In this document: positions 1 to 60,731 of the stretch, in pieces
How positions within the stretch are numbered: the first letter of the stretch is position 1
How the letters are laid out: each line of letters starts with the position of its first letter
Virus genome (UHGV): UHGV-1514873
Source of the DNA: a virus
DNA: 60,731 bases
Direction: 5' to 3' (one strand)
The notes under the pieces: generated by a model
Seen by the model: only the letters and a program-made list of their open reading frames with translations
What the model was told of the DNA's origin: nothing
Databases searched by the model: none
Position numbers and translations under genes: made by a program

Positions 1-11181: not shown

Positions 11182-11874
11182 ATGTTATATGCATTTAAGC
11201 TGGGCAGAAAACTGCGCGGCGAGGAACCTTATTGCCCTGAAAAAGGCGGGAAAGGTGGCAGTTCTGATAAAAGTGCAAAGTATGCCGCAGAAGCTCAGAA
11301 GTATGCCGCAGACCTGCAAAATAAGCAGTTCAACACCATCATGAACAACCTGAAGCCGTTTACTCCTCTGGCTGATAAGTATCTCGGCAGCCTCGAGAAC
11401 TTATCGTCTCTGGAAGGGCAAGGTCAGGCGCTTAACCAGTATTACAACTCTCAGCAGTATAAAGATCTTGCTGGTCAGGCTCGCTATCAGAGTCTGGCGG
11501 CAGCGGAAGCAACAGGTGGATTGGGTTCCACCGCAACCAGTAATCAGTTAGCAACAATCGCACCAACGCTTGGTCAGCAATGGCTATCTGGACAAATGAA
11601 CAATTACAACAACCTGGCAAATATCGGTCTTGGCGCTCTTCAGGGACAGGCAAACGCCGGGCAAACATATGCCAACAACATGAGTCAGATTTCGCAGCAA
11701 AGCGCAGCACTGGCGGCGGCAAACGCCAACCGACCGTCAGCATTGCAGCAGGGTGTTAGTGGTGCTGCATCCGGTGCGCTTTTGGGTGGTGGCATAGCCA
11801 GTGCTCTCGAGCTATCAACTCCGTGGGGGGCTGGTATTGGTGCTGGTCTTGGTCTGCTTGGTTCACTGTTTTAA
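11182..11874 (+). CDS. ejection (internal virion) protein, gp7-like
   Basis: 230 aa, Q/N/G/A-rich, position as P22 gene 7. Confidence 0.6.
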   Translation: MLYAFKLGRKLRGEEPYCPEKGGKGGSSDKSAKYAAEAQKYAADLQNKQFNTIMNNLKPFTPLADKYLGSLENLSSLEGQGQALNQYYNSQQYKDLAGQARYQSLAAAEATGGLGSTATSNQLATIAPTLGQQWLSGQMNNYNNLANIGLGALQGQANAGQTYANNMSQISQQSAALAAANANRPSALQQGVSGAASGALLGGGIASALELSTPWGAGIGAGLGLLGSLF

Positions 11875-11884
11875 GGGTTAATCA

Positions 11885-13300
11885 ATGGCTACGTGGCAAC
11901 AGGGTATTAATTCTGGTGGTTTTCTGGCTGGCATTGGTACGCAAAATGAGAATGCACCAAAGGCAAGCGACATTAACGCAACGCTTGGTCTGATTCGCGA
12001 AAACAATGAACTGGCTCGATCAGGTGCAAATAACGTTGGTCTGACCGCGTTACGTGGTCTGGCTGGAGTTGCTGATATTTACAATCAGGAACAGCAACAG
12101 AAAGCGATTAGTGCGTTCAATAAGGTTCATGCTGATGCATGGGCTTCTGGTGATCCATCGGGACTATTTAAGTTTGCCCAGGAAAATCCAGCGTTTGTTG
12201 CACAGGCACAACAGGCGTTTTCCGGTCTTAATGATCAGCAACGCAACGATATGGGCGATTTAGCCATGAGGGCTAACGTAGCTCTTTCTCAGGGACCGGA
12301 AGCCTACAGTAAATTCATTACTGACAACAAGGACAGGTTAAATCGCGTTGGTGCTAATGCTGACTGGATGATTCAGACAGGTATCCAGAATCCAGAGCAG
12401 CTATCACACATGCTGACTACTATGTCTCTCGGTGCACTTGGGCCAGAAAAGGCGTTTGCTGTTCAGGACAAGATGGCTGGTCGTGAAATTGACCGAGGCA
12501 GACTGGCAGAGACAATCCGCAGCAATCAGGCTGGAGAAGCACTTCAGGCGAGAGGCCAAAACCTTTCCTATCAGTCAGCAATGACTGGGCACAATATCGC
12601 AGCACAACGTTTGGCTCTGGATCAGCAAGAGTTCGGGTTTAAGATGCAGCAAGCGCAGGAAAAGGCTCAGCAGTTGATTAGCGAAGCACCTAAGCTGTCA
12701 GTAAACATGGAAAAAGGCATCGAGACGGCTGTAAACAATGCCACAGCATCATCAAACTCAGCCAATTCTATGAGTGCGCTTGCTCAACAGTTCAGAGCAG
12801 AAAAACCAACGACAGGTTTGTTCGGTAACGCACAGAACATGTTCGCAAAACTTACCGGAAGCGATACGACATTGCGTGATTTGCGCATTCGCCAAAATGC
12901 CCTTGTTAACAGTCAGGTTCTTAAATTCCTACCTCCCGGCCCCGCAACGGATAAAGACGTTGAGATCGTTCGTCAGGGTGCACCAACTGACATGGATAAC
13001 CCTGAGACGGTCGCAAGATGGCTTGATGCTATGGCAAACCTTGAGCGACGAAACGCGCAGTTTAATGAGTTTAAAGCCGAGTGGATGAGCGCGAATGGCA
13101 ACCCTGGACAATCGCGTAATGGCGGTCAGATATTGGGGTTGGATGTTAAAAAAGGTGAATCATTGGGGAGTGCCGTTAAGCGGTATATGTCAATGAATAC
13201 TGACGCAGCGCCAGCACAAGATTCGACACCTTCAGGAGAACCACGGAATCAGGTTGGATCATATACCTCAAAATCAGGCATTCAATTTACGGTGGAATGA
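11885..13300 (+). CDS. ejection protein, gp20-like
   Basis: 471 aa, position as P22 gene 20. Confidence 0.65.
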
Positions 13301-15138
13301 TGAAAGTAACTGCAAACGGTAAGACATTTACCTTTCCTGATGGTACGAGCACCGAAGATATTGGCACCGCCATTGATGAGTATTTTGCTGGTCAGGCTGT
13401 TCAGCAACAAACAGCTAATCAGGCCAATAATGCACCAACACGGGAAGAACCATCATTGATGCAACAAGCTGGCGATTGGCTTACTGGTAGTCAAAGTGCA
13501 GGGCAAATTGCAGAACAGGCTGGTCGTGGTCTGGTAAACATACCATTTGACGTATTGCAGGGCGGCGCAAGTCTGATTAATGCAATCAGTCAGGGGCTTG
13601 GTGGACCCAAGGTTTTGGATGATGTTTATCGTCCAGTAGACAGACCGACAGACCCCTACGCGCAAGCCGGTGAAACAATTGGTGGGTATTTAGTTCCAGG
13701 AGTTGGAACAGCAGGAAGCATGGCTATTGGATCACTGGCAGAGGCAGCAAATCAGAAAGGCGATTTCGCACAAAATGCAGCTAAAAATGCCGGAGTTAAC
13801 CTTGCCGCTCAGGGTGTTCTTTCCGCAGCAGCAAAGGGAATAGGGCGTGGAATAACGGCTATAAAAGGTGATATTGCGCCAGAAGTGGCGAAGAAAATTG
13901 CCACATCAGAATCTATGGGCGTGACACCAATGACATCTGATGTTATCCCGCCGAAAAATGCTTTCACTCGCGGCCTTACTCAGGATGCCGAGGGGGCTTT
14001 GCTCGGGACAGGCTCAAAGCGAGCGGAGCAATATGCAACGCGTAGTAAGCTGGTAAGCAATTATTTTGACCGTTTTGGTGAGTACAACCCTGATGACGTG
14101 GTGAAATCTCTGACCACCACGTTAAGGGGGCGGAAGGATGCCGCTGGCGCTGTTATCAATGACGTCACCAATAAAATGGGTAATGCCGCAGTTGATACCA
14201 CAAATACCATGAATGCTCTGAATACAGCGATCGCAAGACAGGAACGGCTTGGGACGTCTGCCAATCAAAGCCTGCTTACATCCTTGCGTAACCTACGTGA
14301 AGAATTAGCAGACCCTGCAACTGATTTGGATGTTACGTTTGATCTCTTGCGTCAGCACAGAACAGCATTTAGATCTAATGTTCAGGGAGATGCTATGGTC
14401 TTCCCCAACCAGGCAAAAGCAGCTACCAATATGGTAGAGAATGCAATGTCAAAAGACCTTCGTAACGCAGTTGCTAAAAACCTCGGTGCATCAGACGCAG
14501 CAAAATACCTTAAAGCAAATTCCGATTATGCAAACGTTTATAATAAGGTGCTTAATAAAAACATTGCTAACAAGCTCAACAAGGCAAGCAGTGAAGCCAG
14601 TCCTGAACTTATAAATACCGTTGTATTAAGCAGAAAACCATCTGACGTGAAACGAATCTGGAGCGCATTGGATGATAAAGGGAAAGATGCTATGCGTGCA
14701 GCTTACGTCAGCAAAATAGCGGAAAAGGCTGGTGACTCTCCAGCCAAGTTCATCACTGAAGTTAATAAGCTGAAATCTCAGTCAGGCGGTGAAATTTACA
14801 ACACTATTTTTTCTGGAAAGCACATGAAAGAGCTTGATGCTCTTCATGAAGTTCTACAGCAAACAGCAAGGTCAGACACCGCAAATGTAGTAACTCAGAC
14901 GGGGCAATCGCAAGCCAACAGGATAAGGACGATTGGCGCAACTGCGACTCTTGGCGTATCAATGGGGCTTGAGGCTGGTTTCGGTGCAATGATGCGCTTG
15001 TATGAGTCCAAAGCAGCAAGGAATGCTCTCTTACGTTTGGCAAACACCAAAGCAGGAACGCCAGCCTATGAAAGAGCGTTGAGTAACGCTGCAAATGCCA
15101 TCAGGCCGCTGCTTGCTACTGAGGCAACACAGCAGTAA
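13297..15138 (+). CDS. ejection protein, gp16-like
   Basis: 613 aa, position as P22 gene 16. Confidence 0.65.
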
Positions 15139-15162
15139 CGTATGGGGAATGGGATTCAATCG

Positions 15163-15552
15163 TTAACATTTTCTTTTTACTTTTCCAACAAAAGCTTTGG
15201 TTGAATCCATATTCCCATAACCAGAAATGGTTTTCGACATTAAAACTGTTCCATTAGGATGTATTACCCATGAGTCGATAACTCGTTGAGTTTCGCCATT
15301 CGCGCCGATTCCAATGATGGAGTTTTTAGACAATGCTTTGTAAGCCATGCCGCCCGCATCCGTCCCAGAATATGTGATACTGGCATCTTCACCGTTTGTC
15401 TTAATGATGAATGTTCCACTAAAACCATCTTCTTCCGGTTGAAAATTATTTCGTTCTGAATAGCTTATTCCGTGCATATCGCCAACGACCCAGCACTCTG
15501 CTGTAGCCCCAAAAGATATGAATAAGAACATAGCAGCAAGAACTTTCTTCAC
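15163..15552 (-). CDS. secreted periplasmic protein of unknown function (moron)
   Basis: Signal peptide MKKVLAAMFLFISFGATA; occupies sieA position after gene 16. Confidence 0.55.
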   Translation of the reverse strand: MKKVLAAMFLFISFGATAECWVVGDMHGISYSERNNFQPEEDGFSGTFIIKTNGEDASITYSGTDAGGMAYKALSKNSIIGIGANGETQRVIDSWVIHPNGTVLMSKTISGYGNMDSTKAFVGKVKRKC

Positions 15553-15657
15553 ACCAACCTCCTTAGTTTTGAGCAGGATACCATGAAAAAAGTAAACATC
15601 TTTTGCCTACTTCACATTTGAATGTTTTGTCATTAGGATGTTTCCGGTTTTTTAAAT

Positions 15658-16089
15658 ATGGAAATTGATATGAAGAGGATTATTAGCGTCGTTGCTGGCG
15701 CTATCATGTTATCTGGGTGCGCAACTATTGTTGGTGATGAAACGCAACTTGTGCAAGTGAACAGCAATCCTTCCGGTGCGAGCTTTAAGGTAAAAGACGA
15801 ATCAGGCGTGATTGTTGCGCAAGGTAAGACCCCGCAAGGAGTAACTCTTGCCAAGTCAGATGGTAGTTATTTTGGCAAAAAGAGCTACCAGATCACTATG
15901 GAGAAGGATGGGTACGAACCAGTTACCCTGCCAATCAAAGCCAATGCTAATGGTTGGTATATTGGTGGAAACCTTGTGTTTGGTGGGTTAATTGGTTGGC
16001 TTGCTGTAGATCCATTTAATGGTGGGATGTATACCTTGAAGCCTAAAGAGGCAAATGCATCCCTTATACCGTCCACAAAGCACGACTAA
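15658..16089 (+). CDS. lipoprotein with PEGA-like domain (moron)
   Basis: Lipobox IMLSGC; PEGA-like segment; alternative start 15670 (MKRIIS); divergent from 15163-15552. Confidence 0.6.
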   Translation: MEIDMKRIISVVAGAIMLSGCATIVGDETQLVQVNSNPSGASFKVKDESGVIVAQGKTPQGVTLAKSDGSYFGKKSYQITMEKDGYEPVTLPIKANANGWYIGGNLVFGGLIGWLAVDPFNGGMYTLKPKEANASLIPSTKHD

Positions 16090-16095
16090 TAAATG

Positions 16096-16120
16096 GAACC
16101 CACCATCAGGTGGGTTTTTT
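16096..16120 (+). terminator. terminator after lipoprotein gene, overlapping 3' end of mnt
   Basis: aacccacc/atca/ggtgggtt hairpin followed by TTTTTT. Confidence 0.6.
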
Positions 16121-16357
16121 GTACAAATCCTTCAGCGTATCAAACACCATCTTCTTAACAAGTTCGGACTGCTCATCAGCGATGCGTTCCGCATCGTCTC
16201 GATAGCCTGAAATTTTGGATGGCTTTGATACAGCATCAGTCACTATCTGAACTAATTCTGAATTAAGAGAGCGGCCATTGGATTTGGCTCGCTGTTTTAG
16301 TTTTTCCTTTAATTCGTAAGGTAGCCGCAGATTAAATTGCGGGTCATCTCTTCCCAT
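16106..16357 (-). CDS. mnt: Mnt repressor (ribbon-helix-helix)
   Basis: 83 aa, near-identical to P22 Mnt as recalled (MGRDDPQFNLRLPYELKEKLKQRAKSNGRSLNSELVQIV...KKMVFDTLKDLYKK). Confidence 0.9.
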   Translation of the reverse strand: MGRDDPQFNLRLPYELKEKLKQRAKSNGRSLNSELVQIVTDAVSKPSKISGYRDDAERIADEQSELVKKMVFDTLKDLYKKPT

Positions 16358-16420
16358 TCTTGATGCCTCGCTTTTGTGAGTGGATCGGCATCTTATTATC
16401 TGCTGGTTGCATCCTCAATA

Positions 16421-16435
16421 AGACCACAGTGGTCT
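16421..16435. promoter_or_regulatory. Mnt operator-like palindrome
   Basis: agaccacAgtggtct perfect inverted repeat, analogous to P22 Omnt, between mnt and tailspike. Confidence 0.5.
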
Positions 16436-16503
16436 CTTTGTTTGATTAATAATACATCACTGTGGCAATGCTGCGGCGATTCCTTGTATCTGGAGCAAAT
16501 TAA

Positions 16504-19449
16504 ATGACAGACATTACAGCCAATGTTGTAGTGAGTATGCCTTCGCAACTCTTCACTATGGCGCGTTCTTTTAAAGCCGTAGCCAATGGCAAAATTTATA
16601 TCGGTAAAATTGACACTGACCCGGTAAATCCTGAAAACCAGATTCAGGTTTATGTAGAGAACGAAGACGGTTCTCACATTCCTGTTTCGCAACCAATAAT
16701 CATTAACGCTGCTGGATATCCGGTATATAACGGACAGATTGCCAAATTCGTAACCGTGCAAGGCCATTCTATGGCTGTTTATGATGCGTATGGTACACAG
16801 CAGTTCTATTTTCCGAATGTGCTGAAGTATGATCCTGATCAGTTACGACAGCAATTAGAAGACCCAGATGGAGCGAATAAATACCCAAAACTTCAGATAG
16901 CAAGATGGAGAGACAGTTATGATGTAAGAGGTTGGGGGGCTATTGGTGATGGTGTTCATGATGATACATCAGCTCTATCAGAATTACTTTCTGTTGCAAC
17001 AGGTGGTGAAAAGATAGATGGGCGAGGGCTTACTTTTAAAGTATCAACTCTTCCAGATGTCAGTCGATTTAAAAATGCTCGTTTTTTATTTGAGAGAATA
17101 CCGGGTCAGCCTCTTTTTTATGCTTCTGAAGATTTTATCCAAGGAGAGTTATTTAAAATTACAGATACACCGTGGTACAACGCCTGGACGCAGGATAAAA
17201 CGTTTGTATATGACAATGTCATCTATGCGCCTTTTATGGCTGGAGACCGCCATGGTGTAAATAACCTCCATGTTGCATGGGTTCGCTCAGGAGATGACGG
17301 GAAGACCTGGACAACGCCGGAATGGCTTACAGATTTACATGAAAACTATCCCACAGTTAACTATCACTGCATGAGTATGGGGGTTGTCAGAAATCGCCTT
17401 TTTGCTGTAATTGAGACGCGGACCGTGAGCGGAAATAAACTGCAGGTTGCAGAGTTGTGGGATCGCCCAATGAGTCGCAGCCTTCGCGTTTATGGTGGTA
17501 TAACGAAAGCAGCAAATCAGCAAGTCGCTTATATTCGCATTACTGATCACGGATTATTTGCTGGTGATTTTGTCAACTTCTCAAACTCTGGTGTTACAGG
17601 TGTTACCGGGAATATGACGGTGACTACTGTCATTGATAAAAATACTTTTACAGTTACGACGCAAAATACCCAGGATGTGGATCAGAATAACGAGGGTAGA
17701 TACTGGAGTTTTGGTACATCATTTCACTCGTCACCATGGAGAAAAACCAGTCTTGGAACTATTCCTTCTTTTGTTGACGGAAGCACTCCTGTTACTGAGA
17801 TTCACAGTTTTGCGACGATTAGCGATAACAGTTTTGCTGTTGGCTACCATAATGGTGATATTGATCCACGCGAGCTTGGGATACTCTATTTCTCTGATGC
17901 TTTCGGTTCTCCTGGTAGCTTTGTTCGCAGACGCATACCTGTAGAATATGAGGCGAATGCATCTGAGCCATGTGTAAAATATTATGATGGCATTCTGTAT
18001 CTGACGACCAGGGGGACATTAAGTACTCAACCCGGTAGTTCATTGCACAGAAGCTCTGATTTAGGTACATCATGGAATTCTCTTCGCTTCCCAAATAATG
18101 TTCATCACTCAAACCTTCCTTTTGCCAAAGTTGGCGATGAGCTGATTATTTTTGGCAGTGAGCGCGCATTTGGTGAGTGGGAAGGAGGAGAACCTGATAA
18201 CCGTTATGCAGGAAATTATCCAAGAACATTTATGACCAGAGTTAACGTCAATGAGTGGAGTCTGGATAATGTAGAGTGGGTTAATGTTACTGATCAGATT
18301 TATCAGGGCGGAATAGTTAACTCTGCGGTTGGTGTTGGTTCAGTTTGTATCAAAGACAACTGGCTGTACTACATTTTCGGTGGGGAAGACTTTCTAAACC
18401 CATGGAGCATAGGGGATAACAACAGAAAATATCCTTATGTTCACGATGGTCACCCGGCTGATTTGTATTGTTTCAGGGTGAAAATTAAACAGGAAGAATT
18501 TGTTTCAAGGGATTTTGTCTACGGAGCCACTCCTAACAGAACGCTTCCTACTTTTATGTCGACGTCAGGCGTGAGGACGGTTCCTGTACCCGTTGATTTC
18601 ACAGATGATGTTGCCGTCCAGTCACTGACTGTCCATGCCGGTACATCAGGACAAGTTCGCGCGGAAGTCAAACTTGAGGGTAATTACGCCATTATTGCGA
18701 AGAAAGTACCGTCTGATGATGTTACCGCTCAGAGATTAATCGTTAGCGGCGGTGAAACAACGTCTTCAGCAGATGGCGCAATGATAACGTTGCATGGTTC
18801 CGGAAGCAGTACTCCACGTCGCGCGGTATATAACGCACTCGAACATCTTTTTGAGAACGGAGATGTTAAACCTTATCTTGATAATGTAAATGCTCTTGGT
18901 GGTCCGGGAAACAGGTTCTCGACAGTTTATCTTGGCTCCAATCCTGTGGTTACCAGTGACGGAACATTAAAGACAGAGGCGGTCTCTCCTGACGAAGCAT
19001 TGCTGGATGCCTGGGGTGACGTCAGGTATATCGCTTATAAATGGCTGAACGCTGTCGCTATAAAGGGGGAAGAAGGGGCGAGGATACATCATGGTGTAAT
19101 CGCGCAGCAACTTCGTGATGTTCTTATTTCTCACGGACTCATGGAAGAAGAAAGCACAACATGCCGCTATGCCTTTCTTTGCTATGACGATTATCCCGCA
19201 GTATATGATGACGTCATTACTGGCCAAAGGGAAATACCGCTGACTGATAATGACGGGAGCATCATTGTTGATGAGGATGATAATCCAGTGATGGTAATGG
19301 AAGACATCATTGAGCGCGTTGAAATAACGCCAGCAGGATCTAGATGGGGGGTCAGACCTGATCTCTTATTCTATATCGAGGCGGCATGGCAGCGCAGAGA
19401 AATAGAAAGAATAAAAGCTAGGTTAGACTTAATAGAAGGGAAGCACTAA
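16504..19449 (+). CDS. tailspike: P22 gp9-type head-binding domain + sialidase (endosialidase-like) domain + C-terminal chaperone-like domain
   Basis: N-terminal ~120 aa match P22 tailspike ([11 protein letters not shown]...[22 protein letters not shown]); two Asp-box motifs SGDDGKTW and SSDLGTSW; 981 aa. Confidence 0.85.
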
Positions 19450-19602
19450 ATGTTTCGTTGGCGTCAAAAATATGAACTGCTCACATAAAGAAGTAAGTAC
19501 ATTGGCAAAAAACATTGACGTCAACGAAATTAAATATAAAAATTTAAATGCTTTTTAATGACAAGAAAAGTAACTAGTGGTAAAATAACGTAGGATACTA
19601 AT

Positions 19603-20316
19603 ATGTCAAGACTCAAGACTCAAGACTCAAGACTCAAGACTCAAGACTCAAGACTCAAGACTCAAGACTCGTTTTCCGTTGATGATAATGGGTCAGGTAA
19701 TATTTTTGTATGTGGAGATCTTGTAAATAGCAAAGAGAATAAAGTTCAGTTCAATGGAAACAATAACAAACTTATTATAGAAGATGATGTTGAGTGTCGA
19801 TGGCTTACCGTAATATTTAGGGGTGATAATAATTACGTAAGAATACATAAAAACAGTAAGATTAAAGGTGATATTGTCGCAACAAAAGGTTCAAAAGTTA
19901 TTATCGGTAGAAGAACGACAATAGGTGCAGGTTTTGAAGTCGTCACTGATAAGTGCAATGTTACAATTGGCCATGACTGCATGATAGCAAGAGATGTTAT
20001 TTTGCGTGCATCAGATGGGCATCCTATATTTGATATTCATAGCAAAAAAAGGATTAATTGGGCAAAAGATATCATTATATCTAGTTACGTATGGGTAGGG
20101 AGAAATGTCTCTATAATGAAAGGGGTATCTGTTGGAAGCGGATCTGTCATTGGGTATGGGAGTATTGTAACTAAAGATGTGCCATCTATGTGTGCAGCAG
20201 CCGGTAATCCAGCAAAAATAATAAAAAGAAATATAATATGGGCAAGAACGGATAAAGCGGAGCTAATTAGTGATGACAAGAGATGCTCCAGCTATCATGC
20301 GAAGCTCACGCAATAA
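19603..20316 (+). CDS. neuO: phase-variable polysialic acid O-acetyltransferase NeuO-like (hexapeptide-repeat acyltransferase)
   Basis: ATG followed by 9 x AAGACTC (3 x RLKTQDS) then left-handed beta-helix acyltransferase body. Confidence 0.85.
   Translation: MSRLKTQDSRLKTQDSRLKTQDSFSVDDNGSGNIFVCGDLVNSKENKVQFNGNNNKLIIEDDVECRWLTVIFRGDNNYVRIHKNSKIKGDIVATKGSKVIIGRRTTIGAGFEVVTDKCNVTIGHDCMIARDVILRASDGHPIFDIHSKKRINWAKDIIISSYVWVGRNVSIMKGVSVGSGSVIGYGSIVTKDVPSMCAAAGNPAKIIKRNIIWARTDKAELISDDKRCSSYHAKLTQ
19608..19670 (+). repeat. 9 tandem copies of heptanucleotide AAGACTC inside 5' end of neuO
   Basis: Counted directly: 63 nt = 9 perfect units. Confidence 0.95.
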
Positions 20317-20693
20317 ATATAAAACATCATGCAGACATATTACCAATATTAATATAAGGTAATAAAAATATAATTTACAAAAAAGCCCGTTGGAAGCGAC
20401 GGGCATTAACCGCGGTAATGGATAAATTATTAATGTTTTTAGATTGTGAACGATATCATATTGTGCGGAAGTAGTGAAGTAACCATGTAAAATGATTGTT
20501 TCATAGCCTATGAGACACACAAGGCTTTGTGCTCTTCTGTGGATGTGTGGCTACATGTTTGAAGATCGTTGTGCCGTATTTGTGACATACACATGGCAAC
20601 ATCATGCCTCAACTTTCTGTTTGTGCCATCAACTATAGATTAGTGAATGCGGTTAATGCTTGCTAAAACAGATAGTTATGATTGGTGCTACAG

Positions 20694-20741
20694 ATTCGTA
20701 ATGCGAAGGTCGTAGGTTCGACTCCTATTATCGGCACCATT
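20694..20741 (+). repeat. att core: 3' 48 nt of tRNA-Thr (thrW-like), copy 1
   Basis: attcgtaatgcgaaggtcgtaggttcgactcctattatcggcaccatt; 5' half of tRNA absent; identical copy at 60193-60240. Confidence 0.85.
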
Positions 20742-20753
20742 TAAATCAATAAG

Positions 20754-21917
20754 TTACACATCATTAGTACCTTCCTTATTTTTTGACTGGGACAAATTTG
20801 GGACCGATGGGTTCAGGATCGAGTCTATTTGCCGTGCGTGTTCGGTAAGGTGATTAGGTGCAAGGTGAGCATATCGACGAACCATTTCGATAGACTCCCA
20901 GCCTCCCATTTCCTGTAACACTGACAACGGGACTCCGGCTTGAACCAGCCAACTTGCCCAGGTGTGTCTCAAGTCGTGAAATCTGAAATCATCAATACCA
21001 GCCCGTCTCAGCGCCGCTTTCCAGGCTGTGTTTGCGTCATACCGCATCTTCCTTACTGTTGGCGCTTTCGTTCCGTCTGGTTTGGTACAGCTTTCCTTGT
21101 ACACAAATACCCAACGGTGATGATTCCCGATTTGTTTTTTCAATACGCGACATGCAGTATCATTCAGCGCAACGCCAATTGCGCGGTTTGATTTACTCTC
21201 TTCCGGGTTTATCCATGCCACCCGGCGCTGCATATCTATTTGTTGCCATTCAAGGTTGATGATGTTCGAGCGTCTTAAGCCTGTTGCCAGTGCAAATTCA
21301 ACAACAGACTTTAATGGCTCCGGACATTCATCAATCAGCCTTTGTGCTTCATGGGGCTCCAGCCAGCGGATCCGTTTATTCTTTGGTTGAGGCACTTTAA
21401 TAATTGGTGCCTTATCCAGCATTTTCCATTCACGCTCTGCGGCTCTTAGTAGGGCCTTTATAAATGAAAGATGCGTAGCCTTCGTTGCAACGGACGCTGG
21501 TTTTGGCGTGTATTCTGGAACAGGTTTCCCTTTTTTTCTGCATGCTTCTGCCCTGAGTTTCCAGTTTTCCTCATGACGCCGGTTCGTCATTTTCTGCATT
21601 GCTGAATAAATTTTTGATTCAGTAATGTCTCTTAGTTGCATTCCTGCGAAATGTTGAAGCCAGAATCCGATCCGGCTTTTGTCATCGTCCAGTGATTTTT
21701 TATGTGCTTTCTCTTCAAGCCACCTGACACACGCTTCCTCGAACGTTATATCAGGTATTTCACCAAGTTTGCTGACCCGCCATGCTTCAGCCTTTAGCTT
21801 GTCATGGAGTTCTGTCGCCTGCCTTTTGTCCTTTGTTCCAAGAGACTGTTTAAATCTTTTACCGTTCGGCAATGTGAAACTGGCGTACCATATTTCACCT
21901 CTGCGGAAGAGTGACAT
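20754..21917 (-). CDS. int: tyrosine integrase, P22 Int-like
   Basis: 387 aa, near-identical to P22 integrase as recalled ([46 protein letters not shown]...). Confidence 0.95.
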
Positions 21918-22144
21918 TTTCTTTCCTCTGTTATGCCATCACCCGCGCTCACCTGGACAGTATGCAGCGGAGACTGAAGAGCCGCAATGCAGGCTTGTCG
22001 TGTTGTGAGGTAAGGAGATTTATTCTTAGTGGGATCTTTGCGTGTTGCCTGAAGACGCCCTGTGCGTATCCAGTTAATGGCAGTCGGTCTGGATATCTTG
22101 AGAAAATGACAGGCCTCATCGAGTGTGAGGCTGTATGGCTCCAT
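21794..22144 (-). CDS. xis: excisionase, P22 Xis-like
   Basis: [38 protein letters not shown]... matches P22 Xis; internal ATG at 22144 chosen over the longer ORF. Confidence 0.85.
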
Positions 22145-22449
22145 TATTTCACCTCTTGCTGTGACATTGTTGAGAAATGGATACCAGCTCGTTGCTGCCA
22201 GACGATCCAACCGAGAGTCATATCCCATGCCATGTATTCGTTATCGCCGTTTTTTGCTCTCCGACGATCTACTAAGTCACCAAAACGCTTTTCCATGAAT
22301 AATTCATAAGCTTCGCGTTCATCTGGTTCTACTTCCAGAGATAGGAGTGCGATTTCATAAGCACGGCGCTCAATATCGTCTCGCACGTCAAGGCTGCTGA
22401 TACGCTCTTTAATTTCTTTAATCAGTTCTTTGTCGGTAAAAGTGGTCAT
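22144..22449 (-). CDS. hypothetical early protein
   Basis: 101-aa ORF translationally coupled to neighbours. Confidence 0.5.
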   Translation of the reverse strand: MTTFTDKELIKEIKERISSLDVRDDIERRAYEIALLSLEVEPDEREAYELFMEKRFGDLVDRRRAKNGDNEYMAWDMTLGWIVWQQRAGIHFSTMSQQEVK

Positions 22450-22811
22450 TATGCTCCAGCCTCCGGTGCTTTTGGCATTACTGCCCAGTGAGTGATATTG
22501 ACGTTTTCAAGGTCCCCGATCTGAAATGTCCACTGCCATTCTCCGGTTTCTTTTTGTCCCCAGGTGTACCAGAGAGAACGCCAGCCAATTAGCCAGCCTT
22601 CTCCGTTAGCATCGAATAACAAAACACTTTCATTTGCTGGTGGCAGTTCAGTTGACACTGGTATTACTTTGTTTTCCTGTGCTGCACATTTAGCTTCAAG
22701 CGCATCGAATTTACGCACCAGGTATTCAGCATCCGTTTCATTCACTTTCAGATCTCGCGGTACACATCTCCCACGAAGAAACCCTTCCATTTCGAAAACA
22801 TTCATGCGCAT
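22449..22811 (-). CDS. DUF551-like prophage protein
   Basis: 120-aa W-rich C-terminus typical of a common enterobacterial prophage family. Confidence 0.5.
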   Translation of the reverse strand: MRMNVFEMEGFLRGRCVPRDLKVNETDAEYLVRKFDALEAKCAAQENKVIPVSTELPPANESVLLFDANGEGWLIGWRSLWYTWGQKETGEWQWTFQIGDLENVNITHWAVMPKAPEAGA

Positions 22812-23338
22812 TTGCGTAACTCCGATAATTCGTTAAAGCGTTCCATAAACATCCCGTAGGCATGGCCTGGAGCCAGTGGAATCACGTTGAACATCTCTGT
22901 TGCCGGGATACCTTCCAGCACAGGCCAGAAAGAGCCATCATCAAGCCCGAGATCGCGGCGTTCGGTTGCCAGCATAATGAGATCGGCATATTTCACTGGC
23001 GTGCTCATAACAGGAGGTAACCCGTATTTCTCACGGATTACGGCGTCTATTTTTTCTTCCATCCGTTTATAGTCAGGAAGAAGTCGTTTCAGTTGTGCGG
23101 GGATGTCCTGGCAATATGCTTCTGTTGCATCATGCATTAAAGCTTCAAAAGCAAATTCCTGCGGCACCAGCTGGCTGCAAAGCACCGCATGTTGGGCGAC
23201 ACTGTAGAAGTGTGAAAGATGTCCTGCAAAGCGACAGATATTTGAAAGGGAAACCGCGATATCGTTAATAACGATGTCGTCTTTATTTATCCTGTCATAA
23301 TAAAAATGCTTCCCGGAAAAAGTTTTAATAAATGACAT
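22802..23338 (-). CDS. HD-domain phosphohydrolase (YfdR-like)
   Basis: H..HD motif (VAQHAVLCS...ALMHDATEAY); ATG at 23338 with GGAG RBS preferred over GTG 23365. Confidence 0.7.
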   Translation of the reverse strand: MSFIKTFSGKHFYYDRINKDDIVINDIAVSLSNICRFAGHLSHFYSVAQHAVLCSQLVPQEFAFEALMHDATEAYCQDIPAQLKRLLPDYKRMEEKIDAVIREKYGLPPVMSTPVKYADLIMLATERRDLGLDDGSFWPVLEGIPATEMFNVIPLAPGHAYGMFMERFNELSELRKCA

Positions 23339-23365
23339 TTTGTTCTCCACGTATATGCGCTGCAC

Positions 23366-23880
23366 CGCGCTGAATTCGGGTAAAAGGAAGCCCTCACCGT
23401 CCGGCGGTTATTGAGTCAATTACATTTCCATAAATGCCCCCGTAGGGGCGGTTAGTTTCTCCACAAAACAGAGAAGAACACCTGCGGTGGCAGCCGCCCG
23501 GATGGATTGGGTTATGAGCCCGTCGTCCGGTGATGCTCTTCTCTGTTTTGTAAAAAGGACGGTACCAGCCGGAAGCAAGGGTACAAACTGGTACCGCCAG
23601 GACTACACACAGCATAAAGTTGTGGTGCCGGGTGCCTCCCGGTGCCTGGCGAAGGTTGCACACCAGGCGGGTGGGTATCCACAGAAGGTCGACTGTCAGC
23701 CTCAACCTTAACCCGCGTGCGCTGAGCCGCATTCACCACAACGCTAAGGATTCTCTCTGGTTGAAAATACTTAGCTGTTATGTGCCTGCTTTTAGCCACA
23801 TCAGGCGAGGTGGACCTAGTTATTCCCCAACAACAAGGATTCGGTTAATCTGGTTATCCCCAACAACGCAAAAGGAAAAG
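23366..23880. other. GC-rich structured non-coding segment (candidate ncRNA/regulatory leader)
   Basis: ~515 bp with no plausible ORF in any frame; several strong inverted repeats; degenerate direct repeats CCCCAACAAC...GGATTC. Confidence 0.3.
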
Positions 23881-23882
23881 AA

Positions 23883-24317
23883 ATGTCCGGTAATATCTAT
23901 ACGCTGTACAAATCCCACTGTGAAAATGTTGGAAAGTATCGGGGCATTGAAATCAGTGGGGTAGTGTCATCAGTCGAAATAAGCAAAGTTGAATCAAGGG
24001 CAACATTACTTACTCTTTTGGACCTTGTCTTACATGAGCACCGGAAGAAATTCGGCACTCCCTATAATCAGTTGAATGGGAAAAAGGCTCTGGTTCACCT
24101 TATTCTGATGAAGCATCACTGGATGCCAAAACAGATTAATGAGATGAAATTTGATGAACTTCTTCTTTCAATTCAGGATGAACTCACACTTGATAAAATA
24201 AGCGTAACCGCCCAGAAATTTTTAGATTATCGAGACTGGAGATCACAAATTCATCACTTTGATGATTTTGACGAAAATGAATGGGATCCTAATTTGTCTG
24301 CACAATATCTAAAGTAA
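23883..24317 (+). CDS. hypothetical protein (AT-rich moron, antisense to early-left transcription)
   Basis: 144-aa ORF with RBS aaaggaaaag; low GC; + strand terminator at 24554-24578. Confidence 0.55.
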   Translation: MSGNIYTLYKSHCENVGKYRGIEISGVVSSVEISKVESRATLLTLLDLVLHEHRKKFGTPYNQLNGKKALVHLILMKHHWMPKQINEMKFDELLLSIQDELTLDKISVTAQKFLDYRDWRSQIHHFDDFDENEWDPNLSAQYLK

Positions 24318-24495
24318 CATCCTGTGATAAAACCGTGATTTCCTGATCCAGTTTTTTTAAGGAGTCTATTGTTTCCTGTCGATAAGACAGCACTTCACGA
24401 AGCTGGTTTATAGCTGCCAGCTTCTTTGTCATCCACTCATAAATTTCCTCATCTGTGTAGCCAGGCGCGACGATTTTGGGTTCTGTTTTGTGCAT
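24289..24495 (-). CDS. hypothetical small protein, convergent with 23883-24317
   Basis: 68 aa from ATG 24495 with GAGGAG RBS; 3' ends of the two genes overlap by 29 nt. Confidence 0.45.
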   Translation of the reverse strand: MHKTEPKIVAPGYTDEEIYEWMTKKLAAINQLREVLSYRQETIDSLKKLDQEITVLSQDVTLDIVQTN

Positions 24496-24553
24496 TTCAC
24501 ATCTCCTCAAGTTATCAGTTACTTGTTGATGGGGACCAGATTGTTAAAGAGCT

Positions 24554-24578
24554 AAGCGTCCTGTAGGGCGCTTTTTTG
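24554..24578 (+). terminator. Rho-independent terminator (+ strand)
   Basis: agcgtcc/tgta/gggcgct hairpin followed by TTTTTTGTT. Confidence 0.55.
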
Positions 24579-24693
24579 TTGCTAACGAATCATCCTGGAC
24601 TTCATATGCCCCAGGCGGCTACTTCGTGGGCGTCCTGCCTGTTCGTTGTTTCGCTTGGGTACATTATGTATCTCAAAGGTACATTGTCAAGTA

Positions 24694-24717
24694 TAAAAAA
24701 ACCTGCCGAAGCAGGTT
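24694..24717 (-). terminator. terminator downstream of cI
   Basis: acctgc/cgaa/gcaggt hairpin with T-run on minus strand. Confidence 0.6.
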
Positions 24718-24729
24718 CATAAACATTGA

Positions 24730-25404
24730 TTAGGCTTTGATTTTGTATCTTCTTGGTTTTCCTGAGAAAATCACTGTACCAATTATAGAGCAATTACCGT
24801 TGATCTTAATGTAAGGCTCAGGCCAGTTTGGGTTTAACGCTTTGAGATAACGCTGTGTCCCATCTTCTATCAACCTTTTGAAGGTGGTTTCGCCTGTATC
24901 GTGCATCAATGCAATAACGTCGTCACCGTGGCAGGCAGGTACTTCAGGATCGACAAAAATCATGTCTCCCGGGCGGTACTCATCAATCATTGAATCACCT
25001 ATCACCCGCAAGATATAAGTCATTTCCCCACAGGGTACAGGGCAGGGATACGTTTCTGCTGTGCTCAAATCAACCTCAGAATATCCAACTTCTTTCCATG
25101 CTCCGGCCTGTACCCATGATATGACAGGGACTAATGTGATTTGTTTATTAGTGATTGAAACATCAGGTTTTTTTGTGATGTTCGTTGTCTGGTGTTCTTG
25201 ATCGAGCCATCCGACAGGCAGGTCGAAACATTTTTCGATGTGTCGTGCCATGCTGTCACCGATATTTTTAGTAGCACCATCTCCCATAAACCTGCTGGTC
25301 TGGGTTGGCTCGCGATCAATCATAGTGGCAAAGGAAGAATTCCCGCCAACACCATCTCTCAGTTTTCTGGCGTTAGACCGCCGGATGTCATGGATTGTTT
25401 TCAT
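24730..25404 (-). CDS. CI-like repressor (HTH + LexA-like S24 peptidase domain)
   Basis: 224 aa; C-terminal S24-type segment (VIGDSMIDEYRPGDMIFVDPEV); divergent from cro. Confidence 0.8.
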   Translation of the reverse strand: MKTIHDIRRSNARKLRDGVGGNSSFATMIDREPTQTSRFMGDGATKNIGDSMARHIEKCFDLPVGWLDQEHQTTNITKKPDVSITNKQITLVPVISWVQAGAWKEVGYSEVDLSTAETYPCPVPCGEMTYILRVIGDSMIDEYRPGDMIFVDPEVPACHGDDVIALMHDTGETTFKRLIEDGTQRYLKALNPNWPEPYIKINGNCSIIGTVIFSGKPRRYKIKA

Positions 25405-25420
25405 AACGAAATTAAAACCC

Positions 25421-25439
25421 TTGTACCGTTAAGGTACAA
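25421..25439. promoter_or_regulatory. operator palindrome between cI and cro
   Basis: ttgtaccGTTAAggtacaa perfect inverted repeat; related site atgtacaccggaggtacat at 25471-25489. Confidence 0.5.
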
Positions 25440-25494
25440 GTATCTTGAAGGTTCATTTCAATCATGTAATATGTACACCGGAGGTACATATTGT

Positions 25495-25695
25495 ATGAAA
25501 GCGTATTGGGACTCTTTAACCAAAGAACAGCAGGGCGAGTTGGCCGGAAAAGTTGGCTCAACACCTGGCTACTTACGGCTGGTTTTCAATGGCTATAAAA
25601 AAGCCAGTTTTGTGCTGGCTAAAAAACTTGAGCAATGCACGTCAGGTGCAATTACGAAATCTGACTTAAGACCGGATATCTATCCGAAAGATTAG
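25495..25695 (+). CDS. cro: Cro/YdaS-like small HTH regulator
   Basis: 66 aa (MKAYWDSLTKEQQGELAGKVGSTPGYLRLVFNGYKK...), RBS ggagg. Confidence 0.7.
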   Translation: MKAYWDSLTKEQQGELAGKVGSTPGYLRLVFNGYKKASFVLAKKLEQCTSGAITKSDLRPDIYPKD

Positions 25696-25726
25696 CAGAA
25701 CACTTTCAATTTTTAACCACAGAACG

Positions 25727-26290
25727 ATGAGGCTAACCGTGGGTAAGCATCACTGGAAAATAGAAAAACAGCCTGAGTGGTACGTGAAAGCTGTCAGAAA
25801 AACTATCGCGGCGTTGCCGGGTGGTTACGCTGAAGCGGCTGACTGGCTCGATGTAACAGAAAACGCTTTATTCAACCGCCTTCGTGCAGATGGCGATCAG
25901 ATTTTCCCGCTGGGATGGGCAATGGTTTTACAGCGTGCTGGTGGCACTCACTTCATTGCTGATGCTGTGGCGCAGTCTGCAAATGGCGTCTTTGTGTCTC
26001 TTCCTGACGTCGAGGATGTGGACAACGCCGATATCAACCAACGCCTGCTGGAAGTCATTGAACAGATCGGCAGTTATTCAAAACAGATTCGTTCAGCAAT
26101 TGAAGACGGTGTAGTGGAACCGCATGAGAAGACAGCAATTAACGATGAGCTGTACCTCTCAATTTCGAAGCTGCAGGAGCATGCAGCACTGGTCTACAAA
26201 ATCTTTTGCGTTTCAGAAAGTAGTGACGCCCGCGAGTGTGCAGCTCCGGGCGCCGTGGCGTGTCGTGACTGTGGAGAAACTAACGCATGA
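25727..26290 (+). CDS. CII/YdaT-like regulatory protein
   Basis: 187-aa ORF after cro; family assignment weak. Confidence 0.5.
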
Positions 26291-26645
26291 ACAGTTTAAC
26301 AACACACTACCGTCGCTCGCAACTGATTGCGCTTCCTGTACCGGGTGGAAAAGCGAAGGTGGAGTATTGCTATGCAGTAAATGTACTAGGTGACAGGGAA
26401 ATTGTAACCCACAGCTTTGCAGAGTGGGCTGTGGGTGATTTCAACCGGCAGAAGGAGACAGTCCTTTGCGACAAGTTAACCGCTGGTTCAAAGATCACTA
26501 CGGAGTGCCCGTCAGAGTCATTCGTTGGGAGCCGGAAACACAACGGGTTATCTACCTCCGTGAAGGCTATGAGCATGAGTGCTTCAGCCCGCTCGAACAG
26601 TTTCGTTGTAAATTCAGGGAAATAGAGGTCGGTCATGAGCACTAA
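26287..26645 (+). pseudogene. frame-disrupted gene between cII-like and replication gene
   Basis: N-terminal part in frame 1 starts ATGA-coupled at 26287; protein-like C-terminal part ([34 protein letters not shown]...) is in frame 0 and ends coupled to the next gene at 26645. Confidence 0.35.
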
Positions 26646-27576
26646 ATTAACCGGCTATGTATGGGATGGTTGCGCTGCGTCAGGCATGAAATTATCCAGC
26701 GTGGCAATTATGGCCCGCCTGGCTGATTTCAGTAATGACGAAGGTGTGTGCTGGCCATCAATTGAAACCATTGCCCGTCAGATTGGCGCGGGGATGAGTA
26801 CCGTCAGGACGGCTATCGCACGGCTGGAAGCAGAAGGCTGGTTAACGCGTAAGGCGCGTCGCCAGGGTAACCGCAATGCGTCGAATGTTTATCAGCTTAA
26901 CGTTGCGAAGCTTCAGGCAGCGGCATTTTCTCAACTGTCAGATTCTGACCCGTCAAAATCTGACGCATCAAAATCTGACCCGTCAAAATTTGATGCGTCG
27001 AAATCTGGCAAAAAAGCGGGTTTTCACCCGTCAGAATCTGGCGGGGATCCGTCAGTAAAATCAAAACATGATCCGTCAGATAAAAAACCTTCTCGTCCGG
27101 ACGCTTCGCAACCGGACACGCAGACGGATGAACAGGATTTTTTAACTCGCCATCCTGATGCGGTTGTATTCAGCCCTAAAAAGCGCCAGTGGGGAACGCA
27201 GGATGATTTGACCTGCGCACAGTGGCTCTGGAAAAAAATCATCGCCCTGTACGAGCAAGCCGCCGAATGTGACGGCAAGGTGGTTCGTCCCAAAGAACCG
27301 AACTGGACAGCCTGGGCAAACGAAATTCGCCTGATGTGTGTGCAGGATGGTCGTACTCACAAACAAATCTGCGAGATGTACAGCCGCGTCAGCCGCGATC
27401 CGTTCTGGTGCCGTAACGTGCTCAGCCCGTCGAAGTTGCGGGAAAAATGGGATGAGCTTTCCCTGCGCTTATCACCGTCCGTCAGCACGTACATCGAAAA
27501 ACGCGAAGACCCGTACTTCAAATCCAGTTACGACAACGTGGACTACAGCCAGATCCCGGCAGGATTCAGGGGGTGA
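26635..27576 (+). CDS. replication initiator, lambda O-like N-terminal domain
   Basis: N-terminal winged-helix segment typical of phage replication-O proteins; iteron array inside gene. Confidence 0.75.
   Translation: MSTKLTGYVWDGCAASGMKLSSVAIMARLADFSNDEGVCWPSIETIARQIGAGMSTVRTAIARLEAEGWLTRKARRQGNRNASNVYQLNVAKLQAAAFSQLSDSDPSKSDASKSDPSKFDASKSGKKAGFHPSESGGDPSVKSKHDPSDKKPSRPDASQPDTQTDEQDFLTRHPDAVVFSPKKRQWGTQDDLTCAQWLWKKIIALYEQAAECDGKVVRPKEPNWTAWANEIRLMCVQDGRTHKQICEMYSRVSRDPFWCRNVLSPSKLREKWDELSLRLSPSVSTYIEKREDPYFKSSYDNVDYSQIPAGFRG
26936..27090 (+). repeat. origin-like iteron array within replication gene
   Basis: Repeated tctgacccgtcaaaa / ccgtcag units with ~18-bp periodicity followed by A-rich tract. 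Confidence 0.6.
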
Positions 27577-27578
27577 TC

Positions 27579-28067
27579 ATGAGTCTTTTGAATGAAGTTC
27601 AGAAATTCATTGAAGCCCATCCGGGATGTACTTCCGGAGACATTGCGGATGCTTTTGCAGGTTACTCACGGCAGCGCGTTCTGCAGTCAGCAAGCAAGTT
27701 ACGTCAGAGTGGGCGTGTGGCTCACCGTTGTGAAGGAGATACACGCAGACATTTCCCGCGCCTGACTGAGAGAGCGCAGGAACCGGAACCACAACCAGTT
27801 CGAGAAACCAGACCTGTGCGCAATTTCTATGTCGGCACTAACGATCCACGGGTGATTTTGTGCCTGACCCGCCAGGCTGAAGAACTGGAGTCCATGGGCT
27901 TATACCGTCGTGCTGCAACCGTGTGGATGGCGGCATTCCGTGAAAGCCACTCCCAGCCAGAACGAAACAATTTTCTGGCGCGTCGTGAGCGGTGCTTACG
28001 GAAAAGCAGCAAGCGCGCTGCATCGGGTGAAGAGTGGTATCTGTCAGGGAATTACGTGGGGGCTTAA
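27579..28067 (+). CDS. PerC-family-like transcriptional regulator
   Basis: C-terminal motif GLYRRAATVWMAAF; ATG 27579 preferred over GTG 27573. Confidence 0.5.
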   Translation: MSLLNEVQKFIEAHPGCTSGDIADAFAGYSRQRVLQSASKLRQSGRVAHRCEGDTRRHFPRLTERAQEPEPQPVRETRPVRNFYVGTNDPRVILCLTRQAEELESMGLYRRAATVWMAAFRESHSQPERNNFLARRERCLRKSSKRAASGEEWYLSGNYVGA

Positions 28068-28720
28068 TGAGTAATAAATATTGCCAGGCGCTGGTGGAAT
28101 TGCGGAACAAACCAGCCCATGAACTGAAGGAAGTGGGCGATCAGTGGCGCACGCCGGACAACATTTTCTGGGGAATTAACACCCTGTTTGGCCCGTTTGT
28201 TCTGGATCTGTTTACTGACGGTGATAACGCCAAATGTGCCGCGTATTACACGGCGGAAGATAACGCGCTGGCGCATGACTGGTCAGAACGTCTTGCGGAG
28301 CTTAAAGGTGCTGCCTTTGGTAATCCCCCATACAGCCGCGCCAGTCAGCATGAGGGGCAATACATCACCGGCATGCGTTACATCATGAAACATGCCAGTG
28401 CCATGCGTGATAAGGGCGGGCGCTATGTTTTCCTGATCAAAGCTGCCACCAGCGAAGTGTGGTGGCCGGAAGATGCGGACCATATTGCTTTTATTCGCGG
28501 GCGTATTGGTTTTGAACTGCCTGCCTGGTTTATCCCGAAGGATGAGAAGCAGGTGCCGACAGGCGCTTTCTTCGCTGGTGCTATTGCTGTTTTCGACAAG
28601 ACCTGGAAGGGACCGGCAATCAGCTACATCGGGCGCGATGAACTTGAGGCATGTGGTGAAGCCTTTCTGGTGCAGGTTCGCCAGCAGGCGGAAAAACTGG
28701 TCAGGGAGATGGCGGCATGA
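28067..28720 (+). CDS. phage N6-adenine DNA methyltransferase (Dam-like, orphan)
   Basis: GNPPY catalytic motif; ATG 28067 overlapping upstream stop preferred over ORF start 28034. Confidence 0.75.
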   Translation: MSNKYCQALVELRNKPAHELKEVGDQWRTPDNIFWGINTLFGPFVLDLFTDGDNAKCAAYYTAEDNALAHDWSERLAELKGAAFGNPPYSRASQHEGQYITGMRYIMKHASAMRDKGGRYVFLIKAATSEVWWPEDADHIAFIRGRIGFELPAWFIPKDEKQVPTGAFFAGAIAVFDKTWKGPAISYIGRDELEACGEAFLVQVRQQAEKLVREMAA

Positions 28721-29043
28721 CGACGTTAACTCAATGCCAGCAGCAGGTGCTGGATATGCTGATTTCTTACCAGAAAGAGCGTGGCTTTCCGCCAACCAAT
28801 CAGGAGGTGGCAACCATGCTGGGATACCGTTCAGTGAATGCAGCGGTAGAGCATCTTCGTGCACTGGAGAAAAAAGGCGTCATCACGATAAAGCGTGGCG
28901 TGGCCCGGGGGATAACGCTTCATACCGCGGTGAAGGACGACGACAGCGAGGCGGTCGGGATTATCCGCGCACTGCTTGCCGGTGAGGAAAACGCCAGGCT
29001 GCGTGCAGCCCACTGGTTACATGAGAGAGGCCTGAAAGTATGA
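28717..29043 (+). CDS. LexA N-terminal DNA-binding domain homolog lacking the S24 protease domain
   Basis: MTTLTQCQQQVLDMLISYQKERGFPPTNQEVATMLGYRSVNAAVEHLRALEKKGVI parallels the LexA winged-helix domain; only 108 aa. Confidence 0.65.
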   Translation: MTTLTQCQQQVLDMLISYQKERGFPPTNQEVATMLGYRSVNAAVEHLRALEKKGVITIKRGVARGITLHTAVKDDDSEAVGIIRALLAGEENARLRAAHWLHERGLKV

Positions 29044-29429
29044 AGCTGATCTTGCCTTTCCCGCCCAGCGTGAACACGTACTGGCGACACCCCAACAAAG
29101 GGGCGTTTGCTGGTAAGAGTCTGATAAGCGCGGCGGGGCGAAAATTCCAGAGCGCGGCGTGCGCAGCAATAGTTGAGCAGTTACGTCGTCTGCCGAAACC
29201 AACGTCGGCACCTGCTTCAGTGGAGATCGTGTTGTTTCCTCCGGATAACCGGATCCGCGATCTGGACAACTATAACAAGGCGCTGTTTGACGCCCTGACC
29301 CACGCGGGTGTGTGGGAAGACGACAGTCAGGTGAAAAGAATGCTGGTGGAGTGGGGACCGGTTATCCCGGAAGGGAAGGTCGAGATCACTATCAGTAAGT
29401 ACGAGAAAACGGCGGGTGCAGCCGCCTGA
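29040..29429 (+). CDS. rusA: Holliday junction resolvase RusA
   Basis: LPFPPSVNTYWRH...RDLDNYNKALFDALTHAGVWEDDSQV matches RusA catalytic core. Confidence 0.85.
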   Translation: MKLILPFPPSVNTYWRHPNKGAFAGKSLISAAGRKFQSAACAAIVEQLRRLPKPTSAPASVEIVLFPPDNRIRDLDNYNKALFDALTHAGVWEDDSQVKRMLVEWGPVIPEGKVEITISKYEKTAGAAA

Positions 29430-29448
29430 TTAAGAGGAGAAACGAAGT

Positions 29449-30258
29449 ATGAATAATCTGATGGTCATTGATGGTATTGAAGTTCGTCGTGATGCTTATG
29501 GGCGTTACAGCCTGAACGATCTGCATCGCGCAGCAGTAGCATCTGGTGCAAATGCCAGAACCAAGGAGCCGGGAAAGTTTCTTTCCAGCCAACAAACTGT
29601 TGAGCTTGTTCATGAATTGACCAACACCCAGAATTTGGGTGTTGACCCGGTGAGTGTGATTCATGGGGGAAATGAACGGGGAACGTATGTCTGCAAGGAA
29701 CTGGTGTATGCCTATGCAATGTGGATCAGCCCGTCATTCCATCTGAAGGTGATCCGTACTTTCGATATGGTAACCAGCGCACCGGAAAAATTATCCGGAC
29801 AGGCTGCTGACAAGATGCAGGCTGGCGTGATCCTGCTGGACTTTATGCGCCGGGAGTTAAACCTGTCTAACTCTTCAGTGCTTGGTGCCTGTCAGAAACT
29901 CCAGGAGGCTGTTGGCTTACCGAATCTGGCACCGCGCTATGCCATTGATGCTCCTGCTGACGCGCCTGATGGCTCAAGCCGCCCCACGCTATCATTGAGT
30001 GCACTGCTGAAGCAGTATGGTATCCGCCTGACAGCTAATCAGGCATATCACCAGATGGCGAAGCTGGGGATCGTTGAACAACGTGAACGATACAGCCGCA
30101 CTGCGATTAACAACATCAAAAAATTCTGGTCGCTGACGGCGAAAGGCTGCATGTTCGGCAAGAACATCACCAGTCCCGCAAATCCGCGCGAGACGCAGCC
30201 GCATTTCTTCGAATCCCGATTCCCTGAGCTGTTAAAGTTGCTCGATACCGTTCATTGA
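29449..30258 (+). CDS. KilA-N domain protein (antirepressor-like)
   Basis: N-terminal KilA-N-like segment; RBS aagaggag. Confidence 0.6.
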   Translation: MNNLMVIDGIEVRRDAYGRYSLNDLHRAAVASGANARTKEPGKFLSSQQTVELVHELTNTQNLGVDPVSVIHGGNERGTYVCKELVYAYAMWISPSFHLKVIRTFDMVTSAPEKLSGQAADKMQAGVILLDFMRRELNLSNSSVLGACQKLQEAVGLPNLAPRYAIDAPADAPDGSSRPTLSLSALLKQYGIRLTANQAYHQMAKLGIVEQRERYSRTAINNIKKFWSLTAKGCMFGKNITSPANPRETQPHFFESRFPELLKLLDTVH

Positions 30259-30259
30259 G

Positions 30260-31255
30260 GTGACCGTGAGAGCACTACTGACCCCTGAAATAGCCCCGCG
30301 TATGGGGATCGTATTGTTCAGACCAGGTTCAGAGCTGATGCCCCTGTTTATGCAGGGGCGTGTACTGCTGGAGCCTGAGCCGGAACGTTATTCATCTTTC
30401 GCCAGTGGTGCCGTTCCCGCGGCATCACAACCGCTGGCGGATGATCCTGCTGTTCGGGCCGTGTTCCGCAATGAGGCAGTGATCCGTCGTGCTGGTGGCG
30501 TGGAATGTCTTGAAAGCTGGTTACTTCGTGAAAAAGGCTGCCAGTGGCCTCATTCCGACTGGCACAGCGAGAACATGACCACAATGCGACACGCTCCGGG
30601 CGCAATCCGTCTGTGCTGGCACTGTGATAACCAGCTGCGCGATCAGTTCACGGAACGGCTGGAATCAATGGCAACGGATAACTGTGCCCGCTGGGTGTTG
30701 TCTGTTGTGCGTCGGGATCTCGGTTTTGATGATAGTCACGTTGTGACAATGCCGGAACTGTGCTGGTGGCTGATTCGTAATGACCTGGCGGATGCCTTAC
30801 CGGAAAGTGCAGCCCGTAAGGCACTGAGATTACCAAAGCCTGTTGTGCCGTCTGTCACCCGGGAAAGTGACCTTGTGCCTTCGGTTCCTGCCACCAGCAT
30901 CATCCAGGATAAGGCAAAAAAGGTGCTGGCGCTGAAAGTGGATCCGGAGTCGCCGGAGTCTTTTATGTTACGCCCAAAACGTCGCCGCTGGGTTAATGAA
31001 AAGTACACGCGCTGGGTTAAGACACAGCCGTGTGCATGTTGTGGAAAGCCCGCTGATGATCCCCACCACCTGATAGGCCACGGTCAGGGGGGAATGGGTA
31101 CAAAAGCGCATGACCTCTTTGTGTTGCCTTTGTGCAGAAAGCATCACGACGAGCTGCATGCGGATACCGTGGCATTTGAAGAGAAGTATGGCTCCCAGCT
31201 GGAGCTGATATTTCGTTTTATCGATCGCGCGCTGGCAATTGGCGTGCTGGCCTGA
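30260..31255 (+). CDS. DUF968-like protein with C-terminal Cys/His cluster
   Basis: CACCGKPADDPHH...CRKHHDELH motif; start ambiguous (GTG 30260/30266 or ATG 30302). Confidence 0.55.
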   Translation: MTVRALLTPEIAPRMGIVLFRPGSELMPLFMQGRVLLEPEPERYSSFASGAVPAASQPLADDPAVRAVFRNEAVIRRAGGVECLESWLLREKGCQWPHSDWHSENMTTMRHAPGAIRLCWHCDNQLRDQFTERLESMATDNCARWVLSVVRRDLGFDDSHVVTMPELCWWLIRNDLADALPESAARKALRLPKPVVPSVTRESDLVPSVPATSIIQDKAKKVLALKVDPESPESFMLRPKRRRWVNEKYTRWVKTQPCACCGKPADDPHHLIGHGQGGMGTKAHDLFVLPLCRKHHDELHADTVAFEEKYGSQLELIFRFIDRALAIGVLA

Positions 31256-31272
31256 TTTTGTGGAGAAAGTTG

Positions 31273-31650
31273 ATGCGTGATATTCAGATGGTTCTGGATC
31301 GTTGGGGGGCATGGGCGGCGAGTGATAGTTCTGGGGTAGACTATTCGCCTATAGCTGCTGGGTTTAAAGGGCTTCTTCCCTATACAAGCAAAACACGTCA
31401 GGCTTGTTCAGATAGTGATGCATTAATTATTGAAGGTTGTCTTGCTCGTCTAAAGCAAAAAAGACCTGAAGAACACTCGCTTCTTGTTGCCCATTACCTA
31501 TACGGTATCTCTAAAAGAAAGCTCGCCAAGGCTCGTAAAAAGGATGAGAAACTAATACGCATTGAGATACAGATGGCTGAGGGGTTTATTGATGGCTGCC
31601 TATCGATGTTGGAAATTAGTCTAGAGATGGACCCCGAAGTTAAAGATTGA
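31273..31650 (+). CDS. Q: late-gene antiterminator Q (phage 82 type)
   Basis: MRDIQMVLDRWGAWAASDSSGVDYSPIAAGFKGLLP matches 82-type Q N-terminus; ATG 31273 with GGAG RBS. Confidence 0.8.
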   Translation: MRDIQMVLDRWGAWAASDSSGVDYSPIAAGFKGLLPYTSKTRQACSDSDALIIEGCLARLKQKRPEEHSLLVAHYLYGISKRKLAKARKKDEKLIRIEIQMAEGFIDGCLSMLEISLEMDPEVKD

Positions 31651-31656
31651 TTATTG

Positions 31657-31680
31657 AAGCCCGATTACTCGGGCTTTTGT
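31657..31680 (+). terminator. Rho-independent terminator after Q
   Basis: aagcccg/attact/cgggctt perfect 7-bp stem plus T-run. Confidence 0.6.
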
Positions 31681-32684
31681 TCCACATCTCGAACATAGAG
31701 AATTACTGCTGACTTAATGTCACCATCGACGTGTTTTGCGTTAATGCTCAAATGTACAGGCTTTCTTTCCCACTCAGCTCGCTGCAATGCTTCTTTGTTT
31801 CCGGATTCATCAAGGAAAACATCCTGAACTACGCAGGTTAGACGTTGGTCGGTATCTACGCGTCGGACCTTAACTTTGAAACTCTCTGGGTCAGTATTAT
31901 TGACTTCTTCAATTCGGTAAATACCATCAATCCTCATTTCTGATGAACGTCTACGAGCATTCGTAACCAACTCTTTCGCCATTTCAGAATCAATAGTAAC
32001 GCCATCAATTTGAGCGTTATCTGAACGCACAAAGGATTTGACCATTTGGGTTTTAGCGTCATACGACATACGGTCCATGTTATCGAGAAGTGGTTTTTCC
32101 GCAATCATTTCTGAAATAACCCGCAGGCGTTTAGTTTCTTGCTCGCTCATGATCTGCATAGTCCGGAGATGTTCTTTCTCTCCATCCTTAGCAATTTCTG
32201 CAAGGCGAATATCTTTGCGGTTGTCCAAGAACCGTTTAAATACTGTTACTCCGCCCCAGATGACTGCTGCGCCGAGAACAGTAAACATGATCTCAGTTGC
32301 GTTCATTTTACCAACAAGTTCCTGTGTGAGTTTGGTTAAAAAGCCATCAATGTTGATTTCTACTATTGAAGAACCCTGTTCTACCGTAACTTCTATTTCT
32401 AGGGCATCAAGTTCTTCTTTGGTCAGTTTGCGGACGTCAGGGACACCGTACTTGGCAAGGGCATATGATTTGTTGATTTGAGCTTGCATTTCAACAAATC
32501 CCTTCATAACTGAAGGTGTTAGCGATCTGTTGAATTTTTCACCGGTTAATCTGATGGTAAGGTTTGGCCATCCGTTGAAACTTAAACTGTCAGGTAAACC
32601 ATAACCATCAAGATAGCTTTCAAGCAAATCGAAGGCTTGCTGCTCAGATTCAATGTCTACATGAATCTCATCAAACTTATCCAA
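31665..32684 (-). CDS. unknown 339-aa protein with one central hydrophobic helix (moron between Q and late operon)
   Basis: AT-rich, opposite strand to all flanking phage genes; TTG start 32684 with GAGGA RBS; no family recognised. Confidence 0.6.
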   Translation of the reverse strand: MDKFDEIHVDIESEQQAFDLLESYLDGYGLPDSLSFNGWPNLTIRLTGEKFNRSLTPSVMKGFVEMQAQINKSYALAKYGVPDVRKLTKEELDALEIEVTVEQGSSIVEINIDGFLTKLTQELVGKMNATEIMFTVLGAAVIWGGVTVFKRFLDNRKDIRLAEIAKDGEKEHLRTMQIMSEQETKRLRVISEMIAEKPLLDNMDRMSYDAKTQMVKSFVRSDNAQIDGVTIDSEMAKELVTNARRRSSEMRIDGIYRIEEVNNTDPESFKVKVRRVDTDQRLTCVVQDVFLDESGNKEALQRAEWERKPVHLSINAKHVDGDIKSAVILYVRDVEQKPE

Positions 32685-33003
32685 AAGTATGTCCTCATTC
32701 TAAGCCAACTGTCACCGTGAGGTTTGGCAACGCCTGCTTTATTTTTCGTTTTAAGTTGTGTGGCAAAAAAATAATGGAAAAACAGATAAAAATCACTAAC
32801 GCGGTCCGCATTTTCTAGATTACTGTGTTAAGAGTGGTTACTTCGCCACACAGCTTAAACCCGCCGCTGAGCGGTTTTTTTGTACCTGTAAACTTGGTGC
32901 AGTACAGTAAACACGCTGGTGGTCGTGAATACTGACTTTTTATCTTGCTGGCTTTTTAGACAAGAGTTATTGGTATGTCATGTTAACCAGAAGGGAAAAA
33001 GAC

Positions 33004-33207
33004 ATGCTAAAACAGCAAGATATGACAGAAACCGCCGCCGTAGTCCTTCATTTCTTACCTGCTGACAAGTGGGTAACGCCACGCATGATGACGAGAACTA
33101 CCGGAGTAAGCGAAGCCCGGTGCCAGTTAATACTGACTCAGTTAGTTCTGGCGGGTCTGGCGAAGGATAACGGCGGGTATGGGAATAAATTCAGACGCTG
33201 CCAGTAA
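33004..33207 (+). CDS. hypothetical small protein, first gene of late operon
   Basis: 67 aa from ATG 33004 with RBS aaggga. Confidence 0.45.
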   Translation: MLKQQDMTETAAVVLHFLPADKWVTPRMMTRTTGVSEARCQLILTQLVLAGLAKDNGGYGNKFRRCQ

Positions 33208-33357
33208 TGGCGGTTTCCTGCTGTGAAAATGGGCGGCTGGTGGGTGTTGGTAGCACCTGCCAGCCATTCGCTCATGCTTACTGGTCACAAGCGAACCACG
33301 GCCCACTGCTTTAGCGCAAAAGCAGAGTGAGCCTACCAGAGTTACGCTTACTGATCC

Positions 33358-34410
33358 ATGAAAAATACTGTAAAAATAAACAGTGTTGATTTAATCAACG
33401 CTGATTGCCTGCATTTTATTCAGTCCCTGCCTGATGATTCCATTGACCTGATTGTTACCGATCCGCCTTACTTCAAGGTGAAACCTAACGGTTGGGACAA
33501 TCAGTGGAAAGGGGACGAAGATTACCTTAAGTGGCTGGACCACTGTCTGGCCCAGTTCTGGCGGGTGTTGAAACCTGCCGGAAGCCTTTACCTGTTCTGT
33601 GGGCATCGCCTGGCATCTGATATTGAGATCATGATGCGTGAACGTTTCAACGTGCTTAACCATATCATCTGGGCGAAGCCGTCCGGACGTTGGAATGGGT
33701 GTAATAAAGAAAGTCTGCGCGCATATTTTCCTGCCACAGAGCGCGTTCTGTTTGCTGAACATTACCAGGGGCCATATCGCGGCAAAAGTGACGGCTATGC
33801 GGCAAAAGAAAGGGAACTCAAACAGCACATAATGGCACCGCTGATATCGTATTTCAGGGATGCTCGTGCCGAACTGGGTATAACGGCAAAACAAATTGCC
33901 GAAGCCACAGGTAAGAAAAATATGGTTTCCCACTGGTTTGGTGCCAGTCAGTGGCAGTTGCCGAATGAGGCTGACTATCGGAAGTTACAGGCACTGTTTT
34001 CCCGTATAGCGGCAGAGAAGTTTCAGGAACAACAACTGGAACAACCACACCACCAGCTGGTGGCATCTTATGATTCACTGAATCGCAAATATTCTGAATT
34101 GCTGGATGAGTTTAAATCTCTCCGGCGCTATTTCTCCGTATCAGTCTCCGTGCCTTATACCGATGTCTGGACGCATAAGCCCGTTCAGTTCTACCCGGGT
34201 AAACATCCGTGCGAGAAACCGGCGGATATGCTCCGGCAAATAATCAATGCCAGTAGTCGACCTGGTGATCTGGTTGCTGATTTCTTTATGGGATCCGGTT
34301 CCACAATAAAAGCAGCAATGGCGCTGGGGCGTCGGGCGTTAGGTGTTGAACTTGAGTCAGAGCGGTTTAATCAGACGGTGAAAGAGGTAAGTGAACTGGT
34401 GGGGAAATAA
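33358..34410 (+). CDS. DNA methyltransferase, beta-class (motif IV DPPY before motif I), orphan
   Basis: LIVTDPPYF near N-terminus and DLVADFFMGSGSTIKAA near C-terminus. Confidence 0.8.
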   Translation: MKNTVKINSVDLINADCLHFIQSLPDDSIDLIVTDPPYFKVKPNGWDNQWKGDEDYLKWLDHCLAQFWRVLKPAGSLYLFCGHRLASDIEIMMRERFNVLNHIIWAKPSGRWNGCNKESLRAYFPATERVLFAEHYQGPYRGKSDGYAAKERELKQHIMAPLISYFRDARAELGITAKQIAEATGKKNMVSHWFGASQWQLPNEADYRKLQALFSRIAAEKFQEQQLEQPHHQLVASYDSLNRKYSELLDEFKSLRRYFSVSVSVPYTDVWTHKPVQFYPGKHPCEKPADMLRQIINASSRPGDLVADFFMGSGSTIKAAMALGRRALGVELESERFNQTVKEVSELVGK

Positions 34411-34486
34411 TTCTGGTGGCCACGTTGCGTGGCCTTTTTATTTCCAACACAGCACCCGCAAATATCGCGAGGTGAGAGATGACGAA

Positions 34487-34822
34487 ATGTCTCATAACCC
34501 AAATACCTGGCCGGACTGGCTGGAGTTGTTTCAGAGCTGGTGGCGTGGAGACACACCGCTGGGTGCAGTGATTATGTCGATCGTTATGGCTGGTTTGCGC
34601 ATCGCCTATTTTGGCGGTGGTGGTGGCTGGAAGCGAAAAACGCTCGAGATTTTGCTATGTGGCGCTCTGACGCTGACCTTTGCATCCGCTCTTGAATATG
34701 TCGGATGGCCTAAATCGCTTTCTGTTGCCATTGGTGGTGGCGTGGGGCTGATCGGTGTCGATGCTATTCGTGGGGCTGCAATGCGAGTAATCGGTAACAA
34801 ATTTGGTAGCTCGAAGGAGTAA
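34487..34822 (+). CDS. holin, lambda S-like class I
   Basis: Three hydrophobic segments, charged C-terminus; internal ATG 34487 chosen. Confidence 0.7.
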   Translation: MSHNPNTWPDWLELFQSWWRGDTPLGAVIMSIVMAGLRIAYFGGGGGWKRKTLEILLCGALTLTFASALEYVGWPKSLSVAIGGGVGLIGVDAIRGAAMRVIGNKFGSSKE

Positions 34823-34825
34823 TTT

Positions 34826-35302
34826 ATGCAGGCACTAAATTCCCAGCGTAAAGCTTTCCTGGATATGGTGGCATGGTCAGAAGGAACGGATAACGGGCGA
34901 CAACCGACACGTAACCACGGTTATGATGTTATTGTTGGTGGCGAACTGTTCACTGATTACTCCGATCACCCTCGCAAACTTGTCACGCTAAACCCCAAAC
35001 TCAAATCAACAGCTGCCGGACGTTACCAGCTTCTTTCACGCTGGTGGGATGCTTACCGTAAACAGCTTGGCCTGAAAGATTTTTCTCCAGAAAGCCAGGA
35101 CGCTGTAGCTCTGCAGCAGATTAAAGAGCGTGGTGCTTTACCGATGATTGACCGCGGCAGTATTCGTCAGGCAATCGACCGTTGCAGCAATATCTGGGCG
35201 TCGTTACCTGGTGCAGGTTACGGTCAGTATGAACATAAAATCGGTGACCTGATTGCCCGATTTAAAAAAGCTGGTGGGGTAGTAAATGAGGCTGAGATAT
35301 AA
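34826..35302 (+). CDS. R: endolysin, lambda R-type lytic transglycosylase
   Basis: Near-identical to lambda R as recalled (QRKAFLDMVAWSEGTDNGRQPTRNHGYDVIVGGELFTDYSDHPRKLVTLNPKLKSTAAGRYQLLSRWWDAYRKQLGLKDFSP). Confidence 0.95.
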   Translation: MQALNSQRKAFLDMVAWSEGTDNGRQPTRNHGYDVIVGGELFTDYSDHPRKLVTLNPKLKSTAAGRYQLLSRWWDAYRKQLGLKDFSPESQDAVALQQIKERGALPMIDRGSIRQAIDRCSNIWASLPGAGYGQYEHKIGDLIARFKKAGGVVNEAEI

Positions 35303-35678
35303 GCTGGTTATTGTTGCCTTCGTTGTTAGCGTCATTGGTTCCTTCATCTGGTCTGCTGGACATTACTACAGCAAATATCAGCACGAAAAGGAGCGTGCTG
35401 ATGAGGCTGTACGAAATGCTGAATCAGCAACTGCCATTACCCGTAACGTTCTGCAATCACTGCAAATCATCAATACAGTTATAGAGGCTAACCAGCATGC
35501 AAAACAGCAGATCGCACTGGAGTCACAGAGAACCCAGGAAGATATCAAAGTGGCTGTTGCGGATGATGATTGTGCTTCACGTCATGTGCCTGCTGCCGCT
35601 GCTGACCGGTTGCGGAAGTACGCGAACAGTTTACGTGCCGGTTCCGGCGGTACCGCTGCCAACAAGCCTGACCACTGA
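35286..35678 (+). CDS. Rz: i-spanin Rz-like
   Basis: N-terminal TM helix followed by helical periplasmic domain; follows endolysin. Confidence 0.7.
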   Translation: MRLRYKLVIVAFVVSVIGSFIWSAGHYYSKYQHEKERADEAVRNAESATAITRNVLQSLQIINTVIEANQHAKQQIALESQRTQEDIKVAVADDDCASRHVPAAAADRLRKYANSLRAGSGGTAANKPDH

Positions 35679-35820
35679 AACGCCCCAGCCAGTCATTCCC
35701 GACCCGCTGACCTATGGGGCCAGTCTGGATCTGAATGTGAGCCTGCTTTCGGCGCTGGGCCAGTGCAACATCGACAAGGCCAGTATCAGGAAGATAGAAA
35801 CGTCACGCAACTCACAGTAG
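35563..35820 (+). CDS. Rz1: o-spanin Rz1-like lipoprotein, overlapping 3' end of Rz in another frame
   Basis: Lipobox LLTGC and proline-rich mature part; start Met uncertain (ORF opens 35497). Confidence 0.6.
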   Translation: MMIVLHVMCLLPLLTGCGSTRTVYVPVPAVPLPTSLTTETPQPVIPDPLTYGASLDLNVSLLSALGQCNIDKASIRKIETSRNSQ

Positions 35821-35859
35821 CCATTACAAAGCTCATCTGCGGGTGGGCTTTGTAATGGC

Positions 35860-36165
35860 TTATTCGTAGTTGTCACCAGGGAAGTATTCCTGAAACTTTG
35901 ATTTTGGGAGCTGGGTTTTCGCGAAGTTCGCAAGCCTTCCTCTTGTAAGCATGTAGTCACACCCACCTTCTTGTTTGAGAAGGTCACCAGCTAATGTCCG
36001 ATACACAACGTCACTTCGCAAAATTTCAATGGTGGAATTCCTGATGAGAAATGTTTCACACATCGGGCATCTAATTAACCAAGCGGTATCACGGTTCTGC
36101 CAGGTCGCATCTGAATTGCAAGCCGGGCAGCATTTCTGATCTTCTTGTCCTATGACCATTGTCAT
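35860..36165 (-). CDS. small Cys-rich (zinc-ribbon-like) protein, moron
   Basis: CCPAC...CPMC motif pair; opposite strand between lysis and packaging genes. Confidence 0.5.
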   Translation of the reverse strand: MTMVIGQEDQKCCPACNSDATWQNRDTAWLIRCPMCETFLIRNSTIEILRSDVVYRTLAGDLLKQEGGCDYMLTRGRLANFAKTQLPKSKFQEYFPGDNYE

Positions 36166-36238
36166 GCTCTCGCATAGTGAAGGAATTTTCAGATTAACTC
36201 ATTTTCAGACGCATCGTAATGGCTTAAGGAAACAATTA

Positions 36239-36589
36239 ATGCCACCACGTACACCAAAAGCCTGCCGCGTTCGCGGTTGCCGCAATACCACTACTGACCC
36301 GTCAGGCTATTGCGAAAGCCACAAAAGCGAAGGCTGGAAGCAATACAAACCAGGCCTGTCACGTCATCAGCGCGGCTACGGTTCGAAGTGGGACAGTATC
36401 CGCGCGCGTGTCCTGAAGCGTGACAAAGGCCTGTGTCAGTTATGTCTGCGTGCTGGTGTGGTGCGTGAGGCGAAGACCGTTGACCACATCATCCCTAAAT
36501 CGCATGGCGGCACTGATGTCGACAGTAATCTGCAGAGTTTGTGCTGGCCGTGTCATAAGGCGAAGACGGCCCGTGAACGGCTGAAGTAA
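36239..36589 (+). CDS. HNH endonuclease
   Basis: C..C...DHIIPKSHGG...C..CH HNH motif; typical position before terminase. Confidence 0.8.
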   Translation: MPPRTPKACRVRGCRNTTTDPSGYCESHKSEGWKQYKPGLSRHQRGYGSKWDSIRARVLKRDKGLCQLCLRAGVVREAKTVDHIIPKSHGGTDVDSNLQSLCWPCHKAKTARERLK

Positions 36590-36714
36590 GAACCAGTTCC
36601 CACTGCCAGAGGGGAGGGGCGGGTCAAATCCCTGTGACCTGACGTCTTCCGGACTGCCCGCCCCATCGTTTTTTTATACCCGCGAAAAATGAAATTTAAC
36701 CAGGAGTGCCGCAT

Positions 36715-37209
36715 ATGGCTGGAACGGCGGGGCGTTCCGGGCGTCGCCCCAAGCCAACGGCGCGCAAGGCGCTGGCCGGAAACCCCGGCAAGCGAGCCCT
36801 GAACAAAGATGAACCCGTTTTTACGCCCATCAAAGGTGTTGAGCCACCGGAGTGGTTCGCTGAAGAAGAGCTCCCTCTCGCCACGATCATGTGGCAACTG
36901 ACAACCAAAGAACTCTGCGGTCAGGGCCTGCTGTGCGTGACTGACCTCGCAGTGCTTGAGCGGTGGTGCGTGGCCTATGAGTTCTGGCGACGTGCCGTGA
37001 AAAATATTGCCAGACAGGGCAACACCATCACCGGTGCAATGGGCGGCATGGTCAAAAATCCGGAGCTGACCGCCAAAAAAGAACAGGAGTCCGAGATGAG
37101 CAGTACGGGGGCAATGCTCGGACTCGACCCCAGCAGCCGCCAGCGTCTGATTGGCCTGGCGGGGCAGAAGAAAGCCACTAACCCGTTTCTGAAAATTATC
37201 GAATCATGA
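36715..37209 (+). CDS. terminase small subunit, P27 family
   Basis: [15 protein letters not shown]-terminus; ATG 36715 with AGGAG RBS preferred over GTG 36706. Confidence 0.8.
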
Positions 37210-38939
37210 GCCGGAAATCTTACCCCAACGTAAATGCTGCCAATCAGTATGCCCGGGATGTCGTGCGCGGAAAGATTGTTGCCTGCCAGTTTGTGATTCA
37301 GGCCTGCCAGCGCCATCTTGATGACCTGATGGCGGAAAAAAGTAAGTCGTTTCGTTACCGCTTCGACAAGGACCTGGCTGAACGGGCCGCCAAATTTATT
37401 CAGCTGTTGCCGCACACCAAGGGTGAGTGGGCATTCAAGAGGATGCCCATCACGCTGGAGCCGTGGCAGCTCTTTGTGATCTGCTGTGCGTTTGGCTGGG
37501 TCAATAAAGGCTCCCGGCTGCGCCGCTTCCGGGAGGTGTATACCGAAATCCCCCGTAAGAACGGCAAATCGGCAATCTCTGCCGGTGTCGCCCTGTATTG
37601 TTTTGCCTGTGATAACGAGTTTGGCGCGGAAGTGTATTCCGGTGCCACGACAGAGAAACAGGCGTGGGAAGTCTTTCGCCCGGCGCGACTGATGTGTAAA
37701 CGCACGCCCATGCTGACGGAAGCGTTCGGGATTGAGGTTAACGCCTCAAACATGAACCGTCCGGAGGATGGCGCGCGGTTTGAACCGCTGATCGGTAACC
37801 CCGGTGATGGTTCATCACCCCACTGTGCGGTGGTGGATGAATATCACGAGCACGCCACCGATGCGCTTTACACCACGATGCTTACCGGGATGGGGGCGCG
37901 ACGTCAGCCACTGATGTGGGCCATTACTACTGCCGGGTACAACATTGAGGGGCCGTGCTACGACAAGCGACGGGAAGTTATCGAGATGCTCAACGGGTCG
38001 GTACCCAACGATGAACTGTTCGGGATCATCTATACCGTTGACGAAGGCGATGACTGGACCGACCCGCAGGTGCTGGAAAAAGCTAACCCGAATATTGGCG
38101 TGTCGGTTTATCGCGAATTTTTGTTAAGTCAGCAGCAGCGTGCGAAAAATAACGCCCGTCTGGCAAACGTCTTTAAAACAAAACACCTCAATATCTGGGT
38201 GTCGGCGCGTTCGGCGTATTTCAACCTGGTGAGCTGGCAGAGCTGCGAGGATAAATCACTGACCCTTGAGCAGTTCGAGGGGCAGCCGTGCATTCTGGCC
38301 TTTGACCTGGCGCGTAAGCTGGATATGAACAGCATGGCGCGACTTTATACCCGCGAGATTGACGGTAAAACGCATTACTACAGTGTGGCCCCGCGTTTCT
38401 GGGTACCGTATGACACGGTGTACAGCGTCGAGAAAAATGAAGATCGACGGACAGCCGAACGCTTTCAGAAATGGGTGGAAATGGGCGTTCTGACCGTTAC
38501 CGATGGTGCGGAGGTGGATTATCGCTACATCCTCGAGGAGGCCAAAGCGGCGAACAAAATCAGCCCGGTCAGTGAGTCACCCATTGACCCCTTCGGGGCG
38601 ACCGGGTTGTCACATGACCTTGCTGATGAAGACCTGAACCCCATCACTATCATTCAGAACTACACCAACATGTCCGACCCGATGAAAGAGCTGGAAGCGG
38701 CAATTGAATCGGGGCGCTTTCATCATGATGGCAATCCCATCATGACCTGGTGTATCGGCAACGTGGTCGGCAAAACCATTCCGGGTAACGATGATGTGGT
38801 GAAGCCCGTCAAAGAGCAGGCGGAAAACAAAATCGATGGTGCAGTTGCGCTGATTATGGCGGTTGGCAGAGCCATGCTGTACGAGAAAGAAGACACGCTG
38901 TCTGACCACATTGAGTCCTATGGGATCCGCTCGCTTTAA
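37206..38939 (+). CDS. terminase large subunit
   Basis: 577 aa; position between TerS and portal; conserved acidic motifs. Confidence 0.9.
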
Positions 38940-38950
38940 CTGAGGTAATT

Positions 38951-39133
38951 ATGATCATGCTGATTCTCGCGCCTCTGGTGGGCGTGCTGGGGGCGCTTTT
39001 GCTGGCGTATGGTGCCTGGCTGATTTATCCCCCGGCGGGGGTTGTTGTTGCCGGGGCGTTGTGCCTGTTCTGGTCGTGGCTGGTGGCGCGATATCTCGAC
39101 CGTACACAGTCGTCTGTCGGCGGAGGTAAATAG
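38951..39133 (+). CDS. small membrane protein
   Basis: 60 aa, two hydrophobic segments. Confidence 0.4.
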
Positions 39134-40374
39134 TGTTCTTTTCGGGATTATTTCAACGAAAAAGTGACGCACCGGTGACCACGCCAGCAGAGCTGGCGGA
39201 TGCTATCGGGTTGTCCTACGACACCTATACCGGAAAGCAGATCAGCAGCCAGCGGGCCATGCGACTGACGGCGGTTTTTTCCTGCGTCAGGGTGCTGGCA
39301 GAGTCGGTCGGGATGTTGCCCTGCAATCTGTATCACCTGAACGGCAGCCTGAAACAGAGAGCCACCGGCGAGCGTCTGCATAAGCTGATCTCCACGCATC
39401 CCAATGGCTATATGACGCCGCAGGAGTTCTGGGAGCTGGTGGTCACCTGTCTGTGCCTGCGGGGAAACTTTTACGCCTACAAAGTGAAAGCATTTGGCGA
39501 AGTGGCTGAACTGCTGCCCGTCGATCCCGGCTGTGTGGTACCGAAGCTTAACAGTAGCTGGGAGCCGGTCTATCAGGTCACATTCCCGGACGGCTCCACG
39601 GATGTACTGAGCCAGGAGGATATCTGGCATGTGCGCACGCTGACGCTGGACGGTCTGGTGGGGCTGAATCCCATCGCCTATGCCCGCGAGGCAATATCGC
39701 TGGCAGCTGCGACCGAAGAGCACGGGGCCAGACTGTTCAGCAATGGTGCGGTGACGTCCGGTGTGTTGCGTACAGAGCAGACGCTGTCGGATCAGGCTTA
39801 TGAGCGCCTGAAGAAAGATTTTGAGGAGCGTCACACCGGGCTTGGCAATGCTCACCGCCCGATGATCCTTGAGATGGGGCTGGACTGGAAGTCGATGGCG
39901 CTGAACGCCGAGGACAGCCAGTTCCTGGAAACCCGCAAGTTTCAGCTTGAAGAAATCTGTCGTCTGTTCCGGGTGCCGTTGCACATGGTGCAGAACACCG
40001 ATCGCGCCACCTTCAACAATATCGAAGAGCTGGGGCTGGGATTTATCAACTATTCACTGGTTCCGTATCTGACCCGCATCGAACAGCGGATCAACACCGG
40101 ACTGGTACGAAAAAGTAAGCAGGGCGTTTATTACGCCAAATTTAACGCCGGGGCGTTACTGCGCGGGGATATGAAGTCCCGTTTTGAAGCCTACGCCACC
40201 GGGATCAACTGGGGAATTTACTCTCCCAATGACTGCCGCGACCTGGAAGATATGAATCCGCGTCCCGGTGGTGATGTCTATCTCACACCGATGAACATGA
40301 CCACGAAACCCTCCGATGGCAGTAAAGCCGGTAAGCAGAAGGATAACGCCAATGCAGACGAAACAACGTCTTGA
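39133..40374 (+). CDS. portal protein, HK97 family
   Basis: 413 aa; GTG start with GGAGG RBS; position. Confidence 0.85.
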   Translation: MFFSGLFQRKSDAPVTTPAELADAIGLSYDTYTGKQISSQRAMRLTAVFSCVRVLAESVGMLPCNLYHLNGSLKQRATGERLHKLISTHPNGYMTPQEFWELVVTCLCLRGNFYAYKVKAFGEVAELLPVDPGCVVPKLNSSWEPVYQVTFPDGSTDVLSQEDIWHVRTLTLDGLVGLNPIAYAREAISLAAATEEHGARLFSNGAVTSGVLRTEQTLSDQAYERLKKDFEERHTGLGNAHRPMILEMGLDWKSMALNAEDSQFLETRKFQLEEICRLFRVPLHMVQNTDRATFNNIEELGLGFINYSLVPYLTRIEQRINTGLVRKSKQGVYYAKFNAGALLRGDMKSRFEAYATGINWGIYSPNDCRDLEDMNPRPGGDVYLTPMNMTTKPSDGSKAGKQKDNANADETTS

Positions 40375-41002
40375 TGTACCGCTGAGTCTGAAATCTGTCA
40401 GTGACTCCGGTGAGTTTGAAGGGTATGGCTCCGTCTTTGGTGTAAAGGACAGCCACGATGATGTGGTGATGTCCGGGGCATTTGCTGCTTCCCTGCGGGT
40501 GTGGAGTGACAGAAAAGCGTTACCTGCGCTGCTCTGGCAGCACCGCATGGATGAGCCCATCGGTGTTTACACTGAAATGAAGGAAGACGATGTCGGGCTT
40601 TACGTCAGGGGGCGGTTGCTCATTGATGATGATCCCCTGGCAAAACGCGCACATGCACACATGAAGGCCGGTTCGTTAACCGGCCTTTCTATTGGGTACG
40701 TCCTGAAGGACTGGGAATACGACCGGACGAAAGAAGCCTTTCTGCTGAAAGAAATCGACCTCTGGGAAGTCAGTCTGGTGACGTTCCCGTCTAACGACGA
40801 AGCGCGGATCAGCGACGTCAAGAACGCACTGGCCCGCGGGGAAATCCCCGAACAGAAAAAAATCGAAAGAGTCCTGCGTGATGTCGGACTCTCCCGTTCC
40901 CAGGCCAAAGCATTCATGGCCGGGGGCTATGGCGCACTGTCCCTGCGCGACGCTGAGGATGTGGGCTCTGCACTGAATGCACTGAAAAATCTGAACTTCT
41001 AA
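40352..41002 (+). CDS. prohead protease, HK97 family
   Basis: Between portal and capsid; alternative start ATG 40316. Confidence 0.8.
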   Translation: MQTKQRLDVPLSLKSVSDSGEFEGYGSVFGVKDSHDDVVMSGAFAASLRVWSDRKALPALLWQHRMDEPIGVYTEMKEDDVGLYVRGRLLIDDDPLAKRAHAHMKAGSLTGLSIGYVLKDWEYDRTKEAFLLKEIDLWEVSLVTFPSNDEARISDVKNALARGEIPEQKKIERVLRDVGLSRSQAKAFMAGGYGALSLRDAEDVGSALNALKNLNF

Positions 41003-41016
41003 TCAGGAGAAATACG

Positions 41017-42222
41017 ATGGCGGTTGATATTAAAGATGTCGAACAGGTCGCGCAGGAGCTGCAGCAGAAGTTTGACGACTTCAAAGCAAAGAACGACAAG
41101 CGCGTGGATGCGATTGAGCAGGAAAAAGGCAAACTTGCCGGGCAGGTGGAAACCCTGAACGGGAAACTCAGCGAGCTGGAAAACCTCAAAAGCGATCTTG
41201 AAAAAGAGCTGCTTGAGCTGAAACGTCCGGCAGGTGGTGCGCAAAATAAACTGGCCACCGAGCATAAAGAAGCGTTTGTGGGCTTCCTGCGTAAAGGCCG
41301 TGAAGATGGTCTGCGCGATCTGGAGCGCAAGGCATTGCAGGTGGGCACCGATGAAGACGGTGGCTACGCCGTGCCGGAAGAACTGGATCGCAACATTCTT
41401 AACCTGCTGAAAGATGAAGTGGTGATGCGTCAGGAAGCCACGGTGATCACCGTTGGCGGTTCCGACTACAAAAAACTGGTGAATCTGGGCGGTACGGCTT
41501 CCGGATGGGTGGGGGAAACGGATACGCGATCCCAGACTGCCACCTCCAGACTGGAGCTGATTGAACCTCTCATGGGGGAAATCTACGGCAACCCGCAGGC
41601 TACCCAGAAAATGCTGGACGATGCCTTCTTCAACGTGGAGGCCTGGATCAACAGCGAGCTGGCAACCGAATTTGCCGAACAGGAAGAAATTGCCTTTACC
41701 ACCGGCGATGGTACCAAGAAGCCGAAAGGGTTCCTGGCGTATGAATCCACGGATGAAACCGATAAGGTCCGGGCGTTCGGCAAACTTCAGCATATTGTAT
41801 CCGGCGACGCGACGGCGGTGACCGCAGACGCCATTATCAAACTGATTTACACGCTGCGTAAGGCACACCGCACAGGCGCGAAGTTCATGATGAACAACAA
41901 CAGCCTGTTTGCCATCCGTCTGCTGAAAGACAGCGAGGGTAACTATCTGTGGCGTCCGGGGCTGGAGCTGGGGCAGCCGTCCTCTCTGGCGGGGTACGGT
42001 ATCGCTGAAAACGAACAGATGCCGGATATCGCCGCTGATGCGAAAGCCATTGCATTTGGTAACTTCAAACGGGGTTACACCATCGTTGACCGTATCGGCA
42101 CCCGCATTCTGCGTGACCCGTACACCAATAAACCGTTTGTCGGTTTTTATACCACCAAGCGCACCGGCGGGATGCTGGTCGATTCGCAGGCCATCAAACT
42201 GCTGAAGATTGCAGCGGCGTAA
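41017..42222 (+). CDS. major capsid protein, HK97 family
   Basis: 401 aa with N-terminal coiled-coil delta-like domain then capsid fold. Confidence 0.9.
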   Translation: MAVDIKDVEQVAQELQQKFDDFKAKNDKRVDAIEQEKGKLAGQVETLNGKLSELENLKSDLEKELLELKRPAGGAQNKLATEHKEAFVGFLRKGREDGLRDLERKALQVGTDEDGGYAVPEELDRNILNLLKDEVVMRQEATVITVGGSDYKKLVNLGGTASGWVGETDTRSQTATSRLELIEPLMGEIYGNPQATQKMLDDAFFNVEAWINSELATEFAEQEEIAFTTGDGTKKPKGFLAYESTDETDKVRAFGKLQHIVSGDATAVTADAIIKLIYTLRKAHRTGAKFMMNNNSLFAIRLLKDSEGNYLWRPGLELGQPSSLAGYGIAENEQMPDIAADAKAIAFGNFKRGYTIVDRIGTRILRDPYTNKPFVGFYTTKRTGGMLVDSQAIKLLKIAAA

Positions 42223-42271
42223 TCACTCAGGGGCGCGGAACCGCGCCCCCTGTTCTGACGGGTGAAGAATC

Positions 42272-42472
42272 ATGATCCTGAAACAAGATCTGAAATGGTC
42301 ACCGGACGGTATGCGTGTTGAGGTCATTCGGGCCGGTGAGTATGACGATGGGGCGCTTCCTGCCCGGGTGCAGGAGATTGCACTTCAGGCCGGGTTAGCA
42401 GAGCGCGGAACCAGTGCAAAAAGCAGTAAAGCGACAAAAGAGAAAAAAGCCACGACCAGTAAAGAGGGCTGA
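42272..42472 (+). CDS. hypothetical small head-associated protein
   Basis: 66-aa ORF after capsid gene. Confidence 0.4.
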   Translation: MILKQDLKWSPDGMRVEVIRAGEYDDGALPARVQEIALQAGLAERGTSAKSSKATKEKKATTSKEG

Positions 42473-42474
42473 GT

Positions 42475-42798
42475 ATGCTTCTGACAATGGAAGAGATTAA
42501 AGCCCAACTCCGGCTGGATGAGGATTTCGATGCTGATGACCGCCATCTGCAACTGCTGGCCTGTGCGGCGCAAAAGCGGACGGAAACGTATCTGAACCGG
42601 AAGCTCTATGCACCGGATGAAACCATTCCGGACAGTGATCCAGACGGGCTGTACCTGCCGGATGATATTCGCCTGGGGATGCTGATGCTTATCAGCCATT
42701 TTTACGAAAACCGCTCGTCGGTTACGGAAGTGGAGAAACTCGACATGCCGCAGAGTTTTGGCTGGCTTGTCGGCCCGTACAGGTACTTTCCGCAATGA
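42475..42798 (+). CDS. head-tail connector (gp6-like)
   Basis: Size and position. Confidence 0.6.
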   Translation: MLLTMEEIKAQLRLDEDFDADDRHLQLLACAAQKRTETYLNRKLYAPDETIPDSDPDGLYLPDDIRLGMLMLISHFYENRSSVTEVEKLDMPQSFGWLVGPYRYFPQ

Positions 42799-43205
42799 AA
42801 ATTCGTCAGGCGCAGACCAGCGCAACCTACATTCTGCCGGACCCCGGTGAACTGAATAAACGCGTCCTGATCCGCCAGCGGGTGGATATGCCCGCGGATA
42901 ACTTTGGTGTGGAGTCTCAATACCCGGTTACGTTCCGGACATGGGCGAAGGTTATCCAGACCAGTGCCACCACCTGGCAGGAAACCGCGCAGACCGGGGA
43001 CGCCATCACCCATTACATCACCATTCGCTACCGCCGGGGGATCACTGCTGATTATGAGGTGGTCTGTGATGACAGTGTGTACCGGGTGAAACGTCAGCGC
43101 GATCTGAACGGGGCGCGGCGCTTTCTGCTGCTGGAGTGTACGGAGCTGGGCGAATGTAGGCAGAGTCACGGAGGCAGCAATGGCGACTCCCTTTTTTCAC
43201 GTTGA
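42795..43205 (+). CDS. head closure / head-tail adaptor protein
   Basis: Size and position. Confidence 0.55.
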   Translation: MKIRQAQTSATYILPDPGELNKRVLIRQRVDMPADNFGVESQYPVTFRTWAKVIQTSATTWQETAQTGDAITHYITIRYRRGITADYEVVCDDSVYRVKRQRDLNGARRFLLLECTELGECRQSHGGSNGDSLFSR

Positions 43206-43686
43206 TGTTCAGCAGCCCGCCGAGATGCGCTTTAACCGCGCCCGTGTCCGGCGGGCGTTTGTCACGATTGGGCAGCGTCATATGCGTGATGCCCGTCGGC
43301 TGGTGATGCGCCGTGCGCGGTCGGCACCGGGTGAAAACCCCGGTTATCAGACCGGACGCCTGGCTCGTTCGATTGGTTATATGGTGCCGAGAGCCAGTAA
43401 AAAGCGAGCCGGTTTTATGACACGCATTGCCCCTAACCAGCGCAACGGGAAGGGGAACCGGATGATCTCTGGTGACTTCTATCCGGCGTTTCTGTTTTTT
43501 GGTGTCCGGGGAGGAGCAAAACGTCGTCGTAGTCATCATCGTGGTGCATCCGGTGGCAGCGGCTGGCGACTGGCTCCACGTAATAACTTCATGGTGGAAA
43601 CTCTTGAAAAGAACCGCAGCTGGACACGCTATTTTCTGGCGCGGGAATTGCGTAAATCACTGAAGCCGGAGCGACGACACAGATGA
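43180..43686 (+). CDS. HK97 gp10-like tail-completion protein
   Basis: Arg-rich 168-aa protein in neck module. Confidence 0.55.
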   Translation: MATPFFHVDVQQPAEMRFNRARVRRAFVTIGQRHMRDARRLVMRRARSAPGENPGYQTGRLARSIGYMVPRASKKRAGFMTRIAPNQRNGKGNRMISGDFYPAFLFFGVRGGAKRRRSHHRGASGGSGWRLAPRNNFMVETLEKNRSWTRYFLARELRKSLKPERRHR

Positions 43687-44243
43687 AACTGACGCCTGTT
43701 ATTGCTGCGCTGCGTGCCCGCTGCCCGTATTTTGAAAACCGGGTGGCAGGCGCGGCACAGTTCAAAAATCTGCCGGAGGTCGGAAAGCTGAGACTCCCGG
43801 CGGCGTATGTGGTACCGGGTGATGACTCTCCGGGAGAAAACAAAAGCCAGACCGACTACTGGCAGGAGCTGAAAGAGGGCTTCTCCGTGGTTGTCATACT
43901 GAGTAACGGGCGTGATGAGCGCGGTCAGTTTGCCTCGTATGATGTGGTGGACGATGTCCGGCAGATGCTCTTTAAGGCCCTGCTGGGCTGGAACCCGGAA
44001 GCGTGCGGTAACCCGATTACCTATGACGGCGGCACGCTGCTGGATCTGAATCGTCATGAGCTGATTTATCAGTTCGATTTTTCGGTCATCAGCGAGCTGA
44101 CTGAAGACGATACCCGCCAGCAGGATGATCTGAACAGTCTGGATGAACTGCAAACGCTGGCGATTGATGTTGATTATCTCGAGCCCGGTAACGGGCCTGA
44201 CGGCGATATCGAACATCACACCGAAATAACCCTTCCTTCCTGA
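43683..44243 (+). CDS. neck / tail-terminator-like protein (Mu-like)
   Basis: Position before sheath gene. Confidence 0.45.
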   Translation: MKLTPVIAALRARCPYFENRVAGAAQFKNLPEVGKLRLPAAYVVPGDDSPGENKSQTDYWQELKEGFSVVVILSNGRDERGQFASYDVVDDVRQMLFKALLGWNPEACGNPITYDGGTLLDLNRHELIYQFDFSVISELTEDDTRQQDDLNSLDELQTLAIDVDYLEPGNGPDGDIEHHTEITLPS

Positions 44244-44251
44244 GGATCCTC

Positions 44252-44422
44252 ATGTTTGTCAAACCTGTTAAAGGGCGGTCAGTTCCTGACCCTGCCCGCG
44301 GCGACCTTTTGCCCGTCGAAGGGCGAAATGTTGACGAGAACAACTACTGGCTGCGCCGTGAAGCAGCGGGTGATATCCGGCGCGTGAATAAAAAGGTGAA
44401 CACCGATGACGATAAGCTTTAA
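44252..44422 (+). CDS. small conserved protein upstream of sheath (below ORF-track cutoff)
   Basis: 56-aa ORF found by manual translation, overlapping sheath start. Confidence 0.4.
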   Translation: MFVKPVKGRSVPDPARGDLLPVEGRNVDENNYWLRREAAGDIRRVNKKVNTDDDKL

Positions 44423-45902
44423 CACCATTCCGTCGAATACGCTGGTTCCGCTGTTTTATGCGGAAATGGATAACCAGGCGGCGAATACTGCACAGGACAG
44501 CGGAGCATCGCTGCTGATTGGTCATGCCAATAACGGTGCAGAGATTGTTGCCAACAGTCTGGTACTGATGCCGTCGGCAGACTATGCACGCCAGATTTGT
44601 GGTGCGGGAAGTCAGCTGGCGCGTATGGTCGAGGCTTATCGCCAGACCGACCCCTTTGGCGAGCTGTATGTGATTGCCGTTCCGGAAGCCACAGGCGCGG
44701 CGGCAACGGTTACGCTGACGGTGACCGGAGCAGCAACCGAAACCGGCACGGTGAATGTTTATGTGGGACGTACCCGCGTGCAGGCACCGGTGACCAACGG
44801 CGATAACGTCACGACGATTGCCAGCAGTATCCAGGATGCCATCAATGCCGTTCCGGCCCTGCCGTTTACGGCCTCATCTTCGGCAGGCGTGGTCACACTG
44901 ACCGCGCGTCATAAGGGGCTTTGCGGGAATGAAATTCCTGTCAGCCTCAATTACTACGGCTTTGGTGGGGGCGAAGTGCTGCCAGCGGGCGTACAGATTG
45001 CTGTGGCGACGGGTACCGCCGGAACGGGCGCTCCTGTTCTCACCGGTGCGGTGGCTGCAATGGCGGATGAGCCGTTTGATTATATCGGTCTGCCGTTCAA
45101 CGACACGGCCTCCGTTAACACGCTGGTGACCGAGATGAACGATACCAGCGGTCGCTGGAGCTATGCGCGTCAGCTGTATGGTCATGTGTATACGGCAAAG
45201 ATCGGCACGCTGTCAGAACTGGTGACCGCAGGTGACCAGTTTAACCAGCAGCACATTACCCTGGCGGGGTACGAAAAAGACACCCAGACGCCTGCCGATG
45301 AGCTGGCGGCAAGCCGTACCGCCCGCGCAGCGGTGTTTATTCGCAACGATCCGGCACGTCCCACGCAGACCGGTGAGCTGGTGGGTATGCTGCCTGCGCC
45401 GAAGGGGAAACGGTTCACGATGACCGAACAACAGACCCTGCTGTCTCATGGCGTGGCAACGGCGTATGTCGAAAGCGGGGTACTGCGCATTCAGCGTGAT
45501 GTCACCACGTACAGGAAAAACGCTTACGGGGTTGCGGATAACAGCTACCTCGACAGCGAGACGCTGCATACCAGCGCGTATGTACTGCGCAAACTGAAAT
45601 CCGTCATTACCAGTAAGTACGGGCGTCACAAGCTTGCCAGTGACGGTACCCGCTTTGGTCCCGGTCAGGCGATTGTCACCCCGGCGGTGATCAAAGGGGA
45701 ACTGCTGGCAACCTACCGTCAGCTTGAGCGAGCGGGGATCGTGGAAAACTACGAACTGTTTAAGCAGTACCTGGTTTTGGAGCGTGATGCCAGCGATCCG
45801 AACCGCCTGAACACGCTGTTCCCGCCTGACTATGTTAACCAGTTGCGTGTCTTTGCCGTGGTTAACCAGTTCCGTCTTCAGTATTCAGAGGAGTCTGCAT
45901 AA
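44406..45902 (+). CDS. contractile tail sheath protein
   Basis: 498 aa; Mu gpL-like position before tube gene. Confidence 0.85.
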   Translation: MTISFNTIPSNTLVPLFYAEMDNQAANTAQDSGASLLIGHANNGAEIVANSLVLMPSADYARQICGAGSQLARMVEAYRQTDPFGELYVIAVPEATGAAATVTLTVTGAATETGTVNVYVGRTRVQAPVTNGDNVTTIASSIQDAINAVPALPFTASSSAGVVTLTARHKGLCGNEIPVSLNYYGFGGGEVLPAGVQIAVATGTAGTGAPVLTGAVAAMADEPFDYIGLPFNDTASVNTLVTEMNDTSGRWSYARQLYGHVYTAKIGTLSELVTAGDQFNQQHITLAGYEKDTQTPADELAASRTARAAVFIRNDPARPTQTGELVGMLPAPKGKRFTMTEQQTLLSHGVATAYVESGVLRIQRDVTTYRKNAYGVADNSYLDSETLHTSAYVLRKLKSVITSKYGRHKLASDGTRFGPGQAIVTPAVIKGELLATYRQLERAGIVENYELFKQYLVLERDASDPNRLNTLFPPDYVNQLRVFAVVNQFRLQYSEESA

Positions 45903-46258
45903 TGGCCCGTATCGGGGGAACCTGTTATTTCAAAATTGACGGTCAGCAGCTATCGCTGACCGGCGGCATTGAGGTGCCCATGAACAGGACGGTCAATGAT
46001 GACATCATCGGCCTGGACGGTTCAGTGGACCGCAAGGAAACTCACCGTGCGCCTTATGTCAAAGGGACCTTCAAGGTGCCGAAGAATTTTCCGGTGAGCA
46101 AAATCACCTCGTCTGATGAGATGACCATCACTGCCGAGCTGGCGAACGGTCAGGTCTATGTATTGTCGTCCGCCTGGCTGCACGGTGAAGCGAACCATAA
46201 TGCCGAAGAAGGCACGGTTGATCTTGAGTTCCACGGTGAAGAAGGGGATTACCAGTGA
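45902..46258 (+). CDS. tail tube protein
   Basis: 118 aa, immediately after sheath. Confidence 0.8.
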   Translation: MARIGGTCYFKIDGQQLSLTGGIEVPMNRTVNDDIIGLDGSVDRKETHRAPYVKGTFKVPKNFPVSKITSSDEMTITAELANGQVYVLSSAWLHGEANHNAEEGTVDLEFHGEEGDYQ

Positions 46259-46578
46259 TTGAGCTTGTACTTAAAAAACCGATCATCGCCCACAAAGAAA
46301 CACTGCATGTGCTGGAAATACGTGAGCCTACGTATGACGAGATTGAGGCGCTGGGGTTCCCTTTCTCTGTTTCGCCTGATGGTGGTATGAAAATGGACAG
46401 TCAGGTGGCGCTGAAATATATCCCGCTTCTGGCCGGGATCCCGCGCTCGTCTGCAGCGCAGATGACGAAGCTGGATATTTTCAAGGCAGGCATGATTGTA
46501 ATGCGTTTTTTTACCGGCTTGGAGACGGAAGAGACCTCCGGAAGCGATTCTACAATGTCGCGTGGTTCTGGAAATTAA
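46255..46578 (+). CDS. tail assembly chaperone with predicted -1 frameshift extension to 46670
   Basis: Slippery T_TTT_TTT at 46506-46512; -1 frame stays open to TGA 46668-46670 overlapping tape-measure start. Confidence 0.7.
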   Translation: MIELVLKKPIIAHKETLHVLEIREPTYDEIEALGFPFSVSPDGGMKMDSQVALKYIPLLAGIPRSSAAQMTKLDIFKAGMIVMRFFTGLETEETSGSDSTMSRGSGN

Positions 46579-46662
46579 ACCCCCTTGAACTTCGCCGGAC
46601 GGCTATTTCCCACTTTGCTGATCTGGAGGCAGAGGCTGTCCGTATAAATGAGGAGATGAAGC

Positions 46663-48570
46663 ATGGCTGATAATTTTCAGCTGAAAGCCATCATCACCGC
46701 TGTTGACAGGCTGTCCGGCCCGCTTAAAGGTATGCAGCGTCAGCTTAAGGGATTTCAGAAAGAAGTCTCCAGCCTTGCTCTGGGCGCTGCCGGGGCGGGT
46801 ACTGCAATAATGGGGGCACTGGCACTCCCTGTAAAATCAGCCATCACCCTTGAATCGAAGATGGCTGATGTCCGCAAAGTGGTGGACGGTCTGGATACGC
46901 CGGATGCGTTTAAGGCCATGACGGAGCAGGTACGCGCTTTGTCTACTGAGCTTCCCATGTCTGCAGACGGGATCGCGGAAATTGTGGCGGCTGGCGGTCA
47001 GGCCGGGATTGCACGTGATGAACTGATGCAGTTTGCCACTGATGCGGTGAAGATGGGCGTGGCCTTTGATACCACGGCTGAAGAGTCCGGGCAGATGATG
47101 GCCCAGTGGCGTACTGCGTTTAATATGACGCAGGATGAAGTGGCCGGGCTGGCTGACAAAATCAACTACCTTGGTAATACCGGCCCGGCGAACGCGAAGA
47201 AAATCTCCGATATTGTTACGCGTATTGGTCCTTTAGGTGGTGTTGCAGGTGTGGCTTCCGGCGAAATCGCGGCAATGGGGGCAACCATTGCCGGGATGGG
47301 CGTGGAGTCAGAAATTGCCGCCACAGGGATCAAGAACTTCATGCTTTCCCTGACCGCGGGAAATTCTGCGACAAAATCGCAGAAACAGGCATTGCGTTTT
47401 CTGCGGATCAATCCGAAGAAATTAGCTGCTGATATGCAGAAAGATGCCCGGGGCACCATGCTGTCTGTACTGGATGCGATGGCTAAAGTGCCTAAAGAAA
47501 AACAGGCAGCTGTGCTGAATGCCCTGTTCGGGAAAGAGTCTCTGGGCGCGATAGCACCTCTGCTGACTAACCTTGATTTGTTGCGTACCAACTTCAGGCG
47601 GGTTGCGGATTCCCAGCAGTATGGCAGTTCGATGCAGAAGGAATATGCTTCGAGGGCAGCGACGACGGAAAACCAGCTTTTACTTCTGCAAAATCAACTT
47701 GATGCCATTTCTTCCACGCTGGGGGAAACGTTTCTTCCTGAGGTTAATGATGGTCTTGAAGCGGTAAAACCGCTCCTTGAGGAAGTGAGAACGTTTGTCC
47801 GTGAAAACCCGGAGCTCGTTAAGACCATTGCTAAAATCGGTCTGGCTTTACTGACAGTGGGGGCCGCTGCAGGCTCTTTGTCCAGAATCATGAAAGTTCT
47901 CGACGGTGTGATGAATATGACGCCTGCTAAGGGGCTGATTGCTCTTCTGGTTGGTGGCGCTTACCTCATTATTGATAATTGGGAAACCGTAGGCCCTGTC
48001 ATAAAAAAAGTCTGGCACGTGGTGGATGAAACGGCGCAGGTGATGGGGGGATGGGAAACTGTTCTGAAAGCGATTGCCCTGTTTATGGCAACCAAATGGG
48101 TTGCTGACGTTACCAAATCCATTACCGCAGTGACCAGAGAGATGCGTACGCTGGGGAAGGTATCGGCAGAAACGGGATTGATGGGGAAAGGCCGCGGCTT
48201 TATCGGGAAGGCCGGGGTATATGGTTTTTTGGGAACCCTGATGTATGAGCCGGTTAAAGATACTCTGGAAAGTGTTGTTCCTGAAGATACGGTTAACTGG
48301 CTGGATAATAAAGGGCTGTTTCTGGCTTCAGACTGGACGCCTTTTTTTGATCGTAAAGAGTACGAGCAGTATCAGGCCAGCCTGAGCCAGTACAAACCCA
48401 ATGTTCCGCTGTTGAATCCATCTTCTTCCATGACACAGCACAGCGAGCTGAAAGTCACGTTCGAGAATGCTCCGCCAGGTATGAAGATAATTGATGTACC
48501 GGGCAAAGCCGATCCCCTGATGAAAATCACGCACGATGTGGGGTATTCCCCTTTTCGTTTTCCACGATAA
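46663..48570 (+). CDS. tail tape measure protein
   Basis: 635 aa, Ala/Gly-rich helical with hydrophobic segments. Confidence 0.9.
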   Translation: MADNFQLKAIITAVDRLSGPLKGMQRQLKGFQKEVSSLALGAAGAGTAIMGALALPVKSAITLESKMADVRKVVDGLDTPDAFKAMTEQVRALSTELPMSADGIAEIVAAGGQAGIARDELMQFATDAVKMGVAFDTTAEESGQMMAQWRTAFNMTQDEVAGLADKINYLGNTGPANAKKISDIVTRIGPLGGVAGVASGEIAAMGATIAGMGVESEIAATGIKNFMLSLTAGNSATKSQKQALRFLRINPKKLAADMQKDARGTMLSVLDAMAKVPKEKQAAVLNALFGKESLGAIAPLLTNLDLLRTNFRRVADSQQYGSSMQKEYASRAATTENQLLLLQNQLDAISSTLGETFLPEVNDGLEAVKPLLEEVRTFVRENPELVKTIAKIGLALLTVGAAAGSLSRIMKVLDGVMNMTPAKGLIALLVGGAYLIIDNWETVGPVIKKVWHVVDETAQVMGGWETVLKAIALFMATKWVADVTKSITAVTREMRTLGKVSAETGLMGKGRGFIGKAGVYGFLGTLMYEPVKDTLESVVPEDTVNWLDNKGLFLASDWTPFFDRKEYEQYQASLSQYKPNVPLLNPSSSMTQHSELKVTFENAPPGMKIIDVPGKADPLMKITHDVGYSPFRFPR

Positions 48571-48594
48571 CGCAGTCCTTTTTGAGGTCAGTCT

Positions 48595-49971
48595 ATGGAT
48601 TTATCCTCATTTCCCACCCGACCTTCATTACTTTCGTCGTCTTCAGGCTGGCGTGACAGACTTCAGGACGCGTCATTTCGCGGCGTGCCGTTTAAGGTTG
48701 AAGAAGAAAGTGCGGGAACCGGTCGCCGTGTGGAAACACATGAATACCCGAACCGCGACAAACCCTATACCGAAGACCTGGGGAAAATCACTTTTCGCCC
48801 GTCCATCACGGCTTATGTGGTGGGAGATGACTGCTTTGACCAGCGCGATCGCCTGATTGACGCGCTGAATAAACCCGGTCCCGGCACGCTTGTCCATCCG
48901 ACATACGGCGAGCTGAAAGTCTGTGTTGACGGAGAAGTTCGGGTCAGCACATCGAAGAGTGAAGGGCGTATTGTCCGCTTTGACCTGAAGTTTGTCGAAG
49001 CGGGAGAACTCTCTTACCCCACATCAGGTGCGGCGACGGCGCAGACGCTGATGTCATCCTGTTCTGCACTGGATGACTGCATCAGTGACAGCTTCAGCGG
49101 TTTCAGTATCGATGGTGTGGCGGATTTCGTGCAGAACGACGTTATCGGTAATGCCAGCATAATGCTGGGGTATGTTTCTGATGCGATGAAAGTGGTGGAT
49201 TCTGCCGTATCGGATGCCGCCAGGCTGTTGCAGGGGGATATCTCGGTACTTCTGCCGCCGCCATCGTCAGGCAAAAATTTCGTTGAGCAGGTGCAGAAAA
49301 TGTGGCGTACCGGGAAACGCCTTTATGGTAACGCCAGCGACCTGGTCACCATGATCAAAACGCTTTCCGGTGTCAGCCTCGGCAGCGATCTGCAACCGCG
49401 CGGCGTCTGGAAAACGGACAGTAAAACCACCGCCACGGCGACGCAGCAGCGTAACGTGGTTGCCAGCACCCTTCGTACGACCGCAATCAGCGAAGCGGCG
49501 TATGCCGTCACCCGATTGCCTGCGCCAACAACTTCCGCGGTGATGCAGAATGCCGCAGTGGGGCAGGCAACAACACCCGCGCAGAGCACTGGCTGGCCTT
49601 CCGTCACGCATCCGGCACTGAACAATGCACCGGCGGTGAAAAACACGGTTGACCTGCCGACGTGGGAAGAACTGACTGACATTCGCGACACACTGAATAC
49701 GGCAATTGATAAGGAGTTGTCCCGTACAACCAGCGATGCGCTGTTTCTGGCGCTGCGCCGGGTGAAAGCAGATCTGAATGCGGATATCAACACGCGCCTT
49801 GAACAGTCTGCACGGATCATTCAGCGCACACCGGATGAGGTTTTACCCGCGCTGGTGCTGGCGGCGACCTGGTTTGATAACGCGGCGCGTGACGCGGACA
49901 TTATCCGGCGTAATGCCATTACGCATCCCGGCTTTGTGCCGGTGATCCCTCTGAAGGTGCCAGTGCAATGA
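48595..49971 (+). CDS. Mu gpN-like DNA circularisation / tail protein
   Basis: 458 aa after tape measure. Confidence 0.7.
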   Translation: MDLSSFPTRPSLLSSSSGWRDRLQDASFRGVPFKVEEESAGTGRRVETHEYPNRDKPYTEDLGKITFRPSITAYVVGDDCFDQRDRLIDALNKPGPGTLVHPTYGELKVCVDGEVRVSTSKSEGRIVRFDLKFVEAGELSYPTSGAATAQTLMSSCSALDDCISDSFSGFSIDGVADFVQNDVIGNASIMLGYVSDAMKVVDSAVSDAARLLQGDISVLLPPPSSGKNFVEQVQKMWRTGKRLYGNASDLVTMIKTLSGVSLGSDLQPRGVWKTDSKTTATATQQRNVVASTLRTTAISEAAYAVTRLPAPTTSAVMQNAAVGQATTPAQSTGWPSVTHPALNNAPAVKNTVDLPTWEELTDIRDTLNTAIDKELSRTTSDALFLALRRVKADLNADINTRLEQSARIIQRTPDEVLPALVLAATWFDNAARDADIIRRNAITHPGFVPVIPLKVPVQ

Positions 49972-51047
49972 ACGACAATGTCACGCTACGGGTAAATGGC
50001 CGGGAGTGGAATGGCTGGACATCGGTGCGCATCGGTGCCGGTATTGAACGGCTGGCGCGGGATTTCAGTGTGGAGATCACCCGCCAGTGGCCGGGAGATG
50101 AGGGTATTACCACGCTTCAGTCGCGCATTAAAAACGGTTCAAAAGTGGAGGTGCTGATTGGTGATGAGCTGGTGATCACCGGCTGGGTGGAGGCGACGCC
50201 CGTTCGTTACGATGCCCGTTCGGTCAGCACCGGTATTGCCGGACGCAGTCTGACCGCTGACCTGATTGACTGTGCAGCCGAACCGACACAGTTTAACGGA
50301 CGATCGCTGGTACAGATTGCGCAGGCGCTTGCTGCGCCTTTCGGCATTGAGGTGGTGAACAGCGGTGCGCCGTCGGGTGTTATTCCTGATGTTCAGCCTG
50401 ATCACGGTGAAACGGTGATTGAGGTAATCAACAAAATACTCGGTCAGCAGCAGGCACTGGCTTACGACGACCCGCACGGCAGGCTGGTGATTGGCGGTAT
50501 TGGCTCAACGCGGGCACATACTGCGCTGGTACTCGGGGAAAACATCCTTTCCTGCGATACGGAGAAGAGTATCCGGGAGCGGTTTTCTGTTTACCAGGTG
50601 GCGGGGCAGCGTGCCGGAAACGACGATGATTTCGGTGAGGCCACCACCACCGCGCTGCGGGCCCGCACAGAGGACGCATTTATTGCCCGTTACCGTCCGA
50701 TGTATATCAGGCAGACAGGGCAGGCTACGGGGGCAGGCTGTATTGCGCGTGCTGACTTTGAAGCCCGGCAACGGGCGGCGCGGACGGATGAAACCACCTA
50801 TGTGGTGCAGGGCTGGCGACAGGGTAACGGTACGCTGTGGCAGCCCAACCAGCGGGTGATTGTCTTTGATCCGGTCTGTGGTTTCGACAATACCGAACTG
50901 CTTGTTTCGGAAGTCACGTTTACTCAGGACCAGAACGGCACCCTGACGGAAATCCGTGTCGGCCCGCCTGATGCTTATCTGCCTGAACCCGAAGCCCCCG
51001 GCGCGCGGAAAAAGAAAAAAGCCAGAGTACAGGAGGACCCGTTCTGA
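49968..51047 (+). CDS. baseplate hub protein (Mu gpP-like)
   Basis: 359 aa; position. Confidence 0.7.
   Translation: MNDNVTLRVNGREWNGWTSVRIGAGIERLARDFSVEITRQWPGDEGITTLQSRIKNGSKVEVLIGDELVITGWVEATPVRYDARSVSTGIAGRSLTADLIDCAAEPTQFNGRSLVQIAQALAAPFGIEVVNSGAPSGVIPDVQPDHGETVIEVINKILGQQQALAYDDPHGRLVIGGIGSTRAHTALVLGENILSCDTEKSIRERFSVYQVAGQRAGNDDDFGEATTTALRARTEDAFIARYRPMYIRQTGQATGAGCIARADFEARQRAARTDETTYVVQGWRQGNGTLWQPNQRVIVFDPVCGFDNTELLVSEVTFTQDQNGTLTEIRVGPPDAYLPEPEAPGARKKKKARVQEDPF

Positions 51048-60731: not shown

Follow-up and report, generated by a model that had tools for sequence, protein, structure and literature searches.

A Hex-like gene, a lipoprotein gene and an orphan mnt in the ant moron of a CUS-3-like prophage of Escherichia coli K1

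The region between the gp16-type gene and the tailspike gene

We analyzed a stretch of 60,731 nucleotides (the window) from a P22-like prophage of E. coli K1, and in particular the region 15139-16503, which extends from the stop of a gp16-type gene to the ATG of the tailspike gene. The left border, taken from the list of open reading frames, is the gene of a P22 gp16-type DNA ejection protein (13297-15138, plus strand). An identical prophage (100%) is present in E. coli E1, where RefSeq labels this product 'P22-gp16 family phage DNA ejection protein', and in related loci the corresponding gene matches P22 gp16 with 75-80% identity (tblastn). The right border is an endosialidase tailspike gene of the CUS-3 type (16504-19449, plus strand), recognized by its Pfam domains Head_binding (P22 type), End_N_terminal, End_beta_propel, End_tail_spike and Peptidase_S74. 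It has the same length as CUS-3 siaK1, 2946 nt, whereas CUS-3 itself carries a six-gene region of other content between gp16 and tailspike. The host lineage is extraintestinal K1-type E. coli, and neuO is found on the same prophage.

The gap between gene 16 and the tailspike gene is a documented hot spot of prophage-expressed blocks in P22-like phages, among them SieA and the antisense RNA STnc6030 of BTP1. In the window it contains a gene of the Hex family (15163-15552, minus strand), a lipoprotein gene (15670-16089, plus strand) and mnt (16106-16357, minus strand), followed by an Omnt-type operator (16421-16435). Megablast matches fall into separate blocks, with phage Emek at 15100-15583, epsilon34 at 15550-16204 and ST160/SE1 at 16097-16511. 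We identify the region, located inside the late operon, as the ant moron of a CUS-3-like, P22-like prophage; its three accessory cassettes (Hex-like gene, lipoprotein gene, mnt) move independently. An earlier note on this DNA had described an immI region reduced to mnt plus operator and flanked by two envelope-protein genes. All its feature coordinates (signal-peptide ORF, lipoprotein ORF, mnt, palindrome) were borne out. The reduction of immI is also confirmed, with a true Omnt homologue and with arc and ant missing, and both neighbours of mnt are accessory genes (morons) targeted to the envelope, one by a signal peptide and the other by a lipobox. A search of Rfam gave no match. The high variability of the ant moron in P22-like phages has already been published. 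Nor is the layout peculiar to this element: mnt-only regions are known from ST64T, ST104 and Para1 (Villafane et al. 2008, PMC2629481) and from phage L (Zaworski et al., 10.1101/2020.10.05.325894).

We compared 80 related loci selected via Mnt; these are not independent samples, so that counts of conservation among them overstate the evidence. The lipoprotein gene is present in 37 of them and the Hex-like gene in 16, but only 10 have both. Both can also lie ahead of a complete mnt-arc locus, and each is found alone in siphovirus prophages, most often beside tape-measure or tail-tip genes. The idea that they form a linked two-gene envelope module thus has to be abandoned. The slot directly after gene 16 is occupied by sieA in 8 loci, by the Hex-like gene in 16 and by hkcB in 10, and never by two of them together.

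The two envelope-protein genes

The lipoprotein gene was identified from its open reading frame, its lipobox and its homologues. RefSeq and phage records place the start at the ATG at 15670 (139 aa), which is likelier than the alternative at 15658 (143 aa). The lipobox, L-S-G-C with Ala at +2 (MLSGC, residues 13-17 of the 139-aa form), fits the bacterial lipoprotein pattern [LVI][ASTVI][GAS]C, and its Cys is invariant in 28 homologues. A Gly-rich hydrophobic segment (NGWYIGGNxVFGGLIGWLxVDPFNGGMY) is conserved as well. The protein is 98.6% identical to the product of epsilon34 gene 15, and its homologues form 715 clusters in Enterobacterales, where the gene is repeatedly found as a moron in the tail-gene clusters of phages of several types.

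The lipoprotein had previously been called PEGA-like. This description holds only in part: the PEGA domain (PF08308) scores 17.5 bits, below the Pfam gathering threshold of 20.8, whereas the AlphaFold model is a compatible beta-sandwich (pLDDT above 90 for most of residues 25-93, below 50 for 96-118). A Foldseek search of this model against the PDB returned only weak matches to Ig-like or transthyretin-like domains (best E 0.017). A match to the PHROG 'Cor' covers residues 5-24 only, that is the signal peptide and lipobox (E 7.7e-4), and was not taken as a sign of relatedness. Cor of phi80 and N15 and Llp of T5, phage lipoproteins that block receptors, resemble the window protein in being small, prophage-encoded and located in tail-gene clusters.

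Ahead of the gene, a consensus scan found a promoter-like site on the plus strand (TTCACA-17-TAGGAT, 15611-15639, 9/12 matches); from about 15550 onward the sequence is shared with epsilon34 gene 15, and the site lies within this block. Behind the gene, an intrinsic terminator with a 9-bp GC-rich stem and a U-run (16096-16121, plus strand) was recognized by its fold and overlaps the 3' end of mnt. Its RNA folds with -15.4 kcal/mol on the plus strand and -14.0 kcal/mol on the minus strand (z about -3); our scan lists the stem on the minus strand, and the epsilon34 annotation gives a rho-independent terminator. The lipoprotein would be expressed in the lysogen and reach the outer membrane, where it might serve either exclusion or host fitness.

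The Hex-like gene encodes a predicted exported protein of 129 aa, on the evidence of its open reading frame, signal peptide and homology to Hex. It starts with a GTG five bases past AAGGAGG. The N-terminus MKKVLAAMFLFISFGATA|EC is a typical Sec signal peptide with predicted cleavage after ATA, and the mature protein is confidently modelled as an 8-stranded beta-barrel. In an alignment of 50 family members Cys20 is invariant, Cys129 is conserved in at least 90%, and a hydrophobic leader is present at the N-terminus of all 50. Upstream of the gene, the sequence can be read as a candidate extended -10 element, TGgTATCCT (15575-15583, minus strand). The 95% homology to phage Emek stops at 15583, which places the border of the cassette at this candidate element.

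Neither envelope protein could be given a functional name from Pfam, NCBIfam, PHROGs or PADLOC. The Hex-like family corresponds to phrog_2651, 'unknown function', and is 'hypothetical' in phage and RefSeq records. In PADLOC, the Hex-like protein, the lipoprotein and Mnt matched no family at E up to 0.1, and profile searches against PDB sequences returned nothing significant. The Hex-like model retrieved only generic barrels in a fold search, and a search of BFVD returned only uncharacterised phage proteins. The 129-aa protein also matched large repeat proteins; these matches look compositional, the Pfam domains in the repeat proteins being unrelated, and were discarded. A homologue at 50% identity is found directly after gp16, antisense and in tandem. 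Another, at 33% identity, lies beside a tape-measure gene, with rexAB adjacent in one contig.

Relation to phage 434 Hex and superinfection exclusion

As judged from sequence, the 129-aa protein is a member of the phage 434 Hex family. The match to 434 Hex has E values of 1e-7 to 2e-8 in tblastn and 2e-15 in BLASTP, and hhalign aligns the two proteins over their full length with a probability of 99.8% (E 2.4e-30); at 29% identity the relationship is distant. 434 Hex, which is identical to Sf6 gene 38, and the window protein have the same length, an N-terminal hydrophobic leader and a mature start E-C-W. They also share an ETW motif, a C-terminal FVG.V.G.C and the Cys pattern. As far as the literature shows, this link to the Hex family appears to be new. 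The setting of the genes differs: 434 hex is located downstream of cI and co-transcribed with it from PRM, whereas the window gene follows gene 16 in antisense orientation, a long way from any repressor gene, an arrangement that excludes PRM co-transcription with the prophage repressor. The window gene would consequently need its own promoter.

Lambda-imm434 lysogens of Salmonella exclude P22 in a hex-dependent manner (Susskind and Botstein 1980, cited in PMC3564112), and it is only for this combination of lysogen, host and phage that the exclusion phenotype is known. The earlier note had proposed superinfection exclusion for both envelope proteins. For the 129-aa protein this proposal now has real, if indirect, support through its 434 Hex homologue and through the fact that its gene is never found together with sieA or hkcB among the 80 loci. 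Like the Hex-like gene, P22 sieA is located directly after gene 16 in antisense orientation, and the two are mutually exclusive. In contrast, P22 SieA is a multi-pass inner-membrane protein (Leavitt et al. 2024, PMC10883804), whereas the Hex-like protein is modelled as a soluble exported barrel and has no sequence similarity to SieA. A tblastn search with P22 SieA found no match in the stretch 12001-20000 of the window, and neither envelope protein has a multi-pass membrane topology, each showing an N-terminal leader only. Morons of the HK97 gp15 type (Cumby et al. 2012, cited in PMC10461980) use a tape-measure slot, as do homologues of both window proteins. We suggest that the Hex-like protein, made from the prophage, would be exported to the periplasm and hinder infection by other phages (heterologous exclusion), most likely at the step of DNA delivery across the envelope. 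In HK97, gene 15 is located between gene T and the tape-measure gene, and its product is an inner-membrane protein.

Alternatively, one or both envelope proteins could be host-fitness or virulence factors comparable to lambda Bor or Lom, with no anti-phage role. The K1-type extraintestinal host and the presence of neuO on the same prophage would fit such a function, and the lipoprotein family is widespread in Enterobacterales prophages with an anti-phage role known for none of its members. Nevertheless, both families adjoin genes for DNA delivery or host recognition (gp16, tape measure, gpJ, tailspike) and use a slot that is also that of sieA, one set of neighbours includes rexAB, and for Hex there is a genetic exclusion phenotype (PMC3564112). 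We regard such a role as rather unlikely.

The only biochemical study of Hex proposes that it acts in the cytoplasm on repressor cleavage (Shkilnyj et al. 2013, PMC3564112), an activity that is at odds with export and would imply another role. By the same mechanism, the window protein would block RecA-stimulated repressor autocleavage and stabilize lysogeny without any exclusion. A 434 hex mutation indeed raises spontaneous induction 30-fold in a recA-dependent manner, and in vitro a Hex fragment protects the 434 and P22 repressors from cleavage (PMC3564112), which is relevant to a P22-like element. We find this reading decidedly unlikely for the window protein, considering that the leader occurs in every aligned family member, that a periplasmic protein is indicated by both the conserved Cys pair and the barrel model, and that genes of the family sit in structural-gene slots far from repressor genes. 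Moreover, the active 'sHex' fragment starts at Glu43, the residue right after the predicted cleavage site ANS|EC, and full-length Hex is toxic on overexpression (PMC3564112).

Orphan mnt, its operator and the tailspike gene

mnt encodes an orphan Mnt repressor of 83 aa, with Pfam scores of 78.8 bits for Arc (cut-off 20.4) and 66 bits for Repressor_Mnt (cut-off 20.9). It combines a ribbon-helix-helix N-terminus, whose recognition strand is RDDPQFNLR (Gln6), with the Mnt tetramerisation C-terminus. Aligned with the P22, epsilon34 and ST160 proteins, it is 76% identical to P22 Mnt and 92% to ST160 Mnt. The reported absence of arc and ant was upheld by tblastn, since P22 Arc and Ant match the N-terminus of Mnt only. 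The next gene after mnt is the tailspike gene, with its ATG 147 nt from the mnt start.

The perfect palindrome AGACCACAGTGGTCT at 16421-16435 (AGACCAC-A-GTGGTCT), noted previously as Omnt-like, aligns column for column with P22 Omnt (GGTCCAC-G-GTGGACC) in a gapless alignment with the annotated P22 control region. Perfect 7-N-7 palindromes are not rare, with 6 in the window for 3.9 expected from shuffles; the significance of the operator thus comes from homology, conservation and covariation and not from its symmetry. In 65 loci with Gln6-type Mnt, chosen by protein alone, the operator is present at the same offset with at most one mismatch in 64. Its half-sites are nearly invariant across loci, while the centre base can be any of the four nucleotides. 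Residue 6 of Mnt covaries with the operator, Gln6 occurring with AGACCAC and His6 with GGTCCAC. No second Mnt site better than 3 mismatches, which is the chance level, was found in the window. The AGACCAC-type operator also precedes arc-ant in 7 other contigs.

On the minus strand, a homologue of Pmnt was placed by alignment with P22 (16390-16418: -35 TTGAGG at 16418-16413, 17-bp spacer, -10 TAAGAT at 16395-16390). Its alignment with the annotated P22 Pmnt is gapless but its consensus is poor (8/12, for a scan threshold of 9). The operator is located two bases from the -35 hexamer. Mnt is probably still made, and the covariation suggests indirectly that it binds at 16421-16435; as the operator abuts the -35 hexamer, Mnt would then most likely set its own level at Pmnt.

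Pmnt and Omnt occupy homologous positions, with identical spacing, in the P22 immI region (mnt - Pmnt/Pant/Oarc/Omnt - arc - sar - ant). The window differs from P22 in having no arc, sar, ant or ant terminator, decayed Pant hexamers, AGACCAC instead of GGTCCAC as half-site, and Gln6 and Leu9 instead of His6 and Phe9 in Mnt. It has the same deletion junction as phages ST64T/L/ST104/Para1, ST160 and SE1, which also share the Gln6/AGACCAC type and mnt directly before the tailspike gene. However, these phages carry small genes of the orf59a/orf62 type beside mnt where the window has the epsilon34 gene-15 lipoprotein and the Hex-like gene, and the window differs from them in its endosialidase tailspike.

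The earlier note also proposed that Mnt may gate read-through into the tailspike gene. There is no promoter here for it to act on: where Pant would be, the hexamers read TCGGCA and TGCATC, as against the consensus TTGACA at Pant of full immI loci with an AGACCAC operator, and a consensus scan detected no sigma-70-like rightward promoter between mnt and tailspike. With Pant decayed, gating at the promoter level is unsupported. Within the intergenic region, the sequence varies most to the right of the operator, and the tailspike leader (16460-16503, plus strand, RBS GGAG), whose homologue in P22 is the ~45 bp leading up to gene 9, is conserved across loci. The tailspike gene, having no promoter of its own, would presumably be reached by antiterminated late-operon transcription reading through the terminator at 16096-16121, as in P22. 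The palindrome and its T-rich tail could be folded as a weak terminator (-8.7 kcal/mol, z -1.9), a reading rejected as a conserved feature because the T-run is missing in ST160-type alleles.

The gating idea is workable only in one form, in which operator-bound Mnt is a roadblock limiting late-operon read-through, or leakage from the lipoprotein promoter in the lysogen, into the tailspike gene. The operator, 76 nt before the tailspike ATG, lies on the path of every rightward transcript and is conserved in mnt-tailspike loci, and the idea that Mnt and Arc affect read-through into P22 gene 9 appears, as speculation, in the epsilon34 paper. But no rightward promoter to occlude was found, and the spacing between operator and Pmnt is identical whether arc or tailspike follows, which fits a role at Pmnt. 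In addition, some loci have about 280 bp of unrelated DNA between operator and functional tailspike start. Such a roadblock seems improbable to us.

The orphan mnt appears from codon comparisons to be under purifying selection and not decaying. Its dN/dS against the ST160/L-type allele is 0.08-0.11 at dS 0.41-0.48 in pairwise comparisons with the window allele as sole reference, and mnt is full length in 126 of 128 genes. That mnt and operator are a decaying, functionless remnant of a lost immI region, a possibility raised by the authors of the phage L genome (10.1101/2020.10.05.325894), agrees with the decay of Pant and with the truncation of 2 of the 128 genes to 52 aa (L156 and L161, both with an operator mismatch), yet is very unlikely given the intact majority, a dN/dS of ~0.1 over dS 0.4-0.5 in two lineages with a common arc-ant deletion junction, and half-sites that are kept while centre base and right flank vary freely.

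Mnt may have a further target in trans, namely incoming relatives whose ant lies behind the same type of operator. Among E. coli phages we found none in which ant follows an AGACCAC-type operator; the full-immI loci with that operator are not E. coli-like, and the closest relative of such a locus among sequenced phages is an Erwinia phage (80%). L010, a lambda-like prophage of E. coli, has an Arc-Ant module that uses different repeats.

Taken together, the sequence comparisons lead us to favour, with moderate confidence, the view that this ant moron holds three independent cassettes: a Hex-like gene with a putative role in exclusion, a lipoprotein gene and a retained orphan mnt with its operator. 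More tentatively, and with the odds rather against it, Hex-family proteins could be exported periplasmic beta-barrels that form a widespread, so far unrecognised class of exclusion proteins directed against phage DNA delivery in the periplasm. Separately, orphan Mnt could be a maintained trans-acting guard against antirepressors of incoming relatives. If true, the hot spots of the Hex family would be the position after cI (434/Sf6 type), the sieA slot after gene 16 (P22-like phages) and the position beside the tape-measure gene (siphoviruses), and the published cytoplasmic mechanism of 434 Hex would be secondary or an artefact of the leaderless fragment.

A Hex relative in the gene 16-tailspike slot provides an annotation lead for phrog_2651. 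It also connects a genetic phenotype described in 1980, in which imm434 lysogens exclude P22, with a protein class that can be tested, and raises a concrete doubt about the cellular site of Hex action. The evidence for selection on mnt bears on the question, asked in the phage L paper, of whether the gene is a remnant or has a new function. In invasive E. coli, capsule modification is affected by CUS-3-like phages specific for K1. Which phages are excluded by lysogens of these phages is therefore of some practical interest for phage therapy against K1 strains.

The accessory region and its element

The interval at 15139-16503, between the gp16-type gene (13297-15138) and the tailspike gene (16504-19449), was confirmed as observed. 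The coordinates that the earlier note gave for all its features agreed with the sequence and the ORF list, and homologues of Arc and Ant were not found in the region, as that note had held. A search of the region for known RNA families gave no match. Loci of this kind are already known: for the stretch from P22 gene 16 to gene 9, Villafane et al. (PMC2629481) coined the term 'ant moron', distinguishing ten types among sixteen genomes; ST64T, ST104 and Para1 retain just mnt and one unknown gene (PMC2629481). The phage L genome paper (10.1101/2020.10.05.325894) describes the same reduction for L and asks whether mnt gained another function or is a remnant. mnt also lies directly ahead of the tailspike gene in ST160, SE1, Gally and vB_EcoP-720R6. 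The new results are the assignment to the Hex family, the doubt this casts on the site of action of Hex and the evidence for selection on orphan Mnt-Omnt pairs. By nucleotide comparison, the region is mosaic, its three blocks each being closest to a different relative: Emek at 15100-15583 (95%), epsilon34 genes 15-16 at 15550-16204 (95%) and ST160/SE1 at 16097-16511 (85%).

The gene order of the window is P22-like (portal, scaffold, coat, gp4, gp10, gp26, gp14, gp7, gp20, gp16, accessory region, tailspike). The tailspike joins a P22 head-binding domain to endosialidase domains and a C-terminal chaperone, and a neuO-type acyltransferase gene follows downstream. Because of these three features, the element is a relative of the K1-specific phage CUS-3, which at the same place carries, unlike the window, a six-gene region (hkcB, two unnamed genes, two mnt genes and ant). 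The poultry strain E. coli E1 carries a chromosomal prophage that is 100% identical to the window around 15139-16503. The neuO-type ORF (237 aa, 19603-20316) starts with heptanucleotide repeats at 19606-19670, in 9.3 perfect copies (TCAAGAC register), whereas CUS-3 neuO has 19 copies. Since nine copies leave the reading frame open, this phase-variable capsule O-acetyltransferase gene appears to be switched on in the window sequence. Past neuO, at 20754-25000, there is a minus-strand gene for an integrase of 387 aa, along with yfdR/yfdS-type genes of a second prophage-like element found in most E. coli genomes. No tRNA genes were detected across the whole window.

Orphan mnt and its operator

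The product of mnt (16106-16357, minus strand) matches both Mnt Pfam models, and the palindrome claimed at 16421-16435 is present at these positions. By itself a perfect 7-N-7 palindrome is not significant, six being observed in the window against 3.9 expected. The 146-bp spacer between mnt and the tailspike gene gives an ungapped alignment with the P22 mnt-arc control region up to the operator; further right, it runs into the final ~45 bp of the P22 gene 9 leader. The leftward promoter Pmnt is retained (TTGAGG-17-TAAGAT); the hexamers at the position of the rightward promoter Pant are TCGGCA and TGCATC, and a scan found no promoter-like site between mnt and the tailspike gene. The operator differs from that of P22 at two positions per half-site, and the recognition strand reads RDDPQFNLR in the window Mnt versus RDDPHFNFR in P22 Mnt.

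We sampled 80 viral contigs solely for the similarity of their Mnt protein. At the 65 loci encoding a Gln6 Mnt, the next gene was always that for the tailspike, and 64 of them had AGACCAC-N-GTGGTCT at an unchanged offset, with no more than one mismatch. Eleven P22-type loci (His6, 77-78% identical) had GGTCCAC and arc; four other His6 loci (80% identical) had ant ~790 nt further on and lacked a comparable operator at the same offset. A reverse search by operator pattern yielded 76 contigs, seven of which carry arc behind the same operator, three of these with ant as well. The Mnt-like proteins of these arc-carrying contigs are just 58-67% identical; the Gln6 strand recurs in the three distinct N-termini listed for them (contigs L070, L075 and L082), and their Pant has the consensus TTGACA. 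As the same operator thus precedes arc/ant with TTGACA in other contigs, the window site counts as a genuine Omnt type, and the promoter that formerly lay under it has decayed in the orphan version.

In 23 distinct spacer sequences, all four nucleotides occur at the operator centre and the half-sites are nearly invariant; the most variable part, where indels occur, is the stretch right of the operator. Two orphan mnt lineages have a common deletion junction, and dN/dS between them is 0.08-0.11 at a dS of 0.41-0.48. mnt is full length in 126 of 128 genes. The two truncated genes (contigs L156 and L161) encode 52 aa without the tetramerisation domain, and the operators beside them carry a half-site mismatch (AGATCAC; GTGGTCA), so that gene and site could decay together. 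We conclude that orphan mnt and its operator are maintained by selection.

The simplest role for orphan Mnt would be autoregulation, because in every version compared the operator borders on the Pmnt -35 hexamer. An action in trans on incoming ant-carrying phages would be attractive; an E. coli phage with ant behind this operator type was sought and not found. The suggestion that Mnt gates the tailspike gene is left without a promoter to act on, judging from the scan and the Pant hexamers, and gating could operate solely as a roadblock.

Within the first 470 nt from the mnt start, contigs L115, L143, L147 and L161 show, after the operator, a defunct vestige of the usual tailspike start (ATGACAGATATT...), followed by ~280 bp of AT-rich DNA and then the start of a different tailspike gene (ATGCCTAATATAACTCC...). 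This arrangement appears to be what an exchange of tailspikes left behind. In PHROG 795 and in the RefSeq phage records that draw on it (NC_011976, NC_014900, NC_011802), Mnt is named 'partition protein ATPase', a propagated misannotation of this 83-aa ribbon-helix-helix repressor. In a lambda-like E. coli prophage (L010, 10809-12414), gpL is followed by genes for a ClpP-like protease and an 82-aa Arc/Mnt-like protein, a small second RHH-like ORF and a Bro-N/P22_AR_C antirepressor gene, with CACGGTGTAG-type repeats between them. This looks like an immI-like module with a different operator in a siphovirus tail cluster.

The lipoprotein gene

The lipoprotein ORF (plus strand) most likely starts at 15670. 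The lipobox expected from the earlier note was found (LSGC), with Ala at +2. Under the classical, established +2 rule, the outer membrane is the location predicted for this protein. The PEGA match stays under the Pfam threshold; the model contains a beta-sandwich. The protein is 98.6% identical to that of epsilon34 gene 15 and belongs to a family that is large in Enterobacterales (715 clusters), with a conserved lipobox, beta-sandwich and Gly-rich hydrophobic segment that the model cannot place. Relatives 68-77% identical (L009-L013, 6001-6414; L179 and L181, 5001-5411; L182-L184, 5001-5414) occur as morons in siphovirus-type prophages from E. coli, Proteus and Pseudescherichia vulneris, each time in sense orientation. 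In most contigs examined, they lie directly ahead of the tape-measure gene or between gpI and gpJ; the exception, Proteus contig L180, has its homologue further upstream of a tape-measure-sized gene, adjoining a repressor-like gene. The window gene has its own promoter-like site (scan) and a strong terminator (RNA fold). Beside mnt, it alternates with orf59a (37 vs 30 of 80 loci, both together in none). It accompanies the Hex-like gene in just 10 of the 80 Mnt-selected loci, and the proposed module of two envelope genes fails.

The Hex-like protein and the site of action of Hex

The 129-aa ORF (15163-15552, minus strand) has a GTG start five bases past AAGGAGG. Its N-terminus, MKKVLAAMFLFISFGATA|EC, is a predicted Sec-type leader, in agreement with the secreted protein proposed earlier. 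For the E. coli E1 prophage, RefSeq annotates the gene from a later ATG (369 nt), which drops the charged (Lys-Lys) N-region of the signal peptide and disregards AAGGAGG; we think this start is wrong. A word-based search found close relatives only, whereas an exhaustive one recovered 94 representatives of 120-150 aa sharing the leader, an invariant Cys past the cleavage site, an E-T-W motif and a C-terminal FVG.V.G.C. Pfam, NCBIfam and PADLOC hold no model for this family. The decisive clue was a tblastn match in phage genomes, full length and 29% identical, directly downstream of the repressor gene in 434, Sf6 (gene 38), HK446, HK633 and Sf101. This gene is hex, and profile comparison confirmed the homology (99.8%, E 2.4e-30).

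In Salmonella, superinfecting P22 is excluded by lambda-imm434 lysogens, an effect lost in hex mutants (Susskind and Botstein 1980, cited in PMC3564112). At the 80 Mnt-selected loci, the slot behind gene 16 is taken by sieA in 8, the Hex-like gene in 16 and hkcB in 10; the others have none of the three there, and no locus has two of them together. Hex homology and slot usage lend the earlier idea of superinfection exclusion indirect support for this one gene, by guilt by association and a distant homologue with a phenotype, which is no proof of function. In another P22-like contig (L014, 3359-4164), two 128-aa genes lie in tandem behind gp16, in this same slot; the product of the first is 50% identical to the window protein, and that of the second has the same length. 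In siphovirus-type contigs (L018, 5001-6822; L017, 5001-5384), a 33%-identical relative lies antisense between tail genes and the tape-measure gene, in L018 directly adjoining rexA and rexB; the locus looks like a small defence-gene hot spot within the tail-gene cluster. No terminator-like hairpin was found past the Hex-like gene (15139-15175, minus strand; RNA fold, -0.2 kcal/mol); transcription from it may continue, as antisense RNA, over the 3' end of the gp16 gene. At the same junction, prophage BTP1 has an antisense RNA, STnc6030, that confers immunity to BTP1 (PMC7067206).

Shkilnyj et al. (PMC3564112) proposed that Hex shields the 434 and P22 repressors from RecA-stimulated cleavage. 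Their evidence used a 6-kDa fragment, 'sHex'; full-length Hex was toxic and its processing puzzling (PMC3564112). In phage 434 (L177, 1929-2405), the hex sequence encodes a leader, MIRIAALLSILLTTSANS, with ECW after it, and sHex starts at Glu43 of the 158-aa reading frame, the first residue past the predicted signal-peptide cleavage site (ANS|ECW). This coincidence, with the toxicity of full-length Hex, suggests export of the protein, at odds with the cytoplasmic mechanism put forward for it. Export would explain the toxicity, and if Hex is exported, its published cytoplasmic action on repressors becomes doubtful.

Follow-up and report, generated by a model that had tools for sequence, protein, structure and literature searches.

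The open reading frame at 16504-19449 of the window (the whole 60,731-nucleotide stretch of viral DNA analyzed here) raises two questions: whether it encodes a tailspike that degrades polysialic acid, and to what kind of phage that tailspike belongs. ORF analysis of the window revealed a single intact ATG-to-TAA frame on the plus strand. Its computed precursor mass agrees with the value of 109 kDa that PMC5380687 gives for the enzyme of CUS-3. A profile search placed six Pfam domains above their cut-offs and in the canonical order: Head_binding, End_N_terminal, End_beta_propel with End_beta_barrel inserted, End_tail_spike, and Peptidase_S74. The gene and its parts are as follows.

16504..19449, plus strand: endosialidase tailspike gene (siaK1 allele), 981 aa, 109.3 kDa precursor; from the ORF and identity to CUS-3 siaK1 ABQ88383.1
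16504..16842, plus strand: P22-type head-binding (particle-binding) domain, aa 1-113; from Pfam PF09008, PDB matches, and a gapless P22 gp9 alignment
16843..16938, plus strand: linker and module junction, aa 114-145, after the conserved YDPDQ; K1F gp17 similarity begins at aa 114
16939..17139, plus strand: endosialidase N-terminal extension, aa 146-212; Pfam PF12218 at 8.8e-37, and the PDB 1v0e alignment starts there
17140..18489, plus strand: six-bladed beta-propeller catalytic domain, aa 213-662; Pfam PF12217 at 8e-233, 70% identity to K1F
17473..17721, plus strand: beta-barrel (polySia-binding) domain inserted in the propeller, aa 324-406; Pfam PF12195 at 1.2e-46, 157 bits
18490..18954, plus strand: stalk (triple beta-helix / End_tail_spike), aa 663-817, the C-terminus of the mature spike; Pfam PF12219 at 7.4e-78, 261 bits
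18955..19446, plus strand: intramolecular chaperone / autoprotease (Peptidase_S74), aa 818-981, 18.6 kDa; Pfam PF13884 and PDB 3gw6

We are highly confident that the product of this gene is the tailspike with which a CUS-3-like temperate phage of E. coli K1 (P22-like, Lederbergvirus) both binds and destroys its receptor. Comparison with CUS-3 siaK1 (ABQ88383.1 / CAJ29292.1; CP000711) showed equal length, equal domain order, and 98.8% nucleotide and 98.7% amino acid identity; none of the 13 substitutions falls on a mapped functional residue. In the siaK1 record, the annotation reads 'endo-alpha-sialidase activity [Evidence IDA] PMID 16689790' (Stummeyer et al. 2006). Because it is so nearly identical to this annotated and experimentally characterized gene, the tailspike is already known: it is an ordinary allele of the well-studied siaK1. 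The copy in E. coli strain E1 is 100% identical, and that in vB_EcoP-720R6 (a record deposited as phage) is 99.8% identical. The gene is common, with at least 80% of it present in 181 out of 5426 E. coli genomes (complete assemblies); near-identical alleles are known from strains and phages with recorded K1 hosts. Crystal structures cover aa 1-127 and 145-979 at 64-70% identity, and the E-values are effectively zero, so the resemblances are not due to chance. The E. coli from which the window derives either has the K1 polysialic acid capsule or descends from a strain that had it. Tailspikes of the endosialidase type serve as reagents specific for polySia and in phage therapy directed at neonatal-meningitis E. 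coli. The main value of the present finding is correct annotation; this copy advances no open question, and its unusual integration context and its evidence of recent endosialidase cassette exchange between phage genera add only modestly to that.

The N-terminal module is of P22 type. PF09008 matched aa 1-113 with E = 1.6e-66 (222 bits), the N-terminal domains of Sf6 gp14 and P22 gp9 in the PDB matched at 1e-45 to 1e-65, and the P22 tailspike chains matched aa 1-127 at about 1e-50. Residues 1-115 of P22 gp9 align with the first 115 aa without a gap, which bears out the preliminary description of the first ~120 residues as almost colinear with gp9; similarity degrades beyond this point. HK620/Sf6 DNA homology runs through the late genes and ends at window position 16844, in codon 114. 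The genes 5' of the tailspike are of the P22/HK620 type, gp1 to gp16; the head-binding domain, colinear with gp9 1-113, is thus encoded within a P22-like late operon. The P22, Sf6, and HK620 tailspikes have this N-terminal domain in common with the window protein, but their receptor-binding bodies are O-antigen endoglycosidases with a right-handed parallel beta-helix fold and bear no relation to the endosialidase propeller; the mosaic relationship between P22 and K1F is textbook material (PMC5380687). A gp9-like beta-helix depolymerase downstream of the N-terminus was considered and rejected, as beyond aa 115 the alignment to P22 breaks up into gaps.

From aa 114 to 980, the protein is 64% identical to the K1F endosialidase endoNF (gp17; PDB 1v0e, 3gvl, 3gw6), the stalk and C-terminal domain (CTD) each at 56%. 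The particle-binding N-terminus of K1F (gp17 aa 1 to about 213) is T7-fibre-like, in contrast to the P22-like module of the window protein. PF12217 matched over its full profile (1-367) with 772 bits against a cut-off of 24 bits, and 1v0e and 3gvl aligned over about aa 145-817 with E = 0 and one 7-residue insertion, at aa 423-429 within SFVDGSTPV. Small CTD indels also distinguish the two proteins. A regular-expression search for S-x-D-x-G-x-x-W across the whole protein returned two matches, the two Asp-boxes claimed beforehand, and alignment placed the five catalytic or binding residues of endoNF, all of them identical.

17287..17310, plus strand: Asp-box 1, SGDDGKTW, aa 262-269; regular expression, aligned to endoNF SGDDGQTW
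18052..18075, plus strand: Asp-box 2, SSDLGTSW, aa 517-524; regular expression, aligned to endoNF SRDIGQTW
17251-17253, plus strand: H250, equivalent to endoNF H350
17869-17871, plus strand: R456, equivalent to endoNF R549
17965-17967, plus strand: E488, equivalent to endoNF E581
18010-18012, plus strand: R503, equivalent to endoNF R596
18163-18165, plus strand: R554, equivalent to endoNF R647

EndoNF Q330, D331, H527, S528, K585, and N699 are conserved as well. EndoNF Q853, which we take to be part of the polySia-binding site of the stalk, corresponds to M760 in the window protein. The roles of the active-site and binding residues of endoNF are documented (PMC12632334). Thus, propeller, inserted beta-barrel, stalk, active-site residues, and Asp-boxes of the endoN family are all present, and the central domain has the endoNF fold with its catalytic residues rather than a non-sialidase beta-helix lacking them. 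These homologues and the literature on them suggest that the central body is an endo-acting polysialic acid depolymerase.

The preliminary description had called the central region a sialidase and had proposed a search with sialidase profiles. The sialidase-type beta-propeller is borne out; the enzyme class is narrower, a phage endo-sialidase (endoN family) and not a classical exo-sialidase. A GH33-like enzyme trimming terminal sialic acids would likewise have a six-bladed propeller and two Asp-boxes, features common to exosialidases, and the generic BNR_2 profile does match weakly. However, that match (17.2 bits) lies below the Pfam cut-off of 31.4 bits, whereas the endosialidase-specific profiles score an overwhelming 772, 261, 157, and 125 bits; the best structural matches are all endo-N-acetylneuraminidases, and the near-identical CUS-3 protein is annotated from direct assay as an endo-alpha-sialidase. 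We therefore rejected the exosialidase (GH33/BNR) reading, which is extremely improbable.

A shift of substrate preference, to O-acetylated polySia or to the alternating alpha-2,8/2,9 polymer of K92, with plain K1 polySia not the true receptor, could be argued from the position of four of the 13 substitutions, in the stalk (G767, T807) or just past the cleavage site (A826, A832), and from the phi92 homologue, which stems from a K92 host; new receptor motifs created by O-acetylation have been speculated on by others (PMC13001214). The substitutions, however, are few and conservative, the active-site residues are unaltered in a propeller that is 70% identical to that of endoNF, and near-identical alleles are found in strains and phages for which a K1 host is recorded. 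Such a shift is very unlikely, and K1 polysialic acid is the receptor we infer, in keeping with what had been implied beforehand.

The C-terminus had been described as ~150 aa resembling a chaperone. Its chaperone character is upheld by Peptidase_S74, which as anticipated matched above its cut-off (41 bits versus 22 bits), and by the endoNF chaperone-domain crystal 3gw6 (E = 5.5e-94 over aa 698-979); the actual length is 164 aa. The segment TSDGTLKT, named earlier as part of a self-cleaving chaperone, occupies aa 817-824 (nt 18952-18975) and contains the self-cleavage pair S818/K823. Alignment mapped the endoNF dyad and glycine as S911 to S818, K916 to K823, and G956 to G864, with D994 and R866 likewise conserved. 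The last residue of both the 1v0e and the 3gvl chain is precisely the one that aligns with T817, and the K1F record annotates gp17-CTD from the homologous serine, at the boundary between mature protein and CTD. Cleavage by the S818/K823 dyad is accordingly predicted at T817|S818, with computed products of 90.6 and 18.6 kDa. The Ser/Lys dyad mechanism and the importance of endoNF CTD residues have been described; N912 of endoNF was reported to be essential for CTD function, and its equivalent in MYRF is an aspartate, D579 (PMC3742443). In the window protein this position is D819, as in CUS-3. Overall, the domain does not differ notably from Peptidase S74 / ICA domains (endoNF CTD, phi29 gp12, T5 pb1, MYRF), which begin with a Ser/Lys dyad at a spacing of five residues and have a conserved glycine and the Pfam S74 match; it lies at the extreme C-terminus behind a triple-beta-helix stalk and has the long endosialidase-type extension of the K1F CTD.

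The reading frame, the architecture, the conservation of catalytic and cleavage residues, the near-identity to CUS-3, and the frame of the neighboring neuO gene are observed directly, and nothing in the sequence contradicts an endosialidase tailspike. By analogy with its homologues and the published work on them, three chains would assemble into a trimer, with folding of the stalk nucleated by the chaperone domain (aa 818-981). Once the trimer had folded correctly, the chaperone would remove itself at T817/S818 by means of the S818/K823 dyad, leaving a mature subunit of ~90.6 kDa. The spike would dock on a P22-like tail via aa 1-113, and the endoNF-type body would bind alpha-2,8-polysialic acid. 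The propeller active site (E488, R503, and R554, with H250 and R456) would then cleave the polymer internally, so that the virion could tunnel its way across the K1 capsule and reach the outer membrane.

The same endosialidase body is found in another phage genus. In the Uetakevirus vB_EcoP_ZX5 (QTH80017.1) and the Phi05_2388/1999 contigs, it is 99.3-99.4% identical at the DNA level over gene nt 522-2914. The N-terminal ~190 aa of the ZX5-type tail fibre are unlike those of the window protein and constitute a different particle-binding module; the last ~11 codons also diverge. Identity above 99% with an epsilon15-like phage points to temperate phage genera having exchanged the endosialidase cassette very recently.

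Downstream of the tailspike, across a gap of 153 bp, lies neuO.

19603..20316, plus strand: neuO, polysialic acid O-acetyltransferase, 237 aa, in frame; PDB 3jqy (NeuO) at 1.1e-156 and a Hexapep Pfam match
19608..19670, plus strand: neuO VNTR, AAGACTC x 9 (three RLKTQDS heptads), phase ON; from the repeat count

The gene therefore encodes a hexapeptide-repeat acetyltransferase with a 5' AAGACTC VNTR, as expected if the prophage, as proposed earlier, modifies its own receptor polymer. NeuO phase state alters sensitivity to phage, neutrophils, and serum. Since neuO is in frame when the AAGACTC copy number is a multiple of three (PMC3046976, PMC13001214), the nine copies in the window set it to phase ON; the CUS-3 RS218 record has 19. 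The window neuO is 99.7% identical to that of CUS-3 (644/646 nt after the repeats), the intergenic region 3' of siaK1 matches at 156/158 nt, and the siaK1-neuO cassette has the same order and spacing in both. In a lysogen, this adjacent cargo gene would O-acetylate the same polymer in a phase-variable manner, which, going by its homologues, may alter capsule antigenicity and lower susceptibility to K1 phages. A role of NeuO in phage resistance and superinfection exclusion has already been published (PMC9659370, PMC13001214), and further neuO biology is described in PMC3046976. A promoter scan of 16050-20800 returned promoter-like sites at the level expected by chance; the single site that stands out, a consensus match only, lies at 19558-19586 directly upstream of neuO.

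The window differs from CUS-3 in minor respects, among them the other side of the tailspike.

16106..16357, minus strand: mnt, an Arc/Mnt-family repressor gene, divergent and immediately upstream of the tailspike; Pfam Arc 2.7e-22, Repressor_Mnt 2.2e-18

CUS-3 has ant and two mnt genes upstream, whereas the window has this one mnt, and its ORFs and the profile search revealed no ant between mnt and the tailspike. Upstream of the start codon, only the last ~47 nt match CUS-3 bsq1; the match to the sequence preceding P22 gene 9 spans ~66 nt. Both vB_EcoP-720R6 and strain E1 have the same upstream arrangement as the window.

An intact gene is no proof of an inducible phage, as CUS-3-like prophages often decay, and tail and coat pseudogenes are annotated in many isolates (PMC9659370). 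The gene could accordingly be an intact-looking but functionally dead relic, its spike never assembled into virions and without a present-day role, and selection acting on neuO only. Transposases interrupt the corresponding tailspike gene of phiv205-1 after its 5' end, and the integrase of the prophage considered here lies outside the window. Against this, the full-length ORF retains every functional residue, all upstream P22-like late genes (terminase, portal, scaffold, coat, and gp4/10/26/14/7/20/16) are uninterrupted and of expected size, and the nearly identical copy in vB_EcoP-720R6 was deposited as phage. We consider a relic improbable and a functional tailspike gene the better account.

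On the 3' side, CUS-3 homology stops near window position 20540.

20694..20741, no strand assigned: 48-bp att repeat with the P22 attP core, second copy at 60193-60240; exact repeat

The CUS-3-like prophage has its right end, and an adjacent SfII-like prophage its left end, at this repeat. CUS-3 sensu stricto (RS218, argW) has the argW integrase and attL core beside neuO; the window prophage ends instead in a P22/thrW-type att repeat, sequence comparison detected no CUS-3 attL core in the window, and no tRNA genes were found within it. The nearby integrase (20754-21917) shares 90% identity with P22 Int; with CUS-3 Int it gives a single local alignment, of 48 aa at 23% identity. A canonical CUS-3 integration module at argW was therefore rejected. 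This integrase was likewise rejected as the tailspike prophage's own, as it lies inside the second element, between the 48-bp repeats at 20694 and 60193. The second element is SfII-like, and its sheath gene identifies it as a myovirus; its right end (54300-60244) is 98% identical to phage SfII and comprises a tail-fibre assembly gene, an acyltransferase gene, gtrII, gtrB, gtrA, and attP. Our reading of the whole array, held tentatively and with somewhat less than even confidence, is a siaK1-neuO CUS-3-like phage with an HK620-like late backbone at a P22/thrW-type att site, not at argW or pgl-bioA (the two CUS-3-like integration sites described so far), in a head-to-tail array that also includes a serotype-converting prophage of SfII type and an island with a P4-type integrase. 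The array thus carries genes for capsule O-acetylation (neuO) and for O-antigen modification (gtrA, gtrB, gtrII, and the acyltransferase gene), each set beside one of the two copies of the 48-bp att repeat, which are ~39.5 kb apart.

The tailspike gene at 16504–19449 (+) is a single open reading frame, running from ATG to TAA and encoding 981 amino acids (aa). Its DNA is 98.8% identical over the full length to siaK1 of CUS-3 (CP000711), which is annotated as an endosialidase tailspike with direct-assay evidence in a record citing PMID 16689790. The two proteins differ at 13 positions (98.7% identity), and the computed mass of 109.3 kDa agrees with the 109 kDa that a review lists for CUS-3 endosialidase (PMC5380687). 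DNA identity was 99.8% to the tail gene of vB_EcoP-720R6 and 100% to the "phage tailspike protein" gene of Escherichia coli strain E1, and at least 80% of the gene was found in 181 of 5426 complete E. coli genomes (about 3%). The tailspike is a routine allele of an already known gene. The preliminary description had observed a mosaic of a P22 head-binding domain, a sialidase and a chaperone-like C-terminus; this observation was confirmed and its interpretation of the tailspike is supported.

The Pfam architecture of the protein is complete and in order, with all six domains far over the curated cut-offs:

aa 1–113, Head_binding (1.6e-66)
aa 146–212, End_N_terminal (8.8e-37)
aa 213–662, End_beta_propel (8e-233)
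aa 324–406, End_beta_barrel, inserted (1.2e-46)
aa 663–817, End_tail_spike (7.4e-78)
aa 818–878, Peptidase_S74 (2.4e-10)

Alignment with residues 1–115 of P22 gp9 was gapless, in agreement with the colinearity proposed earlier, and fragmented into gaps beyond residue 115; aa 1–118/127 also matched the N-terminal domain structures of the Sf6 and P22 tailspikes. Both proposed Asp-boxes are present in the central region, SGDDGKTW at aa 262–269 and SSDLGTSW at aa 517–524, and no other Asp-box-like match occurs in the protein. The assignment to sialidases held for the endosialidase profiles but not for the generic one: BNR_2 fell under its Pfam cut-off and a generic sialidase or exosialidase family was ruled out. 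On this evidence, the tailspike is a member of the phage endosialidase family, not an exosialidase. Consistent with the suggested chaperone C-terminus, TSDGTLKT lies at aa 817–824, and aa 698–979 matched the crystal structure of the stalk and C-terminal chaperone of endoNF, the phage K1F endosialidase (3gw6, 5.5e-94). Residues 145–817 matched the endoNF structures 1v0e and 3gvl (E = 0) with one 7-residue insertion. Solved crystal structures at 56–70% identity span nearly the entire protein.

Residues were mapped using full-length K1F gp17 from AM084414 as the reference, to which the tailspike is 64% identical over aa 114–980 (propeller, 70%; stalk, 56%; C-terminal chaperone domain (CTD), 56%). 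The catalytic or substrate-binding residues H350, R549, E581, R596, and R647 of endoNF (PMC12632334) correspond to H250, R456, E488, R503, and R554, all five identical, and the second-shell residues Q330, D331, H527, S528, K585, and N699 are identical as well. The K1F record places the boundary between mature protein and CTD at S911, and the endoNF crystal chains terminate at the residue aligned with T817 of the tailspike. S818 and K823 correspond to the Ser/Lys dyad that carries out self-cleavage (PMC3742443), with predicted products of 90.6 kDa (aa 1–817) and 18.6 kDa (aa 818–981). G956, D994, and R866 of endoNF are kept as G864, D902, and R773, whereas N912 is D819 in the tailspike, the sole change among the mapped cleavage-domain positions. 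CUS-3 SiaK1 has the same residue as the tailspike here, and the equivalent MYRF residue is Asp (PMC3742443).

By analogy with these homologues, the CTD would guide the precursor into a trimer, and correct folding of the trimer would place S818 and K823 so as to free the CTD. The P22-type N-terminal domain is predicted to fix the spike onto a P22-like tail. Judging from the conserved residues, the propeller, barrel and stalk would bind and internally cut alpha-2,8-polysialic acid, allowing the virion to cross the K1 capsule; for the CUS-3 protein, GenBank annotates endosialidase activity as demonstrated.

Homology with HK620 and Sf6 at the DNA level spans the late operon and ends at 16844, in codon 114, which is also where the Pfam head-binding domain finishes; from aa 114 onwards, the protein is similar to those of K1F and phi92 and to further endosialidases. 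This junction is the already published mosaic picture, in which CUS-3, HK620, Sf6, and P22 have a common N-terminal domain and CUS-3 and K1F a common catalytic part (PMC5380687). The same endosialidase body (gene nucleotides 522–2914) was found at 99.3–99.4% DNA identity in the epsilon15-like Uetakevirus vB_EcoP_ZX5 and two Phi05 contigs, but behind an N-terminus unlike that of the tailspike (~190 aa in vB_EcoP_ZX5):

17025–19417, endosialidase body shared with vB_EcoP_ZX5 (MW722083, 2303–5422; 99.3% DNA identity)

The near-identical body joined to another N-terminus points to a very recent exchange of the endosialidase cassette between temperate phage genera. In phiv205-1 (MN340231, 1344–6739), the tailspike gene appears split into a 216-nucleotide "bifunctional tail protein" fragment, three open reading frames (two annotated as transposases) and the remainder; its head-binding domain is disrupted by an insertion sequence.

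Upstream of the tailspike lies a late operon of the P22/HK620 type with open reading frames of canonical size. The stretch between gene 16 and the tailspike (15163–16357) differs from CUS-3:

15163–15552 (−), small accessory gene, 129-aa secreted-looking protein (phrog_2651, function unassigned)
15658–16089 (+), small accessory gene, 143-aa lipoprotein-like protein (phrog_6823, function unassigned)
16106–16357 (−), mnt, single copy

CUS-3 has ant before siaK1, whereas the window has no ant and only one mnt; vB_EcoP-720R6 and strain E1 share the window's arrangement. The 143-aa protein showed a weak PEGA match and a Cor-like N-terminus. As the two small genes occupy the position that sieA has in P22, they are possible superinfection-exclusion cargo.

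Downstream of the tailspike lies neuO, a gene that the preliminary description had invoked:

19603–20316, neuO (NeuO crystal structure 3jqy, 1.1e-156)
19608–19670, neuO repeat tract, nine AAGACTC copies

The spacer is 153 bp, and 156 of 158 nucleotides match CUS-3 up to the first repeat; beyond the tract, neuO is 99.7% identical to that of CUS-3. The repeat number differs from that in the RS218 CUS-3 record, nine (ON) here against 19 (OFF), the gene being ON when the repeat number is a multiple of three (PMC3046976; PMC13001214). Nine copies thus encode full-length NeuO with three RLKTQDS heptads. Since the catalytic efficiency of NeuO is reported to increase with heptad number, the allele would be ON but of low activity. 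In lysogens, NeuO would, going by the literature, O-acetylate the same polysialic acid polymer. NeuO-dependent O-acetylation lowers killing by K1 phages, which has been read as superinfection exclusion (PMC9659370; PMC13001214). In vB_EcoP-720R6 (ON470605, 9001–20298), the 99.8% identical tailspike lies at the prophage end adjoining ybhB and the bio operon (pgl-bioA site), with no neuO annotated 3′ of it; siaK1 therefore also exists unaccompanied by neuO and integrated elsewhere.

CUS-3 homology stops near 20540, and the following ~150 bp (20545–20693) before the att repeat have no CUS-3 match. The CUS-3 argW attL core was not found in the window, nor were tRNA genes by ARAGORN. A 48-bp exact direct repeat holding the P22 attP core (ATGCGAAGGTCGTAGGTTCGACT) occurs at 20694–20741 and 60193–60240 and bounds an element of roughly 39.5 kb, an SfII-like serotype-converting myovirus prophage (20754–60192):

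within the element, P22-like Int (90% aa identity to P22 Int)
21794–22228, Xis-like HTH protein
44406–45902, tail sheath, among the myovirus structural genes
55473–56522 (−), Acyl_transf_3 acyltransferase gene
57246–58706 (−), gtrII-like gene
58703–59632 (−), gtrB
59629–59991 (−), gtrA

Its right end (54300–60244) is 98.1% identical to Shigella phage SfII. Because the left repeat marks the end of the CUS-3-like prophage, two prophages would lie head-to-tail at one thrW-type att site. In strain E1, the genes after the tailspike–neuO cassette are those of a truncated Arm-domain integrase, vat, yagU, and ecp, which we take to be the thrW neighbourhood. Given the attP-core repeats, the SfII-like element between them and the E1 neighbourhood, the CUS-3-like phage of the window would share a thrW-type site with the SfII-like prophage, the two being arranged in tandem. 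The sites listed for CUS-3-like phages are argW and pgl-bioA only (PMC9659370). The proposed thrW-type integration is context and leaves the identity of the tailspike unaffected. Straight after the right att copy, the translation of 60240–60731 looks like the start of a putative P4-type integrase, which would add a possible third member to the prophage array; it resembles the truncated Arm-domain integrase beside the vat island of strain E1.

Follow-up and report, generated by a model that had tools for sequence, protein, structure and literature searches.

At positions 19603-20316 (+ strand) of the stretch of viral DNA analysed here (60,731 nt; hereafter the window) lies an open reading frame of 237 aa. 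Its ATG start codon (19603-19605) is followed by TC (19606-19607), and then by nine exact AAGACTC units (19608-19670, + strand), the first of them 2 nt 3′ of the start codon. This arrangement, ATG-TC-(AAGACTC)9 at 19603-19670, is the one that defines the poly-psi locus, a variable number tandem repeat (PMC3046976). Tandem Repeats Finder described the tract as an array of period 7 with 9.3 copies, 100% matches and a score of 130, the highest among the 17 arrays detected in the window. The probability of eight further exact copies following a given 7-mer is 4^-56, or about 1e-29 over the whole window; a chance origin of the tract is therefore negligible. The tract encodes three RLKTQDS heptads. 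Direct reading, a regular-expression search and translation of the open reading frame agreed on the start, the nine exact units and the three heptads, which had already been reported in the initial annotation of this DNA.

With nine units, the translation begins MS(RLKTQDS)x3, and the tract is in frame with the rest of the open reading frame, which ends at 20316 and is predicted to encode a left-handed β-helix body. As a 7-nt unit is not a whole number of codons, the enzyme stays in frame only if the unit count is a multiple of 3. Alleles modelled in silico with 6, 9 or 12 units gave full-length products of 230, 237 and 244 aa, while those with 7, 8, 10, 11 or 13 units reached a stop codon after 21-45 aa. 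The AAGACTC unit is open in every phase of the + strand, and the tract itself never halts translation; the stops in both wrong frames fall just 3′ of it. With a multiple of three units, the allele in the window would be genotype ON. The initial annotation had proposed this state, and had predicted that the gain or loss of one unit would switch the gene OFF; the modelled alleles and the published rule (PMC3046976; PMC13001214) both agree with it.

The body of the protein matched the Pfam family Hexapep (E = 7e-11), as anticipated from the hexapeptide-repeat acyltransferase features noted initially. Comparison with PDB entry 3jqy, ‘polysialic acid O-acetyltransferase’, revealed 235 identities in 236 aligned residues (E = 1.1e-156). 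The heptads were identical too; the sole difference was the conservative replacement of V by I34. The catalytic residues of NeuO have been reported as His147, Trp171 and Arg137 in the numbering of the +12 allele, and as His119 and Trp143, plus an oxyanion Arg, in that of NeuO+0 (PMC3046976). In the window protein they were found as His140, Trp164 and Arg130, precisely where a +9 allele (21 extra residues) predicts them.

NCBIfam holds no NeuO-specific model, and the matches it returned were generic acetyltransferase models of the LacA, Maa and WbbJ types, all weak (E = 1e-17 to 1e-21) and far below their curated cut-offs. Such matches might be taken to indicate a generic hexapeptide-repeat acetyltransferase acting on some other substrate (O-antigen, maltose or galactoside-type sugars), in which the repeat would be incidental. 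This reading is refuted by the sequence identity to NeuO, and we give it practically no chance of being right: a single conservative residue separates the protein from a biochemically and structurally characterised NeuO, and the annotated neuO locus has the very same repeat unit, in the same position and with the same flanks. The next solved relative (2wlc) is also a polysialic acid O-acetyltransferase, and its match reached only E = 4e-31. 2wlc corresponds to OatWY of Neisseria meningitidis W-135/Y and belongs to the same left-handed β-helix family, with a conserved active site, but it is distant in sequence and lacks the N-terminal heptad domain, which has been described as unique to NeuO (PMC3046976).

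At the DNA level, the segment 19400-20450 was 99.6% identical to phage CUS-3 (CP000711), the record of which describes a neuO ‘poly(psi) domain’ with 19 copies of the heptanucleotide repeat AAGACTC. Matches of 99.6-100% were found to 21 phage records annotated as neuO, and of at least 99.7% to 19 partial CUS-3 records annotated as ‘K1 capsule O-acetyltransferase’. The gene has a GC content of 36.7%, compared with 48.8% for the window, which fits a moron or cargo gene. Altogether, 19603-20316 is almost certainly neuO, coding for the phase-variable, acetyl-CoA-dependent O-acetyltransferase of K1 polysialic acid and carried as prophage cargo, so that the assignment first made to the contingency locus of the K1 capsule is upheld. 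The window copy resembles the neuO of CUS-3 from E. coli K1 strain RS218 in the tract placed 2 nt after the ATG, the RLKTQDS heptads, the catalytic residues and the endosialidase tailspike gene immediately upstream. The two differ in unit number, which is 19 (OFF) in the reference record and nine (predicted ON) in the window.

This tailspike gene (16504-19449, + strand) codes for an endo-N-acetylneuraminidase of 981 aa with a P22-type head-binding N-terminus and an intramolecular chaperone C-terminus; its Pfam matches were End_beta_propel (E = 8e-233), End_tail_spike, Head_binding, End_beta_barrel, End_N_terminal and Peptidase_S74. Its DNA was 98.7% identical to siaK1 of CUS-3. The region 1-16500 consists of late genes of the P22-like (Lederbergvirus) type. 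Identity over 1-20300 was 96.3% to HK620 and 98.1% to CUS-3, each covering only 54-59% of that region, and the neuO-carrying phage is therefore a mosaic. The endosialidase tailspike would mark this carrier as a K1-specific P22-like phage; together with the P22-type head-binding domain and the HK620/CUS-3-like late genes, it agrees with the P22-like K1 prophage named in the initial annotation. There were no kps or neu capsule genes in the window, all of which is prophage DNA, and we infer a K1 host solely from the endosialidase and from the relatives of the phage.

The spacer between the tailspike gene and neuO has 153 nt and a GC content of 28%. It includes a putative sigma-70 promoter for neuO (19558-19586, + strand; ATGACA, 17 nt, TAAAAT, with a TG before the -10 element and 10 of 12 consensus positions). 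A promoter scan found seven such sites in the region, compared with 6.5 expected from shuffled sequence, which is the frequency due to chance, and no firm neuO promoter emerged from it. A Shine-Dalgarno-like AGGA (19592-19595, + strand) precedes the ATG by 7 nt and is conserved in all relatives, in the common context TACTAATATGTC. Downstream of neuO, a terminator scan identified a GC-rich, terminator-like hairpin (20385-20404, - strand); the minus strand has a run of T, and on the plus strand a run of A precedes the hairpin. In CUS-3 this region lies 3′ of the convergent intS gene; the hairpin may also end the neuO transcript.

Local BLAST showed the homology to CUS-3 to end at 20537, which is 221 nt past the neuO stop codon and 19 nt short of the position of the CUS-3 intS stop codon. 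CUS-3 is organised as tailspike, neuO, convergent intS and att core, at argW; in the window, an att arm and core of the thrW type take the place of the intS/argW module from 20538 onwards. The left (P) arm of this thrW-type attP (20538-20693) starts at the 20537/20538 breakpoint, and megablast searches with 20560-20760 gave 97-98.5% identity to attP regions of HK75, HK446, mEpX2 and SfX-type phages, annotated as ‘similar to thrW tRNA’. The att core (20694-20739, + strand) corresponds exactly to the 3′ 46 nt of the K-12 tRNA-Thr gene thrW (positions 31-76), including the annotated P22 attP core. The neuO prophage has its right end in this core, which at the same time is the left end of the prophage that follows. 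Self-BLAST revealed a direct att repeat at 20694-20744 and 60193-60244. ARAGORN detected no intact tRNA in the window; both att copies are 3′ fragments of thrW, as expected at the inner junctions of tandem insertions. The contiguity of neuO, att and int had suggested two other interpretations of the window, as a phage genome that is circular or permuted or as a tandem duplicate; both were rejected, because self-BLAST yielded only the 52-nt att repeat and the int gene is that of a different, SfV/SfII-like prophage. CUS-3 in the strict sense has an IntS-type integrase beside neuO and is integrated at argW, and neither feature was found in the window. Judged from its sequence, the carrier would be a CUS-3-like mosaic and not CUS-3 itself.

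The order tailspike, neuO, thrW-type att core is reminiscent of P22, in which gene 9 is followed by gtrCBA, attP and int. The initial annotation had placed neuO in the position that gtr occupies in P22, between the tailspike gene and att. This holds for the window, though CUS-3 has intS between neuO and att. In both P22 and the window, cargo that modifies a surface polysaccharide lies between the tailspike gene and a thrW att site, but the proteins are unrelated, the genes have the opposite orientation, and the gtrABC products glucosylate the O-antigen while NeuO acetylates the capsule. P22 gtr is also phase variable, through an epigenetic (Dam/OxyR) switch and not through repeat slippage.

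The same junction was present in other genomes. In E. coli elppa4, the order is proA, thrW, int and xis, and further on tailspike, neuO (21 units, ON) and att, the element spanning about 41.7 kb. A 20537/20538 junction identical to that of the window was found in elppa4, VTB96933v, GPEC856, GPEC403-625 and E1, that is, in five of about 154 neuO-positive complete genomes. The flanks were 100% identical in the first four, with 21, 24, 23 and 38 units, respectively. No nine-unit allele combined with the thrW junction was seen among the best 60 matches from 5426 complete E. coli genomes. In GPEC403-625 (NZ_CM142769.1), about 40 kb separate two copies of neuO (3944848-3946101 and 3985548-3987108), the first of which is followed by a P22-like int; 38 units were counted directly in one of them and deduced from the span for the other. 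The pair represents either a tandem double lysogen of a thrW-type neuO phage or a duplication introduced during assembly.

It is judged slightly more likely than not that the tailspike-neuO cassette was recombined, with its breakpoint at 20537/20538, onto the backbone of a P22-like phage that had an int/att module of the thrW type. The published insertion sites of neuO are argW and pgl-bioA (PMC9659370). The literature surveyed did not name thrW as a neuO site, though primary papers may already describe it. If the recombination took place as suggested, thrW would join argW and pgl-bioA as a third chromosomal location of neuO, and conversion genes modifying the capsule and the O-antigen would be stacked at a single tRNA hotspot. 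Exchange of int/att modules is commonplace among P22-like phages, and the thrW-type neuO phage is for this reason regarded as a minor variant.

Directly after the neuO phage, and in tandem with it, the window contains a complete SfII/SfV-like prophage with a Mu-like tail (20694-60244), bounded by direct repeats of 46-52 nt from the 3′ end of thrW. It has an int gene (20754-21917, - strand) and an xis-like gene with a helix-turn-helix motif (21794-22228, - strand), and its tail genes were 98% identical to those of SfII. In the early region, a tandem repeat (26944-27007) can be described either as 4.3 copies of a 15-nt unit (TCTGACCCGTCAAAA) with 81% matches or as 2.1 copies of a 30-nt unit; these repeats are possibly iterons or operator-like sites. 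The conversion cargo of this prophage, all on the - strand, comprises a membrane acyltransferase of the Acyl_transf_3 family (55473-56522), a GtrII-family glucosyltransferase gene, gtrII (57246-58706), gtrB (58703-59632) and gtrA (59629-59991). A distance of about 36-40 kb thus separates neuO from the O-antigen-modifying genes (55473-59991), all of them at one tRNA site. The second att copy is immediately followed by the N-terminal part of a P4-type integrase (Arm-DNA-bind_3; 60393-60731, + strand), which runs off the window. Since this integrase follows the second att copy, three mobile elements appear to be stacked at thrW, the third being read as a genomic island resembling CP4-6 or the vat island.

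The neuO locus was detected in 178 of 5426 complete E. coli genomes, always in the chromosome and with a DNA identity of 99.6-100%. Unit numbers were derived from differences in match span. Among the best 60 of the 178 matches, 59 gave whole-unit differences, and the procedure was validated by direct counts in CUS-3 (19), elppa4 (21), GPEC403-625 (38), 729_021014 (19) and 729_yolk (14). The 59 complete genomes so scored, from the best 60 matches, had between 14 and 53 units, 22 of them being ON and 37 OFF. Direct counts in relatives gave 11, 14, 19, 19, 21 and 38 units. Variation was evident even between close isolates: three from poultry clone ‘729’ had 19, 14 and an interrupted 12+17 units, and SCU-123 had 35 units vs 25 in SCU-108. 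Invariance among related isolates, or a protein lacking acetyltransferase homology, had been named at the outset as an argument against a contingency locus; the repeat number differs widely instead, within clone ‘729’ as well, and the protein is nearly identical to NeuO. In the interrupted array (NZ_CP160121.1), 22 nt of imperfect sequence separate a block of 12 units from one of 17; either the tract is truly degenerate or the long-read consensus is in error, the arrays of the sister isolates (19 and 14 units) being clean. Published alleles range from 2-3 up to 93 units (PMC3046976). A survey of 64 complete genomes reported 3-53 units and 65.6% of alleles OFF, and in strain MS7163, for which frequent switching within a culture has been shown, fragment analysis found 93% of cells with 21 units (ON) and minorities with 20 and 22 units (PMC13001214).

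The nine-unit allele is not unusual. An identical 237-aa, nine-unit protein occurred in 110 blocks of a general assembly collection, including contigs of chromosome scale (5.0 and 5.1 Mb). In some assemblies its neighbours are IntS, Form_Nir_trans and MlaA genes, a context taken to be the argW site; in one it lies beside PBP-family, IS605 OrfB and Aminotran_3 genes, read as the pgl-bioA/lambda att side. Since both neighbourhoods accompany the nine-unit protein, one allele length occurs at differing insertion sites.

The count of nine might be thought an artefact, with neuO real but a longer tract collapsed during assembly, in which case the true phase state could not be deduced from the count. 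Length modulo 7 is kept in such a collapse and unit number modulo 3 is not, which would make the ON call unreliable. The shortest tract among the 59 complete genomes closest by identity (from the best 60 matches) had 14 units, the collection in which the nine-unit protein is common is assumed to derive in large part from short reads, and periodic tracts longer than the k-mer of an assembler could in principle be collapsed. Yet nine-unit alleles are also found on the two chromosome-scale contigs, ordinary reads can span a tract of 63 nt, the window is contiguous over 60.7 kb through three tandem mobile elements, and natural alleles as short as 2-3 units, and as long as 93, are on record (PMC3046976; PMC13001214). 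A collapsed tract is accordingly very improbable.

In another reading, the nine units are real but no longer work as a switch. A tract effectively stable at nine units would make neuO a constitutive gene of low activity. In simple-sequence contingency loci the slippage rate rises with tract length, and the recurrence of the identical nine-unit protein in many assemblies, at argW and on the bioA side, could mean a stable allele. The recurrence may equally reflect clonal sampling, however; tracts of 11, 12 and 14 units occur in close relatives, and the published range is continuous from 2-3 units upward, which implies that short tracts do change (PMC3046976; PMC13001214). A stable tract is considered unlikely, if less so than an assembly collapse, and a working switch remains the favoured view. 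A 63-nt tract nevertheless probably has a lower slippage rate than the studied tracts of 20-40 units, a deduction drawn from PMC3046976 and general knowledge.

Phase state also affects how the gene appears in databases. In RefSeq (PGAP), OFF alleles are represented only by a 111-aa C-terminal ‘acyltransferase’ fragment (WP_011478229.1), while ON alleles appear as a full-length ‘acyltransferase’, such as the 265-aa CDS of elppa4 (21 units). PGAP never uses the name neuO, and the annotated proteome thus shifts silently with the phase state.

Sequence identity, frame logic, repeat polymorphism and phage context, as observed in this analysis, can be combined with published work on NeuO into a mechanism. 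The enzyme would modify O7/O9 of the α-2,8 polysialic acid (K1) capsule of E. coli, and its expression would be gated at translation by the AAGACTC tract located two bases after the ATG. In the model described, slippage at this repeat, 2 nt 3′ of the start codon, changes the number of units, and full-length, active NeuO results only from multiples of three; three units make up one RLKTQDS heptad, and catalytic efficiency is linear with heptad number (PMC3046976). The nine-unit copy should therefore produce NeuO with three N-terminal heptads and, given this linear relation, an allele as short as this one would be ON but of low efficiency. Slipped-strand mispairing during replication, with one unit gained or lost, would leave a peptide of 21-45 aa (OFF), and further slippage could return neuO to ON. 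For this allele, enzymatic activity, switching in culture and the phenotypes that may follow (protection from K1 phages and neutrophils, and altered serum sensitivity) are those that the literature would lead one to expect. The proposed switch resembles contingency loci of Haemophilus, Neisseria and Campylobacter in having an intragenic repeat whose unit is not a multiple of 3 and in turning ON and OFF by slippage. Unlike them, neuO is carried on a mobile phage, and its in-frame repeat also tunes the efficiency of the enzyme via heptad number (PMC3046976).

The neuO locus has been known and described in detail since 2005, and the copy in the window is an ordinary rediscovery. What is mildly new is limited to the backbone, of the thrW type, and to the gtr-carrying prophage that follows in tandem; the variant at thrW and its position next to a gtr phage hold minor interest as a case of phage mosaicism. 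Nothing in the finding opens a new question. The practical value of the finding lies in correct annotation, as pipelines give either ‘acyltransferase’ (ON) or a 111-aa fragment (OFF), and the allele in the window should be flagged as genotype ON, by prediction, with only three heptads. neuO has been reported to protect against K1-specific phages and neutrophils, and to be enriched in the ST95 lineage (PMC13001214; PMC9659370). It is a textbook mobile contingency locus, one that alters the antigenicity of the K1 capsule.

What the first reader, a model, noticed from the sequence alone, without database searches (positions are those of the whole stretch)
23339..24600. GC-rich structured non-coding segment plus convergent overlapping gene pair beside the repressor
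Between the HD-hydrolase gene and cI lies ~515 bp (23366-23880) with no plausible ORF; all four ORF-track hits translate to R/P/C/W-rich nonsense. It is GC-rich, unlike most intergenic DNA here. It holds several inverted repeats (caaaacagagaaga...tcttctctgttttg; gcccccgtaggggc; gcctggcg...caccaggc) and degenerate direct repeats (accacaacgctaaggattc / ccccaacaacaaggattc / ccccaacaacgc). Directly downstream is an AT-rich 144-aa gene on the + strand, antisense to early-left transcription, converging on and overlapping by 29 nt a 68-aa minus-strand gene, with a + strand terminator at 24554-24578. This is the position where lambdoid phages carry exclusion/defence modules such as rexAB and sieB. I could not match the proteins to any family; a structured RNA plus small-protein module is my best hypothesis.
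Basis: partly seen in the sequence, partly recalled or inferred. Interest (0 to 1): 0.65.

Follow-up and report, generated by a model that had tools for sequence, protein, structure and literature searches.

The report
Prophage early-operon leader RNAs plus moron
The GC-rich "empty" stretch is a real, conserved, structured non-coding RNA region of a prophage's leftward early operon, made of a small-RNA gene of the STnc100/KilS/DicF kind and an undescribed leader element. The two small genes beside it are separate, swappable units of unknown function, not parts of one defence module.

Summary
Window 23366-23880 is GC-rich (0.53-0.57), non-coding and structured, and its functional strand is the minus (PL) strand.

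It has three independently recombining modules:
- **sRNA unit (23772->23552).** A roughly 145-nt multi-helix domain related to Rfam STnc100 (43.1 bits, cut-off 47; strong covariation). It is followed by a single-stranded seed identical to K-12 Rac sRNA KilS, then a KilS/DicF-type intrinsic terminator.
- **Module A (23551->23453).** A covarying three-way junction with no Rfam family, absent from K-12. It carries 14 nt identical to the anticodon arm of initiator tRNA.
- **Module C (23775-23867).** The upstream region shared by plus-strand genes that sit in the sieB slot.

The 144-aa gene belongs to the ECs1072 family. It is all-alpha, has no structural or defence-database match, and behaves as a moron. 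The 68-aa gene is the first PL gene.

The "+ strand terminator" is part of a conserved PL-leader cassette: structured element, hairpin, then an exact rrn-type boxA.

PGAP's "frameshifted pseudogene" call over this region is an annotation artefact.

Verdict: structured RNA confirmed; a unified RNA-plus-protein exclusion module is not supported. I rate it a new variant of a known kind, of moderate interest.

The parts
23607..23772 (-). STnc100-like multi-helix 5' domain of the sRNA. The closing helix is GUUGUGGUG/CACCACAAC. Inside are the hairpins GCGGCUCAGCGC, CCUGGUG..CGCCAGG and CCGGG-AGGCA-CCCGG, plus a 5' hairpin at 23743-23775.
   Evidence: Rfam STnc100 (RF02076) hit at 23772->23550: 43.1 bits (cut-off 47), E 1.3e-7. 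Consensus structure on 32 sequences: 95.3% of cells paired and 95 double-change cells, against 6-15 when the partners are slid. The single-sequence fold agrees, z = -3.9.
23601..23614 (-). Single-stranded seed UGCUGUGUGUAGUC, the same as in E. coli K-12 Rac sRNA KilS.
   Evidence: A 21-nt run, TGCTGTGTGTAGTCCTGGCGG, is identical to KilS (b4833); overall identity is 53/67. The seed is conserved while the terminator stems differ in ST64B, phiES15 and Klebsiella/Raoultella prophages.
23552..23600 (-). Intrinsic terminator of the sRNA (GGCGGUACCAG...CUGGUACCGUCC UUUUU), of the KilS/DicF type.
   Evidence: Inverted repeat I3. Homologues have different, compensating stems, each followed by a U-run. 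132 of 134 module-A loci carry a T-run immediately upstream.
23453..23551 (-). Module A: a three-way-junction leader element. It has a long outer helix, a CCGGA/UCCGG helix enclosing GGGCUCAUAACCC, and a variable hairpin, followed by unpaired GGAGAAAC.
   Evidence: Inverted repeat I1. 132 copies, 80 distinct sequences over a 144-nt extract; trimmed to the element itself, 131 copies give 62 distinct sequences. On 26 representatives: 32 consensus pairs, 9 of them with compensatory changes. Fold z = -4.85. 14 nt are identical to the metZ initiator-tRNA anticodon arm. No Rfam family matches.
23436..23449 (-). Short GC hairpin between module A and the HD gene. In relatives this position holds a hairpin with a UGCAG loop, followed by the yfdP start.
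   Evidence: Homology to SfIV/mEp460 ends at about 23446. SfII and SKA5 share the window's arrangement.
23775..23867 (.). Module C: the upstream region shared by the plus-strand genes of the sieB slot. It contains two overlapping, covarying helices and the TCCCCAACAAC direct repeats.
   Evidence: Matches Klebsiella phages and lies directly upstream of the Hafnia phage sieB. Alignment with Rac sieB, phiES15 and Kp4866 shows GCCTG/CAGGC against CCCGG/CCGGG. The repeats are D2. No sigma-70 consensus promoter was found.
23883..24317 (+). 144-aa ECs1072-family protein: a moron in the sieB slot, antisense to PL transcription.
24289..24495 (-). 68-aa protein, the first ORF of the PL operon. It overlaps the 144-aa gene convergently by 29 nt.
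   Evidence: phrog_1744, E 6e-35. 54 homologues, all annotated as hypothetical. The position corresponds to ydaF/ydaG in Rac and ydfA in Qin.
24541..24573 (-). Hairpin AAGCGCCCUACAGGACGCUU followed by an exact rrn-type boxA, GCUCUUUAACAA (24552->24541). On the + strand the same hairpin reads as a terminator.
   Evidence: The cassette is conserved with varying hairpin loops in 17 distinct leaders that have different operators and downstream genes. The same boxA lies upstream of gene N in Hafnia phage Pocitis76.
24585..24647 (-). Conserved structured element at the 5' end of the PL transcript: a closing helix CGAAC../..AUUCG with inner hairpin CCUGG/CCAGG.
   Evidence: Conserved in ST64B and in many IMG/VR and GTDB prophages, with compensatory changes.
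24663..24690 (-). PL promoter candidate, TTGACA-16-CATAAT, flanked by gtac-type operator repeats.
   Evidence: 11 of 12 consensus matches. A cI terminator lies at 24718->24699.

Best explanation
Window 23366-23880 is the untranslated leader of the prophage's leftward early (PL) operon. It acts as RNA on the minus strand.

1. **A roughly 220-nt small RNA.** Its 5' domain is an STnc100-type multi-helix fold. That is followed by an unpaired seed identical to Rac KilS, then a U-tailed terminator. This is the standard layout of Hfq-dependent base-pairing sRNAs. The locus matches the position of KilS (before kilR in Rac) and DicF (before dicB in Qin). The RNA would arise either from a local promoter in the lysogen or by termination and processing of PL transcripts. 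It would regulate host mRNAs in trans (inferred).

2. **The terminator as a gate.** It would also gate the downstream early-left genes. PL transcripts carry a conserved 5' structured element, a hairpin and an rrn-type boxA. These may make RNA polymerase resistant to termination, so that induced phage reads through (inferred).

3. **Module A.** Downstream of the terminator is a conserved three-way-junction 5'-UTR element. In relatives it precedes yfdP-yfdQ-yfdR; here it abuts yfdR. Its function is unknown, most likely cis control of translation or processing.

4. **The proteins.** The 144-aa plus-strand gene is an independently acquired moron in the sieB slot, antisense to PL. The 68-aa gene is simply the first PL ORF.
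For: Shown directly:
- Non-coding.
- Strand-specific structure.
- Covariation in the STnc100-like domain.
- Rfam similarity to STnc100 in the window and in three relatives. One relative passes the Rfam cut-off.
- Seed and terminator identity with the annotated K-12 sRNA KilS. KilS was detected by Hfq RIL-seq and northern blot and has its own transcription start (PMC8175672).
- The same STnc100-like motif lies between DicF and dicB and between KilS and kilR.
- Synteny cI / small ORFs / antisense sieB-slot gene / sRNA / early-left genes is shared by Rac, Qin and the window.
- 5' domains and seeds are swapped among relatives, while the terminator plus module A stay constant.
- STnc100 and PasD are reported as Hfq-bound prophage sRNAs (bioRxiv 10.64898/2026.05.13.724894; PMC12711010).
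- The boxA cassette is conserved independently of immunity type.
Against: - No expression data exist for this locus.
- No consensus promoter was found just upstream of the sRNA.
- The STnc100 score is below Rfam's cut-off. Canonical STnc100/PasD sit in the late region, not the early-left one.
- In Rac and Qin the STnc100-like motif is a leader without a terminator, placed downstream of the sRNA. The domain may therefore have a cis role rather than being part of an sRNA.
- Predicted pairing of the seed with the reported KilS target yncL is only marginally better than shuffled seeds (p about 0.07).
- Antitermination by the PL cassette is inferred from boxA alone. No sequence similarity to HK022 putL was found.
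Confidence: 0.6

Rival explanations
1. The whole segment is purely cis-acting. It would be an attenuator or processing leader that sets how much PL transcription and translation reaches the early-left genes, with no trans-acting sRNA function.
For: - The STnc100-like motif occurs as a terminator-less 5' UTR directly before kilR, dicB, kil and other ORFs.
- Module A always lies between a terminator and the next gene's ribosome-binding site.
- kilR is known to be controlled by Rho/NusG-dependent termination upstream (PMC5793797).
Against: - The seed is conserved as an unpaired stretch, identical to that of a validated Hfq sRNA, while the flanking stems drift.
- Seeds are exchanged as units among relatives, as expected for trans-acting specificity.
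Confidence: 0.25
2. The structured RNA, the 144-aa protein and the 68-aa protein together would form one exclusion or defence module, for example an RNA-antitoxin or RNA-guided system.
For: - The position equals the sieB/rex slot.
- The 144-aa gene is antisense to PL and convergently overlaps the 68-aa gene. P0070, a 38%-identical homologue, shows the same convergent arrangement beside cI; sal3 shows it with an uncompared 138-aa gene.
- The 144-aa family has conserved R54, H72 (invariant here), W80 and W134 (invariant here).
Against: - The components do not co-vary in occurrence. The RNA modules occur without either protein (mEp460, ST64B, Stx2 phages, phiES15).
- The 144-aa family also occurs between Q and holin, without the RNA.
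- There are no PADLOC, Pfam or fold matches.
- The RNA is on the other strand.
Confidence: 0.08
3. The GC-rich region is a decayed protein-coding gene, as in PGAP's 'frameshifted hypothetical protein' at 23420-23739.
For: - The PGAP pseudogene call.
- SfIV gp34 is annotated as a 226-aa ORF across the region.
Against: - The gp34 N-terminus is the same R/C/P-rich nonsense, fused in frame to the real YfdP-like protein. In K-12 that protein starts at MASERS.
- No frame is open across the homologues, and there is no third-position excess.
- Covariation supports RNA helices.
- ST64B and the Stx2 phage records leave the region unannotated.
Confidence: 0.02

Closest known systems
KilS sRNA of E. coli K-12 cryptic prophage Rac (b4833; Bar et al. 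2021, PMC8175672)
   Same: - An identical 21-nt seed-to-terminator junction, with 79% identity over 67 nt.
- An intrinsic terminator of the same type.
- The same locus: after the antisense sieB-slot gene and before the early-left genes.
- An STnc100-like motif is adjacent.
   Different: - KilS has a short 5' hairpin; the window has a roughly 145-nt STnc100-like domain in its place.
- In Rac the STnc100-like motif follows KilS and leads into kilR.
- The window has module A and an HD-hydrolase gene downstream instead of kilR.
STnc100 (Rfam RF02076) / PasD / EcOnc27 prophage Hfq-binding sRNAs
   Same: - The closing helix GGUG...CACC, the hairpin CCGGG-AGGCA-CCCGG and the overall multi-helix layout.
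- A 3' terminator.
- Full-length match to the model (positions 1-206).
   Different: - The score of 43.1 is below the cut-off of 47.
- The internal hairpins differ.
- Canonical copies lie in the late region (near Q, stx, esterase), not in the PL leader.
- The seed region is different.
DicF (Rfam RF00039) of prophage Qin, within the dicB operon
   Same: - An sRNA embedded in the repressor-controlled early-left operon.
- A terminator beginning UGGCGGUAYCAGUUU.
- It is produced by termination and processing (Faubladier et al. 1990, from my own knowledge).
- It is adjacent to the same STnc100-like motif.
   Different: - Rfam score of 15.7 against a cut-off of 48.
- A different seed.
- The order of sRNA and motif is reversed.
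HK022 put RNAs and lambda/rrn nut-boxA antitermination sites (relevant to the PL-leader cassette at 24541-24647)
   Same: - A structured element of about 65 nt immediately after PL.
- An exact rrn-type boxA, GCUCUUUAACAA, with a neighbouring hairpin.
- No N gene was recognised in this phage.
   Different: - No sequence similarity to putL.
- The hairpin precedes boxA (rrn order), rather than following it as in lambda nut.
- Function is untested.
sieB / rexAB lysogen-expressed exclusion genes (relevant to the 144-aa gene)
   Same: - The same slot and orientation.
- An upstream region shared with sieB genes of other phages.
- Low GC content and a moron-like arrangement.
   Different: - No sequence or fold similarity to SieB or Rex.
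- No Pfam, PADLOC or solved-structure match. The AlphaFold model is all-alpha; whether the protein is soluble or membrane-bound was not tested.
- No phenotype is known.

Membership tests
Rfam STnc100 (RF02076) | Covariance-model score at or above the curated gathering score (47 bits) | tested here: not met
   43.1 bits, E 1.3e-7 on the sub-region and 5e-6 on the whole window. Relatives score 35-41 bits. One Pseudescherichia copy reaches 47.8 bits.
Rfam STnc100 (RF02076) | Shared secondary structure: closing helix, internal hairpins, AGGCA-loop hairpin, 3' terminator | tested here: met
   The match covers the full model, positions 1-206. Helices are supported by covariation in 32 sequences.
Rfam STnc100 (RF02076) | Hfq-bound stable transcript | not testable with these tools
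   No expression or binding data exist for this locus. Only literature on the canonical copies is available.
KilS sRNA (b4833) | Seed and terminator sequence | tested here: met
   21 of 21 nt identical at the seed/terminator junction, and 53/67 overall. See also the alignment.
KilS sRNA (b4833) | Position in the early-left operon leader, downstream of the antisense sieB-slot gene | tested here: met
   The Rac map compared with the window map.
KilS sRNA (b4833) | Full-length similarity, including the 5' hairpin (GGGAGUGCGCCUCC) | tested here: not met
   The 5' part is replaced by the STnc100-like domain.
DicF (RF00039) | Covariance-model score at or above 48 bits | tested here: not met
   15.7 bits, E 2.9, at 23557-23611. 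Only the terminator resembles DicF.
tRNA gene | Cloverleaf detectable by ARAGORN or the Rfam tRNA model | tested here: not met
   No tRNA in the window. Only 14 nt equal the anticodon arm of metZ.
HK022 put antiterminator RNA | Sequence or structure homology to putL/putR, and termination-resistant RNA polymerase | tested here: inconclusive
   Position and size are similar and the helices covary. BLAST finds no similarity to HK022 putL. Function is not testable here.
Lambda-type nut site with N protein | boxA followed by boxB, and an N gene downstream of PL | tested here: not met
   boxA is exact, but the hairpin lies 5' of it. The first PL ORF is an acidic 68-aa protein with no N-family match.
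Known anti-phage defence or exclusion proteins (PADLOC; SieB/Rex) | Profile match to a defence-system component | tested here: not met
   No PADLOC hit for either protein. No Pfam hit in 38 family members. No fold match.
NCBIfam NF033230 ECs1072 family phage-associated protein | Score at or above the curated cut-off (70 bits) | tested here: met
   157.8 bits over residues 4-144.

The most novel reading that the evidence does not exclude
Module A (23453-23551, minus strand) would be a functional mimic of the initiator-tRNA anticodon arm. It is a conserved three-way junction that displays GGGCUCAUAACCC, which is the three G-C pairs plus the CUCAUAA loop of tRNA-fMet. On early phage transcripts it would act as a decoy, sensor or operator for a factor that recognises that arm. 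Candidate factors are VapC-type initiator-tRNA nucleases, MetRS, and IF3 or the 30S P site.

If so, it would be a new class of phage leader RNA. It is present in many enterobacterial prophages (132 copies found in IMG/VR and GTDB) and absent from K-12.
Probability: 0.1. Interest if true: 0.8.

Novelty: new variant of a known kind. Interest (0 to 1): 0.5.

Why it matters
- It links three separately named prophage RNAs (STnc100/PasD, KilS, DicF) into one modular system. All sit at a fixed position in the early-left operons of enterobacterial lambdoid prophages, with 5' domains and seeds that can be exchanged.
- Some part of 23339-24600 matches in 3009 of 5426 complete E. coli genomes, and 409 carry at least 80% of it. 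The RNA part is mis-annotated as a pseudogene or as a fused ORF.
- It exposes two conserved RNA elements with no Rfam family: module A and the PL-leader cassette with boxA. K-12 lacks module A because of a deletion, which probably explains why it has not been noticed.
- These elements give testable hypotheses for how lambdoid phages with no recognised N gene read through early terminators, and for how lysogens make prophage sRNAs.

Tried and rejected
- **Rfam at gathering threshold, whole window.** No family.
- **ARAGORN on the window and four relatives.** No tRNA, despite tRNA-like fragments.
- **Protein-coding reading.** Rejected.
- **HK022 putL homology by BLAST.** None.
- **sigma-70 promoter scan for the sRNA and for the 144-aa gene.** Nothing beyond PL.
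- **Pfam, NCBIfam, PADLOC, PHROGs.** Only function-less families.
- **PDB profile search.** Nothing.
- **KilS seed against the yncL 5' UTR.** A 10-bp duplex is predicted but is not significant against shuffled seeds.
- **Window sRNA as PasB.** I considered this, but no supporting text was found.
- **Literature search for a tRNA-fMet anticodon-arm mimic in prophages, and for boxA in SfV-type phages.** Nothing specific.
Full report
**Setting.** The window carries an SfV/SfII/SfIV/ST64B-type lambdoid prophage. In a near-identical E. coli chromosome it sits beside tRNA-Thr and proA. The gene order around the finding is:
- int (20754-21917, -), then xis-like, yfdT-like and yfdS-like genes;
- the HD 5'-deoxynucleotidase yfdR (22802-23338, -);
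- the GC-rich gap;
- a 144-aa ORF (+), then a 68-aa ORF (-);
- cI (24730-25404, -), then cro and a cII-like gene (+).

A strong leftward promoter, TTGACA-16-CATAAT, lies at 24690->24663, just past the cI terminator. The 68-aa gene is therefore the first PL gene. Everything down to int lies in the leftward early operon, so the minus strand is the sense strand of the gap.

**Checking the observation.** All the described features are present at the stated coordinates: GC content, inverted and direct repeats, the 29-nt convergent overlap and the + strand terminator-like hairpin. The region is more structured than chance, but only on the minus strand: z = -5.6, against -1.95 for the plus strand.

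**It is not a decayed gene.** RefSeq annotates 23420-23739 (-) as a frameshifted pseudogene. SfIV gp34 is a 226-aa ORF spanning the homologous DNA. Translation shows that the gp34 N-terminus is the same R/C/P-rich string as the window's 112-aa ORF. It is fused in frame to a normal YfdP-like protein, which in K-12 starts at MASERS. Across 39 distinct homologues no frame stays open, and substitutions fall 293:300:337 on codon positions 1, 2 and 3.

**The segment is modular.** Database matches break it into blocks that recombine independently:
- Block A, about 23446-23599, is 95-97% identical in mEp460, cdtI and Stx2a/Stx2c phages.
- Block B, 23601-23813, is found in phiES15, ST64B and 118970_sal3.
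- Block C, 23775-23867, is found in Klebsiella phages and upstream of sieB in a Hafnia phage.

Of 5426 complete E. coli genomes, 3009 have a match to some part of 23339-24600, and 409 carry at least 80% of it. In relatives the order is cI, about 0.8 kb of unannotated DNA, yfdP, yfdQ (DUF2303), then yfdR. The window, like SfII, lacks yfdP and yfdQ.

**Block B is an STnc100-like RNA domain.** The only notable Rfam match in the sub-region is STnc100 on the minus strand, 23772->23550. It scores 43.1 bits against a cut-off of 47, with E 1.3e-7, and covers the full model. Homologous loci score 35-41 bits.

A pattern taken from the core retrieved about 35 enterobacterial loci. The 32 distinct sequences give a consensus of 24 pairs. 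95.3% of cells are paired, against 27-47% when the partners are slid. There are 95 double-change cells, against 6-15 when slid, and no shuffle out of 500 reaches the observed covariation score.

The same motif lies directly upstream of dicB in Qin (just after DicF), of kilR in Rac, of kil in phiES15, and of an ORF preceding isrK/C4. It is thus a general leader motif of prophage early-left operons.

**A KilS seed and terminator follow.** In the window the domain is followed by unpaired UGCUGUGUGUAGUC and then a U-tailed hairpin at 23600->23552. K-12 annotates the sRNA KilS between sieB and kilR. The window's tail is identical to KilS over 21 nt and 79% identical over 67 nt.

KilS was found by Hfq RIL-seq, confirmed by northern blot, and appears to have its own transcription start (PMC8175672). 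The terminator also resembles that of DicF.

Among 134 loci, nearly all have a terminator at this position, but three kinds of 5' domain and several seeds are exchanged. Structured 5' domain, conserved unpaired seed and variable terminator stems form the signature of a trans-acting Hfq-type sRNA. The single-sequence fold agrees. Literature describes STnc100, EcOnc27 and PasD as Hfq-bound prophage sRNAs and as relatives of one another.

**Block A is an undescribed leader element.** Immediately after the terminator lies a roughly 100-nt three-way junction. I found 132 copies. A 144-nt extract gives 80 distinct sequences. Trimmed to the element itself, 131 copies give 62 distinct sequences. On 26 representatives the consensus has 32 pairs, 9 of them with compensatory changes, and one hairpin of variable length. 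The fold gives z = -4.85.

It is followed by conserved unpaired GGAGAAAC. In relatives a hairpin with a UGCAG loop and the yfdP start come next. In the window a different hairpin and yfdR follow.

The inner hairpin GGGCUCAUAACCC shares 14 identical nucleotides with the anticodon arm of initiator tRNA metZ. The loop CUCAUAA occurs in 50 of the 62 distinct variants, but the search pattern biased this count. In the pattern-independent set, CAU is kept in all variants but one.

No Rfam family matches it. K-12 CPS-53 lacks it because of a deletion junction just upstream of yfdP.

**Block C and the proteins.** Block C is shared by the regions upstream of Rac sieB, Hafnia sieB, a Klebsiella sieB-like gene and the window's 144-aa gene. 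It has compensatory helix changes and paired direct repeats. No consensus promoter was found.

The 144-aa protein is a member of NF033230 and phrog_5286. Exhaustive search finds 65 cluster representatives. In the 38-sequence alignment, H72 and W134 are invariant, and R54 and W80 are nearly so. The high-confidence all-alpha model (pLDDT 93) has no significant neighbour in PDB or BFVD. There is no Pfam or PADLOC match.

Distant homologues sit antisense beside cI, or antisense between Q and holin. This is moron behaviour. The SfIV paper lists its orthologue only as a protein with no clear function. The 68-aa protein belongs to a narrow family of hypothetical proteins.

**The "+ strand terminator" re-read.** On the minus strand the hairpin at 24573->24554 is followed at once by GCUCUUUAACAA, the rrn-type boxA. 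It is preceded by a roughly 65-nt structured element at the 5' end of the PL transcript.

This cassette of about 115 nt is conserved in 17 distinct leaders whose operators and downstream genes differ. It shows compensatory changes, and the hairpin loop varies. The same boxA precedes gene N in a Hafnia phage.

The hairpin may still terminate plus-strand transcription. A second candidate for that role lies at 24399-24424. Its conservation, however, tracks the PL leader. No N homologue was recognised and there is no similarity to HK022 putL. An antitermination role is therefore inferred, not shown.

**Synthesis.** Shown:
- the segment is non-coding;
- it is structured on the minus strand;
- it is homologous to the STnc100 fold and to the KilS seed and terminator;
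- module A and the PL cassette are conserved and covarying;
- the pieces are independent of one another.

Inferred:
- the locus produces a KilS/DicF-type trans-acting sRNA;
- its terminator gates the early-left genes;
- PL-initiated polymerase reads through thanks to the boxA cassette;
- module A controls the next gene in cis.

The unified RNA-plus-protein exclusion module is not supported. The 144-aa gene remains a plausible but untested lysogen-expressed moron.

Noticed in passing
window 24541-24647 (minus strand): A conserved PL-leader cassette: a roughly 65-nt covarying structured element, an A-rich spacer, a hairpin and an exact rrn-type boxA, GCUCUUUAACAA. It is shared by prophages with different immunity regions and different downstream genes. 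It may be an N-independent antitermination signal.
   Followed up: partly
L055 2936-3100 (K-12 Qin, dicF-dicB spacer) and L054 2400-2240 minus (K-12 Rac, KilS-kilR spacer): The STnc100-like structured motif is present, unannotated, as the immediate 5' leader of dicB and kilR in E. coli K-12. Here it lies downstream of DicF and KilS rather than upstream of the seed.
   Followed up: partly
L003 about 3300-3560 (mEp460, minus) and L007 about 2830-3180 (Klebsiella phage Kp4866-6, minus): Another conserved non-coding block of about 300 nt lies upstream of the sRNA in these phages. Shared strings include GTATGGCACATGC, GGAATGTGCAAG and ACAACGATGAG. In Kp4866-6 and sal3 it ends in a tRNA T-arm-like GGTTCGATTCC. 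ARAGORN calls no tRNA. The block is absent from the window.
   Followed up: no
window 54493-54669 (+): A sub-threshold Rfam hit to IS009 (RF02111): 54.2 bits against a cut-off of 117, E 1.3e-9.
   Followed up: no
window 24399-24424 (+): A second plus-strand terminator-like hairpin, GAAGCTGG...CCAGCTTC followed by TTTGTC. It lies inside the 68-aa gene, 80 nt past the stop of the 144-aa gene, and may be the real terminator of that moron.
   Followed up: no
L182 7240-7640 (K-12 CPS-53, upstream of yfdP): CPS-53 has a deletion junction right before yfdP, so K-12 lacks module A and the sRNA. The K-12 yfdP start (MASERS) shows that SfIV gp34 and similar long ORFs are over-extended annotations.
   Followed up: yes
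L003 5644-5832, L004 5699-5887, L005 5732-5920: Relatives (mEp460, Stx2a_WGPS2, ST64B) carry an isrK plus C4 antisense-RNA pair, both above the Rfam cut-offs, inside the gene after the cII-like gene. The window has no such hit at the gathering threshold.
   Followed up: no
window 57216-57227 (+): A one-mismatch boxA-like sequence, GCTCTTTAATAA. At this mismatch level two matches in the window occur by chance in 6 of 100 shuffles.
   Followed up: no

Follow-up and report, generated by a model that had tools for sequence, protein, structure and literature searches.

A prophage accessory cassette next to the antiterminator gene Q of UHGV-1514873 encodes a predicted membrane protein, possibly an anti-phage factor

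We analysed a 60,731-nucleotide stretch of the virus genome UHGV-1514873 (the window), which carries a 339-aa gene on the minus strand beside the antiterminator gene Q. The 1,146-bp region that holds this gene is best explained as an accessory (moron) cassette of the prophage that is self-contained and moves horizontally. Its product may well be a lysogen-expressed, single-gene anti-phage membrane protein that guards the lysogen, and hence the prophage, against other phages, a proposal that we consider evenly balanced. The mobile cassette, the slots occupied by relatives, the conserved membrane anchor, the size of the family, the score from DefensePredictor and the precedent of phi80 taiEcA make it the best reading of the locus.

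The cassette and its junction with the late-promoter-like block

The features of the locus were as follows.
31258-31650, plus strand: antiterminator Q gene, 130 aa, left neighbour of the 339-aa gene and convergent with it (Pfam Phage_antitermQ, E=1.1e-52)
31633-32778, no strand assigned: accessory (moron) cassette, 1,146 bp (blastn break points 31632/32779, junction alignments, low GC)
31656-31677, no strand assigned: hairpin with a 9-bp GC-rich stem between the convergent Q and 339-aa genes (RNA folding)
31665-32684, minus strand: 339-aa CDS, 38.8 kDa, of the family PHROG 6191; the product is identical to RefSeq WP_000357056.1
32685-32778, minus strand: cassette-borne, AT-rich upstream region, partly conserved in Enterobacter and Entomohabitans homologues (alignment)
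32692-32696, minus strand: ribosome-binding site GAGGA, 7 nt before the TTG start (read directly from the sequence)
32779-32882, plus strand: conserved late-promoter-like block, directly after Q in empty-slot phages and forming the right edge of the cassette

The 339-aa ORF is a genuine gene. A preliminary description had reported a minus-strand gene of this length with a TTG start and a GAGGA ribosome-binding site, and this was confirmed by full-length homologues and by the RefSeq annotation, which gives the same CDS with the same start and an identical protein (WP_000357056.1). The TTG codon lies at 32682-32684 (minus strand), with no in-frame ATG alternative upstream of it, and an alignment of upstream regions showed that TAGAATGAGG at the ribosome-binding site was kept in the Q-adjacent homologues. 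The gene is AT-rich, as had been noted: its GC content was about 42% (0.38-0.44 along the gene) compared with 0.50-0.59 in the flanks, which comprise DUF968 and other genes upstream of Q and the methylase and lysis genes downstream. The GC content of the Q gene was approximately 0.45-0.49. The genome had been described as otherwise co-directional; the 339-aa gene does lie on the opposite strand, but the right arm contains a second opposite-strand ORF (101 aa, 35860-36165, minus strand).

Homology to phages with an empty slot stopped at 31632, placing the last six or so Q codons inside the cassette. The cassette thus extends from the 3' end of Q through the hairpin and the 339-aa gene to the 94 bp upstream of that gene. 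Blastn and junction alignments showed that the cassette was replaced by approximately 11 bp in the related phages 1720a-02 and PhiR5_1. Across related phages the slot was either empty (about 11 bp) or filled with varying cargo. Unrelated reverse-strand cargo was found in cdtI (orf53/54) and PhiR40_1 (a 148-aa gene), with no known defence gene among these, and the mEp460/Ayreon genes occupy the same slot on the forward strand. The Q-to-PR' junction is a cargo hotspot in the phage lineage of UHGV-1514873.

The hairpin between the two convergent genes folded at -15.8 kcal/mol on the plus strand and -16.4 kcal/mol on the minus strand (z approximately -4.3), and none of 200 shuffled sequences was as stable. 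The stop codon of the 339-aa gene falls within its loop. A U-tract was present on the plus strand only, and a simple terminator scan did not flag the structure, which is likely a bidirectional terminator. At the other end of the gene, its own promoter presumably lies within 32685-32778. Neither a promoter scan nor the upstream-region alignment gave a convincing sigma-70 promoter there; only weak matches were seen, such as TTGCCA-17-AATAAA at 32766-32738.

The late-promoter-like block contains a GCGGTCCGC palindrome and TGTTAAGAGTGGTTACTTCGCCACACAGCTTAAA and ends in a terminator (stem 32863-32875 followed by a T-run). From its position in lambdoid phages, and by comparison with the annotation of phi80 and P22, we infer that it corresponds to PR'/tR'. 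Because the 339-aa gene lies upstream of this late-promoter/terminator block, it interrupts the early-right transcript and not the late operon. The locus had been taken for the slot in which Stx phages carry stx, but this assignment did not hold: the cassette is bordered by Q on one side and by the PR'-like block on the other, whereas stx2A of the related Stx2 phage 1720a-02 follows the methylase gene, downstream of the late-promoter/terminator block. Cargo of the Stx slot lies downstream of PR'/tR', is co-directional and depends on Q, a description that the 339-aa gene does not fit. Rfam and tRNA scans (31000-33600 and 31000-35000) gave nothing above threshold; tRNA genes, which are typical of the stx region, are therefore absent from the locus.

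Distribution of the family and predicted architecture of the protein

The protein matched the PHROG 6191 profile with E=1.6e-152 (residues 3-337 of 339 against profile positions 2-337 of 338). This is its own family, which is without annotation, and membership is uninformative on function. No known family had been recognised in the preliminary description, in agreement with our finding no Pfam, NCBIfam, PADLOC or PDB-sequence profile match. With the protein and 29 diverse members as queries, Pfam and NCBIfam gave no match above the curated cut-offs. The best Pfam match, FNIII-A_GpJ, reached 18.6 bits against a cut-off of 27 and occurred in 1 of the 29 members, which we attribute to chance; this match had drawn our notice because the P. 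aeruginosa homologue adjoins gene J. NCBIfam MetS matches spanned the hydrophobic helix only. PADLOC-DB v2.0.0 returned no match for the 339-aa protein, and two of the 29 diverse members had isolated weak single matches, to PDC-S02 (0.0014) and Cas13d (0.0039). A profile search against PDB sequences yielded nothing usable, and a literature search on WP_000357056.1, PHROG 6191 and phi458 found no functional data.

Clustered at 50% identity, the family has at least 1,517 representatives, whose length is uniform at about 335 aa and falls within 320-350 aa for nearly all. Full-length homologues with 26-98% identity occur in many genera, ranging from Proteobacteria to Treponema, and the hosts include Salmonella (including Typhi), Klebsiella, P. 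aeruginosa, Acinetobacter and Moraxella. Among 5,426 complete E. coli genomes, 86 matched the gene, all with at least 99% identity over at least 80% of its length. A contig profile search with an alignment of the closer family gave 12 loci.

Most relatives were located either directly after a cI-type repressor gene on the same strand (Salmonella, Morganella, Acinetobacter, Pseudomonas, Moraxella phage Mcat17, E. coli phage phi458 and Treponema) or convergent with Q, after it (Enterobacter, Pantoea, Entomohabitans, Rahnella and Serratia). One P. aeruginosa relative lies between tail genes I and J in the same direction, and a Vreelandella relative lies between large co-directional ORFs whose sizes resemble those of a Mu-type head module. 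Since these two copies are co-directional inside late operons, lytic-cycle expression is tolerated there. In all, the family occupies at least four unrelated prophage positions, and no conserved partner gene was found beside its members. The sites of the relatives are lysogeny-linked moron slots.

Three parts of the protein were distinguished.
32310-32684, minus strand: N-terminal domain, residues 1-125, acidic alpha/beta, with the most conserved motif of the family (SLTPSVMKGF) and also Q67 and G104-S105
32235-32300, minus strand: predicted single transmembrane helix, residues 129-150 (hydropathy and positional conservation in 236 members)
31683-31949, minus strand: C-terminal OB-fold beta-barrel, residues 246-334 (AlphaFold model)

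The protein has a single hydrophobic segment whose length and hydrophobicity would suffice for it to cross a membrane, with a Kyte-Doolittle 19-residue maximum of 1.77 at residues 131-149. Of 236 family members, 94% have this segment at the same position, and a score of at least 1.6 was reached in 71%; position and hydropathy are conserved, the sequence is not. On this basis, the protein is predicted to be a bitopic inner-membrane protein. The central hydrophobic helix with charged flanks noted earlier was also evident in our analysis, the N-terminal domain being acidic (pI 4.5) and the C-terminal half charged. The net charge next to the helix was +0.22 on the N-terminal side and +1.24 on the C-terminal side, a modest bias that held in 71% of members and by which a cytoplasmic location of the C-terminal side is favoured.

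The AF2 model had a high pTM (0.74), so the N- and C-terminal domains may be packed together. The modelled N-terminal domain had no structural relative in the PDB. Residues 151-245 were modelled as a helical region and a beta-hairpin, followed by a five-stranded closed beta-barrel that could be superposed on known OB folds. The best matches of the barrel were periplasmic or secreted proteins; it resembles SilF/CusF, the B subunits of AB5 toxins and PriB/SSB/RecO in fold, with a sequence identity of only 2-17%. In the model this likeness is one of fold, and it does not indicate the choice of ligand (metal, sugar, protein or nucleic acid). A Foldseek search of BFVD gave three full-length matches with low TM scores, all of them uncharacterised phage proteins, one with DUF6575. 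The family alignment contained no invariant residues of catalytic look. Among the 229 closer members, column conservation was equal for both halves. The N-terminal half and the helix could still be recognised in the most distant homologues, in which the C-terminal half had drifted.

Candidate functions

The independent machine-learning study DefensePredictor lists WP_000357056.1 in Table S10 as a "Putative novel defense gene" with a mean log-odds of 6.55 and a minimum of 4.51, the strict cut-off being 4 (PMC13092281). The earlier suggestion that the prophage expresses an exclusion or abortive-infection protein agrees with this listing and also with the sites of the relatives, after cI or convergent on Q in prophages that are unrelated. 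Several results stand against an anti-phage role: no PADLOC model matched the 339-aa protein, the other cargo of the slot is not known defence genes, a convincing sigma-70 promoter was not found, catalytic-looking invariant residues were absent and the P. aeruginosa and Vreelandella copies tolerate expression in the lytic cycle. In addition, 94 DefensePredictor predictions were cloned and 45% gave protection, so that about half did not validate (PMC13092281).

In the lysogen the gene is probably read from its own weak promoter, and during lytic growth convergent early transcription through Q would run antisense into it and lower its expression. Relatives behind cI would be made along with the repressor. 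As to the mode of action, we tentatively prefer superinfection exclusion as a possible mechanism, in which the inner-membrane protein would bind a phage component during genome delivery and block productive entry. The acidic N-terminal domain would then be periplasmic, with the helical region and the OB fold in the cytoplasm, and the bound target could be an ejected or tape-measure protein, or incoming DNA, at the membrane. However, for this topology the cell would have to export the 125-residue N-terminal domain although it carries no signal peptide, and the periplasmic and secreted proteins matched by the modelled OB fold would suit the opposite orientation. An improbable variant is a single-protein transmembrane immune receptor of a new and very widespread kind, whose periplasmic N-terminal domain, of novel fold, would detect the injection apparatus from outside and pass a signal via the single helix to the cytoplasmic OB-fold module, which would capture the genome or trigger arrest. 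Such a protein would be a sensor of phage genome delivery borne by prophages from Proteobacteria to spirochaetes.

Abortive infection, which we regard as unlikely though not far behind exclusion, would have the OB fold sense a cytoplasmic phage product (a protein or nucleic acid), upon which the N-terminal domain and helix would oligomerise and damage the membrane, killing or arresting the cell before progeny are released. The persistence of the N-terminal half and helix in distant homologues, together with the drift of the C-terminal half, suggests that a variable sensor is fused to a conserved effector, but both halves were equally conserved by column among the 229 closer members, and one membrane helix offers little from which to build a pore. 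Abortive infection is further consistent with the DefensePredictor score, with the rexAB-like site behind cI and with convergent or cI-linked expression, which would silence the gene in the carrier's own lytic cycle; the co-directional copies in late operons, however, would risk killing the carrier's own infection.

A rather unlikely alternative to an anti-phage role is a lysogenic-conversion or host-fitness factor that alters envelope physiology, stress tolerance or colonisation and has no part in phage defence. Morons in the same slots often encode such traits, and the predicted membrane anchor with a domain on each side, an OB fold closest to SilF, a periplasmic metal-binding protein, and to toxin B subunits that bind sugars, and the lack of a known defence domain would all be compatible with it. 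Nevertheless, the hosts (E. coli, Moraxella, Halomonas relatives and Treponema) differ greatly in envelope and lifestyle, the family was found in prophages only, a distribution that speaks for a phage-directed target, and DefensePredictor scored the protein as defensive.

It is also improbable that the protein is an accessory of the phage's own lytic cycle, acting in lysis timing, in membrane tethering of replication or assembly, or in a block to re-adsorption or re-injection. The gene adjoins the lysis cassette, and the P. aeruginosa and Vreelandella copies are co-directional within tail and head operons. On the other hand, close relatives without the gene are viable phages, the family occupies at least four unrelated positions, linkage to a repressor is commoner than linkage to late genes, and at the Q junction the gene runs against the direction of lytic transcription. 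Finally, the TTG start, the lack of a clear promoter and the foreign AT-rich DNA might point to a chance ORF or a decaying, functionless pseudogene, but this reading is refuted, with hardly any doubt left, because the family is conserved, with full-length homologues (320-350 aa, 26-98% identity) across phyla and at least 99% identity over at least 80% of the gene in each of the 86 E. coli genomes, and the AF2 model is confident.

If the anti-phage reading is correct, the protein would be a new defence protein without a recognisable relative among known systems, represented by at least 1,500 sequence clusters, and phage host range and the outcomes of phage therapy would be affected in the pathogens that carry it. 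With its novel N-terminal domain, lone membrane helix and OB fold, the architecture suggests that the protein acts at the membrane, perhaps as the genome enters; few of the defence proteins that work at this stage are understood. If there is no phage phenotype, the 339-aa gene would be an ordinary uncharacterised moron.

Comparison with known systems

The closest precedent is phi80 taiEcA, an opposite-strand defence gene in the Q-controlled region that lysogens express and that is silent during lytic growth (PMC11364771). Like TaiEcA and HepS of Gifsy-1, the 339-aa protein is encoded by a single lambdoid-prophage gene opposite to Q-driven genes (PMC11364771, PMC13043305). Homology to Tai (TaiEcA, phi80 orf63) was ruled out by BLASTP (E=9.2). 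TaiEcA is a soluble protein of 204 aa with an Rx4H motif, whereas the 339-aa protein is predicted to be membrane-anchored, and taiEcA follows the lysis genes inside the late operon, whereas the 339-aa gene is upstream of the late promoter block. Thus, although it adjoins Q and is read from the other strand, it does not form a non-contiguous late operon of the Tai type. The Gifsy proteins GiPD474 (an ATPase-domain protein) and HepS (a HEPN protein) were set aside as irrelevant, and so was Tab (JBD26 gp31), which by its description has 83 residues, against 339 here, and is encoded between terminase genes (PMC10884400).

Lambda RexA and RexB and P22 SieB are abortive-infection proteins encoded in the immunity region; homology to them was excluded by hhalign (probability 0.1% each), as was homology to P22 SieA (0.2%). 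Many family members nevertheless share the position of lambda rexAB, directly after cI and on its strand, and RexB, like the 339-aa protein by prediction, is membrane-associated. RexA and RexB are encoded by two genes, and RexB has four membrane helices, in contrast to the one gene and one membrane helix here. Lactococcal AbiP, from a Gram-positive plasmid, is a nucleic-acid-binding abortive-infection protein with an N-terminal membrane anchor; judged from its description, it is similar in concept only, in that a phage-resistance protein combines a part that binds nucleic acid with a membrane anchor.

P22 SieA, HK97 gp15 and lactococcal Sie2009 are inner-membrane superinfection-exclusion proteins. 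P22 sieA resembles the 339-aa gene as an opposite-strand gene among late genes, and its product as a single membrane protein expressed by the prophage from its own promoter (putative for the 339-aa gene). The 339-aa protein is approximately twice the size of SieA, and its helix has a domain of considerable size on either side.

A single-gene cassette between Q and the late-promoter-like block

The minus-strand gene of 339 codons is present as the preliminary description had it, with a TTG start and a GAGGA ribosome-binding site, and no in-frame ATG alternative was found upstream of the TTG. The RefSeq CDS in E. coli Ecol_224 is the same gene with the same start (WP_000357056.1, "hypothetical protein"); the two proteins are identical, and the genes differ by one synonymous base. 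The AT-richness noted earlier was borne out (GC 0.38-0.44 in the gene, against 0.50-0.59 in sequence farther upstream and about 0.50 on the downstream side). A chance ORF was excluded because full-length homologues (320-350 aa, 26-98% identity) occur in many genera. At 99% identity or more, the gene was found in 86 of 5,426 complete E. coli genomes, always on the chromosome.

Features of the locus and the surrounding prophage
20754-21917, minus strand: integrase
24730-25404, minus strand: cI-type S24 repressor
31633-32778: cassette of 1,146 bp (tip of Q, hairpin, and 339-aa gene with the 94 bp upstream of it)
31656-31677: 9-bp GC-rich hairpin between the convergent Q and 339-aa genes, from folding
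31665-32684, minus strand: 339-aa CDS, TTG start
32692-32696, minus strand: GAGGA, 7 nt 5' of the TTG start
32779-32882: conserved block right of the cassette (GCGGTCCGC palindrome, then TGTTAAGAGTGGTTACTTCGCCACACAGCTTAAA, then terminator)
32863-32882: terminator at the end of this block
55473-56522, minus strand: Acyl_transf_3 acyltransferase
57246-58706, minus strand: GtrII glucosyltransferase
58703-59632, minus strand: 309-aa ORF overlapping the GtrII gene

The cassette borders were defined by blastn comparison of the window with related phages. Homology to Stx2 phage 1720a-02 and to PhiR5_1 ends at 31632, within the last Q codons, and restarts at 32779, and the two break points are about 11 bp apart in both phages; therefore, 31633-32778 is a unit, a mobile single-gene cassette. 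The hairpin within it, whose loop holds the stop codon of the 339-aa gene, has a stability of about -16 kcal/mol on either strand, which none of 200 shuffled sequences equalled. Across related phages the slot is variable: it is empty in 1720a-02, PhiR5_1 and vB_EcoM-720R4, holds two reverse-strand genes in cdtI (L002 1960-3348; orf53/orf54, encoding 147 aa and a 313-aa DUF6731 protein) and a single reverse-strand gene of 148 aa in PhiR40_1 (L014 1724-2170), and carries forward-strand genes in Ayreon and mEp460. No PADLOC match was obtained among the slot cargo genes of these phages, and the Q-to-PR' slot may be a site where unrecognised cargo accumulates.

The block right of the cassette follows Q directly in the empty-slot phages and, in phages from six genera or more, is conserved beside Q-type antiterminators (the window; L016 and L017, which are the empty-slot phages 1720a-02 and PhiR5_1; L002, cdtI; and loci L022-L024 and L028-L030). 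Terminator scoring also picks up the GCGGTCCGC palindrome with a T-run on the minus strand. As lambdoid phages carry PR', the Q-utilisation site and tR' at this position (phi80 and P22 annotation compared), the block is probably, by its position, the equivalent of these elements for the Q class concerned. Because this PR'-like block lies right of the cassette, the 339-aa gene is placed between Q and the late promoter, outside the late operon. The earlier equation of this site with the stx slot has to be given up, since in 1720a-02 stx2A comes after the methylase, downstream of the PR'-like block. Scans of the locus for tRNA genes and Rfam families were negative. The first gene 3' of the block, a 75-aa ORF (32980-33207, plus strand), is kept as a hypothetical protein of 67-75 aa in cdtI, mEp460, Ayreon and PhiR40_1 and had no match in Pfam or PADLOC.

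The prophage runs in the order integrase, cI-type S24 repressor, Q, methylase, lysis genes, HNH gene, terminase, structural genes and O-antigen modification cluster, the last probably being 55473-59632 (minus strand) at the far prophage end. The region 16504-20316 (plus strand) encodes a 981-aa tailspike that combines a P22-type head-binding domain with endosialidase domains, followed by a hexapeptide-repeat transferase (19603-20316); it resembles the terminal part of a P22-like prophage specific for the K1 capsule. Because this region directly precedes the integrase of the cassette-bearing prophage, two adjacent prophages seem to be present in the window. A second opposite-strand ORF (35860-36165, minus strand; 101 aa, ATG start, CxxC...CxxC motifs, no Pfam match) sits between an Rz-type lysis gene and the HNH/terminase genes, the position upstream of the packaging module that taiEcA occupies in phi80, and could be another moron.

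A large family in recurring prophage slots

In line with the preliminary description, which recognised no known family, the protein matched no curated family: the best Pfam match was below the cut-off and limited to one family member, NCBIfam matches were restricted to the hydrophobic helix, and PADLOC and a PDB sequence search returned nothing for the 339-aa protein. The protein has no characterised relative; it matches the uncharacterised PHROG 6191 end to end (E=1.6e-152). With E of 0.001 or better, an exhaustive profile search yielded 1,517 representative 50%-identity clusters, of which 589 reached 1e-30 or better; members are nearly all 320-350 aa, matched over their full length, and every one from a named source is annotated as hypothetical. 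The hosts are Enterobacterales, Pseudomonas, Acinetobacter, Moraxella, Pasteurella, Halomonas, Vreelandella, Burkholderiales and Treponema.

Family members always lie in prophages, in a few recurring slots, and have no conserved partner gene next to them. Slot (a), the position of rexAB in lambda, is right behind, and on the strand of, a cI-type repressor with HTH and S24 domains, and is used in Salmonella (Typhi included), Morganella, Acinetobacter, Pseudomonas and Treponema. The gene upstream of the member in Moraxella phage Mcat17 is probably a repressor, and Orf11 beside CI in E. coli phage phi458 is a distant full-length homologue (hhalign probability 98%). Slot (b), convergent and immediately after Q as in the window, is found in Enterobacter, Pantoea, Entomohabitans, Rahnella and Serratia. 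Slot (c), in P. aeruginosa, lies between tail genes I and J, co-directional; slot (d), in Vreelandella, lies between large co-directional ORFs whose sizes and order resemble a Mu-type head module. Slots (a) and (b) allow expression under prophage repression and predict lower expression after induction; as slots (c) and (d) show, transcription during the lytic cycle is tolerated. Acinetobacter-type relatives have a conserved 100-aa ORF before the family member (L012 5560-5862, L018 5550-5852, L019 148-450) and a GGDEF-domain gene 3' of the member on the same strand (L012 7246-8193, L018 7753-8700); this neighbourhood is lineage-specific and was unseen among the other relatives.

Predicted architecture and candidate function

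An AlphaFold model from 45 sequences (pLDDT 84.5, pTM 0.74) comprises an N-terminal alpha/beta domain (about 8-125), a long helix that starts at residue 129 and includes the hydrophobic segment, a helical region (151-220), and a beta-hairpin followed by a beta-barrel (246-334); in the model, the C-terminal part is an OB fold, and no structural neighbour of the N-terminal domain was found. The central hydrophobic helix between two domains proposed earlier is thus upheld (Kyte-Doolittle maximum 1.77, with a folded part on either side). Among 236 family members, the segment has the same position in 94% and a Kyte-Doolittle value of at least 1.6 in 71%, and its sequence is unconserved, in keeping with a membrane helix. 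Its flanks carry 2.0 K+R on the N-side versus 3.8 on the C-side (net charge +0.22 versus +1.24), a bias present in 71% of members. This modest bias favours a cytoplasmic C-terminal side, which would imply that an acidic N-terminal domain of 125 residues is exported, unusually, with no signal peptide. The most conserved positions (G48, T56, M60, Q67, L87, E91, V101, G104, S105, R244, G254, A303, W305 and A326) include no catalytic-looking residue set.

The protein is thus a conserved one whose two folded parts flank a membrane-type helix, and its placement in lysogeny-linked prophage slots recurs. We put an anti-phage function at even odds. In the lysogen, the gene would be expressed from its own promoter; after induction, early-right transcription through Q would run antisense to it and damp it. 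The protein may, tentatively, block genome delivery across the inner membrane, a reading favoured because sizeable domains would lie on both membrane faces and late operons tolerate copies of the gene. A close second, itself rather doubtful, is abortive infection, in which an OB sensor in the cytoplasm would act through a membrane effector; it is favoured by the most distant homologues, where conservation is retained in the N-terminal half and the helix and the C-terminal half drifts. A lysogenic-conversion trait that has nothing to do with phages is unlikely, and a contribution to lytic growth of the carrier itself is quite improbable.

Known defence systems

An anti-phage function has also been predicted independently of the present work. 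In Table S10 of DefensePredictor ("Predictions for 3,000 E. coli strains", sheet uncharacterized_clusters; Science 2026, PMC13092281), WP_000357056.1 is predicted_defensive TRUE and labelled "Putative novel defense gene", without an HHpred or Foldseek tie to known defence; its mean log-odds of 6.55 (sd 1.82, minimum 4.51, maximum 9.74; strict cut-off 4) is a prediction that shares in part the contextual signal used here. In that study, 45% of 94 cloned predictions protected against at least one phage (PMC13092281); WP_000357056.1 is absent from its validated systems, both by accession and by motif search of the validated sequences.

The protein has no profile similarity to RexA, RexB, SieA or SieB, and Tab was rejected as a relative (83 residues versus 339 aa). 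TaiEcA (phi80 orf63; L013 6366-6980, minus strand) contains RNDLAH, a HEPN-type Rx4H motif, which suggests that Tai proteins may be akin in kind to HepS of Gifsy-1, a HEPN protein (PMC13043305). Phi80 Tai is described as a defence gene that lies on the opposite strand in the Q region, is expressed in the lysogen and is off in lytic growth (PMC11364771), and provides a precedent for such a gene near Q; TaiEcA is unrelated in sequence to the 339-aa protein, and its gene lies elsewhere in the genome. What is new here is a protein without a characterised relative, with an N-terminal domain without a structural neighbour, in a very large family; as an element, a probably defensive prophage moron, it is of a familiar kind.

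Follow-up and report, generated by a model that had tools for sequence, protein, structure and literature searches.

Gene content around the locus

The window analysed here (the complete 60,731-nucleotide sequence of UHGV virus genome UHGV-1514873) represents an SfV-like, serotype-converting E. coli prophage with the following landmarks:

20754-21917: integrase
24730-25404: Peptidase_S24-family protein, typical of LexA/CI-type repressors (presumed role)
31258-31650: Q antiterminator
33358-34410 (plus strand): N6/N4 DNA methyltransferase, just upstream of the holin
34391-35820: holin, endolysin, Rz and Rz1
35497-35820 (plus strand): Rz1/LysC (o-spanin), from the RefSeq annotation of a 99.9% identical prophage
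36239-36589 (plus strand): HNH endonuclease (packaging accessory), with the RefSeq start used in identical prophages; Pfam HNH match at 7.6e-17
36706-37209: P27-type TerS (Terminase_4/P27)
37206-38939: TerL
55473-56522 (minus strand): Acyl_transf_3 gene
57246-59991 (minus strand): gtrA/gtrB/gtrC-type set (GtrA_DPMS_TM, Glycos_transf_2, Glucos_trans_II)

The last two entries lie at the far end of the prophage from the integrase and, as in SfV, are cargo for O-antigen modification and serotype conversion.

In the interval between Rz1 and the HNH endonuclease gene, the initial annotation had described a 101-aa minus-strand ORF containing CCPAC and CPMC and oriented opposite to the late operon. 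Such an ORF is indeed present when read from the first ATG (35860-36165, minus strand, both motifs inside), and its location and orientation were borne out by the ORF map and by the RefSeq flanks; its start was corrected to the more likely 36159, giving a probable product of 99 aa. The gene is part of a cassette of ~408–415 bp (35819-36235) made up of a leader with a putative promoter, the antisense gene itself and a hairpin held in common with the convergent Rz1 gene:

35819-35860 (no strand assigned): hairpin, inverted repeat I1 with a 13–14 bp core stem GCCATTACAAAGC / GCTTTGTAATGGC, recognised by folding z-scores
35852-35862 (plus strand): left-hand GTAATGGCTTA copy of an 11-nt direct repeat, overlapping the right arm of the hairpin and the moron stop codon
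35860-36159 (minus strand): moron gene, 99 aa plus stop (TAA, 35862-35860), delimited by homologue starts and dN/dS
36160-36226 (minus strand): 68-nt leader, a block conserved in four loci
36201-36193 (minus strand): candidate extended -10 element TGAGTTAAT (putative)
36206-36201 (minus strand): candidate -10 element GAAAAT (putative)
36216-36226 (plus strand): second (right-hand) GTAATGGCTTA copy, immediately next to AAGGAAA, the HNH ribosome-binding site

Coding potential and start site of the antisense ORF

ORF length was uninformative on its own, with 126 ORFs of at least 90 aa in the window, many of them shadow ORFs. Pairwise comparison (Nei-Gojobori) of the moron gene with four homologous loci at 77–87% nucleotide identity returned dN/dS values of 0.07–0.13, with substitutions piling up at third codon positions of the moron-gene frame (8/5/27 in one example), and the longest competing ORF on the opposite plus strand was no longer than 54 aa. 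Because of these low ratios, the third-position bias, the cysteines that are invariant in the family (see below) and the lack of a rival plus-strand ORF, the substitution record establishes the ORF as a genuine gene under strong purifying selection. A minus-strand ORF overlapping it (35712-35987) was rejected as a shadow ORF.

The second in-frame ATG (36159-36157) yields the 99-aa product. Other family members begin with MVIGQ or a close variant (MIVGL/MIIGM) and the nearest relatives are 99 aa long, while 101-aa calls from the upstream ATG were confined to database sequences that all but match the window protein. In addition, the second ATG is preceded at a distance of 7 nt by a Shine-Dalgarno-like GAGAG (36171-36167), which is only 1 nt away from the first ATG. 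Since both the family N-termini and lengths and the spacing of this element fit the second ATG, the true start is probably at 36159, with the upstream ATG at 36165 not used.

The exact 99-aa protein occurs in at least 1000 contigs of E. coli, Salmonella and Shigella, invariably labelled ‘hypothetical protein’. In both of the complete genomes inspected (2/2) the ORF had been left unannotated by RefSeq/PGAP, which amounts to an annotation gap for a gene under clear purifying selection.

Boundaries of the cassette and exchange of cargo

The distance from the Rz1 stop to the HNH start is 26 bp in phage SfV versus ~415 bp in the window, and a full-coverage insert was detected in just 32 of the 896 E. 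coli genomes having the flanks. GC content of the insert was 44.6%, compared to 50.9% for the lysis genes and 55.6% for HNH-TerL. Sister prophages were found to carry other genes at the same position: a late-strand GrlR-family gene with a canonical terminator in E. coli EH09-18-41 (locus L044, 2109-2429) and two minus-strand hypothetical genes of 189 and 111 aa in E. coli UMNK88 (locus L045, 1346-2351). Because of this alternative content, the interval from Rz1 to HNH is a site for cargo in general. The absence of the gene from SfV and its lower GC, taken with its own hairpin, its conserved leader and the other cargo of sister prophages, bear out the initial description of it as a moron, a concept introduced by Juhala et al. 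2000 (as cited in PMC10884400).

Between the stop codons of the two convergent genes, Rz1 and the moron gene, lie 39 nt, which the hairpin fills exactly; it folded far more stably than shuffled sequence (z-scores of -6.3 on the minus and -7.5 on the plus strand). No T-run follows it on the moron gene's own strand in the window; it may serve as a terminator in both directions or stabilise 3' ends. Related hairpins (CATTA[TC]C ... TGTAATG) were located 3' of the gene in most homologous loci, with both sides of the pair changed at 5 of 12 positions, and in one sub-branch (L020, L023 and L036) a canonical terminator with stem and T-run lies after the gene. The moron gene is thus provided with a downstream structure, both by the stable hairpin immediately after its stop codon and by the hairpins or terminators of homologous loci. 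A consensus terminator scan found none around it. Rfam searches of 35300-36800 gave only chance-level matches, over the hairpin. The same hairpin family, with a variable inner stem and compensatory changes, was seen 3' of the homologous gene in loci L005, L008, L009, L013, L014, L017 and L022, and also in HK022 (L016, 1206-1245) and the mEp phages, both of which are without the gene (42-bp match). The recurring CATTA[TC]C/TGTAATG hairpin may serve as a common terminator, or cargo may be exchanged by recombination at it.

At the other end of the cassette, the leader was conserved in four loci even though the sequence farther upstream was unrelated, and it carries repeated TCTGAAAAT / CTGA..TCAG motifs over the candidate -10. 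We infer that it is the putative promoter block of the cassette. A scan of 35400-36700 with the sigma-70 consensus passed no promoter, and the -35 region was not conserved in the window copy. Since the leader RNA folded no better than shuffled sequences (z-score of 0.12), a structured 5' UTR was discarded.

The two exact GTAATGGCTTA copies are 364 bp apart, against an expectation of 0.74 matches (with up to one mismatch) in the whole window. In the sister prophage with other cargo, a similar but not identical GTAATG arm, GTAATGATTGAAGG, precedes the HNH gene (L044, ~2500-2515). A search of E. coli genomes for an empty site retaining the hairpin and one copy of the 11-mer found none, only SfV-type empty sites and sites with other cargo, and a simple target-site-duplication model of insertion is unproven for this reason. 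With its sharp edges (hairpin, 11-nt repeats and leader), the cassette provides a clean example of moron exchange at the lysis/packaging junction.

Protein family and its distribution

An initial database search produced five homologue clusters with 61–99% identity, and a profile search extended these to 16 full-length homologue clusters (96–104 aa, 40–99% identity). Overall, the family comprised 17 clusters among 5.8 billion proteins, spread over prophages of E. coli, Salmonella, Shigella and Enterobacter. An exhaustive HMMER search of 1.84 billion representatives revealed nothing beyond the family itself and two repeat proteins. Alignment of three family members to 50,697 GenBank phages by tblastn gave no match, and in a scan of GTDB species representatives 0 of 19 pattern matches were confirmed as family members. 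One metagenomic homologue from ENA (P0006, 148 aa) is frameshifted, its C-terminal half entering the frame of the shadow ORF at 35712-35987 (minus strand); it looks like a decayed or mis-sequenced allele.

Residues C11, C14, C31 and C34 (99-aa numbering) were invariant in the 16 sequences with a CxxC-x16-CxxC spacing, and P12 was also conserved. Of the six cysteines of the window protein these four were conserved, while C10 and C67 vary across the family. Since C10 varies among homologues, the double cysteine of CCPAC is, on this alignment, incidental. Conservation in the C-terminal part was concentrated in DLLK, L71-T72, A77, A80 and a [FY]-P-G tail.

Wherever a phage context was recovered, across more than 10 unrelated lambdoid architectures, the family member stood alone as an antisense ORF, with the lysis genes on one side and the first of the packaging genes on the other. 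Adjoining packaging modules included HNH+P27 (window), DUF1441+GpA (lambda type), Terminase_2+Terminase_6, ParB_N+Terminase_6C and Mu-F/portal_3, as well as DndB-containing loci. Among the IMG/VR loci, a family member was present on 18/18; antisense placement was seen in all eight that were ORF-mapped, and the flanks were identified by Pfam in three. Late-strand neighbours were often DNA-handling genes (HNH, GIY-YIG, ParB_N, TAGT of the DpdA-like kind and DndB). As judged from these neighbourhoods, the gene has been established as horizontally mobile among lambdoid phages with unrelated lysis and terminase modules. Because the family adjoins at least four different packaging modules, the same neighbourhoods exclude that it is tied specifically to HNH or to the P27 terminase; on that ground the gene is not a known regulator of the HNH or terminase genes, a finding that would have spoken against the initial annotation.

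No conserved partner gene, such as a self-immunity gene, recurred consistently in the loci examined. Small same-strand ORFs near the family gene in L010-L013 were considered and proved to be neither paralogues nor conserved partners. The most divergent members (Logan contigs L023-L025) are convergent to a DndB-family gene and a gene of 181–185 aa, and have TraI_2 and a tyrosine integrase as neighbours, which places the module also in an integrative element with no obvious lambdoid prophage character.

Predicted structure and profile matches

AlphaFold2 (AF2) modelling from the 16-sequence alignment gave a pLDDT of 85.7 and a pTM of 0.70, with four of the five models in agreement. The predicted protein divides into two parts:

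36040-36144 (minus strand): N-terminal C4 zinc-ribbon domain, residues ~6-40, from invariant cysteines, AF2 strands and sub-threshold Lar matches
36129-36127, 36120-36118, 36069-36067 and 36060-36058 (minus strand): codons of the predicted zinc ligands C11, C14, C31 and C34, respectively
35884-36039 (minus strand): C-terminal four-helix domain, residues 41-92, from AF2 helices and conservation

The ribbon consists of four strands (residues 6-10, 17-23, 26-31 and 35-40) modelled at a pLDDT of ~90, and the C-terminal domain of helices 41-49, 51-64, 73-83 and 86-92. The four invariant cysteines and the four-stranded ribbon agree with the earlier reading of the product as a zinc-ribbon-type protein, and the model points to a novel two-domain protein combining a zinc ribbon with a four-helix domain, in which zinc binding is predicted. 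With a pI of 5.4 for the window protein (4.9–7.7 across the family) and no hydrophobic leader, the product is predicted to be a soluble, slightly acidic, cytoplasmic protein without a signal peptide.

Structure comparison returned no solved structure and no predicted viral structure resembling the moron protein, and the best match in a sequence-profile search against PDB chains was an ArfGAP finger with a non-significant E-value of 0.18. No curated family in Pfam, NCBIfam or PHROG exceeded its threshold, and no catalytic-domain family was matched. PF14354 (Lar_restr_allev) was the top Pfam family for 16/16 members (best E-value 1.4e-5), although in all 16 the score remained below the gathering cut-off of 28.6 bits (25.7 for the best member and 17.6 for the window protein) and the alignment was confined to model positions 4-33 of 58, corresponding to the generic ribbon part. 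Three ‘Lar-like’ PHROGs also matched weakly, and the best E-value with TIGR03655 was 0.012. Searches of PADLOC-DB v2 gave no significant defence-model match, the best being 0.0092 (DolA, one member) and 0.021 (LmuB, six members); for the window protein itself nothing was found at 0.01. The profile search proposed in the initial annotation therefore brought out a resemblance of the ribbon to the Lar type (PF14354), but all scores were sub-threshold and neither a curated family nor a defence family could be assigned.

For the C-terminal part, a local profile match was obtained between helices 3-4 and the repeats of P0009 (hhalign probability of 79.5% over 26 columns; E-value of 1.4e-9 for the C-terminal segment when summed over repeats). 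P0009 is an 869-aa metagenomic protein with eight tandem ~62-aa repeats ending in ...AKxKLxxEEYQxRFP. As a whole it scored 32.6 bits against Pfam HTH_32, just below the cut-off of 33.7, and its repeats taken singly matched no HTH model. No HTH domain was recognisable in the moron protein by profile or by fold. A further candidate relative, P0010, was dropped as a generic zinc-ribbon repeat protein.

Comparison with known systems

With the Lar family (PF14354, TIGR03655; prototype Lar of the Rac prophage) the moron protein shares the general plan of a small phage protein built on a C4 ribbon, and the CPxC...CxxC layout is reproduced in the modelled ribbon, whereas the score over the whole Lar model stayed below threshold. 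It differs from Lar by an extra, unrelated four-helix domain of ~55 residues and by gene position: lambda ral and Rac lar, the known genes for restriction alleviation, belong to early operons in the early recombination or pL region, while the moron gene is antisense in the late region.

Slot and orientation are instead those of lambda bor and other right-end morons, which likewise display presence/absence polymorphism, deviant GC and a hairpin of their own. The bor gene is antisense, downstream of Rz/Rz1 and before cos/terminase, and Bor is a secreted lipoprotein. By comparison, the N-terminus of the moron protein, MVIGQEDQKCCPAC (MVIGQEDQK), lacks both a hydrophobic leader and a lipobox, the two proteins are dissimilar in sequence, and the Bor family was absent from the Pfam, NCBIfam and PHROG results.

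Two small prophage proteins that act as blockers of assembly or packaging offer a possible functional parallel. Tab of the P. aeruginosa phage JBD26 blocks incoming phages and is encoded next to the terminase genes (PMC10884400), and TerI of Listeria phi10403S, which also blocks incoming phages, is encoded on the other strand from its neighbours and expressed in the lysogen (bioRxiv 10.1101/2025.02.27.640495); both are ~65–85 aa long with no known domains (PMC10884400; bioRxiv 10.1101/2025.02.27.640495). Together with the moron protein they form a set of stand-alone products of 65–99 aa (without known domains in the case of Tab and TerI) encoded inside the lytic modules of temperate phages. 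Tab and TerI belong to other hosts and show no sequence or fold kinship with the moron protein, and they have self-immunity logic or partners, whereas the moron family has no conserved partner gene.

Finally, the CX2C-X16-CX2C spacing is also that of several generic ribbons (the YjdM/PhnA N-terminal ribbon, the PaaD ribbon, YacG and ArfGAP-type fingers), whose models matched several members weakly (Pfam E-values of 8e-4 to 0.02). Because these matches were sub-threshold and limited to the metal-binding knuckles, leaving the C-terminal domain uncovered, no function was transferred from them.

Proposed function and alternatives

At a probability of roughly 50%, we favour a reading in which the locus is a self-contained moron cassette whose 99-aa product, a predicted binding protein, would be made when the late operon is silent and would serve as a phage conflict gene. 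Since Q-antiterminated late transcription would run head-on through the moron gene, expression would be expected from its own promoter while the late operon is silent, in the lysogen and/or just after DNA entry. The protein would then act stoichiometrically and non-catalytically via a partner macromolecule, most probably a protein of a host nuclease/restriction-modification (R-M) system or of a superinfecting phage, in Lar-type restriction alleviation or superinfection exclusion and not as a regulator of HNH or terminase. A conflict role is favoured because of the Lar-type ribbon, the bor-like antisense position in the late region and the precedents of Tab and TerI. The overall reading is weakened by the absence of a PADLOC match and of a partner gene, by a Lar likeness limited to the generic ribbon, by the early-operon location of ral and lar, by the negative sigma-70 scan and the unconserved -35 region, and by the missing T-run on the moron gene's own strand; the strict placement could instead signify a role at cos/pac or at late-transcript ends.

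Within a conflict role, we give roughly equal weight to a Lar-like modulator of nuclease or R-M systems and to exclusion of other phages. The lysogenic conversion or exclusion suggested in the initial annotation is a conjecture from position and orientation; the sub-threshold Lar-type resemblance of the ribbon would point, if anywhere, to anti-restriction rather than exclusion. In cos phages of this type the right virion DNA end is packaged last and, in lambda, injected first. The moron gene starts its inward reading direction less far than ~1 kb from that right end; by analogy with lambda the end would enter first, which would suit an anti-restriction role.

A more specific version, which we put forward tentatively and consider rather doubtful, is that the gene defines a new single-protein conflict family with an unseen fold, a Lar-type ribbon joined to a novel four-helix domain. 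Should its end of the DNA enter first, as in lambda, the gene might be the first to be expressed and could neutralise a host nuclease or R-M system ahead of the remaining genome; equally, it might stay active in the lysogen and exclude competing phages, with the shared CATTA..TAATG hairpins acting as recombination joints that move cassettes between lambdoid phages.

The predicted architecture also raises the prospect of a small DNA-binding transcription regulator, acting on host or phage promoters and possibly on its own leader. A zinc ribbon followed by an HTH-like C-terminus is the architecture of IS1 InsA, and the two-domain AF2 model with its C-terminal bundle of 3–4 helices, the match of that segment to P0009 (itself near the HTH_32 cut-off as a whole), the repeated leader motifs over the candidate -10 and the GrlR-family regulatory gene in the same slot of a sister prophage are all consistent with it. 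We nonetheless think a regulator unlikely: 0/16 members matched any Pfam HTH family, even at an E-value of 10, and the single P0009 repeats fared no better; the acidic to neutral pI of the family is unusual among sequence-specific DNA binders; and the turn between the putative HTH helices, at 7–8 residues in both sequence and model, exceeds that of the canonical motif.

Constant placement at the lysis/terminase junction in all phage contexts examined could, in turn, reflect an accessory function in packaging or at the genome ends, for example in modulating terminase/HNH cleavage, in handling late transcripts or in guarding the first-entering DNA end. The hairpin and leader do lie within a few nt of the stop codon and ribosome-binding site of the neighbouring late genes, and those neighbours often handle DNA. 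Such a function appears very unlikely given that the gene is dispensable (absent from SfV and most sister prophages), that the junction is a generic cargo hotspot, that at least four non-homologous terminase systems accompany the family, against any specific packaging partner, and that a gene antisense to the late operon should be poorly expressed during packaging. It is similarly improbable that the sequence is a selfish or neutral passenger, held by linkage and by recombination at shared hairpins, or a conserved non-gene. The missing annotation, the rarity of the family and the lack of an assignable function would all accord with a passenger, but dN/dS of ~0.1 across lineages near synonymous saturation, combined with invariant metal ligands, demonstrates selection on the protein; the confident AF2 model indicates a folded product, and the frameshifted copy P0006 is a singleton.

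As it stands, the locus represents an ordinary phage moron encoding an uncharacterised protein family and would not surprise a phage specialist. Confirmation of the proposed conflict function would add a small protein family to the prophage genes for anti-restriction or superinfection exclusion.

A second variable slot in the same prophage

A 339-aa antisense ORF without Pfam or PADLOC matches is located in the window at 31665-32684 (minus strand), between Q and the methyltransferase/holin genes. In the prophage of E. coli KSC1031 (NZ_CP019560), near-identical elsewhere, the Q-holin slot is occupied by a KwaB-like protein and a hypothetical gene (L001, 55-1466). Because its contents differ between the window and KSC1031, we regard the Q-holin slot as a second moron/defence slot. 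Locus L014, which has a member of the moron family, encodes a 350-aa N6_N4_Mtase at the same place as the window methyltransferase.
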